This document shows positions 1-64,000 of a stretch of DNA of 64,000 nucleotides, in pieces. Position numbers and translations under genes: made by a program. The notes under the pieces were generated by a model, which was not told the origin of the DNA, searched no databases, and worked only from the letters and a program-made list of their open reading frames with translations. This DNA comes from Salisapilia sapeloensis CBS 127946 (lineage: Eukaryota > Protista > Oomycota). The stretch covers positions 1-64,000 of the forward strand of contig JAADVB010000069.1 in the NCBI GenBank assembly GCA_023334545.1, in the 5' to 3' direction. Within the stretch, counting starts at the first letter, position 1, and each line of letters starts with the position of its first letter.

Positions 1-167
1 CGGTAGACGATCAAGTCGCGGACGATGTGGATGAGATCGAGAATCCGAGTGGCATCTCGATGTCTGGGGAATCCTCCGCAGTCTCTTCCGACGGCGATGA
101 AAATGCGACGCCTGCTACGACACCGACGGGAGATGCTGTTGCTGCTAGTAGTGTGAAGAGCTGGTGA
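1..167 (+). CDS. 3' end of an upstream gene (acidic, low-complexity C-terminus), partial
   Basis: Frame starting at nt 3 is open from the window edge: VDDQVADDVDEIENPSGISMSGESSAVSSDGDENATPATTPTGDAVAASSVKSW, TGA at 165-167. Composition is coding-like, but no family is recognisable. Confidence 0.45.
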   Translation, partial: VDDQVADDVDEIENPSGISMSGESSAVSSDGDENATPATTPTGDAVAASSVKSW

Positions 168-903
168 TTAGTTCCGTGTTGAGCTACGATTATATGCACA
201 ATGATACCAAGACTAGCGAAGACAGTGGTCATGAGTGTTGATGGAATACGATTCGTGAGCTCGCAATGTCAGCTTCTTCAATAGAGGTCGAACGAGCTAA
301 ATAGCCACTGCCGGTCTTGCTTAATTTGGATTTGATGATTTGATTGTGGCGTCGCTAACATTATCGATGAGTGGCAACTACAGCGACGTGATCCACACAA
401 TGAGGATACATATCATTCCCAGGCTACCATAGAGGTAGCAGACTTAGTTATTGATAATTCTGGCTGCCACTAGCGCGAATACGATTATGAGCATCTACGT
501 TCGATCGGATACTACCATCTCCAATGTGTTTTCATTGCAAGATCGAGTCTGTATAATTGCATCGTTCCATTATAAGTATGTGAATAGGCAACAGTAGAGT
601 ATGTTCGCATTGAGATCGTAGCAACACGCTTTTGGTTTCTAATAGCGTTCTTTGTCGAATTGCATGGAAGTCAAATGACAATTCTGAAGCATGGTGAAGC
701 AGCGTTGAAGTTGATGGCGAAATCACAAAAGCAGATGATGTCTTTTCGCCCAATCGCCCGTGATGCATCAAGTTTTTGTCCAATCTATCGCATCTTTTTG
801 ATCGCGTTGGACCAATCGAAAACAAAGAGGTGATGGATCGGATGACCACAAAACCCGACACGCTCGAAGGGGTAGAAGGCAGTCGTCCCAGCGCTTGATT
901 AAC

Positions 904-1933
904 ATGGAACGAAAGGACTCGAAAGAGATCGCGCAAGAGTCTGTTCAGAAGGGATTCTTCCCGTCGTTGCTGGTACATTGCTTGCGATGACCAAAATTAA
1001 CTTGTGTCATTGACCACTGTGATGCTCATAGGGAGGTGCTTCCGCTGGCACCCTCGTCGACGTCGCATTGTTCCCACTTGATACGCTGAAGACGCGTATG
1101 CAAGCAGCGGATGGCTTCTTCAAAGCTGGTGGGTTCCGTGGCATCTACCAAGGCCTCTCCGCTGCTGCTGCCGGCTCTGCTCCTGGAGGTTTGTCATCGT
1201 GTCACTTCGTGCCATGCAATGATACTCATATATGTCTACCACAGGAGCTCTATTTTTCAGTGCCTACGAGTCAGCTAAGAATGTGGTCGGTGTCGTTGCT
1301 CCAGACCACAAGCACTCACCCATAGTGCACATGGGGGCTGCTGCCTGCGGCGAGATGTCCGCTTGTTTGGCACGAACGCCGACGGAGATTGTCAAGCAGC
1401 GCCTGCAAACTGGCATGTACAGCTCTTTCCAGGAAGCTATCACGAGCATCCAAGCGCAGCAAGGTCTTCGAGGTTTCTACCGAGGGTACTGGAGCATGAT
1501 TGCACGTGAAATTCCGTTCTCCTTCATTCAGTTCCCGCTATGGGAAGGCCTCAAGGTACACCCTTGATGCATGATTGCTCATAACGAATACGTATACTGA
1601 TTATGCCGTGAATAGTACCAATGGGCTCGTCGTCAAAAGTCACCCGTGACAGCTTGGCAAGGCGCCGTGTGCGGTTCCATCGCCGGCGGCGTAGCTGCAT
1701 CAATCACGACGCCCTTGGACGTCGTCAAGACGCGACTGATGCTGAATGCCAAGGGTGGCAATGAGCCATACGCTGGCACGGTCAAGACCCTCCAGCGCGT
1801 GTATACCGAGGAAGGCGTTGCCCGATTATTCGCTGGCGTCGGACCTCGTACATTGTGGATCTCTATCGGCGGTTTCGTCTTCTTCGGCATCTACGAAAAA
1901 GCCACGAGCGTGTTTGAAGATGTACTCGGATAA
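904..1933 (+). CDS. SLC25A26: Mitochondrial carrier, S-adenosylmethionine transporter-like (SLC25A26/PET8); multi-exon
   Basis: ATG 904 (MERKDSKEIAQESVQKGFFPSLL), intron 973-1031, then GGASAGTLVDVALFPLDTLKTRMQ. Three carrier repeats PLDTLKTR / PTEIVKQR / PLDVVKTR. GFYRGY and FPLWEGLK are typical of SAM carriers. Confidence 0.88.
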
Positions 1934-2175
1934 TTCAAGGTCATAGAAACAGATAAATGGCATGTATCAATCTATACGATCCAACTCGGTAGATTGGATA
2001 GCGGTACTTTTGAAAAAAAAACTCGACTACCTTTACCCTGTCGATATGATGAGCTAATCGCGGTTGGAAATGCGACAACAAGCTATCGTCATCGGGTAGG
2101 ACAGCTGTATCTTCTAGAGTATTCTTCATGTCCCTACATATATGCAACGATCGTCGTCGAGGACCAAGCTATCGG

Positions 2176-2190
2176 TCATTTTCGAATCTG
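2176..2190 (+). promoter_or_regulatory. Inr/FPR-like core promoter of transaldolase
   Basis: TCATTTTCGAATCTG about 60 nt upstream of ATG 2239; partial match to the oomycete TCAYTY-n-WTTY element. Confidence 0.35.
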
Positions 2191-2238
2191 CGGCCTCGCG
2201 CTCAAGACATACAAAACACCACCTTCCGACTCGATTTC

Positions 2239-3237
2239 ATGAGTGAAGAAACTCCAGCAAAAAAAATGAAGGAAACCACGCAACTTGACCAATTGAAGGA
2301 GATGACCCAGGTCGTCGCGGACACTGGTGACTTCTCCTCCATCGCCAAGTACAAGCCGCAGGACGCCACCACGAACCCGTCCTTGCTCTTTAAGGCTGCT
2401 CAGATGGAGCAGTACGCCAGCCTCGTGGACGACGCCGTCCAGTTCGGCAAGTCTCTTGACGCCAACATGGACGAAAAGGAGCGTCTCGGACTTGTCATCG
2501 ACCGCATGTCCGTCAACTTTGGTCTCGAGATCCTTAAGATCGTGCCTGGATACGTCTCCACTGAAGTGGATGCGCGTCTCAGCTTTGACACTGAAGCCAC
2601 GGTCAAGCGTGCCCACCGCATCATTGAGATGTACGAGAAGGCCGGCGTCTCCAAGGACCGCATTCTCATCAAGATCGCTAGCACCTGGGAAGGTATCCAG
2701 GCCTGCCGTCAACTCGAAAAGGAAGGCATTACGTGTAACATGACGTTGCTCTTCGGTTTCGCCCAGGCTGTCGGCTGTGCCGAAGCCGACGCGACGCTTA
2801 TCTCGCCCTTCGTTGGTCGTATCTTGGACTGGCACAAGGCCAAGACGGGCAAGTCGAGCTACGAATCGTCGGAAGACCCGGGTGTCCTCTCCGTTACTAA
2901 GATCTACAACTACTACAAGAAGTTCGGCTACAAGACGATCGTCATGGGTGCCAGCTTCCGTAACTCTGGTGAAATCCTCGAATTGGCCGGCTGTGACCGT
3001 CTAACGATCTCCCCTGCCTTGTTGGACGAGCTAACCAAGTCGAACGAGGAAGTTTCGCGCAAGTTGGACGCTTCGAACGCCAAGTTCGACGGCGACAAGG
3101 TGTCTCTCGATGAACCTGCGTTCCGGTTGATGATGAACGAAGACGCGATGGCAACGGAGAAGCTTGCGGAAGGTATCCGTGGCTTCAGTGCCGACATCGT
3201 GAAGCTCGAGGAGATCATCAAGGGCAAGCTCAACTAG
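2239..3237 (+). CDS. TAL1: Transaldolase (intronless)
   Basis: [43 protein letters not shown] (Schiff-base Lys), [23 protein letters not shown]. Confidence 0.97.
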
Positions 3238-3366
3238 ATTTCCTTCGTACATGACGAGGACATTTCAAGTGAACAAGGAGAAAATATTTTCTAAGACTCT
3301 TTTCTTTTTGTGTCTCTCTTTTTTCAACACTCGAACAACCAAATACCAGCACGACTAGCATTGACG

Positions 3367-5154
3367 ATGGAGACGGCGCGACGGAACTTTTCCATGAGCA
3401 GATGGATCAATGGGGCAGTGGCTCGGAGAGAGACTAGCTGGAAGGTGTCGAGCACACATACGCTAGAACTTCAGAGCTACTACGTAGCATCCGAGTCGGA
3501 GTCGGAGGCGGACTCGGACTTCGACGACCAACAGCTCCAAGATCTAGAGACCGAGTGGGCTCCCATTGAAGACGCATCGACCACCATTCGATCGGAGGAC
3601 TGCAATGTATGCTACATCTGCAGTGCCCCGAACCCCGACTACATGTCGACGGACGCCGTACCGCGAGCACCGCCAGTTCCCGTCTGCTCCGTCGCGTGTG
3701 AATCGGCCTACTTGGGACGCAAAGGCTATCATCCAGTGAAACCAAGTGCTTCTGGCTCGAAGAACAAGCCGAGCTGTTGTATGTGCAGTAAACCGGGTGC
3801 CAAGTACACTGCGATGGATGACGAGGGGAACAAATTAAAAGGCATATTCGTCTGTGGAGACGACTGCGAGGAAGAGTATTTAAATAAAGAAGTACGAAAG
3901 ACAAATGGGCAATCAAGAATGCAGGGCGGAAAGCTTCGTAAGCAACTGAGTGCTGTTGAAATGCACTTGATAACTGGAGGCAAGAGGAGATGGTGGACGG
4001 GAGCCTTAGCTTTCTATGAATTCGTCTATCAACGCCAGAGCATGTGGCAGTGCTACGCCATGGGCGACAACGACCCCAAAGTCGATCCGGCGCTTATCAA
4101 GTACTGGTTCGGAAACGTCTATCGTGAATTGGACCGTTCGACTGCGTATTTGCGTAAAACCTTTGTAAAGTACAAGGAGCGCTACGGCCGTTCGATGAGC
4201 TTAAAAGAAGCTCTTTGGACAGCCGTCGTCTTCCGTTTCTGCAATAAGATCGAAACTTTTGAAAAGGTGGCGATCCCATCTTCAGACAAGTTCCACTTGT
4301 TCCAGAAACGCCTGCAGCACATTGCTGAGAAACCGTCGTCAAATGACCTCTTCTCCGACGCGAGCGAAAGAGAACTCACAGTCACGTCATACCTCGAAGT
4401 CTTGCAGCGATTCCACTTTAATCTTGCGCACTACGCGGCGAAATTGGCCGAGGCCGAAGATACGTCTGAAGCATTCTCGTTGCTCCAGCAGCTCCCGTCT
4501 GCTGATGCTGCGGGTGGTACGGTGTCGAGTGGTCTCGGCTCCTTTACCTGTTGGCAAGTCGTTTGTGACCTCGTGGAGCTACACGTTTTGGATATCGAGA
4601 CGGAGAACTTTGTGTATTTAACGAAAGAAGCTCGCACGAGTCTCATTCGAATCTTTGGTCCCAAGCGTGCTTTCCCACAGGAGTTCGTGAAGCTCGCGCA
4701 CGTCTTGCAGAAACGACAGGAGCAAGGCTTTGCGCACTTGCACGTGGAGTTCCCAAAGTTACTTGGCGCTTCACTCAATCTAAAGAACATTGCTCATGCG
4801 CTCCACTTGTTCCACCACTTTTACGAGATTAAAAAAGTGGAGCGTAAGCGTCAGCAGAGTGCCAAGTTCGCTGCGAAAGATAAGAAAGGAATGGACGATA
4901 CGCGTCCAGCCTACGTCTCTCGATCTTTCATGCAAGATGATGAAGGGTGCGAAGTGTGTACGAGCGCAGAGCAAGAAGACAAGATGGTGTTATGTGACTT
5001 GTGCTACCGAGGATTCCACTTTTGGTGTGCCAACTTGTCTGGCTTGCCGCCAGCCAGTTGGATTTGTAGCACGTGCCTCAAGATGGAGACGGAGGAAAAG
5101 GAGGAAATGGAAGACGTCGACATGGAAGGGGACGACGTGATCGTGGTCGAATAA
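3367..5154 (+). CDS. Chromatin protein: two Cys4 (MYM/TRASH-like) fingers + aGPT-Pplase1/5-hmdU-kinase-helical-type domain + C-terminal PHD finger
   Basis: Intronless ORF. CYIC...CSVAC and CCMC...CGDDC fingers. Core motifs FYEFVYQRQSMW, DPALIKYWFGNVYRELDRST, VVFRFCNKIETF and GLGSFTCWQVVCDL. PHD CEVC...CDLC...HFWC...CSTC (C4HC3). Confidence 0.75.
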   Translation: METARRNFSMSRWINGAVARRETSWKVSSTHTLELQSYYVASESESEADSDFDDQQLQDLETEWAPIEDASTTIRSEDCNVCYICSAPNPDYMSTDAVPRAPPVPVCSVACESAYLGRKGYHPVKPSASGSKNKPSCCMCSKPGAKYTAMDDEGNKLKGIFVCGDDCEEEYLNKEVRKTNGQSRMQGGKLRKQLSAVEMHLITGGKRRWWTGALAFYEFVYQRQSMWQCYAMGDNDPKVDPALIKYWFGNVYRELDRSTAYLRKTFVKYKERYGRSMSLKEALWTAVVFRFCNKIETFEKVAIPSSDKFHLFQKRLQHIAEKPSSNDLFSDASERELTVTSYLEVLQRFHFNLAHYAAKLAEAEDTSEAFSLLQQLPSADAAGGTVSSGLGSFTCWQVVCDLVELHVLDIETENFVYLTKEARTSLIRIFGPKRAFPQEFVKLAHVLQKRQEQGFAHLHVEFPKLLGASLNLKNIAHALHLFHHFYEIKKVERKRQQSAKFAAKDKKGMDDTRPAYVSRSFMQDDEGCEVCTSAEQEDKMVLCDLCYRGFHFWCANLSGLPPASWICSTCLKMETEEKEEMEDVDMEGDDVIVVE

Positions 5155-5198
5155 ACAATTGCGTTTTGATTAATTGAAATGTATTGTTGCTTGACATG

Positions 5199-8100
5199 CT
5201 AAAGAGAGACGTTGATTTCGGCTTGGAGGAACGAATCGCCTGGTACACGAGCGAGGATGTTGCTGAAAGGATCTGCTGGTGGAGCGTACATCTCAAACGT
5301 AACAGCGGAAGTCGTAATTTTACTCAAATCCAAACGGAAGAACGTCCAGCAACCAACATCCACCTTTTCCGTCACTGGATTCTTATGGCGTAGCTCCATC
5401 ACAGCCATGCATCCTACATCACATCATTAGCTCTTTTACTAGTGAAGAATCAACGAGCATTGTTACCATCACGAAGGTGTTCAAGAGGGAATTGGAGGTG
5501 CCACGTATTGCCAAACCACCAAAAGTTACCACCAGACTGGATCAAAGAGTTTGGTGTCTCTTGTGGAGAGTCGACCGTCTTGCCCTGTACATCCATGATG
5601 TACATGCGGAAGAAGGGTGTCTGCATAAGCGGACCTGTCGCCATCGCCACTGCACCAAAGAATACAGATACATATGTGCTTGCCTGGACACGATCCACAG
5701 GGTGGGAAAGCAATGCCAATCGATCCTTGTCCGTCGCCTTAGTAGCCGTCGGATCAAGAATCTCCGCCATCTCTTCCTTATCCTCTTCATCCGCCACATC
5801 AACTGGCATCTGTCCTTTTAAATTCAACAAGGTAGAGTCTGCACCACGCTTCATCAGCGTCTCCACGAGATCGAATCGACTCAATTCCACCGCAAAATGG
5901 AGTGCCGTATCTCCATTCATATCCGCAGCATTCACATCTGCTCCGTTTTCAATGAGCCAAACACATACCTTTGCAGCCTCGAGACCTTCATCCTCATCAT
6001 TTTGCACCACAAGATGCAGACCGGTGAAACCTGCGCGGTTCTTTAAGTTTACGTACTCGTTCCGTAGTGCCATGTCGACGCAGATCATGCCTTGGAAAGG
6101 TGGCGCAGACGTCGCGATACGCACACCGCGCGCCCGACGGATCGCACTCATCCATTCATGCACTTCCCACTCGCTCGCTGCAACCATACTCAGCACGCCA
6201 TCTCGATTCTTGGCGCTCTTGAGTCTCGGCGACTGCACTTCAAAGCACAGCTCTTGATGCGACAGACGTCGAAGCGTAGCGTCACACAACTCGACCATGG
6301 CTTGAGGAATGATGTCGTCCTCACTCTTGAAGAGAGCGAGACACGCCTCGTCAGCCGTGACGTATCGCTTCACAGCCCACTTGGACCCGGCAGCGACCTT
6401 CAAATAACCTTTCTTGAAGATCTCCAACTCCATCGTCGATGGCAGGACAGACGGTATCGTTCCGAGGGAAACGCGCTTCGTTTGCGCCGGAGTCTTTGTC
6501 ACGAGACTTCGACGCGTCTTCTTCTTCGTAGCACGACTAGTTTGCTTGTCAAAGGTGGAGGTCGCAGTTGCCATGGATTCACCACGAAGACGAGACACCA
6601 TCTTCTGAGACGACGACGCTGTGCTGATACTTGAGGACGATCGGAGATTGTGCATCTCATCTGTGTTGTTACTACTGTTGCTGACGCTTCGACCTCGTGT
6701 GTACGCCGAGAACTCACTAGTGCTGTCGTCAAGCGAAGGGAGACTCATGCCACTAGCGCTTTGCGCGTGACTGTTCTCGTTCGCTACTTTCGCCAATAGA
6801 CGCAGCATGTCCAAGTGAGCGAGGCGACTAGCGTAGTGGAGAGGCGTGCTTCCGGCAGCGTCTTTGCCATACACGAGATCCTCCATGCCTGGATGCTCTT
6901 CCAGCACAAAGCGAGCGAGGTTTAAGTCGCCATTCTTGGCGGCAACGTGTGCTAGACTCATCATATCGTGCTGACGATCACGCACTCGTAAGAGTCCAGG
7001 CACTTCCTGTGTCAAGCGCAGGACGGTCGTGAGGTCGAACGAGTCAGCAGCTTCAAAGAGCTGCTTAGATTTATTCCGAAGACGTATGCGCGAGAGGAAG
7101 ACACGCATGACACCCACGACACTCGCAACAGCTCGACGTCGCTTCGCCGTCTCCTTGAGTCCCTGCCGTTTACGGAACAAGCTCTGGACGGTCAAGACGT
7201 GCTTTACGCTCTTCTTGTACCGCTTACGCTGCTGATGCATGCGGACAGTGGCTTGCATACGAAGAATACCTCGACGACTACGTGCGTAGTGCTTTCGAGC
7301 AAAGTGGTTACGAACAGTTGTCTGAAGGATCCGGACAGAACTCTGCATCTCAAGGTACTTGGCATGAGAAGATGCCATACGGACGGTAGCTTGGAGTCTC
7401 AAGACACCAGTCTTTGCTTTCTTGTACCTCGTTGCGTCTCGATGGCATCTCCATAACGACTGGAGCAGCGTCACATTTCGATCTCTCTTGGTGAATCGAC
7501 GACGGTGGATCTGCATACGCCAAAGAGATTGGACTAGGACAATATCCTTCTTTTCTTTCAAGTACCGACATCGATAGACGACCATCTTCCCAAACGCAGC
7601 GATACGTGTCGCCATCTTACGTTCCTTAAGATACTTTCTTCGAAGCAATGATCGACGGACCATGGCTTGAGAAGCAATCGTTGCTTCTCGTCCTTTCAAG
7701 TACTCTGTCCGGACCCAATTCGCTCGAATACGAGCTTGTACCAGCGTAATGTGTCGAATCGACTTGTCTTTAAGTCTTCTCGCTAGGAAACCACGTACGA
7801 TGCGACTAATTTGTATTTGCGCCTTGATCTGTTCGACAGCACGCATACGCGCCTTCTTTCCGTACTTTTGTCGGGCGTTGAAGCCTCGTCCCATGGCATG
7901 CAAGAGGATGGCAGCACTCTTCATACGGATGTATCGACGCTGGAGAAAGTGTGCCTTGTAGTGCGCCTGGATGAGACAAGCTGCGGCGCGTTGTTTGAGG
8001 AAAAGCTGACGCTGGCGACGCATGCCTTGGGCATTTGCAATGACCGACGCAGCGCGCTTCTTCTTCAAGAATGCTTTACGAGCGAGGTAGCATCGGACTT

Positions 8101-10783
8101 GCGCGTTGATCTTGGTCGCTGCTTTCGGTGCTTCTCGAAGGTACTTAACATGTCGACGAGCAACATTGCCACGAACATGCGATTGGATCACGATCGCAGC
8201 GTTTCGATAGCGAAGGTACTGCTTCCGTTGCAGATACATGCGTACAAGAGCTTGGAGCCGGATGATTTGCTTCTTCATGGCGACAAACTTAGCTCGAGCA
8301 AAGTGCATGCGGACACAAGCTTGGATACGTATCGCCTGACGACGCATCATTAAAAACTTCTTCCGCTGCTGTCGCCCTCGTACACACTTTTGAATCTGCG
8401 TCGCAGCTTTTCCAGTGATCTTCCGTACTTCATTATCCAATCCGCGCAACGTACTGTCGCGTAAAAAGACTTTACGATGTCCGAGCTGCCAACTATCTCG
8501 ACTCAAGTGCGTCTCTAAGATGACTTGACAAAAGTCTTTATCCTCCATCTGCGATCGTTTATCTGCACTGATCTTGGCGTTCCGAGTGAGGATCTCGTAC
8601 TTTTCATGGAACTCCTCAAACGTCCGACGGACAGGATAACCTGATCTACGAATGCGCACGGTTTCCATGACACCGAGGTAGATCAATTGATTCAAAATTA
8701 ACTCGGCGTTCCAGCCTTGCGGAAAACGCAGGTTGTTCGGTTTGACGCATCGGACAAACCACGGAGAAGTTGCTCGTAGCTCTTGCATCAAGTTCTGCAT
8801 TTGGTCTCGGAATTTACGACCGACAGTGCTCGTACCAGTCATCTTATTACCTCCAGCTTTACGAATCGGCTGTCTTGGATTACTCTTTGCTTCTCCTCCA
8901 GGTGCCGAGTACAGTTTCTTCAGGAACGTGCATTGGGTGCTGTCCATCAAGGACACTAGGTCATTATGTAGCGAATCGTCGTTTTTCTCCAAGAAACCTG
9001 TCACCGCATACGTGACTTCACCGGCGTAATGCAAAATAGTAAACTGGTCGTTGGCGAAGCGAGGTTTCACGTAGTACGCCTGTGGTGTCCCTGGCTCTGC
9101 TTTGCCAGGAGGAGCATGCGTCTGATGAAGCTTCTTAATAAAGTTCTCGTCACTTGCTCGACGGCCAAGCATCGCTTGTTCATCCAAGAGTGGGAGGATA
9201 CCCAGTGGTTTCTTATCAATCAACTCCAAACAAGGTCCATTGTCTTGAAACTGAAGACGAGAAAAGTCGATGCCTTCTTCCACATAAATCTCCTGTTCAT
9301 GCACAAAAACGTGCTGGTTGAATTGCTGCTGAAGCATTTCGTTCGTGTAGTTGATACAAAGCTGCTCGAAAGAGTTCGTTTGGAGAGACTCAAAGCCAAA
9401 GATGTCCAAGATACCGATAAACTTGTCAGCAGCTCCAGTGGAGGAAGATGACCCGACATTTTTCGTACTCTTGTTGATCTGACTAACGAGCCAGTCGAAG
9501 AGCTTGCTGAAGATGTCTTTCGCAAGACCATTACGGGACTTCATGGACTCTTCTGCCGACAATGCGATTTCGGCAACAGAGCCTCTCGCACCAGCAGACA
9601 TCGTACGCTTCGTCAGTGCGAACTCCAGCTCCGACTGTGTCACTTGAAGCAACGACGCGAGGTTGGTCACGTCTTCCGGTTGAGTTAATTGAGACTCGAG
9701 CTTGTCATTCTCTGCGAACTCGAGGTTGCCTAGATGGAGGACACAAGCAACGAGCGTGAAGATGGTTTTACGAAGTTCATCTGAAATGCCAATGGTCGTC
9801 ATGGCCGTCACGAGTTCCTTGAAATCTTTCTTGTCATTAATCTCCGGTACTTGGATGCAGTCTCCTTGGTTCAAATAGTAATAGTCCTTGGCTTTCGCCA
9901 GCTTCAATTCAGCCTTCTCTTCCTTACTCAAACCAGAACAGAGTTGATAGAAGACGTGGTAGTTGCGTTCGTTTTCACCACATCCTACGATACGACTCTT
10001 TTCCAGCAAGAAATGACTTGTCGTGGCACCTGAGATGGTTCCTTCCCGGTCGTAGTAGATTTTAATAAATTTACCAAATCGACTACTATTGTCATTTCGA
10101 ATCGTCTTGGCATTTCCGAAAGATTCGAGCACCGGATTACTCTGCAAGACGCATTGCTCGACGGAAGATCCGCTCGGAGAGTCTTCGTCACTGTCGTCAC
10201 TCGCATCTTCCTCCGGTTCCGCTGGAGTTTCATTCTCCGGGGATTTCTTCCATATCTCACTGATATTCGCCAAGTAGCGCATAATGTATTTGGAAGCTTC
10301 CGTCTTTCCGGCACCAGATTCGCCGGACACGAGTACAGACTGACACTTGCCATCCTTTTGCATCGCAGTATAAGCACCATGTGCAGTGGAATAGACGTGT
10401 GGCTTATTCTCTTCTAACTTGCCAAAGTTATCCAGCTCAGGAAAGTTATACAGCATCGGAATGTTCTTGTACGGATTAATGGAAATCAAGATGTCTCCCG
10501 TGTACGTGTAGATCTTGTCTTCCAAGTACCTACGACGAAGCAAATCGAGTAAAGGGGCTTGGTGCAAGTTGTCCATTTCCGAGATATTGTCCAAGTCCAT
10601 CTCGTGCGTTGGATCGAAAGGGTGCACTTCTTCCACCGTAAACTGCTGCTCCCCGTCCGACTCGGGCGTCACGACATGAAGCTTCTCACCGTCATCTTCG
10701 ACGACAGTTCCCAATTGCCATACGTGCTTCGTATCAGGACACCAGACCTTCTCGCCTTCTCGTCGAGGTACGCGAGTAGCCAT
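5199..10783 (-). CDS. Unconventional myosin: motor + ~19 IQ-like repeats + ankyrin repeats + PH + ankyrin + C2(Aida)-like tail
   Basis: GESGAGKTE P-loop, NAKTIRNDNSSRFGKF, GILDIFGFE, FVRCVKPN. IQ array ~7080-8410. Ankyrin motifs GSTPLHYA and GDTALHFA. PH KKGYLKV...EVHEWMSAI. One short intron near 5410-5465, then last exon MAVMELRHKNP...FLQAEINVSL. Confidence 0.93.
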
Positions 10784-10960
10784 GCTTCACGAAGGAGATA
10801 CAGGAATGAGGATGGAGGCTGTCCGAGAGGCTCGAATGATACGAAGCTAGGTGTGCGATGGGTTCACTCTTGTACCCAATCACACGAGTGAAAGACAATT
10901 TTGACAGTATCCGATTGGTAGAAATTGTACTGGACAACAAAAATCGGACACGAATTAACA

Positions 10961-12334
10961 ATGAGCTCCAAGGGTATCTCGGACCGACTTGTTGGACCTT
11001 TTTCATGGGAAGATGATGAGCGTGCAACGGATTTAAAGTACAGGATGCTATTGGCAAAAACAGAGAATGTATACACGTCGAATTTGGTTGCAAAAGTCAA
11101 TGTACCGAGCCGGTATGTAGCTCCATTGGTCCGCAAGGCATTTGCATCTCATCCAGCGTTCTATGAAACTATCGGTCGGAAAGACAAGACCACCAAATAT
11201 AACCTAGTGGTACGTATATGATCTAATGATGCTTTTATTCAAGTCAATGTATCTCTAAACTTTATCAAATAGTGGGATGAGTACGAGAATCTCGACTGGC
11301 AGGCAGTGCTCAATGGTTCTGTCATAGCCAACTCCTACTGTGTACGTAAAGGTCTTTCTCGAAAGGCTCAGCTAGCGCTATACCTCAGCAAGCACATGCA
11401 GAAGAAACCTGCTTCCATCTTGACCAAGTCGTTTCCTAAGACGCTTATAATCGACACGTGGGAAGCATACGATTCTTCTCTCGCAGCGCTAGGCATCCCG
11501 TTCCGGCAGAGACTAGACTCATGCTTGTGGGAAGCCAAGGAGAAAATCGAAACTGATCCGACTCAAATGTGGATTCTCAAGCCTAGCGCTACAAACAAGG
11601 GCGCCGAAGTATGCGTGTTGAATACATTCAAGGAGCTTCGATCATTTATCCATGAATGGACGGACATTCGAGAATGGGTTCTTCAAGCATACATCTCCAA
11701 GCCACTACTACTGCAAAATAAGCGCAAGTTCCATCTGCGTGTTTACGTACTTGCTGTTGGCTGTCTTAAAGTATACATCAGCACCAACGTGCTCATGCTG
11801 AGCGCGTTGGAAGCCTATGATACGGAAAATTATGCCAACAAGTTTGCTCACGTATCCAACACTTTCCAACAGCAAAGCCATCCGGACTTTGTAGAGGAAG
11901 AGTGCGTACTTCTACTCGATGACCTCAATGAGACGCTACGTGAGTGTGGCCACGACCCTTCCACCGCCAAGGCGAAGATCTTGGACGACATTGGCCTCAT
12001 CGTTCATGACTCGTTCGAGGCACTCAAGGGAGAGTTCTCGGTCTTCCAGCCTCTTCCAAACTGCTTTGAGGTGTATGGAGTGGATTTTATGATCGACGAA
12101 GACATCAACACGTGGCTTCTGGAGTTCAATCCAGGCCCGGACTTTAAGCAGACTGGTGGGAGACTCCAGGGCGTGATCGAGTGCTTGATGAAAGACACGC
12201 TGAGTATCGTCACCGATCACTTCTTCCGACAGGATGGGCAGCAAGTAGAGAGCGCAGGTGCTTATCGTAAAGTGTACGACGAGCAGTGGGGTGCTCAAGC
12301 GAAAGAAGGCGCTTCAATGAAGTTGCTAGATTAA
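10961..12334 (+). CDS. Tubulin-tyrosine ligase (ATP-grasp) family protein, Pby1-like
   Basis: WDEYENLDW, ANSYCVRKGLSRKAQL, WILKPSATNKG, RKFHLRVYVL, FEVYGVDFMID, WLLEFNPGPDF. One intron at about 11214-11272. Confidence 0.88.
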
Positions 12335-12371
12335 CTTCAAATACAGTTTTGACGATTGAAAGAGACTTGTA

Positions 12372-15300
12372 TTAAAAGAACTGAGCAGCTTTTTCATCTG
12401 CTTCTCGAAGATACGAAGTCGTTGCGGACGATAGGAACGAGACTCCTTTAACGGCAGATGAAAGTAGACTGGACCCAGCTCCAGAGATGAGTGATCCACG
12501 CTCATCAGCTCTTCCGTCTCGATCACTTTCTTCAAATAGTGAAAAGTCATTGCCGGAGGAACCTTGTGCAAAGTAGTTGCTCGTCACGTCGTTCGAAGAG
12601 GAACGTCGTTTCTTGAGCTGTCGCTGTCTTTGTGGCACTGGAAGCAATGAAAACCGAGGAACAGGCTCTGCAATTGTTACTCCCGTCACGTCATTCCGCG
12701 ATGAAATTACAATCGGCTCTCCTTCTACACTAGCAGTCAGTAGGCGTGTATAAAAGCATAAGGAGGTAGGTACCTATCTCGCTAATGTCGTTCGCTTCAG
12801 ACAAGGATGAAAAGAGCAATCGACTGCGTCGGAACTGAGTCACGACGTTCTTTACGACTTGTGGACCATAAATCTCCCAGTCGACTGGATCGACAAAGTC
12901 TCCAACGCGGTCAAAAAGTCTTTTGAGGCTTTTTAAACTATCACTTACATCATCCTCATCAATTTCGTCGCCCCAGCCGAACCGGACAAAGTCAGAGTAT
13001 CCTAATGTCGCTCGAACAAAGTACAAGTCAAAGAGGAACTGGAGACCACATCTCTCTCCAAAGTTGAGACCAAGAGATCTCACTTGAGCCTCCTTGGCGG
13101 ACTCTAATCGATCCACAGCAGCGTGGTACGTCTCTGCACTTTGGAGAGTCATTTGTTCCAACAGTGTTTCTCGTACTAGTCGCTCCATAAAGACGAGCTG
13201 CGTGTCATCTACAGACGATCGCCGTAGTTGGTAGTATGCTTCATCCAGAGCAAAGCAACAGAAGAAGAGGAAGGACGAGACGTTTGGCGTCTCTCGATAT
13301 GGCAGCCATACTTTTTCTTCTTGAGATGGTCCATCCGATGCTGTACCCTCATCCAAGTCCGACAGTTCATTCTCTTCATCTTGTGCATCGTCTAGTGAAG
13401 CAATAGTGAATTCATCCCATCCTTCATGCAAGTTCACCCATTCCTACGTGACAAGAAGTAGTTATGAGTTTTTCATAAGAGTGATAGAAGTATAGTGCCT
13501 ACCTCATTGGATAACGAGTACTCTTCGAGCTGAAGCAGTGCATGCAACGGCTGAATTTTCGAATGTACAAGTTCTTTGGACCATTCCTGACAATACGCTT
13601 TTGCTAGCGATTCAAATGTATGGATGAACACATCTGGATAGACATGCTTGTCCACAATTTGCGTTACGAAGAAGAAGGAGTGAAAGCCAAAGGACTGTTT
13701 CTCTCGAATCTCTTCTTCCAAGAAAGCTGGTAGACTGCTTTCTCCATTCGCCTGCATCCCTTCCATTGCCTTTCGTAGCTCTTTTCTTTGCAATCTTCCA
13801 TTAACACTCTTTTCAATCGACTCAAAATGACGTTCAGAATGGTCCAAACCGCTCTTTTTTCCTCCTTCTGCTGCCGCTGGAAACAGTAACTTCCTTCGCT
13901 CTGACGTAAGTCCACTAGCAACTGCTCCAATGGCATTCGTAGCTCTCAAGTACGTCATCCTACTTCCGTTTGCGCTCGATAGAAGTTTCTCTTCGAGAAA
14001 GATAACAAGCCGAAACACTGCTCGCATCAACTCTTCCGTCATCACACTCTGCACTTCACTTGATTGAAGAGCTTCAGCACTTTGATAGATAGATGTGAAC
14101 GTATCGTAGAATCCCGTGCGAGTAAAATCTTTCCGGACAGTCGAGTGGAACAAAAGCTCTTCAAACTCTGTCTCGAGTGTCGATACAGCGTCACTGAACG
14201 TACTGCGCACGAGCGTTCGAGCTCGCTGCCGAAAACACTGTGCAAGTAGAATGGAAAAGAAAGGGGAAGAAGCTTTGCGGTAGGGAGACGACGGTGGTGT
14301 CAGCTGGAGGAAGAGTTGTCTAGATGGAGATGAAGCGGGCGGCTCTTGAACTTCCAGCTTAGTTTGACAGGATGCAAGTGTTGCGATGGAATCGATACGA
14401 GTCAGTATCACCTGCGCCTTATCTTCGATCTAGTATTCGTGTTAAGCAAAGGCATAAAAGGGGTTGGAGAAGGGCATACCATAGACTGTTGACTTGTAAG
14501 CCATTCCTTCATGGCATCAACCAGTTGATGATTTGTAAGTCTTTCATAGGAAGCTTCTTTCATGTCGGAATATAAAAGAGCTTGGTGTCCATCCTTTGTC
14601 TTATAAAAGATCTCCACGACGTCGTAGAAAGTAGAGATGACGGACCGAACGAGTAAGTTTAACGCAGACAAAACACTTGGCTTTTTGCCTGTAGTACTAT
14701 CTTCCTTTCGTCCAAACCATTTTGCACGGGACTGAAGAAAGAGGTCTAATAAGGATTGCGTCGAAAGATAAGTCGTCGGCTCCAGATGAGCCACAGCTAC
14801 TAGACATCCACTGTAAAAAGCACTCGGCTGTCCTCGTACTTCCAAATACGCTTTCGATCGTGTCACTAGGGTCTATCATTTAACGTTAATACAAGTGTAG
14901 CTACTTTCAACTACGAGCATACCTCTTTCAAGCGTTGTAATGAAGACCACTCGGTCTCTAGGAAAGGCGAAGTATCTCCATGATGCACCTTGGCATACAC
15001 TGCTTGAGCTTGTTGGAACGTCGTCATAGCTTTAAGCATTTCTCCTCTTTCTATGAAATCCCATATCTCTTCACTAGCATTGACAAGGAGCTGGATACTG
15101 CTGTGCCTGTCATTATGCTGCAAATCGTTGTTTGAAGGACTTGCTGTTGGCGTCGGAACAGAGATCGGAGTGGTTAAAGCTGAGTGAAGTGTAGATTGCA
15201 CTTGTTCCCATCGAGATGGCATTTCTTGTAAGGACTGCTGCAGCTTCATAGCAGAAGAGTGCATGGATACGATTTGGTCCGCAGACTCGATCAGATCACG

Positions 15301-15608
15301 ATACCGCACTCCGATCATCGTCTGCATTTCCTTCGTTTTGTTCTTCTTTTCACGTCTATTGATGAATACAGCGTTAATAGATATATCATATAGCACTAAA
15401 GCATAGAAATTGCTTAATGGTAGCAAAAGCATTGATTATTAAAGAGATACACTCCCTTATGGGCGATTAAGAGTCCCATGGACAAGCTCAATCTTTATTT
15501 AGCTTTCAAATTGTAGGCATAACATTACCTCGTTCGTTCCAGCAATACCTTTGCATCAGCAACGGACATTTGCTGTAGATAATCATCCTCAACAATGACG
15601 TTCTCCAT
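12372..15608 (-). CDS. COG1: Conserved oligomeric Golgi complex subunit 1 (Vps51/COG1 family); multi-exon
   Basis: Spliced N-terminus MENVIVEDD..., EMQTMIGVRYRDLIESADQIVSM (Vps51/COG1 signature), LLVNASEEIW. Long helical body across ORFs 14911-15432, 14408-14866, 13473-14411, 12730-13437 and 12372-12689. Confidence 0.8.
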
Positions 15609-15734
15609 CCTCGGTCTCGCCCACGCTTCGGACGTGTTTTGCGTGTTATGCAAAATAGTCAAGCGGGTATATTATACACTCTTTGTACAATTTTGGTATA
15701 GAATAAATATAGTGAAGGATATAAATAGCGGGAC

Positions 15735-17338
15735 ATGAATCACGACATGAAAAACTCGTTTGGAAAAATGGAGGAGCCATCGAGTGAACCGCCGTTATTC
15801 GAGAGTTTACGGAGTCCAACGGCTAGTACAAATGTACTGGCTGGTACCAACAAACGATCGGTTTGTTTATATCTATACTATACGAATGAAAATGCACTTA
15901 CTGACCTAATTATCGAAATTTTCCCTATATTGTCCACTTGGAAATGGTCAACGATGCAAATCACATATAGTCAATTTCCACAGAAAGCAGCGAAGGTTCT
16001 ATGGGAGATGAACCTGCCACGAAAAAACCTCGGATCGTCTCGGCATCCGATTACTGGACCAAAGACCATTCGCAGCAAATTGAAGATAGTACATGCTTGT
16101 CTATGCTGCTCTGAGATAAACTGTACTCACCAAATATAATTCAGTTAAACTTCAGGAAATGCTGCGGTATCTGCGAGCCTCTAGAGCGTTCTACGATCTC
16201 CAGTACCAGATGAAGCGACCATCAGCAATTCTCAAGCTCAAGCCCAATCCAGTGGGTGTCATCCACAAGATCGTACTTTTCTTACTTTTAACCATACAAC
16301 TAGTTTGGCTTTCGACCCAATTCAACATTCGACGCACTGGCAGCACTCACATCTCCCCTTCGATCAAGACAAGTGCTTGGTATTATCTATATGTGCCCCC
16401 TAGTTGCTGAAAACTTGACGTTGGTACAGACGACTGGACGCCATTGGAAATCGGGACATTTGAAGAAGCCTTTGATCGTTTCGGCAAAAACTTTCATGCA
16501 ATTGCGGGCCATGTAAATTTTACTGTATATATTGTATCTTGTATAGCGATACTCAGATGAAAATTAGTTGAAGAACAAAACTGCACACGAAGCTATCGAG
16601 TTTTACTACATTTGGAAAAAGTATCGACGCACAGGCAGCGAAAGTGATGATCTACCACTAGATGATGATTTCTTACCCGAGCCGGATCCAGGGATGAGCT
16701 CGGAAGTCTACGCTTTCTACGTCAACCTCACCCGTATGACCTGCCCACATCTATCATTTATGTCATTCTCATAAAGGAACAGGGCGACAAGCGTGTATAC
16801 GAGAGTATTTCGATGCAGCGAGGAAGCTGAGCGGCCCTGTCCCTCCACGCCACCCGCATCGCATCGTATCATCTTCCTCCGTCGTATCTGCGCTTGGTCT
16901 CCGTCCTCCTCCTGGACTCCGACCGACAATTCAAAAGAACTCTCTATTACGCCAGTCTACTGTCCTTGGTACGCGTTTCTCCTATACACTTCATACCTCT
17001 TTATTTACTTGTTTGAAGACAACTGGACACCCTTTGAAATTCGTATCTTCGAAGCTGCCATCGAATGCTTTGGCAAACAATTTCACCTCATTGCACAGCA
17101 GGTAGTATACTTGTATCAGCGTGTAAAGAAACCTAGGTTGATTCGTACATGATAGATCGAAACGAAAAATTGTGCCCAAGTTGTCGCTTTCTACTATGTG
17201 TGGAAGAAAGATCCACAGTATCGGATCGTCAAGAACCGATGGGATAAAAGCGACAGTCGGAAGAATTCGCCTGATGCAACAGCTTTGGATGAAGCGACAT
17301 CGACAGTCGTTCCGGATAAGACAGACGCATCTATATAG
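15735..17338 (+). CDS. Tandem SANT/Myb-like domain protein (ELM2-SANT/MIER-type repeats); multi-exon
   Basis: Two repeats: DDWTPLEIGTFEEAFDRFGKNFHAIA...KTAHEAIEFYYIWKK and DNWTPFEIRIFEAAIECFGKQFHLIA...KNCAQVVAFYYVWKK. Confidence 0.7.
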
Positions 17339-17357
17339 ATGTTTCGATTCATTTTCT

Positions 17358-18977
17358 TTAACTCTCATCCTTTTCATCCCTCCTTCCATCTGCACCGTGT
17401 CCAAAATTCTTGCCAAAGAACATTTCCTTGTCAAAGTCACTCCCGATGAATTGTGCTTTATCCACTTTGCGTGCCTTGTCGATCAATTCTTGTGCTTCTA
17501 ATCGATGCGCCTTTTGCTTGGCACTACTCTCGTCTCCACCACATCCATACACTTCCATACTGTTGATCGTAAAGCGTTTCTTTTTCGACAAGGGACCAGA
17601 GACAAAGGTAAAGCCTTTGGAAGAGGCATAGCAGTCTTCATCCAGGTCTTCACCAAGAAATAAACGAAAGTTATCAATGGTACCACCCATACCGAGACCA
17701 TTCGGCAGCTTGACACCTTTTGTGTGAATGTACATACTACCGGAGCTAGCGGATGCAATGGGGTAGATGGAAAGTGACTGGTGTAGTTGGAAGAGGAAGC
17801 AGCCACTGCCGCCGAAGAAAGTGGTTGAGGTCTTCCACTCTTCATCACAAAACATTCCAAAGACAGCTATACAGAACAATTTAGCTTTAAAGGGACTAGG
17901 AGGTTATGGAAGCTTACCTCCATCGGTGTCTTGGATAATGAAGAGGGTGGGACCAGAGTAACCGAGGATGTGGTAGCAAAGGCGATTGAAAGAGAGTCCG
18001 TCTTTGGATGTTGTATAGATGCGATCGATAGGACGCTGCAATGCTGTTGTCACACTTGATAATGCTAGCAACTGGGGTCTACATATACTAATTAGCACCA
18101 GAAGTGAAAAGGTGGTTGGGTGGTAAATGTACCTCGTTAGCACTTCTGAAGACGCGTCAGATTCAGGACAAGTATACTTTGGATTGCTTTGCTCCAAACA
18201 TTTACTTGTAACGCACTGTGCAACAACAGAGTAGAAGAGTGGGAACTGTCGATCACAGTACTTGACAAAAGCGTCTTCTTGGATCTCATTTTCGTTCCCG
18301 TTGATGCTGTTTAACTGAGCAGACTGGATCGCAGCGTGACTCATTTGGTGGGCAACTTGCTCCCACTCTTTGGACTGTGAGTCGATAGGAGCACTTTGGT
18401 TGGCAGCAAGAAGCCAGAAGAAGAATAGAGACGGGAGGGTAGATGAAGATAGTACGTCCTTATCACCGGAGAATAGGTGGAAGAAAGCTCTTGTCACGGC
18501 TTGAGACGACGCTCGGGTGAGTTGAGACACTCCTTTAACAAAGTCGTCTCTATCCATACTTTTGCTATTGTTGTCAGGGTCTTCCAATAACTTTTGTCGT
18601 TGGCAGTGCTGGAAGAAATTATTGCCCATCGACTGAATCGATTGTGCTATGTCAGAAGGCGTATCTGACGGCAAGGGTAGCTCAAGCCATTTCTGCAACT
18701 ATTCGTTAGTACCTACAATGCAATCTTCTCATGGATGTAAGGTTTTGAACCTGTAACTGCGCTTGGATGGCGTCTACCTTTGGAACCGAGCAGATTTGAT
18801 CGTATTTGGCAGCAATTTCATCATATTCCTACTCATAAAATAAAGGATAGTGCGTCAACTCACGCTCATACAATTTGCAGTTCATAGGTTACAATCTCAA
18901 CGTACATGATCGCTAAACGGTCCCTTCCAAGCCTTGCTCTTGGCCGGAGAAGCTCCATGACTCGCCATATTCCCCAT
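17358..18977 (-). CDS. TLDc-domain protein (TLDC1/MEAK7-like) with N-myristoylation-type start
   Basis: Exon 1 MGNMASHGASPAKSK. TLDc motifs IYTTSKDGLSFNRL, YSGPTLFIIQDTDG, FFGGSGCFLFQL, NGLGMGG and MEVYGCGG. Confidence 0.82.
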
Positions 18978-19133
18978 TTTTCGTCTTTGTTGCAATTGTA
19001 CCATCTACGTACCGTTCAAGAAATAAAAGAAAAAGAGAACGTAAGATTTCGATGCTCGATGGCAACTCAACTCTAAGTACTACTCTTTGTAGCCTCTGTA
19101 TTTGTAAGTGACAGTGCATTGCAAGCCTCCTAC

Positions 19134-20228
19134 TTATAGGGTCATAAACCAGTCTCGAGTTTCGGCAATCCCGCGAGCAAAGTCATACTCGGCGTCGAAG
19201 CCGAGCTTGGTACTCGACTTCACCTTGCTGCAAACGCTTTCTTTCACGTCACCTTGACGATAGGCAACGTGAGTGATCTCAGCGGACGAGCCGAACTTTT
19301 CCTTGACTTTCTGTGCCACCTCATTAATCGAAGTCTTGACTCCGGTGCACACGTTAAAGACGTCAAACTCCTTGTCTGGCAGCAGCATGGCCGTTCGAAT
19401 GGCACGAGCAACGTCCTTGACGAAGACGAAGTCACGGTATTGCTCGCCATCTCCCGTCACCTTGATCGTTCCGTTCGTCTTGGCCTGGTCCATGAACCAC
19501 GAGACGACACCAGAGTAGTCCGAGTTCGGGTCTTGACGAGGTCCGTAGACATTAAAGAAGCGGAGAGCAGTCGATGGTAGTCCAAATCGTCGGTTGTACT
19601 CGGCCATGAGCTTTTCCATATCGAATTTCGTCGTCGCGTAGGCACAGATACCGCCCTTGGCAGAGTCCTCTTGGAGTGGAATGTCCTCTGGCTCTGGGAT
19701 ACCATACGTGGCACCGGAAGAAGCGGCGACGACACGCTTGACACCGTTCTGGAGTGCCCAGTCGAGGACTTTGCGACTGCCACCGACGTTGATCCGCTCG
19801 TACTTTTCCGGCAAGCGCGTGCTCTCTTCGACAGAGATGGCAGCTGCCAAGTGGACAATGTAGTCGATCTTGTGCACGACAAAGTTGTAGTCGTCCACCT
19901 CGGTAATGTCTTTCACGAGGATGGCAGCCGTGTCGCGATTAAAGTTGCGACCATTGCTCATGTCGTCGTAGATGACGACGTGGAAGCCATTGTCAACCAG
20001 GTCCTCCACGACATGACTGCCGATAAAGCCCAGGCCTCCTGTAACCAATACCGTCGGCTTGGTCACGACTGCTTGGTACGAGTTCGTGTGTAGCCCAGAA
20101 AAATCATATCCACGACCTAGGATGGATCCTAGTAAAAAGAGGAAGATGGCTCCTAGGAAGACGTATCCTCGCGGGAGTAGCATCCATCCATTCGCATCTG
20201 CAATTTGCTTTTTATTTGAACTCGACAT
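19134..20228 (-). CDS. NAD-dependent epimerase/dehydratase (extended SDR, UDP-sugar 4-epimerase-like) with N-terminal TM anchor
   Basis: VLVTGGLGFIGSH, HLAAAISV, YATTK (YxxxK), LRFFNVYGPRQDP, RDFVFVKDVA. Hydrophobic YVFLGAIFLFLLGSILG near the N-terminus. Confidence 0.9.
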   Translation of the reverse strand: MSSSNKKQIADANGWMLLPRGYVFLGAIFLFLLGSILGRGYDFSGLHTNSYQAVVTKPTVLVTGGLGFIGSHVVEDLVDNGFHVVIYDDMSNGRNFNRDTAAILVKDITEVDDYNFVVHKIDYIVHLAAAISVEESTRLPEKYERINVGGSRKVLDWALQNGVKRVVAASSGATYGIPEPEDIPLQEDSAKGGICAYATTKFDMEKLMAEYNRRFGLPSTALRFFNVYGPRQDPNSDYSGVVSWFMDQAKTNGTIKVTGDGEQYRDFVFVKDVARAIRTAMLLPDKEFDVFNVCTGVKTSINEVAQKVKEKFGSSAEITHVAYRQGDVKESVCSKVKSSTKLGFDAEYDFARGIAETRDWFMTL

Positions 20229-20840
20229 GCTCCTTATCTGCCACCTCGAGTGCCTAGTTTGAAATGACCTCGGATAGAAGACTCCCCACTTTGCATGCAC
20301 ATGACTGACGTCTATTTAATTGGGCTACATGATAGATACGTTTCACTTACGGGTGCTTGGCTGCTGCTTCAGAAATACGGTCGTCGAGTTAGATGTTTCT
20401 ACACCGATATGAACCGAATCTCAGGAGCTACTTGCATGCACGTAAACGTTAGAAAAGGATCGGTTGGTCGGTCGCAACCGGTAGCAAGGGCAAGTGACCT
20501 ATTGCAATCCTAGGTCAACTGATAATGCCGGAGCACATGCCTTGAAGTTGAGTGCAGGTTCAACAACTGGAGCCTGCGGCATCCACTCGAGTGTGATGAC
20601 AGCACATCCTTTGCTCCACCAGAGGATGCCTGCCCTGCTCATCGAATGTTCCTCCACGTCTGTTATATGGCACCCATCTCACCTACGTCGGAGAAAGATA
20701 ACGAAAAAGTAAAGAAAGCAAATTTGCAATCTCTTTGTTTTATGCCTCTGAGAGGTAGCATGTCGAGGTCGCGCTAGATCGCGCCTTTCATATCCTTCTA
20801 CCTCCAACAAAAACTTCTTCTACGCCCAAAACAATGCGAC

Positions 20841-23153
20841 TTACTGCTGCGGCGCCACAGGAGCAGCAATGTCCTCACGAGAAGGCACCTTGCTGTCCGT
20901 CGGAACGTTCAGCAGACCGCGGCCGTGGTTGATGCTCATAAAGAAGTCACCGAAGACTAGCGAGATGATCGCCATGAGCTTCATCAAGATGTTGAGCGCT
21001 GGGCCGGACGTGTCCTTCAACGGGTCACCGACCGTGTCACCAATGACAGCGGCCTTGTGGATCTGGCTGCCCTTGCCTTGGACAATGAGCTTGCCCTCCT
21101 TGTCCTCGACGGACACGCAGCCCTTCTCAACGTACTTCTTGGCGTTGTCCCACGCGCCACCAGTGTTCGACTGGGAGATAGCGAGCTGGACACCAGACGT
21201 CAGGGCACCGACGAGGAGACCAGACACGGCGTGGACACCGAGGAGCGCACCAGTGAGGATCGGGGACAGCATCACGAGCAGACCAGGCGGGATCATCTCA
21301 CGCAGAGAAGCGTCCGTCGAGATCTTGATGCAGCGAGCGTGATCCGGCGGGCCGTGACCGGGGAGACCTTCAAGGAGACCCGGGATCGTGGCAAACTGGT
21401 GCTTGACCTCCTTGACCATCTCCATGGCGGCAATACCGACCGACTTCATCGTCAACGCCGTGAACCAGTACGGAAGCATGGCGCCCATGAAGAGACCAGC
21501 AAAGGTGATCGGAGACAAGATGTTGATCTGCGTCTCCTCAATACGGGTGACAAAGCCACCGAAGAGAGCAAGAGACACTAGAGCAGCGGAACCGATGGCG
21601 AAACCCTTACCAATAGCAGCAGTGGTGTTACCAGCAGCGTCGAGGGCATCCGTTTTGTCACGCACTTCAGCCGGGAGCTCAGCCATCTCGGCGATACCAC
21701 CAGCGTTGTCACAGATAGGACCGTAGACATCGATCGACAGGCACGTCGCGAGCGTACCGAGGAAGCCGAGAGCAGCAAGGGCGACACCGTACATGCCACC
21801 GATCGAGAAGCCGACGTAGACGGCAATCGAGATGACCGAGATCGGGATGATAGCGGACTTGTAACCGAGGGCGAGACCGTAGATGATGTTCGTGGCAGCA
21901 CCAGTCTCACAGGACTGAGCGACCTCACGCACCGGCTGGTAGCTGTGCGACGTGTAGTACTCGGTTACAAAGCCGACGATGCAGCCACCCCAGAGACCAA
22001 CGGCAATGCAGACCACAGCCTTGATCGGCGTGCAGTGGTAGACACCAGCGATGATGAACTCAGACGGGAGCATCCAGAGCGCAACCGGGAACATGGCAGC
22101 GGTCATCACGGCCGTGGACACGAAGATCTGGACCTTGAGAACAGTCTCAACGTTCTTCTCTTCCTTGACAGGCCAGATGTGGGTCGCAAGGAAGCTCGTG
22201 ATCGCCGACGAGAAGATACCACTCGCCGTAATGGCGAGCGGGAAGAGCACACTCGGCCATCCGCCAGCAATAATCTCTTCACTCTGGGTGGAGATCACAA
22301 GGGCAGCGCACGTGGACTCAGCCAACGAACCGAAGAGGTCCGATCCCATACCAGCAACATCACCGACGTTATCACCGACATTGTCAGCAATGGTAGCAGG
22401 GTTACGCGGGTCATCTTCCGGGATGTTCTCAACGACCTTACCGCTCAAGTCGGCACCGACGTCGGCAGCCTTGGTATAAATACCACCACCAACACGTCCG
22501 AACATGGCGATGGACGATCCACCTAACCCGTATCCGGCAATGGCTTCAAAGAGGTCCTTGGAGTTCGTGTCGAGCGAGTATTGCTTCTCGAAGAGGACGA
22601 TGAGCAAGTAAAGCACGAGGAGGGCAATGGACGAGAGACCGTAGCCCATGACACCTCCGGCACGGAAGGCCGTGTTGAACGACTCCTTCCATCCCTTCGA
22701 GCCTTCGTGCATAGCTTCAACGGTCGTACGGGCGTTAGCGTAGACGGCGACCATCATACCGAGGTATCCCGAGGCCATGGAGGTGAGACCGCCGACAGCA
22801 AAGGCCGTGGCGTTGAGGGCACCGAACATCCAGTCAAAGGTCTTGTCCTCCTTGTTCACAAAGGCCGTGAGGACAAGGACGATTCCACCAAAGACGATGA
22901 TGAAAGCAAAGCAAAGCGTGTATTCAGCCAAGAGGAAGGCACGCGCACCTTCTTGGATGGCCGTAAAGATCTCATAGAGACGCTCAGCAGTTTGTGCGCG
23001 CGTGTCGGACGAGAGAAGCGAGTAGTTTTCACCGCGCTTGGTCACCTTGACGCGGGACACTTCAAAGAAGAGGTAGCCGGCGAAGGCGAGACCGAAGACA
23101 CCGGCCGTAACAATGTAGATAAAGGCACCAAAGTCGGCCGCCATGATGCTCAC
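20841..23153 (-). CDS. Vacuolar-type H+-translocating pyrophosphatase, K+-dependent type
   Basis: GGGIYTKAADVGADLSGKVVENIPEDDPRNP, DNVGDNVGD, GGAWDNAKKY and GDTVGDPLKDTSGP. GNTTAA (Ala rather than Lys) indicates the K+-stimulated class. Confidence 0.97.
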   Translation of the reverse strand: MSIMAADFGAFIYIVTAGVFGLAFAGYLFFEVSRVKVTKRGENYSLLSSDTRAQTAERLYEIFTAIQEGARAFLLAEYTLCFAFIIVFGGIVLVLTAFVNKEDKTFDWMFGALNATAFAVGGLTSMASGYLGMMVAVYANARTTVEAMHEGSKGWKESFNTAFRAGGVMGYGLSSIALLVLYLLIVLFEKQYSLDTNSKDLFEAIAGYGLGGSSIAMFGRVGGGIYTKAADVGADLSGKVVENIPEDDPRNPATIADNVGDNVGDVAGMGSDLFGSLAESTCAALVISTQSEEIIAGGWPSVLFPLAITASGIFSSAITSFLATHIWPVKEEKNVETVLKVQIFVSTAVMTAAMFPVALWMLPSEFIIAGVYHCTPIKAVVCIAVGLWGGCIVGFVTEYYTSHSYQPVREVAQSCETGAATNIIYGLALGYKSAIIPISVISIAVYVGFSIGGMYGVALAALGFLGTLATCLSIDVYGPICDNAGGIAEMAELPAEVRDKTDALDAAGNTTAAIGKGFAIGSAALVSLALFGGFVTRIEETQINILSPITFAGLFMGAMLPYWFTALTMKSVGIAAMEMVKEVKHQFATIPGLLEGLPGHGPPDHARCIKISTDASLREMIPPGLLVMLSPILTGALLGVHAVSGLLVGALTSGVQLAISQSNTGGAWDNAKKYVEKGCVSVEDKEGKLIVQGKGSQIHKAAVIGDTVGDPLKDTSGPALNILMKLMAIISLVFGDFFMSINHGRGLLNVPTDSKVPSREDIAAPVAPQQ

Positions 23154-23200
23154 TCGAGAAGGCGCTTAGCAAGGAGATCTAAAAGATCTGAGTCGAAGGC

Positions 23201-23219
23201 GGCAAATCGGAGAATGAAG
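23201..23219 (-). promoter_or_regulatory. Oomycete Inr+FPR core promoter of H+-PPase
   Basis: Minus strand reads CTTCATTCTCCGATTTGCC, about 50-65 nt upstream of the ATG. Confidence 0.6.
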
Positions 23220-23514
23220 AGAGCGTGGGGCTCCAAGCGCACTTGAGAAGACGGAAGATATGTGGCAATGTAGGATGAAATCCATGCGCTTGTTTCGATT
23301 TTGATCGACGAAAAGCTACGAAATTTAAAGCGCGCAGTTGACCTCAACGGACTTTACCTCGAGACGAGGGATCAGAGCGTGCGTCTGATAATCGCCGTCC
23401 CAGCTGTTGATCGCTTGACTCCGTTTTTCTATGTGTACGGTTCGATATCCTGAAAAGGCGTGCACGTACTTGATCGAATTGTGCTTGTCAACCAACCAGA
23501 TCGAAGTTGACAAC

Positions 23515-24537
23515 ATGTCCGTCCGCCGTAATGTCCGCCTGCGTCGAGAGTACTTGTACCGCAAGTCGCTAGAAGGCAAGGAACGAGCGCAGTATGAGCG
23601 TAAAGTTCAGCTGAAAGATGCCATTCGAGGTAAAGTGCTTGGAACAGAAGCTTGGTATGTAGTGAGCTGACACGCAATAGAGGGCAAGCCGATTCCGACG
23701 GAATTGCGAGGCCAAGAGCATCAGCTGAAGAACGAGATCGACTATGAAGATATGGCGCATGAGAAACCCACCTCCCATATCGATGACGAGTACAGGTCTG
23801 CTGGACTCGTAGATCCGAAAATCGCTGTCACAACATCGCGCGACCCGAGCTCCCGGCTGAAGCAATTCGCACAGGAGCTTCGTCTCATCTTTCCCAACGC
23901 CATTCGTCTCAACCGAGGCGCACACACAGTCTCTGACGTACGTACCGTATCCTCCTACGGCATTTTAAGTATGTATCTGAGAATCTGAATATAGTTGGTG
24001 GAGAGTGCTCGGACACATGAGTTCACCGACCTCGTCATTGTCACCGAGACACGAGGCGAGCCAGGTACTTTTATATACTCATAACACACCAAGCAAGTGT
24101 CTAAGAAAAGTATAGATGGACTAGTCGTCTGCCATCTACCGTACGGCCCGACGGCCTACTTTAGTCTTCGCAACGCTGTATTGCGTCATGACATTGAAGA
24201 CCGAGCGACCATCTCAGAGGCGTATCCGCACCTCATTTTTCACCAGTTCGAAACGCAGCTCGGAACTCGAGTGAGCAACATCCTCAAGCACCTCTTCCCA
24301 GTCCCGAAATCGGATTCGAAGCGTGTGATCACGTTCGCGAATGACAATGACTACATTTCGTTCCGTCATCACGTGTACAAGAAGAGTGGGAAGGAAGTGG
24401 ATTTACAGGAGTGTGGGCCTCGCTTTGAACTGCAGCTATATCAGTTGAAACTCGGCACGTGCGACCAGAAGGAGGCCGAGAACGAATGGGTCCTGCGACC
24501 GTACATGAACTCGTCCAAGAAGCGCCGTGTCCTCTAG
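23515..24537 (+). CDS. IMP4: U3 snoRNP protein IMP4 (Brix domain); multi-exon
   Basis: MSVRRNVRLRREYLYRK, DPKIAVTTSRDPSSRLKQFAQEL, HLPYGPTAYFSL, DYISFRHHVY, ECGPRFELQLY. Confidence 0.95.
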
Positions 24538-24567
24538 GCAATAGACTTTCCAAAGAACTTTTCTATT

Positions 24568-25983
24568 TCAATTGTAGTACAAGAGTTTTCCTGCCGGACT
24601 GCAAGGTAAAAAGTCGACTACTTCTAGCTCTAGACCTTGCGATGTACCCACCACACGTTCGCATTGTCTCTTCAGTGCCTCTGTCATCTCTCCATCCTCT
24701 GTGACGACTTTCACACGGACGATCGAGTCCTCTCTCTGCGTCATCACTAAAGCATCTGTGATAGTATCAATCTCCTTTAACTCTTGCTCCAACGCGTTTG
24801 GATCGATTGTCACACTTGCGTTCAATGTAATTCGAGGTCGAATGCGCTGCTTTAGGCGTACCAACGTCCCGTTCGTACTCGATTCGACCACAACCAAGTC
24901 TGCAGTGGCATGCACGCCACCTTGATGCAGCTCCAACTCTTGGTTTCGAACGTACCCGAGGCTCTGCCAAGGTGTCTTGATCATCGCTTCTCCGTCTCTC
25001 ATCTCATGGTACACGCCTGGCCATAGACTACCTACATACAGCTCACCCGGTTGGGACCTGCGATCAGCATCGAGCTCTTCTTCGATAGATCGGTCGCGGA
25101 TTCCCCATGCAGCAATATTTCCAGTCTCGCTTGAGCCATAGTTCTGGAAGATGTGGATGCCATACTTGGACTGCGTGGACTGGAACAAGGCAGGACTCAG
25201 CTTACTGCCAGCACTGAACGGTATGTCAACGTGGAAAGGAACACTAGGATAAGTATTGGACTGTAGCTGTGTGTACGTCGCAGGTGTCGCGAATAGGACC
25301 CGTTTAAAAGACGTTGACTCGGACAGTAACGAGTGCAGTTGGTCTGTCGAAGGGAAGACGAGTTCACTTTGAGCATCGTGCGGAGAGGTGAGTAGAGAAA
25401 ATAGAGCATTGATGCTGTACGCGTGAGATATGGAGGTGCAGCAGACGAGTTGAGCGGGGGTAGATGGAAATAAAGACTTTTGTGTACTGTGACCTTGGCA
25501 GAGCATCGCGTCCCACGTATTCATGACTACTTTTGCTTGGGAAATACTGCCAGAGGTGAGCATTCCTAGTCCTCCATTACCCTTTAAAGCTGCATGACCC
25601 GACCAGGATGACGATGGAGAAGCACCATCCTCCACATGTATGGATTGGGTAGACGAGTCTGGCGTGACAACCGTCGAGATACCTGTCTGCTGTTTGGCGT
25701 GTTCAAGCAAATGCAAACGAGATCGACTGAGCATAATACAAACACAGTCTAGTTGGTGTGCTGCTAAGATGCATGATACGCTAGTGGCATCATTGTCTAC
25801 GATAAGGATGAAACGACTATGTCTCTCAAGCTTCGCATCCGCCAGCAAGGATAGACCCATGGGAAGATATTTGGCTCGAAGACCACCTTGTAATACTTGC
25901 ATAGGCTCTTGCTTCATTCCATTTGTTCTATCCGCTGAAAGTAGTGTAAGAGCACCATTCCGAACGCCTAGGCGAGGCGCCAT
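24568..25983 (-). CDS. Stand-alone AMP-binding (ANL superfamily) adenylate-forming enzyme
   Basis: Intronless. Degenerate A3 LTSGSISQAKVV, SISHAYS, A5 NYGSSETG, A7 ATADL, A10 PCSPAGKL at the very C-terminus. First in-frame ATG is at 25983. Confidence 0.75.
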   Translation of the reverse strand: MAPRLGVRNGALTLLSADRTNGMKQEPMQVLQGGLRAKYLPMGLSLLADAKLERHSRFILIVDNDATSVSCILAAHQLDCVCIMLSRSRLHLLEHAKQQTGISTVVTPDSSTQSIHVEDGASPSSSWSGHAALKGNGGLGMLTSGSISQAKVVMNTWDAMLCQGHSTQKSLFPSTPAQLVCCTSISHAYSINALFSLLTSPHDAQSELVFPSTDQLHSLLSESTSFKRVLFATPATYTQLQSNTYPSVPFHVDIPFSAGSKLSPALFQSTQSKYGIHIFQNYGSSETGNIAAWGIRDRSIEEELDADRRSQPGELYVGSLWPGVYHEMRDGEAMIKTPWQSLGYVRNQELELHQGGVHATADLVVVESSTNGTLVRLKQRIRPRITLNASVTIDPNALEQELKEIDTITDALVMTQREDSIVRVKVVTEDGEMTEALKRQCERVVGTSQGLELEVVDFLPCSPAGKLLYYN

Positions 25984-26116
25984 CCTGCATGCACTACGTC
26001 CGAGTATCGTGTCTGCCAATTTGTGGCCACATTGGACGTGATGACGCGCTCTTGGTAAATTATCCGGATGATGACTAAAACCTTGGTTTTAGTTAAATGC
26101 GCACTTGGACACTAAA

Positions 26117-28622
26117 ATGACAACGAAGAGCTCGATGACGTCTTCCGGTCGCTTTTGCTTCGATGAGGCTGCATTTGCGGCAGATGAGTTCGATATAAAT
26201 GCATTTCTGGAAGACATGCGTACAGACCATCCAATGGAAACGATTCATCACGACCTGCAGCAATTTCAAACGTCGCTGGAGAACCAGGTAACAAGACAAG
26301 AAGATCGATAGAGATACAAAGACGTTTATTGTTATTGTAGCTCGTAGCGATCATCAATCGAGACTATGCAGAGTTTCTCCAGCTATCATCCAAGCTGCGA
26401 GGTGTGGATGAAGCGGTCTCAAATGTCCGTTCTCCCATCTTAGCCATCCTCGAGCGTGTCGAACAAGTCCAATCGGCCATGGTTTATATCTACGAATAAC
26501 ATGCTATTTAATACATTCGAGTGACTCGAAGCTGTAGACCAAATTGCGTTCGAGAATTCAAGAAAAGGAAACATCCTTTGTCGATCTGGACAAGCAGGAG
26601 AGTGACCTAAACTTTCGTCTGCAGTATGTCTTTCCACCATGCAATATCTACCGAGTGATGCCTAATTGAATGCAAAATAGCATTTCAGATACAATCTTTA
26701 AGCTTGAAAATCTACTTGAGCTGAACTCGGATGTTGACGATGACATTCAAAACGACGATGGTACTGGAAGCGAACAGGATGAAGCGTTTGACAATTTTGA
26801 CCAGATCAAGAAGCAGCTACGAGAGACGAGTGCAGAAGAAAATTGCGCTGCTTTAGAACATGCTGCTCGTGGTATCGTCCATCTAGAGCATGAATTAAGT
26901 ACCTCTCCCCAGCACCTGCACCTTCAAGTACGTCTATTGCTTTTATCATTCTAGTAGCATCACTCATGTGCTTGTAGCGTGAAGAAAAGCAGCTACAGTT
27001 CTTGGAAGATGCACTGCTAAGTCGCTTAGAAGCGGAATTGTCCACCGAAATTGTTCCGGACTCGTTCTATCGTCGTGAGCATCAGCTAAACGCAAAAGCA
27101 ATTAGCTCTCTCTTGCATGCCTATGTACTACTCGACCAGTCGAAACTTCCGGAAGAAATGATTGCTCGACTGATCGTCATCCCATTTGCCGAAACAAGTC
27201 TCACTCGAAGTAAATTGGACGACAAGGTCCGAAACTCTTGCCAGGGGCTACCTCAAGTATACGCTTCTATCCTAGACTTTATCTCTTCCAAATTTGGACA
27301 AATGCTACAGGATCCTATCACTCAAGGTTTCTCCAAGAAAGAGAGTGTAGATTTGCTTGGTAACTGTATCTGGGGCACTTTGTCCACGTATCTGAGCGAT
27401 AAATTCGGCTCGAGTCTCTTTCGAACGGCAGATCCAGACCAGTTTCATCGCACGTACAAGACGTCTTGTGTTTTTCTAGACGATATGACAGATAGATTCT
27501 GTGCTGACACAAGTATGAAGGAACGATTTAAAGCACATGAAAGTGTGACCTTGTTCTTGGAAAAGTGGAACATGGACGTGTACTTTCAACTGCGTTTCAC
27601 CCAGATCTCGACTGTCCTAGAGACGTCGTATGAAGGAACAGCACAGCTAGAGGAAAATGACACGTCGTATCACTTCCAAAGCTCCAATGCTTTAATCCAA
27701 GCTATGAGAAGCTGCTATGACGAAACGATTTTTCTACTCCCAGTACTACCAAAGCTTGTCAAGTTAAACGTTCAGCTTTTCGAAAGTTTTGTGCTAGTGT
27801 GGAAAGAAGAGGTGGCAAAAGGACGAGAGAGCAAGTGGTTAGAGAAGGAGGAGGATGTAATGAAAGCTGGGAGCGACTTTAGTCAGCTGAAACAAGAGGT
27901 GGAAGAGGTTATTGTGCCGATCGTACAGCAGCATGTGAAGGAGTTCACGGATGATGCAGAGACGTTCGTGATACAGCTTTTCCAAGCGTCAATTAGTGCT
28001 TTAAAGGAGATGGAGACGAGATGCTGGGAAGTGGCAGTCACTAGTATCACGGAAGAATGTAAGAAGGTGGTGCCAGCCTTGCGTACGGTCAAGGGACAGT
28101 ATCAGATGACGAAGAAACCTCCGCCGACAACTGCATCCACCTATGTCGTGAACATTGTCAGGTACATCAAAGCAACACTGCTGCACTATTAACAGCTAAT
28201 GGTATGGAAATGATAGACCTATGGAGCGATTTTTAAACGATTGGGGACAGCACTTTAGTGACGACCAGCACCATCACTTCTTATCTTCAGTCTGTGAAAG
28301 TATCTGCGAAGCCTTTGGATCTGTCTCGAAAGACCTATTGAAAGCAGCAGTGGAACTGGAAGAGTCGCTAAAGTCACGCAAAAGACATTCAGGTAAAACG
28401 TTCTCGTCGGAAGCGGCATCGAGTGACATGTCCGACGCAACAAAGATGAAGCTACAGCTCCAACTGGATTTCCAGGACCTCCATCGGTACTCTACTTCAT
28501 CAAGTCTTGATATGAATAGTAGATGTCTCATCTCGACTTGTAGACGCATTCAAGAGCTTGGATTTAACCTGGAAGAGTGCTCGTCCTACGCCATGACGGC
28601 CAGCGTACTTGAAGATGAGTAG
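26117..28622 (+). CDS. COG2: Conserved oligomeric Golgi complex subunit 2; multi-exon
   Basis: FCFDEAAF...FDINAFL, LVAIINRDYAEFLQLSSKLRGVD, PDQFHRTY, FLEKWNMDVYFQLRF, ASTYVVNIV and LEESLKSRK. Confidence 0.88.
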
Positions 28623-28679
28623 AATCTGATAATGAATGGCACATGAGTGGTACAATGACACAATCGTTGACAATTTGAT

Positions 28680-30155
28680 ATGAAAGGGGCGGACGGTCCT
28701 TATTGGTTCTGGACGTTGTCTGTAGCGGCAGCTACATTGTCTCTATGGAAGCTGCTACAGCTCGCTGGTGCCCATCTCTGTAATAGAAAGTCACTACAGG
28801 TTCGAGATGGCTCTGGTTTTGCTGGACTCGTTGGAGCTACGCCATTGATAGAGCTCAAGACCCTGTCGAAAGCTACTGGCTGCACTATTCTCGTACGGAC
28901 TGAAGACATTACAAGTGTCATGCTTGATATTGACTATTTTTGTTATCATAGGCAAAAGCAGAGTTTATGAATCCAGGTGGAAGTTCGAAAGACCGAGTGG
29001 CGAAAGGGATAGTTGAAGAGGCTGAGCGGCAAGGACTGTTACGTGCTGGTGGAACTATCATCGAAGGCACATCTGGGAGTACTGGGATTAGTCTCTCACT
29101 CATGGCGAGATCTCGAGGGTATAAGTGTATCATCGTCATGCCGGATGATCAAGCACGTGAAAAGTCCGAATTACTGGAACAGTTTGGCGCCAACGTAAAG
29201 CTAGTCAAGCCAGCTTCGATCGTCAACGCTGGCCACTACGTCAATGAAGCCAAACGTCTAGCTCAAAAAGCTGATGGTTCGTCTTTTGGATGTTATATGC
29301 TGGTTGACACGAGTACTGATGCTTCTTGCAGGAGGCTTTTACGCCAACCAGTTCGAGAACCTTGCTAATTTGAAAGTCCATTACAATACGACTGGTCCTG
29401 AAATATGGGCGCAGACAGACGGACATTTAGATGCTTTCGTCATGTCTGCAGGTATATATCTAAAGATAAATCTACATATATTGCATATATTGACCTCATT
29501 GTGCGTCCGTCGTAGGCACTGGAGGCACCATTGCTGGCGTATCAAAATATTTGAAAGAGATGTGTGAATCCGTCAAAGTTGTACTAGCAGATCCACCAGG
29601 ATCTAGTCTCTACAATAAGGTTCGTCTATGCATCAATTCTCATGGCTCTTTACATATTTGACAATCTCCATATTTACTTCTTTGCATAGGTTCGAAGCAA
29701 CGTTTGCTACGCTCCTCAACAGTCTGAGAAGCGGATTAAAAAGCATCGGTACGTACTGCAAAATAAAACAAGGGGACATTTTTGACAGGGTTGTGGATAG
29801 GTACGACACAATCGCTGAAGGCATCGGTATCGATCGCCTCACAGCCAACTTCATGGAAGCCAAGGTCGATGATGCGTACCGCGTGATGGACCAGGAGGCT
29901 GTAGATATGTCTCGGTACTTGCTGTCGCAAGAAGGCCTGTTCCTTGGTAGCTCTAGCGCAGTTAACTGCGTTGCTGCCATACGAACTGCGAGGCAGATGG
30001 GTCCAGGTCATACGATCGTTACCGTGCTTTGTGACTCTGGCCAGCGACACTTAACCAAGTTTTGGAACAATGCATACTTGAAAGAGCAATGGGGGCTAGA
30101 GGCCACGGACGTCACTAGTCTCGACTTCCTTAACCACAGTGACGGTCAGCCTTGA
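28680..30155 (+). CDS. Cysteine synthase-like PLP enzyme (Cys12/Mcy1 type) with N-terminal hydrophobic anchor; multi-exon
   Basis: GLVGATPLIELKTLS, MNPGGSSKDRVA (PLP Lys), EGTSGSTGISL, FYANQFENLAN, SAGTGGTIAG, AEGIGIDRLTANF, EGLFLGSSSAVN and LCDSGQRH. Confidence 0.9.
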
Positions 30156-30220
30156 GAATACAAACGAGAACATGCTGGCTATTCGGTACGACTGTCTTTT
30201 TTTCTCTTGTCACTGGATAT

Positions 30221-32368
<2,148 letters not shown>

Positions 32369-32406
32369 TTATATTTATCCAACCAAAGTAGCTCTAAATC
32401 TGACTA

Positions 32407-35361
32407 TTACTTCAACATAGGTGAACCAGACGCCGAGGTCACGTTCGCGACGGAGTTGTTAAAAACAGCTCCAGGCGCAACGGTGTCCATACCGTATTTG
32501 TCGAAAATAGCCCTTTGGATGCGGGGATCTTCATTAGGGTCAGTCATTGCGCTTTCAAGCAGGTTCGTGTAGAAGTCCTGCAAAACACGATCTTGAAGGG
32601 TATCGCCCATAAACACCGCTTCCTCCACTTCACTCAGCAACTCGCTTGGAGTTATCGGACTCAGACTGCCTAGTCTTACAACTCGTTCCAATCCGGGGCT
32701 GAGAGCAGATAGAATTGCTTGTTCCCGAATATTCAGTATCAGTTTGTCAATGTCTACGTTCTCTCGGCCCAGGCATTCATACATCATGTTTGGTTCGTCA
32801 CAATCCCACACAGGATCAAAGCTCATGATTTGCAAGTACGACGCGTACGTTTCAGGGTCTGGAAAGATGCCCTCGTCAGCTCGTATCACACGCTTAATTA
32901 CTTTTAGAGCACGTAGTTGGTCTTCTTTCGATACCAACTCCGCTTCGTATCTATCATCACCTTGCTTTTTATGTGCGTGAGTATTGTAGACACCTCCAAA
33001 CATCGGTTCCACGTTATCAAGTGCTCCTCTAACCAGTTTTAATATTCCTCGCTCGCGTCGCCAAAGTTGAGTCCATGATGCGTCCACAGCTAAAGTTTTC
33101 ATTGCATTTGCTCTCCATATCGGCGCAAAGTTGAGACGATCGTCAGCAAAGTTTACGGTATCATTAGACAAATCGAATTCTTGAGCGAGCGGATTTGTTT
33201 GCAGCACAACATCTTCGTCTGTTAAGAAGAGAGGCGCCGTTGAAGCGATTCTTGTTAGTTCTGGGTGCTTGTAACCTGGATTCTCATCTTCAATACGCGA
33301 GTATCCGTATGCAATTGCAGCTTTGTCGTAAGCACCAACTTTTGTCATGTAAAAGATGTGCTCGTTACTGAGGATCTGTTCCGCAGTCAAATCTGAGAAG
33401 ATGTTTACTGGGATGTAGTCCATCACAGTGGAAGATAGCCCATGGTCTTGTAGATACTCCGTGTTGCCCAGTTGTTCTCGAGAAATTCCACTCGAGCCAC
33501 CAAAGTTATGCCGAAGGCCCAGCGTATGTCCGACTTCATGCATGACGATATGCATAAAATACCGAGCAACGACCCAGTCTGGAAGAATAGTACTGTTCTT
33601 ATCACCTTCCTGCATCATTGCACGTTCCCACTCCATACCCAACAGAAGTCGGTCTTCTTGCGACTGCTTAGCAGATCCGAGACCACACTTCCTATGCTTT
33701 CCATGTGGATCAATTTGCAAATGAGCACCTTGTGCATCAAACTTTGTTTGCTTATTTTGTGCTTCTTTCCATGTCCTTTTCGTTAATGGCGAATCTTGCA
33801 GGTCTGCGACCGAATCAACGACTGGAGACCTCAAAGCAAAATCACTGACGACGTCATTGAAAAACCCATACTCAAATCGGATCATGCTATGCAGAATCTC
33901 ACCACTTCTTGGGTCAGAGACGGAAGTACCAATAGCATAAACTGTGTCCGACAACATGACTGAGATGGAATTGTATCGGATGTCACCAAGCTTATAGTCC
34001 GTTGGCCAGTCATCATCTCCGGGTAAGATGGCTTTGACAGCATTATCTAAGCCAATCTCTTTGAAGGCCACATTCCAAGCTTCCACACCGTCTGCAAAAC
34101 TCCTTCTCCATCGCTCTGGAACAGACGGGTCGATATAGTAGCGAATTGGTTCAGTAACCTCACCGGACTGTTCATCGACACCAATGCGAGCACGCTGAAT
34201 ATAAGTCATCTTCTTGTCCATCGTGCTCAATGCATTTTCTCCAACAGTTCGATTCTTGTCATGTGGGTAGGCAGCGTACCGGGCATAACGTGTCGAAAAG
34301 TATCCAATACGATCATCGGCAATACGCTGAGGCATGACTTCTTCGGGCAGTAAAGCAATGCCATATGCAACGATGGCAGAACCAGTTTCGAGCTCATATG
34401 CTAATTCCAAGTATGTGTTCCTGTTGTAGTACGCGCTGTTTTGCTCATCTACGGTGTAGGAAGAGCTAAAGAGTAGCGTGGACACCATGAATCCATTGGA
34501 AAGTAGTGGCTGCGCGTCGATGTAGTATGAGTTCTCGTCTTCCTGTAGTACGCTCAAGTAAAGCGAACGACCGGGCCACATGTTGTTATCAAAAGCTTCC
34601 TTTAAGTCATCGTCTTCCGAGTCGAGTCTGGATGTATAGATGTCACGTACGAGCGCCATGGTATAGCCATTATCAATCAGCTCGAAGTGAAAGGCGTATT
34701 CGTACGTTTCGAGCAGGTCAGCTCCAGCTTCCAATCCAGCTTGAGGAGGCGCAGAATGCTTTACTATGGTTGGAGCTACGATGAAAGCACTTTGGTACAA
34801 AGATTTGTTCAGGACAAAAGATTCGACGCCAAGATCCCAGCTATATGTGATGAATGGAAGTGGAGCTTTGGAAAGTGAGACGGTGTCGATAACCTCCGTA
34901 TCGTAGTTAGAAATGTCATCAGAGTTTGTGTCGCTTGCTGTGTTGTAGCCGTTTTCACTGCTGTTGTTTGACTCGTTTTGCGGCGACATGTAATGCGAAA
35001 CGAGTCCTACTGCTGCGAAAATGCCAGTAAGCATGGTAAACGTAGTGATCAGAAACAATGCTCGCTTTGGTGGAGCTCGAAATTGGCGAAAAGAGGAGCC
35101 CAAGTCCGAGCGAGAGTCATCATCGTCTCGGTCGCGTACTACTGACGGATGTAAAAACGGTATTGCTGGGACAACATGCGCATTTTTCATCGTTGGAAGC
35201 ATTACTGGGGTAGCATTAACCGCATTATACTCCTCAGGCCCATTATCTTTACTCTCCTCCTCTTCTTGCGGATCGACATATTCCAGATCAATGCGATAAT
35301 TGTCGTCTTGGTCATCCGCATCCTCGGATTCCATGCGATGATGTCTCATCGGCGACATCAT
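32407..35361 (-). CDS. Zn-dependent metzincin of bacterial DUF5117/DUF4953 (EcxA-like) type with N-terminal TM helix
   Basis: Intronless, 984 aa. RIADDRIGYF, IRYYIDPSVPERWR, DIRYNSI, SDPRSGEIL, HEVGHTLGLRH (HExxHxxGxxH) and Met-turn STVMDY. TM segment ALFLITTFTMLTGIFAAVGLV. Confidence 0.85.
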   Translation of the reverse strand: MMSPMRHHRMESEDADDQDDNYRIDLEYVDPQEEEESKDNGPEEYNAVNATPVMLPTMKNAHVVPAIPFLHPSVVRDRDDDDSRSDLGSSFRQFRAPPKRALFLITTFTMLTGIFAAVGLVSHYMSPQNESNNSSENGYNTASDTNSDDISNYDTEVIDTVSLSKAPLPFITYSWDLGVESFVLNKSLYQSAFIVAPTIVKHSAPPQAGLEAGADLLETYEYAFHFELIDNGYTMALVRDIYTSRLDSEDDDLKEAFDNNMWPGRSLYLSVLQEDENSYYIDAQPLLSNGFMVSTLLFSSSYTVDEQNSAYYNRNTYLELAYELETGSAIVAYGIALLPEEVMPQRIADDRIGYFSTRYARYAAYPHDKNRTVGENALSTMDKKMTYIQRARIGVDEQSGEVTEPIRYYIDPSVPERWRRSFADGVEAWNVAFKEIGLDNAVKAILPGDDDWPTDYKLGDIRYNSISVMLSDTVYAIGTSVSDPRSGEILHSMIRFEYGFFNDVVSDFALRSPVVDSVADLQDSPLTKRTWKEAQNKQTKFDAQGAHLQIDPHGKHRKCGLGSAKQSQEDRLLLGMEWERAMMQEGDKNSTILPDWVVARYFMHIVMHEVGHTLGLRHNFGGSSGISREQLGNTEYLQDHGLSSTVMDYIPVNIFSDLTAEQILSNEHIFYMTKVGAYDKAAIAYGYSRIEDENPGYKHPELTRIASTAPLFLTDEDVVLQTNPLAQEFDLSNDTVNFADDRLNFAPIWRANAMKTLAVDASWTQLWRRERGILKLVRGALDNVEPMFGGVYNTHAHKKQGDDRYEAELVSKEDQLRALKVIKRVIRADEGIFPDPETYASYLQIMSFDPVWDCDEPNMMYECLGRENVDIDKLILNIREQAILSALSPGLERVVRLGSLSPITPSELLSEVEEAVFMGDTLQDRVLQDFYTNLLESAMTDPNEDPRIQRAIFDKYGMDTVAPGAVFNNSVANVTSASGSPMLK

Positions 35362-35440
35362 GACTACAAAGACTATTGGCGTGCTTTGTCCTCAATCGAA
35401 GTAGCTTATACTAAAGCGATTGGAGATGGGATGGTCAAGC

Positions 35441-35458
35441 TGCGAATTGCTGAATGGT
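35441..35458 (-). promoter_or_regulatory. Oomycete Inr+FPR core promoter of the metalloprotease
   Basis: Minus strand reads ACCATTCAGCAATTCGCA, about 80-95 nt upstream of ATG 35361. Confidence 0.55.
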
Positions 35459-35749
35459 TGAGGAGTTATCAATGCAAACAAGAACAGCTACTATGAGATG
35501 CTGCATTGGTCGAATGAAGATGACAGAATACGAAACGGACAGTAAATGCCATTCTTACTTGAACTCTCTATCTCTTAACTGCGATTGTGCTTTTGAGCAT
35601 GGATTAGCTTCCAAGTTGAAACGATCGTATCGAATTTCTATCACGTCATAATTTGAATGTACCTGAAATTATGTGCTCAATCCACATCTACACATGGCAT
35701 TCGGATAAATTGTACAAACCAAAGAACACAAACACAATAAGCATCAAGG

Positions 35750-35971
35750 ATGATTGAGGTAGTACTCAACGATCGTTTGGGCAAGAAGATTCGCGTCAAA
35801 TGCAACGAAGATGACACTGTCGGGGATCTAAAGAAGCTCGTCGCCGCGCAAGTCGGTACAAGACCGGAGAAGATCCGTATCCAGAAATGGTACACCATCT
35901 ACAAGGACCACATTACGCTGGAAGACTACGAAATCCACGACGGTATGGGACTAGAGCTTTACTACACTTAA
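35750..35971 (+). CDS. UBL5: Ubiquitin-like protein 5 (Hub1)
   Basis: [48 protein letters not shown]...DGMGLELYY. Confidence 0.98.
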
Positions 35972-36071
35972 GCAATGATCATGAACCAATTTTCATGACG
36001 ATGTGTACTGTTGAGAACGTTGTAATGTTTTATTGTTATTTTATTCACACCAAGCCATCGTCACCATCGTA

Positions 36072-39000
36072 CTAGCTTCTCTCCGTTCCTTTCGGCGGGC
36101 CATAATGATAGCCACCTTGGAACGTCGGCGGTAGCTCCGTGCTTTCGCCCAATGCTTTTAAAATCTTTTCAAGTCGTTGGACAATCTCGTCAAACCCAGG
36201 TCGATCCGACGGTTCTGATCGCCAGCATGACGTCAGCAAGTCGACGTACTCTGCATCGGCGTCGGACGGGACTGGAGGACGGACGTTCTGGCTTATCGTT
36301 TGCTTGTAAAACTTCACCGGGGCCATCCCCAAGAACGGATTTGACGTCCCACCAGCAATCATTTCCCACATCACAATTGCAAAGCTACACACGTACAACA
36401 TTAGACATAGGCATAAATGATAAAAGCCAAGTCGTAGGTACCTCCAGTTGTCTGCTTTGAACGTATATCCGAGGTCTTCATCGACTAGTACCTCCGGAGC
36501 AACCCTACAAAGACACAAGTCAGAGGTATATAATAGGTACACTAAAGGTATATCTTACCATCCAGTAGTACCGCACTGCGTGAATGCAGTCGAGTCTTGG
36601 TCCAGGACTTTGCTAATGCCAAAGTCGGCAACCTTGACACGCCAGTCGTCATCGACCAAAAAGTTGTGTGACTTAATATCTCGATGGATGATCCGTTTCG
36701 AGTGCAGGTACTGGATGCCTCGTGCAGCATCCAGCATCATCCGGACCTTGTACTTCCACGGTATCGTTTCAAAGTTGTTGCTATGAATCACTTCATACAG
36801 ACTCTTGCGAGAACAGTACTCTGTCAGGATAATCAGCTTCGGCTTGGTACATGCACCAATGAACAAGACGATATTCGGGTGCTTAAGCTTCCGGAGCAAA
36901 GCCACTTCCTGTGTGTAGTCCGTCAAGATCTTGTCTGTCAGTCGAACGTATCGGAAGAGTTTCACAGCGACTTCGGCCGTGCCACTGCTACTCATCCAGA
37001 AGCCTCGATACACCGTCGCTGCCTTGCCACACCCGAGCTCATTCGCTCGTCCGCCTAAGATGCGGATACTCTCGTACGGGATTTCGAGGTACTTGTTCTG
37101 AATCTCCAATACGCGTGCTTGTTCCTGTAAGCTCGACACGTCCTGTCCGAGGTCTTGTTCCGACAGATCGGTGGGAGCACCGACACTCGCCGTCCGTCGT
37201 CTGGAATTCTCTGTCGATGCATTCGACGCAGGCCCTGCATCTGCCCAATTCTGTTCTGGAGCTTTCTCTTCTTCTAGTTTCGAAGAGAGCGAGTGGGAGA
37301 GTGAAGGTGCAGGAGCAATGCGTCGACTCGATGGCTGGGAGACAGGTGCTGGTGGTGGAAATCGAGGTGACGTCGGTCCTTCTGACAAGGCAGATGGGGA
37401 TCGAACCAACTCTTTATGTGTCTTTCGTCGAATGAGGAACTGTGTGACGGACAGAATCTTCTTCAGCTCTGCTTCTCGAGCCTTGACGCCTCGTTGGACT
37501 TCATGCCGTCGTTCAGCCGAGAGTGACATGACGTTCGCGCCAATTTTGACTTGCTTCACGAGGTTCACAAGCACAGAGTCATCCCCGTTGGCTGTGTCGT
37601 CGATATGGATCTTGTCTCCGTGACTGAGACCGACGTCTTGCCGTAGCTCTGCTTCATCGTCATCCAACCACGTCGCTTTGGATCCTTGCTGGAAGACACC
37701 GTTTTCAAATTCTTCGATCTGTCGAATCCAAACGATACGTTGACGCTCTTCCGGCACACCAATGTGCAACGCAATCTCCTTTCGTAAGTTTGCAACCGTC
37801 GCATCGTACGATACTTCGATACAGACTGCTGGCTGGACGTCACCAGACGCTTGGATGCACACAGCTCGAACGAGCATGCAGTCGCTATCGACAGCTCGAC
37901 GAACGCGATCTCGTACCGCTTCTTCCGTGATTTCAGACAAGGAGGAAGCAAAGAAATGAACGTGATGGGGAAAAACGCGGTAGATCTCACTACCATGAAT
38001 GTGCGTCGTGATGGCTCGTTGGACTTTCGAGCTTGAATTTGATCCGAAGGAGTCTCGGAAGGATTTAGGAGTGGAGCTACCGTCGTTCGATCGACAGGAC
38101 GGCGGTCCGTTCCAAAAGTCAATGTCGTCGTCGGACATGTAGTCGTTCGACTCGTCGCCATTGCCCTGCCATGTCACAAGAACGTACTTGGATACGATCT
38201 GTCCAGTCCTTCGATGCAACGGAACGTCGACGCGGAGGTAGACATACATGGTGCATCCGTCCTGCAGTATCCGTATGATACCTCCTAAACCTTTTAGAGC
38301 ATACAGTCCCGTCATCCCTTTATCTAAGACGATAAGCAACTGACTACGGTCTTGATTAGCCGTGTCGTAGCCACAGACGACCCAGTTAAACGGCGAATCA
38401 TCCGATCGAATCTCCTGTATCGCAGACTCGACGCCCGGAGCGAACTCTACTTCAGACGTAATGAAGCGACGCGACCAGGAGCGAGGTCTGTGTGGCATTT
38501 GCTCCAACAAATGGTTATCCCTATATATACATTAGAACGAGGAGAGGAGAATAGAATAGAGGTAGGTACATGATGTCATCTGGCTTCTGGACATTGACGT
38601 GAGATGCTGCACCCAAGTGTTTCTATCCTTTTGTCAGTACATGACACTTTATAGATATGACAGGACAACGTACTCGGATGGTGTGGTTAAATTCCGTGTA
38701 CTTAGTTCGTAGGAAAATGGGCAAGTTACGTCCTTTCCAGCAAAACGAAACGTACGTGGGTGGGATACCTTCGACGTCAAAATCGAATCGACAGAGTCCA
38801 TAGCAGAGTCCGGTGGAGGAAAAGAGCTCGGACGGCCATTTCGATTTGTCTGACAAGGATCCTTTGCCGTATGCTGCGACTTTCATCGTGTTCCTCCCTT
38901 CACCTCGTCCCTATTCAATGCATCAGAAAGATACTCTAGACATGGAGACAGCAAGATACGAACCGCAAAGGTGAGTATGACCCACGACGGATTGCCCTTT

Positions 39001-39098
39001 GTCCGCATATCTCGTAGCGTAGAGTCGACGTGACGGAAAGACACGTCCTGAGGCTTGACAGTCCTCACGAACGTCATGGGGATCCTCTGAACGTCCAT
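36072..39098 (-). CDS. TKL-family protein kinase with two N-terminal ADF-H-like domains and a ubiquitin-like domain; multi-exon
   Basis: Splicing at GT-AG sites joins ORFs 38883-39098, 38623-38886, a small exon (KHLGAASHVNVQKPDDI), 36555-38510 and 36072-36542 in frame. Kinase motifs GCGKAATV, VAVK, HPNIVLFIG, HRDIKSHN, DFG and APE. Confidence 0.8.
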
Positions 39099-39860
39099 CG
39101 CTCTTGCTTGACGACGATCAAGGGTTTTACTTTTTACTAGAGGTTACTGGTACACGAGCCTAGGCTGGTACAAGCTGTCGGATGGGATAGAGGGAGAGAC
39201 TGAAGCAAACGCCAAGTGCCGTTTCGATACCGGTGCGTAGTAAAAGGACAAGCTAAAGTCGTGAATTCTCTCTACCGTCCTGCTTTCACTTGGAGATAAC
39301 AGAGAGTGGTAGGACGGAACGCTTAGAAAGATTTTCTGCCACCTTTCGATTCGATCGAAGGAAGCTTTTTTCTCCGTCGAAAGGAACCGCTCGTGTGTAA
39401 ATTCGCTTGCAATCGTGCGTCGGTAAGTAAAGCGCTGGTCTAAAGGCGTTTACGGACTCGTGGGCATACAAAAGAGTGCAAAGTGCGGGCACACGAACGC
39501 ACCTTCAGTCCAGGTAGGTGATCACTTCACACTGTGTAGTTCGAGCTCTCTATCCGCGCATACAATTCCCAAGATAAAACGTGGGTGCACTGGGTGGCAC
39601 ATATAAGGTACATCCTTGACAACACTACAAAGCAATCTGTATCTTGGCGACGTCAATCGGTCACACCTTGGTCTGCATGTTGAAACCTCGTGTTCGTGTG
39701 CATTTGTGTCGTAAGCTAAGAAATCCACCTCGTCTTTACGCGTTTCTTTGCTCCATGAAAAGTTCATATGCCTGCATTGACGCAGTATCCTACATGTGAG
39801 AGAGGAAGTCGTAGCTGTAGACACTTTGATGAGCAATGTACAATGGGCGTTGTATTTTTT

Positions 39861-42800
39861 TTAAAAATCAGGCAGTTCAGTGTCCTCAAAGATGTCTTGG
39901 TACAACTCTGAGCTGCTGAGATGCGGCGACGCTTTCCACTCGTCATCATTCGAGATATCGTCTCCTTGTCTCTCTTCATCTCCTGTCGTTTCCATACCAT
40001 CGACAGTTTCATCCAAATCGCTGCCATTAGGTGCAGCATACTCTGTTTGATCAAACTCTTCCATTCCATTATCCCCGCTTTCATCTTCTTGCCACTCTCC
40101 GTCAACTGGATACGGCCAGCCTTCGGGAGGTGTCCAGGAGCTCTCGCCAGTGGCGTGATTGAACCAGTAAAAGTGCTCCGAACCAGGATCGTATCCCTTC
40201 TCCCAATCACCAAACGTCTCGGCATCATCGTCGTCTTGTTCCTCCTCATCAACTGCCTCATCGCTTATATCAAATTGAGCATCTTGTTCCGCTTCCTCTT
40301 CTTCATTTACTTCGTCAGTATTACCAATGGTAATCTCGGCGGTCGTAACCGTGTTGCCAAGCAGATCATCAATGCCTGCCGTCAAATCTTCGACATCACG
40401 TAGTAATTCGCTTTCACTTGTAGCATCTTGTGAATCGGCAGGATCGTACATCGTGTTGTCTTGCTCCTTTTCCACGACTTCCTCCTCGCTCATCTCATTT
40501 TCCGGTGCTTTGTAATTTAGTTCGAGAACACTAGCTTCTGTACCACTCTCGTCGATGTGGGATCCAACATTTTCCTGTTCTTCACACGGACTGTCATCTA
40601 AGGATCCAAAGAATTCCGTCGGGCTAATGTCTGTAATATCCTCTCCACTTTGATGACTGCTAAATTTGGTCATGAAAGGAGTGGATGATGGAATGCTACT
40701 TTCATCTTGCACAAGATCTGAAAACAATGACGAGTCTTCCTTTAAGAAGTCCATATCGTCAAAGTTGTCCGAGGGAGTGGTTGTCGAATCAACAAATCCA
40801 GCTTCATCATGGATTGCGCTACTTGTCGTCCCCGTCGAACTTGCCAATAATTCAAACGTCACGTTATCAGCTTCAAAGTCAATATCAGTGTTCGCTTCGG
40901 CGTGCAGTTGCATCGATTCTTTATCCAGCTCTTCTTTTGCTTCGCTTGAACTTGCGTTCACTTCGGTAGCGGGGCCAAGCTCTTGCAATGTCTGATCGAC
41001 TGTTTCAATGCCGATTAATCCTGGCTCATGTATTTCCATCTCTTCAAAAGACGATTTAAGCTGAGCTTTTGCTTGGAGCAATTGGTCGTATTTGTCTTTC
41101 GAAGCCGATAGTTGGTCATTATCAATGTCTCCAGCTTGGATGTTTTCATACAAGTTTCGACTCTGAATTTCATCTAGTAAGCCCATATTTTCAAGCTTTC
41201 TTCTGTACGCAAGCACCTTGGCATTATCGCATTGATCACTTTCACTCATTGTCGCCAATACCTTCAGAGCTGTACCGATCGTAGATATCTCTTCCTCGGC
41301 GTGATTTATAAAGTCGGACACGGCTAATGCACACAGGAACTTACTACCTTTAGCTTGTACGTCTTCACCGGATACTCTTCGTTGCTGACTTTCACTGATC
41401 GATTCGGATTGTACTTCTGGTTTCCTGGAAGTAGAAGACACTTTTGGAGTGGCTAGTGGTTCCTCCTGCTGTGCTGCTTTAGATGAAACTCTTGTTGGCA
41501 ATGTTCGAGTTGCGCTAGAAGTATCTTTGATGCTTCTCGGTTTTGTTGGAGATCGGTCGTAGCTCCCAACTCTTTCTGCAACAGACATGGAAACTTCGAA
41601 TGTCGGTCGTAACTTTGTGCGCTGTCGCTTTTGAACAAGGTTCGTGTCTACAGGAATAAACTTTGGCATACTGAGTCGGTTCACACGATCTATATGTGCT
41701 TGGGACATAGCTTTTCCACTATTAGATTTGCTCTTTTTCTTCAAACTACCATGGTTTGGCGGGAGTGGCGGTCCAAAGCAAAAGAGCGACAATCTCGTTC
41801 TGTTAGGTGATGCCGGTGCTTTTTGTCGAGACCGATATGCAAGAGCCTGACTTCGCGCTTCATCCTTTTGCCGTTGTTCATCTCTTTTAGAAAATCTTGG
41901 TGGTGGATACTCGTCGTTTTCCCAACTGTCAAAGGTATTCGAACCTGCTGCTACTGGGTCCTGCCGAAGCTGAATTAAATCGCAGGCTGTGGTCACCCAC
42001 ATCGGACTGGAATCTGCCAACTCCTCTGCATCAAAAAGAGACTTTGATGTACTACCCAAGGAGCCTTCACGCTGTTTCTTTATTGCTTTTAAATGCCTAG
42101 TTGCAGAGTGAAAGCTTCCAACCGTCAACAAGTTAGGTAGAAAGTTTAAAAGATGTGTCAGGTTCTTCCTCTTCTGACCGCCGTGTCCTGATACGACCGG
42201 ATTGTTATCCAAATCCAAATGCTCGAGTGCCTGGTTGATGGAAAGCAATCGTAAAGACGGCACACCAACAATTCGGTTACCCGACAAATTCAGCACATTT
42301 AGTTCCTGCATGTGCTCTATATTTACGACAGACTTCAATTGATTGTTGCTCAGGTTCAATGCTTGAAGATGAAGCAACTTCGTTAGTCCACTAACAGTTC
42401 GCAATCCGTTAGAGGAGAGATCGAGAACTCGCAGCTTTTTAAATGCGTCAAAGCTTTCTTCATGCATCTTAGTCAGCTGGTTGCTAGACAAGTCGAGTAC
42501 TCGCAGTGATGGAAACCGGCACTTTCTAAACATTGACAAACTTGAAAGTCCATTATTCGGTAGTAGCAGTGCAATCAGATTGTGCGCTGGAAGCTCATTT
42601 GGATAGTCAGAAATCATTTGCCCTTGATGCACATTTGGAAAGTGAACCTTTGCAACATACTGCTCTTTGGTGCCTTTCATGACTTCATAGACGATGGACT
42701 GATACTTTTCATGATCCTTTACTTCATCGATCATTTTAAGTCCATCCAAAGAGGAATGGATTAAAGGAGAATTAGACAATTTCAACGGTTCTTGTTCAGG

Positions 42801-44493
42801 TTTGACAGCCTCCACCAAGCTATCCATCCTAGAAGTAGTATTCTCTACTATATTTGCAGAAACTGTCAGTGTCGAATCCTTCATCTCTCCGTGTCTTTCT
42901 TTCAAGCTTGTTGGTGCAGTATTTCGATCATACGTGTCTTCTTTTATTTCTGCTTTGTCTACTTCTTCATTAACAGATTCAAACACATTCAGTCTTGAAA
43001 AATCTGACCTAGATGGTCGCTGAGATCGTATCAGTAATCGTTCTTCGTCTATACTACCTGTAAAGGTATTTGCATTGGCAGTAGTGTTCCTGTAGTTGCT
43101 CCGTCCTAGCTCATTAGCTGGGCTGGAAGCTGTGTGGAGCAGCACTGGCTGAGGACCTTTTGTTACAAAGCTTTCACGATGACCACGCCCTGGCGATCGA
43201 GTACTAGTCGGTGGCTCTTCTTGCACAATACCGGTAATTTCGGTAAAAGTATGCACTCGCTCTGCCCCAAATACTTCTTTTGGAGGTGATAGCTCATTTC
43301 CAGATATAGTATTTGTAGGAGATGGCGGTCTTTGTTCTGTTGGCATCGATGCATTTAAAGATGATGGTATTTGACCTTTCTCAGGACAATTAGAAGGTGT
43401 TGTGGTACTGGTCTTTTGAGCGGAATCATTCGCACTTCCACTCCAGCACCTCGCATCGTCGATAGCACTGAGCGACTTCGACTGGCGAGATGGTAACGCC
43501 CTTAACAATGATTTCCTTGGTGACCGAATCAACTGTTCCAGAGAAGGATCCGGTGACACTGTCTCGTCATCATACTCCGGGAAGCACTTGGTCAGCATAA
43601 TCGATTCTAGGTTTCTACATACATCCTGTGGGTTATGAGACGAGGTTTTCCGAGCCATCATCAACTTCATCTCTTTTTTACTAGGCTCTGACCCAGATAC
43701 AACTTTTGCCAAAGCACGTAAGTCCTCTTCATCGACAGTTCTTACATTGTCATAGTCGAGAAGATGGATCGCCGCCTTGATCTCAAGCCTTCGGTCTTCA
43801 ATTTTCAGCAAGGCAGTGTACTGATCAATCTCCTTTAGGATGGAACTTGATACGGCATTTCCCTTAAAATTAACATGTGTCAAGTATTTCGCATACTCTG
43901 GTCTGTGTGTTGGTTCCGCTTCTGTTAAGTCCTTCACCTTCGCTTCCAATTCTCGTTCAGCTTGGGCAGCAACCACTTGACGACGCAGTAGCTCTCCAAT
44001 CGCCATGGCACCCTGCAAATACATTACTGACAAATTCAGGAAAGTTAAACCGTAGATGTACTCACCTCATCCGTAATCTGGTTATGCTTTAAGTCAATAG
44101 AGGAAAGCATGGGCATTTCCAGTAGAGTTTCTGCAAGAACTGTGACTTGGTCATCCGTAAGTTCTTGGTGTGCGTATTCAGCAGTATGAAACACTTTCTG
44201 ACTAGAAATCGCTTTGTATATGCTCTACCCACCATGCTCATGTCAGTCTCAGCTTGCAAAGCGGATAAAATTCCTGTTACCTTTTCGAGGCACGGAGGCA
44301 CTGGAACATGTCGCTCAGCAGCAATTTTTCGATATAAATCACGAAACCTGCGGAGAATGTTGATGAGCTATTTGTCGAACTAGACGCGGGCAAGTTCACT
44401 AGGCACGAGATACCTTTTCATATCATCCAAAGACGGTGTCCGCAACATTTTCGTCTTCTTCTTCTTCGCTTTATGGAAGATGCCACCGAACAT
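39861..44493 (-). CDS. Large LRR protein with acidic tail and C-terminal WW domain; three short 5' introns
   Basis: Spliced N-terminus MFGGIFHK...DDMKRFRDLYRK...LSSIDLKHNQITDEGAMAIG. SDS22-like LRRs (LRVLDLSSNQLTKM, LQALNLSNNQLKSV, LEHLDLDNNPV). WW domain DWEKGYDPGSEHFYWFNHATGESSWTPP. Confidence 0.8.
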
Positions 44494-46892
44494 CGTTTAT
44501 TAGTGCTCGGAGTACGTTGTATACTTTTCGTCTAAAGCAATGCTTGCTATATTTGCCAATTGGGCGTGCATTGTTTAGACTGCTTCTAATTTTATCTTTG
44601 GTCATCTAGATATAAATACATCGTACCATGGACACGTTAATAGATTAAAGATAAGCTCAATGGAAAACAAAGGAAATTCAGATACAGCAGAGGATGACGG
44701 GGAAGAAACCCAAGTCGACATACTGGATGAGGAAGGCGAGCAGACAAGCACGAACATTGATTATATCATGAGGCGAAAAGAGAACGAATGGATGGATCGA
44801 CTTCGACTGCTGAAAGAAGAATCTGAGAGCCTTATGACACAGGAACGAAAACGATATGAGGAGTTGGAAGCTAAACATCAGGAGCTAAAACGAAAGCATG
44901 CTGACGAAGTAGCTGAAATGGAAGCTCATCATGTGAAAACAGTACAGGAAGTCGAAAACCAGTATGAGCAAAAGCTTGCCTACGAGCTTACTAGATATGA
45001 CACACTATCAGAGACATTGGAGAATACAAGACAGAAATGTGCAGCTTTAATTGAAAGTCAGGATACGCATTATCGGAGTCGGCTCCACAATGAGCGTAGA
45101 ATGAATGAAGCTCGTTCCAATGAACAAAGTGAAATCCTTAAGCGTCTTCATGACGACATGAAATACAACCATATTAAGTTTGAGGAAGTGCTTGAACAAG
45201 AGGAAAGTGAGTATGAAATGCAACTTCTTAAGCTGCGCGAAGATTACGAAAAACAGTTAGAGATGGAGCGTCAGAATACAGCATTGAAACAAGGTCAGCT
45301 CAGTGCTACAACTACTAAACTGGAGTCCATGAAAAAGAAGGTTCAAGAACTTAAAGCATTTGCACAGACACAAGATGCTTTGCTCGTAAATGAGACTGCA
45401 AAAGTCGAAAAGTTAGAGCAAGCAATCGTTCAGTATGAAAAGCAGAGTGAAGTGTACAAGGAAACGATTGGAAACAGAGACAAAGAAATACATGAACTAA
45501 AGTCCTCGAATCGCATTTTGGAGAAGTTTCGATCGGTCTTGGAACACCGAATTGAGAATCTAGAGATGGAGAAAGCCCCAATGCAAGAACATGTTACAAG
45601 TCTGGAAACAAACATTAAGGAGATGCAAAATGAACTTGCTCAAGGGCTGCGCCAAAAGCAGTTGTCAGATAAAGAAATTGATGTAAAAGAAACCCGATTG
45701 AAACTTATCACGAATGAAGTGCGTGTACTGCGCCAGAAGTTTACTCAAAAGGATTATGCCATGAGTGAAATGGTGCGGACCATAGGACAGATTTCGCAGA
45801 TGACGAATTTAAAAGACATGGAAGTAGCAGTGAAGCATGCATTCAATGGATTCGTAGCAGAATTAAACAAACAAAAGCAAAAGTCGGCTCCACAAAGTAG
45901 CGCACCAGGAACACCAGGAACACCAGGAACTCCATCAGCAAAGACGCAGAAAGCTATGTCTCCGATGGACCCCAAGCTGTCCAAAATACTGAAAAAAGAT
46001 GATACTGTACAGGACCCTTCGACAAGTCTTGATGTTGTTCTTGGCTTTGACTCTAAGCAAGCCGTCGAAGAATCGGAAAAACAAGTTGAATATCAGAACA
46101 AGACATTAAAAACCCTTCGGTCAGCTTTGGGAAATACACAAGCCAAAGCAGTTCGTGTTCGGCGTGAAGCCATATCGGAAGGAAGTGTGCTCATTGAAGA
46201 ATGCAATCACCTGCGAAAAGAAAACAAGGAGCTCCGCATGCAGTTGCGAGAAAAAGATGGTGCTGGTCATGGAAGCAATAATCGAAGGGGAAAAACTAGC
46301 GTCAATACAGAAAGCAAAGGATCAATGACACCGTCCAAGAATCTGCTTGGAAGTGCTTCTTGCCCATCCATTGAATCCATGTCACCACAGGGATCTATCC
46401 TGTGCAACAGTCCAGTGGTAACAAGTCCATTAAAGCTAAAACCACTACGGTCGCAATCGCCTGGAAATAACAGACGACTAGATCAGTTATCTAGTCCAGC
46501 AGCACTAAGAGGACATTTCGAACGACATCGGCACCAGGCACCACTTGAACGCATGGATGACATGAAAAACATTATTAGCGATCAAGAGAGAGAAATCATG
46601 CGATTGAAAAGACAAATTCAAATTTTGCTTGAAGAGGACAAAGGTACATTTATTATGTCGTCTTTATATTTTTTATGTTAATGAGATCTTGTGCGTAGAT
46701 GACACTAATCTTGAACTATCATCTTTACAGTCGCATTCGGAAACACAAAATGTGAAGTGGGCGAACACCATACCTTTAGTCAGTCCGCTTGGTTCCCTTC
46801 GGCCGCTCACATCACCAACCGGGCAATCGCTGGACTCTTCGTTTGTACTAGCAACGTCCCAGAGCCCAACACCCGATGCTTCACTTGCGTGA
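44473..46892 (+). CDS. CFAP57/WDR65-like coiled-coil protein lacking most WD40 repeats
   Basis: IDYIMRRKENEWMDRL, YEQKLAYELTRYDTL, EEVLEQEESEYEMQLLKLREDYEKQL and SNRILEKFRSVLEHRIENL resemble the CFAP57 C-terminal coiled coil. Putative 5' exon 44473-44511 plus intron 44512-44578 adds a WD-like remnant (alternative start ATG 44660). A 3' intron lies near 46642-46698. Confidence 0.62.
45903..45929 (+). repeat. 9-bp coding tandem repeat (CACCAGGAA)x3 = PGT repeats
   Basis: caccaggaa caccaggaa caccaggaa within the disordered region APGTPGTPGTP. Confidence 0.8.
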
Positions 46893-47909
46893 TTGCCTGC
46901 TACTAGGGAAGTACAAACACTAACAGCTCCTTCATTGCAACGTGATGACAGTAAATCAACCGAGTACGCGCCTTTCACTTTCCTTCAAGCTCAGGAAACA
47001 CATGTCATGGATAAGTTCGGGCCTGTCATGATCATGGAACATTCTCTTCTGTATTTGAACCGCTATAGGCGTGGAATATCGTCGATAAGAACACAGTGCC
47101 CTTTCATTTGCATACTTTGACGAACCGTTGTCCAATTCTTTTTGTATGGCAACTGGCTTTGCGTTGATTCGAATGGTAACTTGGATCTGCTTTTTGTTCG
47201 ATTGCCATCCTTTCTTCCTGTCTAGGTCTTATCTTTGCGACTAATCGTGCAACTATTCGTGTTCACTGGTCACCTGCAAAAGTATGCGATGTACGACTGG
47301 GCGTAGTATGCATTGGTGAACTTTTGCTTTGCTCTTTGTAGCTATTAAGATCGGATCTAGTAGCTTCGTCTAACTCTTACATTTCTCTGCATTCTGGTGA
47401 AATACCCAAAAGTCTCCCCAACCACCACCAATCGCATTATGTGCTATTTTCTCATCTACTGGACTCTTCCAATTCCGGCATACCCCAATCTGCGGGCTCA
47501 GACTCGATGCAGCCCGAAATAAGCCTGATAGCAGAAAGCTTGACCAGACTGGGATTTTCTACCTTGACATCAGCTTCTAGTCCTGTTCATCTTCGGGTCA
47601 GCACCTCAGGCGAATCCTTCTGGACATATAGCAAACGCAAGAGTACGTCACTACCTAAAGTGACGCACAGTTCCTAGTAGCTCTCCGCCTCCTTCATCTT
47701 CCACCTCCAGGTACACACTTGGTACAGGAGCGTCGACAGTGCTATACAAAAATCAAGTTGTGCGCTGACTACCTAGCTCGGAACCAGCTTGGAAGAAGCG
47801 GTCAAGACGAGCCCGAGGACAGTCCACACAAACGCCATTCTGTGACTTTTCTCTCACTACGTGAATTGCCCCAGCATCGTCATCTACTTCCGACAACTTT
47901 TACCCTAGT

Positions 47910-48755
47910 ATGGATCTCGCTGTTCGAGTAAACGTTCGCTATGCAGCACCTCCTGACTCCCAGCTTAAGGATGTTATGCGCCTATTTAAGAGCGCCCGTT
48001 GGGTCCGCTCCGTTTTACGCCACATACTGCCACAACTGCGTCGATCGACGCCAATCTCGGTAACTGAATTGGAGCGCTTGCGGCAAAGCGCCGAGGTGAT
48101 CACAGACCCGTCTCAGTCTTGCGCTGTCTGTCTCGAATCAGTGGCTGGAGGGCTGTCCATGGAACTCGCGTGCCACCATCGTTTCCATGTTGAATGTATC
48201 GAGCGATGGCTGCGTGTTCGTAGCACTTGTCCTTGCTGCCGATCGCAATTGCCAACGGAAGAGCATGCCAAATACAGCATATCATCCATCAACACTACGA
48301 TACTATTGCCAAAAGACCAGTCTCAACTACCACCTCACGAGCTGGCCAACTTGTCTACCACAGGTCTAACCATCCGAGCTGTAGTCAATGCAAAAGTTCG
48401 TCGGGATGAACGACAGAGTGAGGACACATCGGTCGGTGAGCATGAGACGATACCATCTCTCCATTCAGGAGATCGGCAACATGACTTGGTCCAGTTGCAA
48501 GCAAGAGCCCCGGAGGTAATGACGACGACAGTGGAGACTGGCGGTAATGCGAGTGAGTCGTCCCCCGTTTGTGTGCAAGTACCTACAGTTCCTCTGTTTC
48601 AACGTCATTTGACGAGACGACGGAATCGTGAGTGCTCTGGAAGTGATGTGGAAAGGGAGAATGAGTCAAACAAGAGAAGACGAGGAAATGCACCCTCACA
48701 AATGCTACAAGTCAAAGAACAAGACCGGAGTCCGGCAACTGCCACAACTTTATAG
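47910..48755 (+). CDS. RING-H2 finger protein (putative E3 ligase)
   Basis: CAVCLESVAGGLSMELACHHRFHVECIERWLRVRSTCPCCR (C3H2C3); disordered C-terminus. Confidence 0.8.
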   Translation: MDLAVRVNVRYAAPPDSQLKDVMRLFKSARWVRSVLRHILPQLRRSTPISVTELERLRQSAEVITDPSQSCAVCLESVAGGLSMELACHHRFHVECIERWLRVRSTCPCCRSQLPTEEHAKYSISSINTTILLPKDQSQLPPHELANLSTTGLTIRAVVNAKVRRDERQSEDTSVGEHETIPSLHSGDRQHDLVQLQARAPEVMTTTVETGGNASESSPVCVQVPTVPLFQRHLTRRRNRECSGSDVERENESNKRRRGNAPSQMLQVKEQDRSPATATTL

Positions 48756-49223
48756 AAGTAAAAGATAACAGAGCCAATTGTGTATTGATATCCTGCAAGT
48801 GTGCATACATCCTCTTTTCTTTTCTATCAAGCCGCTTGAAGTCGCAAGATGATAATCGTGAGAACCTTCGTTCGTTTGTATTGGATACAGTGCAGGCTTC
48901 GACTGACAACTACGTTGTGACGATAATCACGCCGGACTTGTCGAAATTGAAGTAAGGATAAGATAGTCTATTGGGGATTTCAAAGTCTCCATGCTGTATC
49001 TTCATATCTATTTACAAAAGATTCACTACAAGACAAGAAACTGCCACACAGGCAGTTTCTACTCGAAAGACAACCATTCTATTATTAATCGCAGCATGAA
49101 GTTACTACTTTTCACTTCGATCCTGTCTTCCTCATTATAACACCACTGCTCATCTTTAATCGATGAATTACTTTTGAGTAATAAAGCACAGTCTATTGTA
49201 TAGTATAATTCGTTAGATCTAGA

Positions 49224-49510
49224 TGAAGGTGAATGTTGATAGCATAAATGTGAGCTTCTGCTGGTAAAACCCGCTCTGGACGGGAAAAAGCAGTGGGCCA
49301 GTTCGCGTTAAGTGATTCGGCTGGGCCTCAAGTATCATACGTACACCCCTGCCGCGTATCATTGGATGAATGGATCACTATGATCGCTAATTCGCCTCGT
49401 ATGCGGTGGACAAGTGTCTTGAAACTACGTTGAGTGCCTAGTGGGGAGCTATCGACTGCGTAAGCAAGTGGGGACGATATCGTCCTGACCAGTCCTAAGA
49501 TATACCTTCA
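49224..49510 (+). ncRNA. Candidate structured non-coding RNA (~290 nt), identity unknown; a TE remnant is not excluded
   Basis: No ORF. Terminal stem TGAAGGTG (49224-31) / TACCTTCA (49503-10), nested stem TTGATAGC (49236-43) / GCTATCGA (49448-55), and several internal hairpins. G-U pairs favour the + strand. Confidence 0.35.
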
Positions 49511-49867
49511 ATAAAGCTATGTATTATGTACCGAACGCGTAGGATCACGAAGCTGAATCTTTCTGAGTAGCAAGTCGCACCGTGGAATGCAATGACTACG
49601 AAAAGGCGAGCTTTCACTATCTCTGCTTGCTCCCAACCTCAACATATACTCATATATATTGGGATAACATCATGCTAGCACACAAGCCCCATCTAGCTGG
49701 CTTAATGAAAATACTTTTGTGCTTGCTAGGCGGAGTGTGGAAGCCAAGTTTCCACTTGTCAGATAGTTCATCTTTGAGTTGCAGCTTACCAGATGTCAAT
49801 GTTTGTGGTGGTTTTCAATGGGGTATATTCAACCCTACCAGGAACAATCGATCGAATTGACGCGACA

Positions 49868-50984
49868 ATGGTGTACTACTTCACTTCTTCCGGTAGAAAC
49901 TAGCTTCTGACGATTAGATACAAGAATGCACACATGATAGATAAATAACATGTATACACTAGAGGGCCACACGATTTACATGGGCAAGGACAAGCATGAA
50001 AACGAAGAACTCATTCGATATGGCTTCTTGGAGGACATTTGGTAGACTGCGTTCTATGCATATTTACGTACGTAGCTTATTTATCTATGCACTACAGGTT
50101 CCATGTAGATGATCTGTCTTCTGCGCACGTGTACTTGCGACTACCTATTGTACGAGCGATATTAAACTCGGAAGTTAGGACAAATATGTACAAATATTAA
50201 CCGGTTAAATGCATCAGGGCAAGTCCAAACTCGACGATATCTCCTCTACTTGTCTGGAAGAGTGTGCTCAGCTAGTAAAAGTACTATATACAACCGTATT
50301 ATGCCATTGGCTCTTTGTCTAACGCTTTCTGCTATCAGGAAAACTCGATTGAAGGCTCGAAAAAGAAATCTGTCGATGTGGTACGCAGTCTTACCAAGCT
50401 AGCTTTATTGCTAGACTAACGTACATCTCAGGTATATACCAAGTGGCGAAATTTACAGAAAACACCGTCGATGGAAGTGGGTCAAGTTGGATTTAACCAC
50501 CCGGAACGGGTAACTATGTACTATATGCCTAGTTGACATAACCACATTAATGTTTCTTTATCAGTTGCGAAAATACGAAGGTGTAGAGAAGAATCGGGAT
50601 ATTATCAAAGCTTTAAACAAAACCAAGACTGAGGCGCATCCGAATTTGGAGCGTATGTAAATTTTTATAACGCAATTTGAGAACCTATTGACATATCCAG
50701 ACGAACAGAGGAGCGGTGGGAACGTGAGAAATTGTACAAGGCAGAGAGAAAGAAGGAGGCTTTGCGAGTGCAAGAAGAGCAGAAGCGATCAAAAGAAGAG
50801 CGTCGAAAGGAAAAAGAGCTACGGAGCTACACGTATGACATTTTGCGTTCTTCAAGTTTGTTTTCTAAACTAACAAGAGGATAGGAGCTTAATGTCGAGA
50901 GACAATATCGAAAAGTCGGCCAACAAGGTGACCGCGTCTGCTGACCTCAGCAGCGTCAACGAGTTTGAAGAAGATTTTATGTAA
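49868..50984 (+). CDS. CCDC25: CCDC25/Jlp2-like protein (NFACT-R/DUF814); about 8 introns
   Basis: [79 protein letters not shown]; ends FEEDFM stop. Confidence 0.88.
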
Positions 50985-51715
50985 TTTCTTCGCATTAATA
51001 CACCAGCCTTCGTCCAAATGATTCGAAAGCATTCTAGCTAGCTATTTCCATGGCTTCACAAGAGACTCTGCCTTCCACTGCTTCCATCTACTACAGAATG
51101 GTGCGTGTGTCGAAATAGGCATGAAGGTAGATGGATATTTGTATCGTGCTTGAATAGCCTACCATTATGACTTGCTTACAGACATCCCAACAAGCTAAAA
51201 ATGCTTCTGGTCTACGCGACAAGTACACTTTGTAGGCAGGCCGGAATCCATGATCAGGTGGATTCGATACAAAGAAGCCTCATATTATAATAGAAGGATG
51301 CCGTTGCTGCTTCGATGATCCTTCATATCAAGAACAAAGGGAAGGTACGACACCCAAAGCCAAGATCAGTCAAGATATACAACAGTATGGCATATTTGTA
51401 AACTTGGTGGGTGCCATATCATTCCAAATCTTCTCTCATGGGAACTTAATAGACTCCACATCTTTTTACACTATAAGCTAAGAATATTATTTGCAGAAGT
51501 CTTACCTTAAACTAGCATATAATCAAACAAATATACATACTCAAGTGCAAATGAATTGCGCTCGAGTGAAGCTTTATCTTCCGACGATAAGGAGCGAGAG
51601 CAGCACAAAACATTTATATTTATTTTCCTCTATTTGTACAAATTACTGTTGAAATAGTTAAAATGCTATGTTTTGCTGATGTCTCTCCTCTGATTTTGTC
51701 ACTATAAAAAGTACC

Positions 51716-54080
51716 ATGAGTGCGAGCTCCGTGGACCGAGCTCGAGACGACGTTGTTGGCAGCACTAACTCCATGCAAGCCACCAACGACAATGCGAATG
51801 GAGATGCCATTGACCGGCAAGTAGAGCAATGTCTTCAGATGCTGCGTGGCAACTCGGACGAACACAAGTTTGCTGGATTATTGATGGTCGCCAAGCTGCC
51901 GGACATGACGAACGAACGAGTAGAACAAGTGCATCGAAGTGTCCTGGATACTGTCGGCACAGCGTTCTTCTATCGGCTATTACTGACAAAAGGTAGATCC
52001 TATCTCTACTCCTCTACCGTCTCTACTGTCGTCGAAATGTGACTGACATGTATATTGCGTTCATAGGACCAAATGAAGAGGAAGAAGACGACATGACATT
52101 CCTTAAACTCGGACTTAACCTCATCTCTGGGTATGCTTACTACGAACTACATTGCGTCTGGAGTTATTGACAACCTTCCGTAGCTTTTGCCGGAATCAGA
52201 GCATTGCGGGTGAATTCGCTCAAGAGCAGCTTCTACGCTTCCTTCTGGAACAGCTGAATACGAGCAAGCTAAGCGAAATTCATCACGACTGTCTTAGTAT
52301 CCTCGGACACATTGCATCGACACCGAAAGGAGTCGATCTACTCACGCAAGAAACTCTTCTCACACGTATCTTTTCTGCTTTAAAGCAGTCTTCCCGTGCT
52401 GCACACGATCAAGAGACGGAAGAAAACGAGGATGAAGAGCCGACAAAGCAACGATCAAGCTCCACAGATCTTTCGCAGACGGTGGATGGCTTCTGGGCTC
52501 TGTTCGAGCAGCTTTCTGCTTCCTCCACCTACTGGCAAAACCTCCACCACTGTGATTTCTCATTCATTTGTTCCTCTTTCACGCAACTACGTGGTCATAC
52601 GTCTCGACGTGTCCTCAGTGTCTTCTTAAACTACCTTCCGCTCCTGGAATCGAGCCAGGCGCCTGCCGAACTACTCACTAGCCAATGTCTATCGGACATT
52701 CGCATCGGCATCTTGCGCTTCTTACGCGCCAAGTGGCCTCATCAAGAACGAGACGACTGTTTACGCCTTCTGAACCTCTTGATGGAGCAAGCTGGTGTCG
52801 CTTGGATGCTCCCAGGCACCACGCTTCGGTCTCAAATTCCACCGGAAGAAGTGTCTGGTGGCAAATTCATCCTTTTTCTCTTTAAACTAGTGTCTATGGA
52901 GATCAAATTGATGCTAGATGAAGTGGAACTAGCTGTCGTTCGTCCGGAGGCAGAAGAAAAGTTTGAACAAGTGGAGGAACAGGAACGACGGGAAAAGGAA
53001 GTGAGTCGTGTCCTACGGATGCTACCAATATGCTACAATATCGTAGAAACAATCATTGGACAGCTTGTGGCGAGTGATAACGACGACCTCGTCTTGCCGT
53101 ACGACGTTCTTGTCGAGATGAAAGAAGCTGTGACACAAGCCTTTGCGGTTGTATTAGAATTCCTTACGTTGGCGAGAGGATACATGGACACACATCGTTT
53201 CCAGCAGCTTACAGAAGAGCAAGACGAAAGTGTGTATCAGTTGCATGCTGTCGTCTACGCCAGCATCCGTGTCGTGAGCTCCTGGATCGCAGAAGATGTA
53301 GATGCTTGTCTCTCTCAAATCATCGATCTCGTCCCATTCCTCGTCTGCTACCAGCCGATGCTCAATCGTCTTCCACAAGTAGATTCGGACGATGAAGTGG
53401 ATTCAGATGATGAACTCGCAGACCTCTCGACACAGTTCCACCGTTTCAACGCACATGACGTCGATCCTCTCCACTTTTTACTTCCAGGTCTACTACAAGT
53501 GAGTGCTGTACCGGAAGGCGCGGCGGAGATGGCAGAGAACAAGCTTGTGCTGAAGCGAGTGATGCAGTTCTGTTGCTCCATGTGTATCGAAATGTCAGAA
53601 GGAGTGGCCGAGCACGGGAGTATCCCGACACTAACACTGTGTCTTGGTGTCCTGATCAACTTGATCTTGATCCGAGGTAGTGGAGGTGAGACCGTGGATT
53701 CTACGAATGACTTGCCTAATAGTGAAGAGTGGTTCCGAGCGCTCGGCTTCTTGCTGCCGGTTGCGTGTGCGAGTGGAAAGCAACTGGAGGCAGATGACAC
53801 GTTGACTGGAGAGGAGAGAGGGGAAGACGATCGATATGTGATGCTACTACATGCTATGTGCGTCGTACTACTGATTGGAAGTCACTTCCAAGAGACAAAG
53901 AAGCGACCCTGCAGGTTACCAGAGGCGGTGGGAGATCTCGTGGATCCGTTCAACGCTTCACTCAAGTGGCTTATGGCCAACCCTCCTGACGTTGCTTCTG
54001 AATCGAGCATGGATTTGTTCCAACTCGTGCAGTCTGTCGCCGCGAGGTGTCAAGTCACGCACCAACTAGTTGCTGTATAA
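51716..54080 (+). CDS. NCDN: Neurochondrin-like ARM/HEAT protein; two short 5' introns
   Basis: CLQMLRGNSDEHKFAGLLMVAK, FFYRLLLT, LVSMEIKLMLDE, ASIRVVSSWIAED and DPLHFLLPGLLQV match the neurochondrin family pattern. Confidence 0.75.
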
Positions 54081-54149
54081 TTCTTGATTGAAATGAAGAT
54101 GGGTATTGATCTACTACTTTGTCGTTTCACGTGCGAATCATGCAAGTAC

Positions 54150-57100
54150 TGGTAGTGATCGAAAAATTCCTTTGCGTGGTAAGCGATTCATTGTACACCT
54201 TTATCGGAGATCTTACATGTACATGCAGTCTTGTTCCTCTAGACATGGTACTGACAAGAGCTAGTAGAAAGAATTGGAATATTTAGGATCTACTAGTTAT
54301 AGTGATGAGAATCTTGGGTCAAGAACATGCTCTATATGCTTCGATCTAGAGATAAAGAATGCATTTCGGGACGTTTATATTACTGCATCCTCCGAGTGGA
54401 GTATCAATTCACGAGTGGATATTAATACTGGAGCATATTGCTTGCTTTTTTATACTAGTGATCAGCTTGACGACATTTCGGTTTGGAGCATATTTGCCGG
54501 CACAACAATAGTAGAGACGATCTCTACATAAGAAAAAGAGACTGGATTAGAAATTCGTGGAGCTGCTTTGATTTTTGCATTGTCGTGGATTAGAATTTGA
54601 TTCTCCATCCTTTCCTTCCGTTGCGTATCTTTTATAGTAGGAATGAAGAAATTATACGCTAAGATTCTTTGTTACTGGATTTATCAAAACAACGTGAGCC
54701 CAGACAACTGACCTTTTATTCATGCTTCTTCATGGTGTTTCCAGTAGGTAACGTAATTAATAGTGTCTGGGCTAAGTATTTATTAAGCATAGCTTTCTTG
54801 AATAGACGAAAAGACAAAGTTGATTTCAAAGTTACCATCTCCTACTCCACAACCAACCTTGCTCTAAGTTTATCCTTCCGACTGAGCGTTCTGCTCAACG
54901 TAGTTTTCTGTCAGTCTCCTTCCAGCCGATCTTTCCGCACGCACCTTCAGGATATATCACGCTTCAAGTTGACATCGAGTAATCGTCAGATAACTAAAAA
55001 CGGTACACATGCCTGCGAGCACCTGACGCTCAAATCCTCGCTCATATCAGCTTATTGCTAAGGTGCACCATAGGCTTCCTCTCCTTTCTTACTTACGAAT
55101 GCTATTGTAGCTAGATAGCCTCTATCTTGTGCATGAGAGCTGGTAGATCCCTCAAAGTTTTCAAAGCATTGCTCGTGGAGAGACTCCCATACATCCGCAG
55201 ACCCTGTGTTTTCACAACTTACGAAAGACTCTGGTGTAAAGACGCAAATGACGAAAGCAGGGAATAGAAGTCGATGCGCGAACATTTTCCTGATGCTTGA
55301 TTATATACTTGTAAACGTCGTGAGAGTTGGAAGCCTAATGTCGAAATGAGCACTCCACTACTTTTGGATTCATGAGATCCCGAGGATTGCGTGAGAATTG
55401 GAGGATGTGGTCATGTACGCGAACTTGACTGTCATAGTGTTCATGGTAACTTCGAAGAATTGTTTTCGAAACGTCTTCGGTATAGAGAGCAGGCCATGGA
55501 TTGCTTGGCATTTATAGATGATAATTTTTATAGCTTGATTGTTGAGCGTCATAACATACCTCGGTTTGTGTTTCTATCGATTCCATCTTCTTGCGCATGA
55601 GGAGCACTTGATGTAAAGCATTCTTATTAGAAGATGGAATCTGGTCGCTGCATGAAATAGAAAGTGGCTTGAAGGTCATCCGAGGTTAATCCGAATCCAG
55701 ATATAACCTTACACTGAACAAAACTGTGTAGACTTTCGAACTTAATCTACGAGCACTAGCTTTGCACTAAAGAAGTGGGTCAAAGCTGAAAAAAGCAATT
55801 TGACTACAGAAAATGTTTCTCGTTCCGAAAAACTTAATAATGAGGTTAATGTGATAGGGCTAGCGCAAGAGAAACCACCGTTCTAGCTGAGTGGTTAGAA
55901 GCAAAATATGCTCTCCAATACGATTAATAGGGGGTCAAAGTTAATAAAAATTGGGCTTAAATTGAGGCTTTGTTTTTGCTTACTTCTATGCACGGTTCTT
56001 GCTTATGCTTATTATAAATTCAAGCTACGTATGGAGGTGGCTTAAAATGATTTTAAACAGAAGCGACGCTTCATACGGCAACTTGCTCATTATTTTAACT
56101 TAATGCACGAAAGTAAGCAAATGGATCTGCTTATTTGTAACTTCAAACGGACTGACAGTTGGTGCCTAAAGCTGCTTAGAGGTAGAGCGATAGGCTGCGT
56201 AATATCAATCGCATAAGTTGTATCTTTGACCTCATAATATGCGCAGGATAAAATCATTCGGGGTATGGAAGTTTGGCCGGAAAGCACAATGTCTTTCATC
56301 AATACATTTGTTTGAGTTGACTTTTATAGCTATGCTCCTAGTTCATGCCCGTAAGCTATTTCGACATAGCCTATCATGAAGAGTAAATGGTGGAATATAA
56401 GAGCGTCTCGGAGCGTTGTCTTTTACGCCATGTACATACTGTTGATCCAGGGCGTAATTTGACGACAATGTCCCAAGATGTTCTGCATTGTAAAATTTTA
56501 ATGTTATACCCAGTATGCACTCTGGATGGATGACAAGTCCTCTGCAACGCCTTCCGATCAATCTTTTTGCACATCAGATTCTAGTAGAAATTGACCAGAA
56601 AGTCGAGGTTTTGTATTCCTAGGCAAGTGTTATGCAATGGAAACGTAGTCCGCAAATACACTTTATCAAGGACAATGCGACGAAATCGAAGCCTCCAAGT
56701 TTCCACAACCCCTTCACCGTTAGCATGCAATTCTGGGTGTCTATAATCTCTGTTGCAGAGCCTAACTGACGCTTACTCTTTCTGGCTTTCTCTCGAGCTA
56801 CTTCCAAATTTGCCGCTGCTAAAGTAGGCATAACATTGGTCGAGCAAGCCTAGCATTTGCAGTGAGAACTATACACCTCCTAGCGATTTACGGTAGCAGC
56901 AGCAGATGACAGAATGTCCACTATCTATTCGTGCTAATGTCGACATAGTGAATCTATTGGGTAATTCAGATCACTAATCTAGTTTAGAGACCCTTGAATG
57001 AGTGCGGAACAAAGGCAAGCTACTCCTCTCTGTTACTTTGTTTTGTATTTCCAGGCAGAATTCGATCCGCAGCTGACATGCGTTTTGATCGTGCTACAAA

Positions 57101-57550
57101 GATCCATAAATTGTATCAGCGCCATCGATGGAATGTCGGATTTCGAAGCGGCTGAGTAGCATGCTGAAGATTTATTTAGATGGGCATTAAAGTTGGATGC
57201 ATGAGCTCTTCTATCATCTATAAAAGCAAAAGTGAGCTTTATCTCCGTCGATTCTGACCGGATATTTCCTGTAAAAGATATCGTTATTCTGACATCCATC
57301 AAGGGAAGGTCTCTATACTGATCGATCCTGACACCCAGTCGTTAACTCGTATAAGATTAAAAGCCAACACCCCCCCCAAATAGATTCTTGTTGCCGTTCA
57401 TCCATTACCTCTACGCTACTAAAAAAGATGTGGTTCAGTATCACGTCCTCCAACTCGTACGCGTCCAACCCAGGACCAGATCCAAGTTCAACTCGAGCAT
57501 ACATTTCTCAAGTCATCCACAATCAGACGACACGTCGCGACAGTAACTGA
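54150..57550. other. AT-richer ~3.4 kb gene-free interval with fragmented short ORFs; possible decayed TE or pseudogene
   Basis: Only ORFs of 130 aa or less, on both strands, in an otherwise wall-to-wall gene-dense window. No recognisable domain. Confidence 0.3.
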
Positions 57551-57683
57551 CGTCTGCGTTTATCTCCACAGACGCTGGAATAGAACCAGTCCTCACACCT
57601 GAATTATCCTCCGACCGTTCACGCCTTCGGATCCAACAGCTCCAAGAAGCTATTAACGTACTTTACGTGTCCAAGGAAGCGTC

Positions 57684-59033
57684 ATGAAAACTTCCTACGC
57701 CTTCTACCTCACCATTGGGGCGGTCGCGCTCCTGACTGGCGCCACCGTCGCAGACGTCAAGGAACCACCCAAGTATTACTGCGAGTCGGACGCAGACTGT
57801 AAGAAGAACTTCCCAGGTACCGTCTGCATCACGGTCGACAGCTATGGCATCAAGTACAGCAAATGCACGCCCAACACCAAGGAGCGTCCTGCGTGCCGAG
57901 GCGCGCAGCCTGGTATGTGCCCGTCATACCAGAGCCCGGAGAGTGATTATCTGAACGCCCACTGCGTCTTCGTCGCCAAGGACGATGTTGATGTCGACGA
58001 TGAGGATGAAAGCCCCGCTACTTCTGGGGAAGAAAGCGAAGCGGATGAAAGCACGAGTGGATCGGAAGAGGAAGCTTCGGAAGAGAGCTCGAGCGACCGT
58101 CGTCGCTTGGCCAGTGGTTCGGAAGATACCTCTACTAGCGATAAAGCAGCGTCCGACTCTACCTCTACCAAGTCATCTACTAGCTCTAAATCTACAGCAA
58201 AGTCTGCTGCTGCCGAGGAATCTGCTGCCTCGGAAGTTGATGAGAAGTCTGCTGCGTCTGAATCCTCTACCGCAACCGATGAATCGGCCACTGAGGACGA
58301 ATCTGCTGAAGCTGAGCCGATTGATACAGATAAGTACACGACCGTGACGATCAACAAGAAGAAGGTGAGTGGCGAATTTATGTGTGTCGACGTCTCGGAT
58401 TGCGAGAACAAGGCGTACGATCCGTCCTCTTGTGAATCGAAAAATTGCGGATCTCCTGGTAGTAAAGAGATTTGCACCCACCAGGGTACATGCACATATG
58501 CGACGAAGCAAAAGATGAGCCAACGAAGCTGCATGTGCTACAAGGGCTACGATGGACTCAAGTGTGAACGCGAAGTTTCGGGCGAATGTGATGTTGACTG
58601 TGGCTACGGTGGTGACTGTGTCGACGGCGAGTGTGTGTGCAAGGCAGGATACGATGGCAAGAAGGTTGATGGCAAGCAGGGAAAGCCAAACCGCCGTTGC
58701 TCTCGCTGCACGAACGATCTCGCTTGCCAGAACGACAACAAGTGTGAACTTGAGACTGGCACGTGCAGCTGCAGCCCTGGCTTTAAGGGCCCGACGTGCG
58801 GTGCTACGGAAGACTCTTGCACGACCAAGGACTGTGGCGAGAAGGGTAGCTGTCAGGTCTTTGGCAACGGTACGTCTGCCTGCTGGTGCACTTTCATGAA
58901 CCCGGACAAGGTCCTGTGCGACGGTACGGACTGCAGCGACTGTGAGGTGGACGGCGCAAACGTCTACTTCCCGAGTGGACTGGTGCTTGGCGTTACTAGT
59001 GTTGTCATTGCGTTGGCACAAGTCGTTTTCTAA
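57684..59033 (+). CDS. Secreted/surface EGF-like repeat protein with Ser/Glu/Ala-rich spacer and C-terminal hydrophobic anchor
   Basis: Signal peptide MKTSYAFYLTIGAVALLTGATVA, Cys-rich N-domain, low-complexity SEA region, EGF-like CMCYKGYDGLKC / CVCKAGYDG / CSCSPGFKGPTC, terminal GLVLGVTSVVIALAQVVF. Confidence 0.8.
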   Translation: MKTSYAFYLTIGAVALLTGATVADVKEPPKYYCESDADCKKNFPGTVCITVDSYGIKYSKCTPNTKERPACRGAQPGMCPSYQSPESDYLNAHCVFVAKDDVDVDDEDESPATSGEESEADESTSGSEEEASEESSSDRRRLASGSEDTSTSDKAASDSTSTKSSTSSKSTAKSAAAEESAASEVDEKSAASESSTATDESATEDESAEAEPIDTDKYTTVTINKKKVSGEFMCVDVSDCENKAYDPSSCESKNCGSPGSKEICTHQGTCTYATKQKMSQRSCMCYKGYDGLKCEREVSGECDVDCGYGGDCVDGECVCKAGYDGKKVDGKQGKPNRRCSRCTNDLACQNDNKCELETGTCSCSPGFKGPTCGATEDSCTTKDCGEKGSCQVFGNGTSACWCTFMNPDKVLCDGTDCSDCEVDGANVYFPSGLVLGVTSVVIALAQVVF

Positions 59034-59106
59034 GTCTCTTTGTCCTCTTTGCAAGGATTACAATACCACTCTACTTTTACATACCTCTGGAAACGAAATG
59101 ATTTGT

Positions 59107-59436
59107 TTATTGGGCTTGATCGACACTCATCATGAGCGTGATCGTGTCGCCTTTTAGAAGGATACGACCGATGGGCGTACGTGTGAGCTTCTTCACGTCT
59201 AGTTCCTGCGCGTCGTCTAGCACGAGGTTCATGTATTCGTCGAAACCCATGATACGGCCTTCAATACGCGTGCTCGTGTTCTCATACAGCCAGACTTGTA
59301 CCCTCGATTTCTATAAGGTGAATATTAGATGGATTTGATGATGCAGGTAGAGAAAATAGGTATGATGTACGTTCTGGAGGAACCGGAACATGAGGTTGAT
59401 CGGCTGGGTCATGGGTTTCTGGACCTTGGTGCTCAT
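59107..59436 (-). CDS. SNRPE: Small nuclear ribonucleoprotein Sm E; one intron
   Basis: [22 protein letters not shown] | [37 protein letters not shown]...[12 protein letters not shown]. Confidence 0.96.
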
Positions 59437-59965
59437 GATGCTTGCTTGTGATTAAAATTCAGTCGATCGACGTGTCTAAAAAGTGGGTCTGTATGTTCAC
59501 AGAAGACGAGAGAGCGGGCGAAAGGAGTACATCATCGGATTCCAAATTGACAAAAGTGTTAGATTAACTGTAAAGACTTGAGGAATACGCAGCATGCGGA
59601 GAGCGTACCTGTGCCAAAGAGATGCTGTCGAATGGATTCCCCGGCAGCGCTCTTGCGTTTGAGTCGAGCAGTATTGATCATATTTTTAACCAATTAAGCA
59701 TAAGTCAAAGAAAATAGCGTTTATATGATTGGATGAAATGAAAATACGCTGGAGTACCTTACTGAGACGGACCGTAGAGCTTGTATATGAAGCGTCCGAT
59801 CTACTTGCCACATTTTCTACTCTTTTCATCTTTTCTCATATCCTCTCCTTTCACAAATGATAACGAGACATAGCTTTATTATCATTTCGTGTTGCGTATA
59901 CAAATGTCATCTCCTAACACGCAAACTTGAAGTTATCACGTTTGCATCGTTTTTTCCACCAACGA

Positions 59966-59981
59966 GCTCACTTCAGAATTC
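59966..59981 (+). promoter_or_regulatory. Oomycete Inr+FPR core promoter of carnitine acyltransferase
   Basis: GCTCACTTCAGAATTC ending 10 nt before ATG 59992. Confidence 0.5.
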
Positions 59982-59991
59982 CATCTAGAGC

Positions 59992-61860
59992 ATGCGAGTC
60001 ACAGCCGCGAAGCGAGGGGCATCCATGCTGCTCAAGCGCTCTTTTGCCAGCTACGGTGCGCCCATCCAGCCTGGATGGTTCAAACGCTTGACCGAGACGA
60101 ACCACTATGATCTCCCTCGATTGCCCATCCCTCGTCTCGAAGACACGATCCAGCGATATCTGAACACGATTCAGCCTCTCGTCTCGGAAGAAGAGTGGCA
60201 GGAGCACGCCAACTTGGCTCAGCAGTTCATGGACCAAGAGGGACGTAAGCTGCAGGATGAACTTTTGAAGCGAGAGTTAAACCAGGTCATGGGCAAGGCC
60301 TATCCATTCAGTTACATTGAGCAAGATTGGGATCAAATGTACCTCGGTGGTCGATACGAAGCTCCAATCAATGTCAACCCTGCGTATGGACTTGCAGACG
60401 AAACAGAGGCTCACTTGAAAGACTCTGTCCCTCGCACAGCAGCCTTTGTTCGATCTCTTGTCAAGTGGTGGGACAAAGTGAAGAGCGGCGACTTGGAGCA
60501 AGATCCGAAGCAGTGCATGTCTGCTTTCGCCAAGCAGCTAGGTAGTGCAAAGATTCCGCGCCAAGGCATGGATCAGCTCATGTGCTCTCCTCGATCGAGC
60601 CACATCGCTGTCCTGCACAACGGCCAGTACTTCCAACTCCACGTCCTCAGTCCCGATGGCAAGCAGCTCATTTCACAAAAGGATTTAGAGGAACAGCTTG
60701 AGGCTATCTGGAACTCGAATGAAGCGGATGGTAGGGATCAGGACGTTGATATCTCTGCCTTGACCGCAACCGAACGAGACGAGTGGGCACAGCTCCGAGA
60801 GAGATTGATTCAGGACGACGTCAACAAGGCGTCACTTGAAACCATCGACTCGGCGCTCTTTGTCCTTGTCCTAGACGAACAAGACGCCAACTCGGTTAAA
60901 GAAAGAATGGACTTGGCGCTGCATGGCAACGGTCGACACCGGTGGTTTGACAAGCTTCAGATCGGAGCACAGAAAGATGGCCACTTGACAATCAACTTTG
61001 AGCACTCTCACTCCGACGGAACGGTCTGGAACAGGTGGCTCCACGAAGTATGGCACGATATGCGTCAATCGGACTCTGGTTATTCCCCACTAAAGAACCT
61101 TCCGGACATGTCCAAGGCCCCAGCACCAGAAATCTTGCGTTGGAACCTATCCAACGACCTCGTAGACAGCGTCAAGAAAGCTGAAAGTGACTTTATGAAC
61201 TTCCGACAGACGCTCAACTCGGACTTTTTGCAGTACACGAATGTCACAAAGAAGCACTGCAAAGAATGGAAGCTCTCTCCCGATGGTGTCGCGCAAATGG
61301 CCTTCCAGCTTGCTTTCTACCGATTGCATGGACATGTACCTCCGACATACGAATCGTGCTCGACGAGAGGCTACCTGCATGGTCGCACGGAGACCATTCG
61401 GTCTGCCACGCCGGACGCTGCGGCATTTGTTAAAGCAGTGGAAGGTGGTGCAGCATTAGAAACGCAGCAAGACCTGATGAACGTTGCTATTGACAACCAC
61501 GTTCAAATGGCAAAGGCTGCCCAGAAGGGAAACGGAGTCGACCGCCACTTGATGGCGTTGGCGAACATTGCCAAGGAAAGTGGCGTGCCAAGTGAGTTCC
61601 TGGCGAGTCCCGTACGGGCCAAGAGCTCTGCGTTCCAGATCTCTTCGAGCAACGTCACGACACCGTTGCTGAACTACTTCCTCTTCGGTGCCGTCGTGCC
61701 GGATGGGTACGGTCTTGGCTACTTGATGCTGAACGACAGTGTGAACCTGTCGTTGACGAATTTCAACACGAGTGACGTAACGGACTTGCCCAAGTTCAAG
61801 ACAGGCGTCGCAGAGGCATTCGATACGATTAAGGCGTTAGCAGACTCGTCCAAGATGTAA
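59992..61860 (+). CDS. Mitochondrial carnitine O-acyltransferase (CPT2/CrAT family), intronless
   Basis: Presequence, LPRLPIPRLEDTIQRYL, RWFDK, FEHSHSDG (catalytic His), SPDGVAQMAFQLA, TYESCSTRGYLHGRTETIRS and GNGVDRHL. Confidence 0.95.
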   Translation: MRVTAAKRGASMLLKRSFASYGAPIQPGWFKRLTETNHYDLPRLPIPRLEDTIQRYLNTIQPLVSEEEWQEHANLAQQFMDQEGRKLQDELLKRELNQVMGKAYPFSYIEQDWDQMYLGGRYEAPINVNPAYGLADETEAHLKDSVPRTAAFVRSLVKWWDKVKSGDLEQDPKQCMSAFAKQLGSAKIPRQGMDQLMCSPRSSHIAVLHNGQYFQLHVLSPDGKQLISQKDLEEQLEAIWNSNEADGRDQDVDISALTATERDEWAQLRERLIQDDVNKASLETIDSALFVLVLDEQDANSVKERMDLALHGNGRHRWFDKLQIGAQKDGHLTINFEHSHSDGTVWNRWLHEVWHDMRQSDSGYSPLKNLPDMSKAPAPEILRWNLSNDLVDSVKKAESDFMNFRQTLNSDFLQYTNVTKKHCKEWKLSPDGVAQMAFQLAFYRLHGHVPPTYESCSTRGYLHGRTETIRSATPDAAAFVKAVEGGAALETQQDLMNVAIDNHVQMAKAAQKGNGVDRHLMALANIAKESGVPSEFLASPVRAKSSAFQISSSNVTTPLLNYFLFGAVVPDGYGLGYLMLNDSVNLSLTNFNTSDVTDLPKFKTGVAEAFDTIKALADSSKM

Positions 61861-61987
61861 GTCAAAGAGATCGTAGTGTCTTTCAACACGTTTAACAAAA
61901 TAGTCGTTTCTACCCCGTCTTACAACGTCTGTCTTTTATTACCACTTACGCTTCGATCATTACTCGTCTTGTGCTTGGAAGGCACGA

Positions 61988-64000
61988 TCAAAGTACTCTA
62001 ATAACTCTTTTCCATCAAAATCGACACCTGCCGTCCTTCCAAAGCTCTCGACAAACGCTTTCACGTCCTTCATGACTCTACATTTCCATCAGTATCATCC
62101 ACATACACGAGAATAATAAGCTGTGCATACCTTTCTCGACCTTCTGGTGTCTTTGGCTGGACATTTCGGAAGCAAGGAGGTAGTTTCTGCGTGAACATTT
62201 CAAAGACTCTCGACATGACGTCCTTCATCTCTGTAGGTGGCAAGATTGGATTCAGTACTGAATGGAGCTTGAGCGTGCTATGCGTAATCCCTTTCATCGC
62301 AGCCGTCGGGATTTCCAACGAAGCGTCATCGTAGTCCACTTCCGACACGTTCTCCAAATACCTTCGCATAATCTGGTCTTCCACGATACTCGTGAACTTG
62401 CTAAAGATCTTTTCGTTATGTCCAGCAACTTCTCGCATCACTCGATCCAGTTCCTCCAAAAGGCCTTTCTGACGATCACCAAGATGACTAGATAAAGCTG
62501 CTTTCACATGCGGGACAAGCTCTGCTGTGAGCTCTAGCGACTGAGATGCTAGTCCTAAGTGTCTTGCTGATATACTCTTTAGTCTTGCCACCTGCATCGC
62601 TCCGGCACCAAGGACCAAGTGCGCTGTCTGGTTATTAAAGAGCCGTAGGATCTCGACACTACGCTGCAAGACGTCCGTCGCTAGGACGGAAAAGTTACTG
62701 ACGCAAGATAAATAATTCATGACAATCTCGAGCGTCAAGAGCGCCGACCAGACGACACGGAACGACTTCCCGCCAATATCTACCGTTCGATGCGGCGGAG
62801 TCGTTTCATTTGGAGCGTCTCGATCTTCACTTCGTGTCATTGCAACTCCTCGACCGAGAGACAAGTCTACAAGAGCTTCATGTCGAGCATCAGAGACCTC
62901 ACAACTCTTCCATAACTCGTGGTTTAAGGTAGACGTTAGACGATCGGTCTGTGCGACGTGGTACTTTTCAAAGAAGAGCTTTAGTTGGGAGAAGAGAGCG
63001 CCTCGGAGAGTGTAGTCTGTCTTGTGCGTCAGCTCTTCTGTGCTGACTACGAACGACATGGTCGCGTCATGGAGTTTACGTAACTTTGGTAGAGAATACG
63101 ATGCCTGCACTTCCTTTCGGACACCAAAGAGATTGGCAACACTACGTTGTGCAAACTCACACGTCTTTCGGACTACTTCCTCCATCCCTTTTACTACTTT
63201 TTCACCCTGTGTCTTTCCTTTTGATTCATCCACAGTCTCGAATGTGTTCATCTTGCCCTGCATGTTCGACTGGACGATCGACTGGACTAACAATGCTCTA
63301 CGTAACAGCAAAAGCAAGTGCTCGAAGATCATTTGCACGCACTGCAAGAATTCATCTGCTTTCAGTGCCTTGAGTTGGACAGATACTTTCGAGTCATTAG
63401 GAGGAGAGACAGCGCTGTCACTTGTGAAGGACGGTGTGCCATCCACATGTGCAGACATGGCGATAGTTTCATTCACCACCGTCTTCACCACGACTTTAAT
63501 CTCCTCCATGAGCTTTTCTCTGTACTTTATCACGACGCCATCTAGTGCTTCCAGTCGGAAGAGCACGTCTGTGAGATTATTCAGCTCTTGTACTTGCTCA
63601 TTGTTCTCTACACTAGGAGTTATAGTACGATCTTCCGTCGTGCCGTTTATATCCTCCAACATCCATTCCGAGGATGTAGCAGAGGATAAGAAACGCTGTG
63701 ATATTTGCGTCGAAATGAAGACGCGGTAGTTGTGCAGCTTGTCACCTACTGGCTGCAACGCATGGATGGTACTCAGTTCCTCCTTTAGTGTCGACTGAGC
63801 GTCTTCGATCAGATCTAAGGCGCCGATGTAGTCGGCACACTGGACAAGCGCTTCGACGGAAGATTCTGCATTAATGACACTGTCCATCATTGCTGCAATG
63901 TCGCTGAGCTCTTCTAACCGCTGCTGCTTCCGGTGGAGGCTGACAATATCAAGAGACTTGTTTGCTAGACCATTACGCAAGCGATCCATCGTGGCGCTAA
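61988..64000 (-). CDS. VPS54: GARP complex subunit Vps54, 5' part outside the window
   Basis: ADYIGALDLI, LTSTLNHELW, VVWSALLTL, LVLGAGAMQVARLKSISARHLGLASQSL. A short last exon follows an intron near 62075-62130. Confidence 0.88.

Follow-up and report, generated by a model that had tools for sequence, protein, structure and literature searches.

The window analysed here is a 64,000-nucleotide stretch of the oomycete Salisapilia sapeloensis CBS 127946 (assembly GCA_023334545.1, contig JAADVB010000069.1, positions 1 to 64,000 of the forward strand). An open reading frame occupies positions 3310-5154 of the plus strand, and its earliest ATG lies at 3367. The product of 595 amino acids is encoded without introns, and the translations of all its parts were re-checked.

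An RNA-derived contig from run X3 (1843 nt, depth 40) corresponds exactly to positions 3340-5182, with 0 differences and 0 splices, and it is separate from the contigs of both neighbors, which encode a transaldolase and a myosin. Since a 53-nt intron of the neighboring myosin gene is spliced out in the same RNA runs, these runs represent cDNA. The gene at 3367-5154 is transcribed.

Table 1. Features of the transcribed gene and of the protein that it encodes, in window coordinates
Feature	Position	Strand	Description
Transcript	3340..5182	+	Unspliced mRNA; 5' UTR ~27 nt, 3' UTR ~28 nt; RNA-derived contig
CDS	3367..5154	+	595 aa, stop codon included; N-terminus aligns with the start of the orthologues
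N-terminal motif FSMSRWIN	3388..3411	+	Conserved; oomycete consensus F-x-L-S-x-W-F-N
Zn finger 1	3610..3714	+	C-x2-C-x21-C-x3-C; C82/C85/C107/C111; ends VCSxxCExxYL
Zn finger 2	3775..3882	+	C-x2-C-x22-C-x3-C; C137/C140/C163/C167; paralogue of finger 1
PF18723 core (HMUDK_hel / aGPT-Pplase clade 1)	4012..4803	+	Pfam E 1.1e-24; all-alpha HhH-glycosylase-like fold
NVYRELDRST	4114..4143	+	Retained family motif
FRFCNKIETF	4231..4260	+	Retained family motif
GSFTCWQVVCDLVE	4537..4578	+	Retained; aligns with a clade-2 segment
Degenerate turn LTKEARTSL	4618..4644	+	Family L-G-P-G-A-x-x-G-L; three Gly and the Pro all replaced
Degenerate helix of the putative catalytic motif, IAHALHLFHHF	4789..4821	+	Family I-E-H-x-L-C-E-F-x-K-Y
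PHD finger C4HC3	4948..5076	+	Residues 528-570; Pfam PF00628
C-terminal VIVVE	5137..5151	+	Follows an acidic run; SUMO-interaction-motif-like

Domain architecture and orthologues

A first-pass annotation, made from the sequence alone, had proposed a phage-type thymine-hypermodification domain fused to a PHD finger and two Cys4 fingers, acting as a writer or reader of a DNA base modification. The architecture that it described was recovered. Both C-x2-C...C-x3-C fingers are present ahead of the core, and the PHD finger follows it with a score above the Pfam cut-off (E 8.5e-7, 29.4 bits, cut-off 24) and with C528, C531, C543, C546, H551, C554, C567, and C570 as its ligands. The Pfam matches to PF18723 and to the PHD family exceed chance by far.

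Orthologues with the same architecture, at approximately 40% identity, were found in Phytophthora, Peronospora, Bremia, Plasmopara, Pythium, Globisporangium, Lagenidium, and Albugo. The transaldolase gene lies directly upstream in the window, in P. infestans, and in Pythium oligandrum. The gene is a syntenic orthologue that is present in every sampled oomycete lineage. One database name hinted at a transposable-element origin; this was ruled out by the conserved synteny and by the single match in each listed species. A word-indexed search with a mixed alignment returned the oomycete set again and one fragment only, and our literature search found no paper mentioning PITG_05635.

Several elements outside the core are shared among the oomycete orthologues. 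F8, W13, and N15 of the N-terminal motif are almost invariant; the V, C, C, E, and L of the motif that ends finger 1 are invariant; and 22 of the 23 orthologues end in [VI][VI]x[VI][DE], a tail that would resemble a SUMO-interaction motif. Finger 1 was modeled by AF2 with a pLDDT of 71-90, and finger 2 is absent from the Pythium and Albugo orthologues. Both fingers fit the spacing pattern of TRASH/FCS/MYM fingers, C-x2-C-x19-22-C-x3-C with [FV]-C-S-x2-C (VCSVAC and VCGDDC in the window), and finger 1 resembles them by spacing only. No Pfam match was obtained for residues 1-204 at E values up to 5, and a profile of 16 fingers found no zinc finger in the PDB. With neither a Pfam nor a PDB sequence match, a family assignment for the Cys4 fingers was dropped.

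The solved fingers nearest to the PHD finger are those of DPF2/3, MOZ, BAZ2A, ATXR5, KDM5B-PHD1, UHRF1, and ORC1b, with an rmsd of 1.1-1.7 Å. These readers of unmodified H3 (PHD2 in the case of DPF2/3 and MOZ) are 33-38% identical to the Salisapilia finger, whereas the H3K4me3 readers BPTF and TAF3 also match, less well. Gly549 occupies what we take to be the position of the cage Trp in me3 readers. The finger appears closest to PHD fingers that read the unmodified H3 tail, which is its predicted specificity.

The PF18723 core: retained fold and replaced signature

The core was assigned by Pfam to PF18723, HMUDK_hel (87.8 bits, cut-off 25; residues 216-479, HMM positions 7-265 of 281), the family that had been named in the first-pass annotation, and all of the motifs quoted there are present (FYEFVYQR, VDPALIKYWFGNVYRELDRST, FRFCNKIETF, and GSFTCWQVVCDLVE). 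A single-sequence AlphaFold model was unusable (pLDDT 35), and we used an alignment-based model in which the pLDDT of the core is mostly >95. In VIA-align against the PDB, the solved structure that best matched this model was that of a phage 5-PmdU glycinyltransferase, 8z2m, with Z 10.1 across 235 residues. The queuosine-nucleoside hydrolase QNG1 came next with an equal score (Z 10.1), and a run of HhH glycosylases that share the fold came after it (Z 6-9; Mag1 Z 8.8). The HhH-glycosylase-like fold predicted earlier was thus confirmed in the model. Foldseek matches of the core to the PDB were weak, with a probability of 0.75 for 8z2m.

Searches with Pfam gave no match of the protein to PF18724 at E values up to 1 and none to the glycosylase HMMs. 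The HhH hairpin h-P-G-h-G with the catalytic Asp of HhH-GPD glycosylases is absent, and the sole G-P-G turn of the family reads T-K-E in the window. It is doubtful that GLGSFTCWQ is the HhH, as it was labeled earlier; the L-G-P-G-A turn of the family, which is lost here, would seem by eye more like an HhH hairpin. When the core was used as a tblastn query against phage genomes there was no match, and a closer intermediate, P0034, reached M6, SP10, and other phages.

Parts of the core are well retained. N250, R253, and D256 of NVYRELDRST are almost invariant across the family, as are R290 and N293 of FRFCNKIETF; position 258 is Gly in the family and Ser in the window. The third retained motif aligns with the clade-2 segment GFGPWIGFKIADMMD, which carries base-flipping and DNA-contact residues (PMC11472151); F393 lies opposite the wedge Trp, and D401 is invariant. 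GxFxxWQxxCDLxE, the segment that lines up with the clade-2 residues forming the wedge and the DNA contacts, is fully kept, and so are NxYRELDR and RxxNxxETF. This retention argues against the possibility that the core stays off DNA and is a helical platform within a chromatin complex mediated by the PHD finger, SUMO, and the Zn fingers. A pure protein scaffold would account for the replaced Gly-Pro-Gly turn and for the loss of several pocket residues, and the protein does contain several protein-interaction modules; on balance we consider it quite unlikely.

On the other hand, the family signature has been replaced. We compared 16 signature positions, including E222, R/K230, G258, F-T-x-A-H-Q, L-G-P-G-A-x-x-G, and E-H-x-L-C-E-x-x-K, at which most non-oomycete members read ERGTAHQGPGGEHCEK and most match 13-16 of 16. 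The Salisapilia protein matches at 1 position and all 24 oomycete sequences at 0-2, with QYS-GDRSLDSGHH[GS]V as the typical reading. In the family turn the Gly, Pro, Gly, and Gly are conserved at 97, 88, 96, and 88%, and oomycetes have S/T, L/K, D/E, and S there. Loss of this turn might impair DNA binding too, a point against reading the core as a DNA binder. On the helix, the replacements are E476A, C480H, E481L, and K484H, so that A476, H477, H480, and L481 are found in the window. The two or three His on this former catalytic helix could, with the retained D401/E404 and D256, make a new active site, which would likewise tell against a non-catalytic core.

The C-terminal halves of clade 1 and clade 2 were aligned by hhalign with a probability of 87-90% (E 5e-7 to 2e-6). 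The alignment pairs clade-1 IEHaLCEf with clade-2 VETVLCKW, and E-T-x-x-C of clade 2, whose Cys and Glu are essential (PMC8989533, PMC11472151, PMC13458397), falls on E-H-x-L-C-E of clade 1. Cys is kept in this column by 98 of the 105 non-oomycete members that cover it, and each of the 23 oomycete sequences with coverage there has His instead (H480 in the window). Four residues before it, the column of the metal-binding Glu of clade 2 is Ala in the window (A476) and Gly in most orthologues. The term "catalytic" for the lost residues relies on homology with clade 2, which covers the C-terminal half only: the hhalign comparison of the N-terminal half of clade 1 with clade 2 was not significant, the N-terminal Asp of clade 2 could not be mapped, and D240-P241 resembles D-P-I-Y of clade 2 by eye only. 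The comparison of the oomycete profile with clade 2 was also not significant. No PF18723 (clade 1) protein has an established biochemical activity, because the characterized enzymes belong to clade 2 (PF18724) and the clade-1 protein M6 gp55 is dispensable in vitro (PMC8989533).

These substitutions, found in the window and in every oomycete orthologue covering the two positions, weigh heavily against the "writer" half of the first-pass proposal. A canonical writer would resemble the amino-acid:DNA or polyamine:DNA transferases and would hypermodify 5hmU-derived thymine in the chromatin of oomycetes. Such an enzyme would be consistent with the fold and with the PF18723 assignment, and reader-fused relatives with the full signature may well be writers. 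However, in addition to the replaced Cys and Glu, a match to PF18724 is lacking, and the phage gp55 is itself unneeded for transfer in vitro. As had been stated from the first pass, no partner kinase or TET/JBP gene was found: among the window ORFs of ≥250 aa there is no 5-hmdU DNA kinase (PF18748), no TET/JBP, and no hypermodification gene set. Our literature search also found nothing on 5hmU or TET/JBP in oomycetes. We therefore regard a canonical writer as very improbable.

The replacement residues are 96-100% conserved within oomycetes, and the stem of the oomycete clade measures 1.02 substitutions per site. This conservation is a pointer to a pocket that was repurposed and is not decaying. 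One possibility is a remodeled enzyme, in which the rebuilt pocket (H477, H480, window H483/H484, and the retained D401, E404, and D256) acts on DNA or on a nucleoside with another chemistry. It might, for example, remove a modified pyrimidine by hydrolysis or in the manner of a lyase, and the PHD finger would bring the enzyme to chromatin. The invariance of the replacements across oomycetes would be expected in this case; neofunctionalization would fit a long stem that gives way to strong constraint; and the fold superfamily holds glycosylases and QNG1, the latter scoring like the transferase. However, neither precedent nor motif ties this set of residues to catalysis, and the HhH-type Gly-Pro-Gly turn of the related enzymes is gone. 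We consider a remodeled enzyme unlikely, though a serious candidate.

A candidate chromatin reader and its implications

Because the core has lost the catalytic residues of its relatives in every oomycete, the protein is more likely to bind chromatin and DNA than to write a base, and the "reader" half of the first-pass proposal is now favored. Our best reading, for which we see the chances as about even, is a repurposed, non-catalytic reader or adaptor of DNA and chromatin. It would be a nuclear chromatin protein common to all sampled oomycete lineages, whose core descended from a family of base-flipping thymine-hypermodification proteins of phages and eukaryotes and retained its fold together with some of the DNA-contact surface. 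Remodeling of the pocket on the oomycete stem would have exchanged the metal-binding Glu, the Cys nucleophile, and the Gly-Pro-Gly turn for other residues, now fixed, and left a pseudoenzyme reader, a non-catalytic module for DNA binding or base probing. Docking on unmodified H3 tails would fall to the PHD finger, the two Cys4 fingers may add contacts to nucleic acid or protein, and the acidic, hydrophobic C-terminus could recruit SUMOylated partners.

Oomycetes reportedly use 6mA, with little or no 5mC, and oomycete chromatin readers have barely been studied. It could be speculated that a modified pyrimidine (5hmU or a compound derived from it) has so far escaped detection in oomycete DNA. 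The protein would then be devoted to reading that base, or would erase it in a His-dependent way, and would couple the mark to unmethylated H3K4 and SUMO signaling. We think this rather improbable. If true, an important group of pathogens of plants and animals would possess a new type of reader for base modifications, one that evolved from a phage-type writer now dead. The gene offers a cheap and concrete system in which to study how the fold of a DNA-modifying enzyme turns into that of a reader or of a new enzyme.

Comparison with known systems

The phage clade-1 proteins, such as gp55 of Pseudomonas phage M6 and the C-terminal half of gp186 of Bacillus phage SP10, belong to the same Pfam family as the Salisapilia protein and have in common with it the all-alpha HhH-like fold and the motifs NxYRELDR, RxxNxxETF, and GxFxxWQxxCDL. 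They are approximately 300 aa long and occur either by themselves or next to, or fused with, a 5-hmdU DNA kinase. Their signature is complete, with both E-H-x-L-C-E and L-G-P-G-A present, whereas the Salisapilia protein has lost these motifs and gained Zn fingers, a PHD finger, and a SIM-like tail.

Catalytically inactive HhH-glycosylase homologues such as S. pombe Mag2 still bind DNA lesions. They combine a fold of the HhH superfamily with DNA engagement after the loss of the catalytic residue, the concept proposed here for the Salisapilia protein; they belong to another family of the superfamily and, unlike it, are not fused to a chromatin reader.

The amino-acid/diamine:DNA transferases of clade 2 (PF18724) include M6 gp51, YuA Pplase2 (PDB 25qc), PaMx11 gp46/PUGT (PDB 8z2m), PhiW-14 gp109, and phage 15599 Pplase2. 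They are base-flipping, HhH-containing, metal-dependent enzymes in which a Cys thiolate acts on C6 of 5-PmdU (PMC8989533, PMC13458397, PMC11472151). PUGT is the top structural match of the core, and the C-terminal halves of the two clades are homologous by hhalign; the Salisapilia protein differs in having His at the Cys position and Ala at that of the metal-binding Glu, and in lacking a PF18724 match.

The closest relatives outside the oomycetes are uncharacterized eukaryotic HMUDK_hel fusions from metagenomes and UniProt, with entry names such as "PHD-type domain-containing protein" and "5-hmdU DNA kinase helical domain-containing protein". They also combine the core with a chromatin reader: Tudor (19), PHD (at least 8), chromo (3), MBD (2), and HSF (1) domains were found. 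A chromatin context is therefore general for the core. Some share the C-terminal PHD finger with the Salisapilia protein, and the contig of at least one is clearly eukaryotic. In contrast to the Salisapilia protein, these relatives have an intact signature and no Cys4 fingers.

The system is not of a new kind, since public databases already annotate orthologues with PF18723 and PHD, and Iyer et al. reportedly predicted homologues of the family in eukaryotes in 2013. The database labels, however, merge two groups, the signature-intact, reader-fused eukaryotic proteins and the rebuilt oomycete branch. The signature-intact set is broad and eukaryotic, and its members may well be the better candidates for eukaryotic thymine writers, plausibly in algae and other protists. 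The comparison thus directs the search for eukaryotic hypermodified thymine to the appropriate proteins.

The PHD gene, its transcript and its neighbors

Translation of the PHD gene, whose product combines two Cys4 fingers, a PF18723 core and a PHD finger, recovered all of the motifs quoted by the first-pass annotation. Pfam confirmed the assignment of the core to PF18723 and the PHD finger downstream of it, and the eight finger cysteines were located upstream (see table). The Pfam name of PF18723 is “5-hmdU DNA kinase, helical domain” (earlier, aGPT-Pplase clade 1), while PHROGs matched the protein only to a family without known function. Neither Cys4 finger is recognized by any Pfam model or solved structure, and their likeness to TRASH/FCS/MYM fingers is one of spacing.

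Features of the PHD gene, its product and its surroundings, with oomycete departures from the family
Feature	Position or change	Strand	Remarks
Transaldolase	2128-3237	+	upstream of PHD gene
Open frame	3310-5154	+	first ATG 3367, 595 aa; translated, coordinates re-translated
Cys4 finger 1	C82/C85/C107/C111		N-terminal to core
Cys4 finger 2	C137/C140/C163/C167		N-terminal to core
PF18723	residues 216-479		Pfam, E 1.1e-24, 87.8 bits (cut-off 25)
PHD finger	residues 528-570		Pfam, E 8.5e-7, 29.4 bits (cut-off 24)
Substitution	E222 -> Q		oomycetes vs family
Substitution	R/K230 -> Y		oomycetes vs family
Substitution	G258 -> S		oomycetes vs family
F-T-x-A-H-Q motif			oomycetes: absent or not alignable
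L-G-P-G-A-x-x-G motif	-> L-S-L-D-A-x-x-S		oomycetes; window L-T-K-E-A-x-x-S
I-E-H-x-L-C-E-F-x-K-Y motif	-> I-G-H-A-L-H-G-F-x-V-Y		oomycetes; window I-A-H-A-L-H-L-F-H-H-F
Myosin, 1777 aa	5450-10783	-	IQ, Ank, PH and Aida_C2 domains; downstream, convergent
ORF without Pfam match	13473-14411	-
ORF without Pfam match	17904-18698	-
ORF without Pfam match	44660-46681	+
ORF without Pfam match	57684-59033	+

The gene is expressed. In public RNA-derived assemblies, a 1843-nt contig from one run corresponds exactly to 3340-5182, unspliced and with 0 differences, and its depth differs from that of both neighboring genes. The 53-nt intron (5413-5465) of the myosin gene is spliced out in the same runs, which therefore represent cDNA. 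A fragment ~95% identical to the PHD gene was found in an RNA run of a related organism.

The myosin intron (minus strand, GT..AG) was spliced in all four RNA runs and lies near the 3' end, so the mechanical ORF misses the true C-terminus. The transcript ends of the two convergent genes are ~14 nt apart (5196 vs 5182), and in two runs the three neighboring genes were joined in one contig. The remaining large ORFs encode TTL, COG2, an LRR-WW protein, a RING protein, neurochondrin and a carnitine acyltransferase; four others (263-673 aa) matched nothing in Pfam at E ≤1e-5. No PF18748-type kinase, dioxygenase or other DNA-modification gene was found among ORFs of ≥250 aa, and for these the earlier statement that the window lacks a partner kinase or TET/JBP gene holds.

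An old oomycete orthologue

A word-indexed search returned proteins of the same architecture and ~40% identity, with a single match per listed species, from Phytophthora, Peronospora, Bremia, Plasmopara, Pythium, Globisporangium, Lagenidium and Albugo. Transaldolase is the next gene upstream in P. infestans and Pythium oligandrum, whose loci also share the myosin, TTL and AMP-binding genes close by. The PHD gene is an old, syntenic oomycete orthologue. A mobile-element origin was ruled out by this shared gene order and the single matches.

The order transaldolase, PHD gene, ..., TTL, myosin, with a nearby AMP-binding gene, is kept at 2128-12334 of the window and in both species. Myb and VPS51 genes intervene in the P. 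infestans and Pythium oligandrum loci and are missing from the window, where the myosin is inverted relative to both.

The core-domain tree unites the oomycete sequences in a single clade (SH-aLRT 100). The window protein branches first within it, its stem measures 1.02 substitutions per site, and its internal branches are short. Specific to oomycetes are an N-terminal F-x-L-S-x-W-F-N motif, Cys4 fingers (one or two per protein) with VCSxxCExxYL at their end, and a C-terminal [VI][VI]x[VI][DE] behind an acidic run (22 of 23 orthologues), a putative SUMO-interaction motif. Some non-oomycete PHD-fused relatives, P0040 (DDDIVILS) and P0052 (EEISILS), also have an acidic, hydrophobic SIM-like end, so such tails may predate the oomycete branch.

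Fold and residue signature of the core

An AlphaFold2 model built with a 148-sequence alignment had a mean pLDDT of 79.6, with the core mostly >95 and both fingers moderately confident. Against 48,161 PDB chains, the top VIA-align match was PaMx11 gp46, a 5-PmdU glycinyltransferase (8z2m, Z 10.1, 235 residues), level with the queuine-salvage enzyme QNG1. The matches ranked next were a consistent run of HhH glycosylases (Mag1, AGOG, EndoIII/NTHL1, AlkA, OGG1, MutY, ROS1), bearing out the HhH-glycosylase-like fold proposed from sequence. The PHD superposed at rmsd 1.1-1.7 Å on the fingers of DPF2/3, MOZ, BAZ2A, ATXR5, KDM5B-PHD1, UHRF1 and ORC1b, which are mostly readers of the unmodified H3 tail.

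Column statistics on the same alignment showed that oomycetes retain F216, F219, R223, W227, NxYRELDR, RxxNxxETF and GxFxxWQxxCDLxE, but that a block of positions otherwise highly conserved in both multi-domain and standalone members is altered. At 16 scored positions most non-oomycete members read ERGTAHQGPGGEHCEK, and 98 of the 105 covering the Cys column have the cysteine. All 24 oomycete sequences score 0-2. The flanks of the L-G-P-G-A-x-x-G and I-E-H-x-L-C-E-F-x-K-Y motifs align unambiguously. Across the altered block, the replacement residues are 96-100% conserved among oomycetes. The window protein is a PF18723 member by HMM and fold but fails the family's residue signature and kinase association. 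Nor is it one of the PF18724 (clade 2) amino-acid/diamine:DNA transferases; Pfam gave no match to that model at E up to 1.

We compared the non-oomycete clade-1 profile with eight phage clade-2 transferases using hhalign (probability 87-90%, E 5e-7 to 2e-6). Clade-1 “LxLKxIEHaLCEf” paired with clade-2 “vNIQEVETVLCKW”, and “GxFxAWQxxCDLxE” with “GFGPWIGFKIADMMD”; M6 gp51 alone gave the same local match. The N-terminal halves, which in clade 2 carry the third metal ligand, yielded no significant alignment in hhalign. In clade 2 the Cys is the nucleophile on C6 of 5-PmdU (C247 in M6, YuA and PaMx11; C226 in phage 15599), a Glu/Thr four residues ahead binds metal, and the GFGPW Trp is the floor of the pocket that receives the flipped base (PMC8989533, PMC11472151, PMC13458397). 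Since hhalign equates the clade-1 Cys/Glu with this nucleophile and metal ligand, H480 and A476 of the window protein would replace them. By homology, the protein retains the segment with aromatic and DNA-contact residues (F393, D401); that the core is a scaffold no longer binding DNA seems improbable.

The conserved replacements, long stem and short internal branches indicate one remodeling episode followed by purifying selection. A repurposed pocket fits this pattern; decay does not. For this reason we favor, at roughly even confidence, a non-catalytic role in which core and PHD would together form a DNA and chromatin reader or adaptor. A remodeled enzyme with another chemistry is unlikely, if slightly less so than the scaffold. 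Of the first-pass proposal of a writer or reader, the reader half is the one we favor. A canonical writer is very unlikely given the near-complete signature loss and the His at the nucleophile position, and this role would better suit those Tudor, PHD, chromo and MBD fusions outside the oomycetes that keep the signature.

Multi-domain relatives and phage systems

Searched exhaustively with the core, HMMER retrieved 333 cluster representatives (E ≤1e-3). The nearest non-oomycete relatives are multi-domain proteins; among 73 scanned, 72 contain PF18723 and none a P-loop kinase. Their partners include PTM/DIR17-type Tudor (19), PHD (8 by Pfam, more by pattern), chromo (3), MBD (2), HSF (1) and WRC (1) domains, and AlphaFold DB holds more UniProt entries with such fusions. 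One relative is eukaryotic, as its contig also bears mitochondrial-carrier, LYR and RAP genes. Signature-intact fusions with Tudor, PHD, chromo, MBD or HSF form a large unstudied set (within P0026-P0149), including one of 1751 aa encoded on a compact eukaryotic contig (L009 6001-11256). As candidate thymine-hypermodifying enzymes of eukaryotes they are stronger than the oomycete protein.

The Cys/Glu signature is independently gone in P0119/P0144, and partly in P0075 and P0122, in at least one other eukaryote-like lineage, which also has a long stem (1.06), so this fold may have turned non-canonical more than once.

Standalone PF18723 proteins (~300 aa) are a separate set in the tree, and the phage proteins to which tblastn led, M6 gp55 and SP10, are of this type. 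In M6, gp55 adjoins the 5-hmdU DNA kinase gp54 (PF18748) and is three genes from gp51 (PF18724, glycine:DNA transferase), while SP10 fuses kinase and PF18723 domain (PMC5889632). Because the enzymes characterized so far are all clade 2 and gp55 is dispensable in the reconstituted reaction (PMC8989533), PF18723 is without proven activity.

Orthologues in public databases already carry the PF18723 and PHD annotation. Iyer et al. (2013) reportedly predicted eukaryotic homologues of the family. Our literature search found nothing on the oomycete protein, or on 5hmU or TET/JBP in oomycetes. What this analysis adds to that knowledge is the loss of the signature throughout the lineage, the fingers and tail peculiar to oomycetes, the synteny and the evidence of expression.
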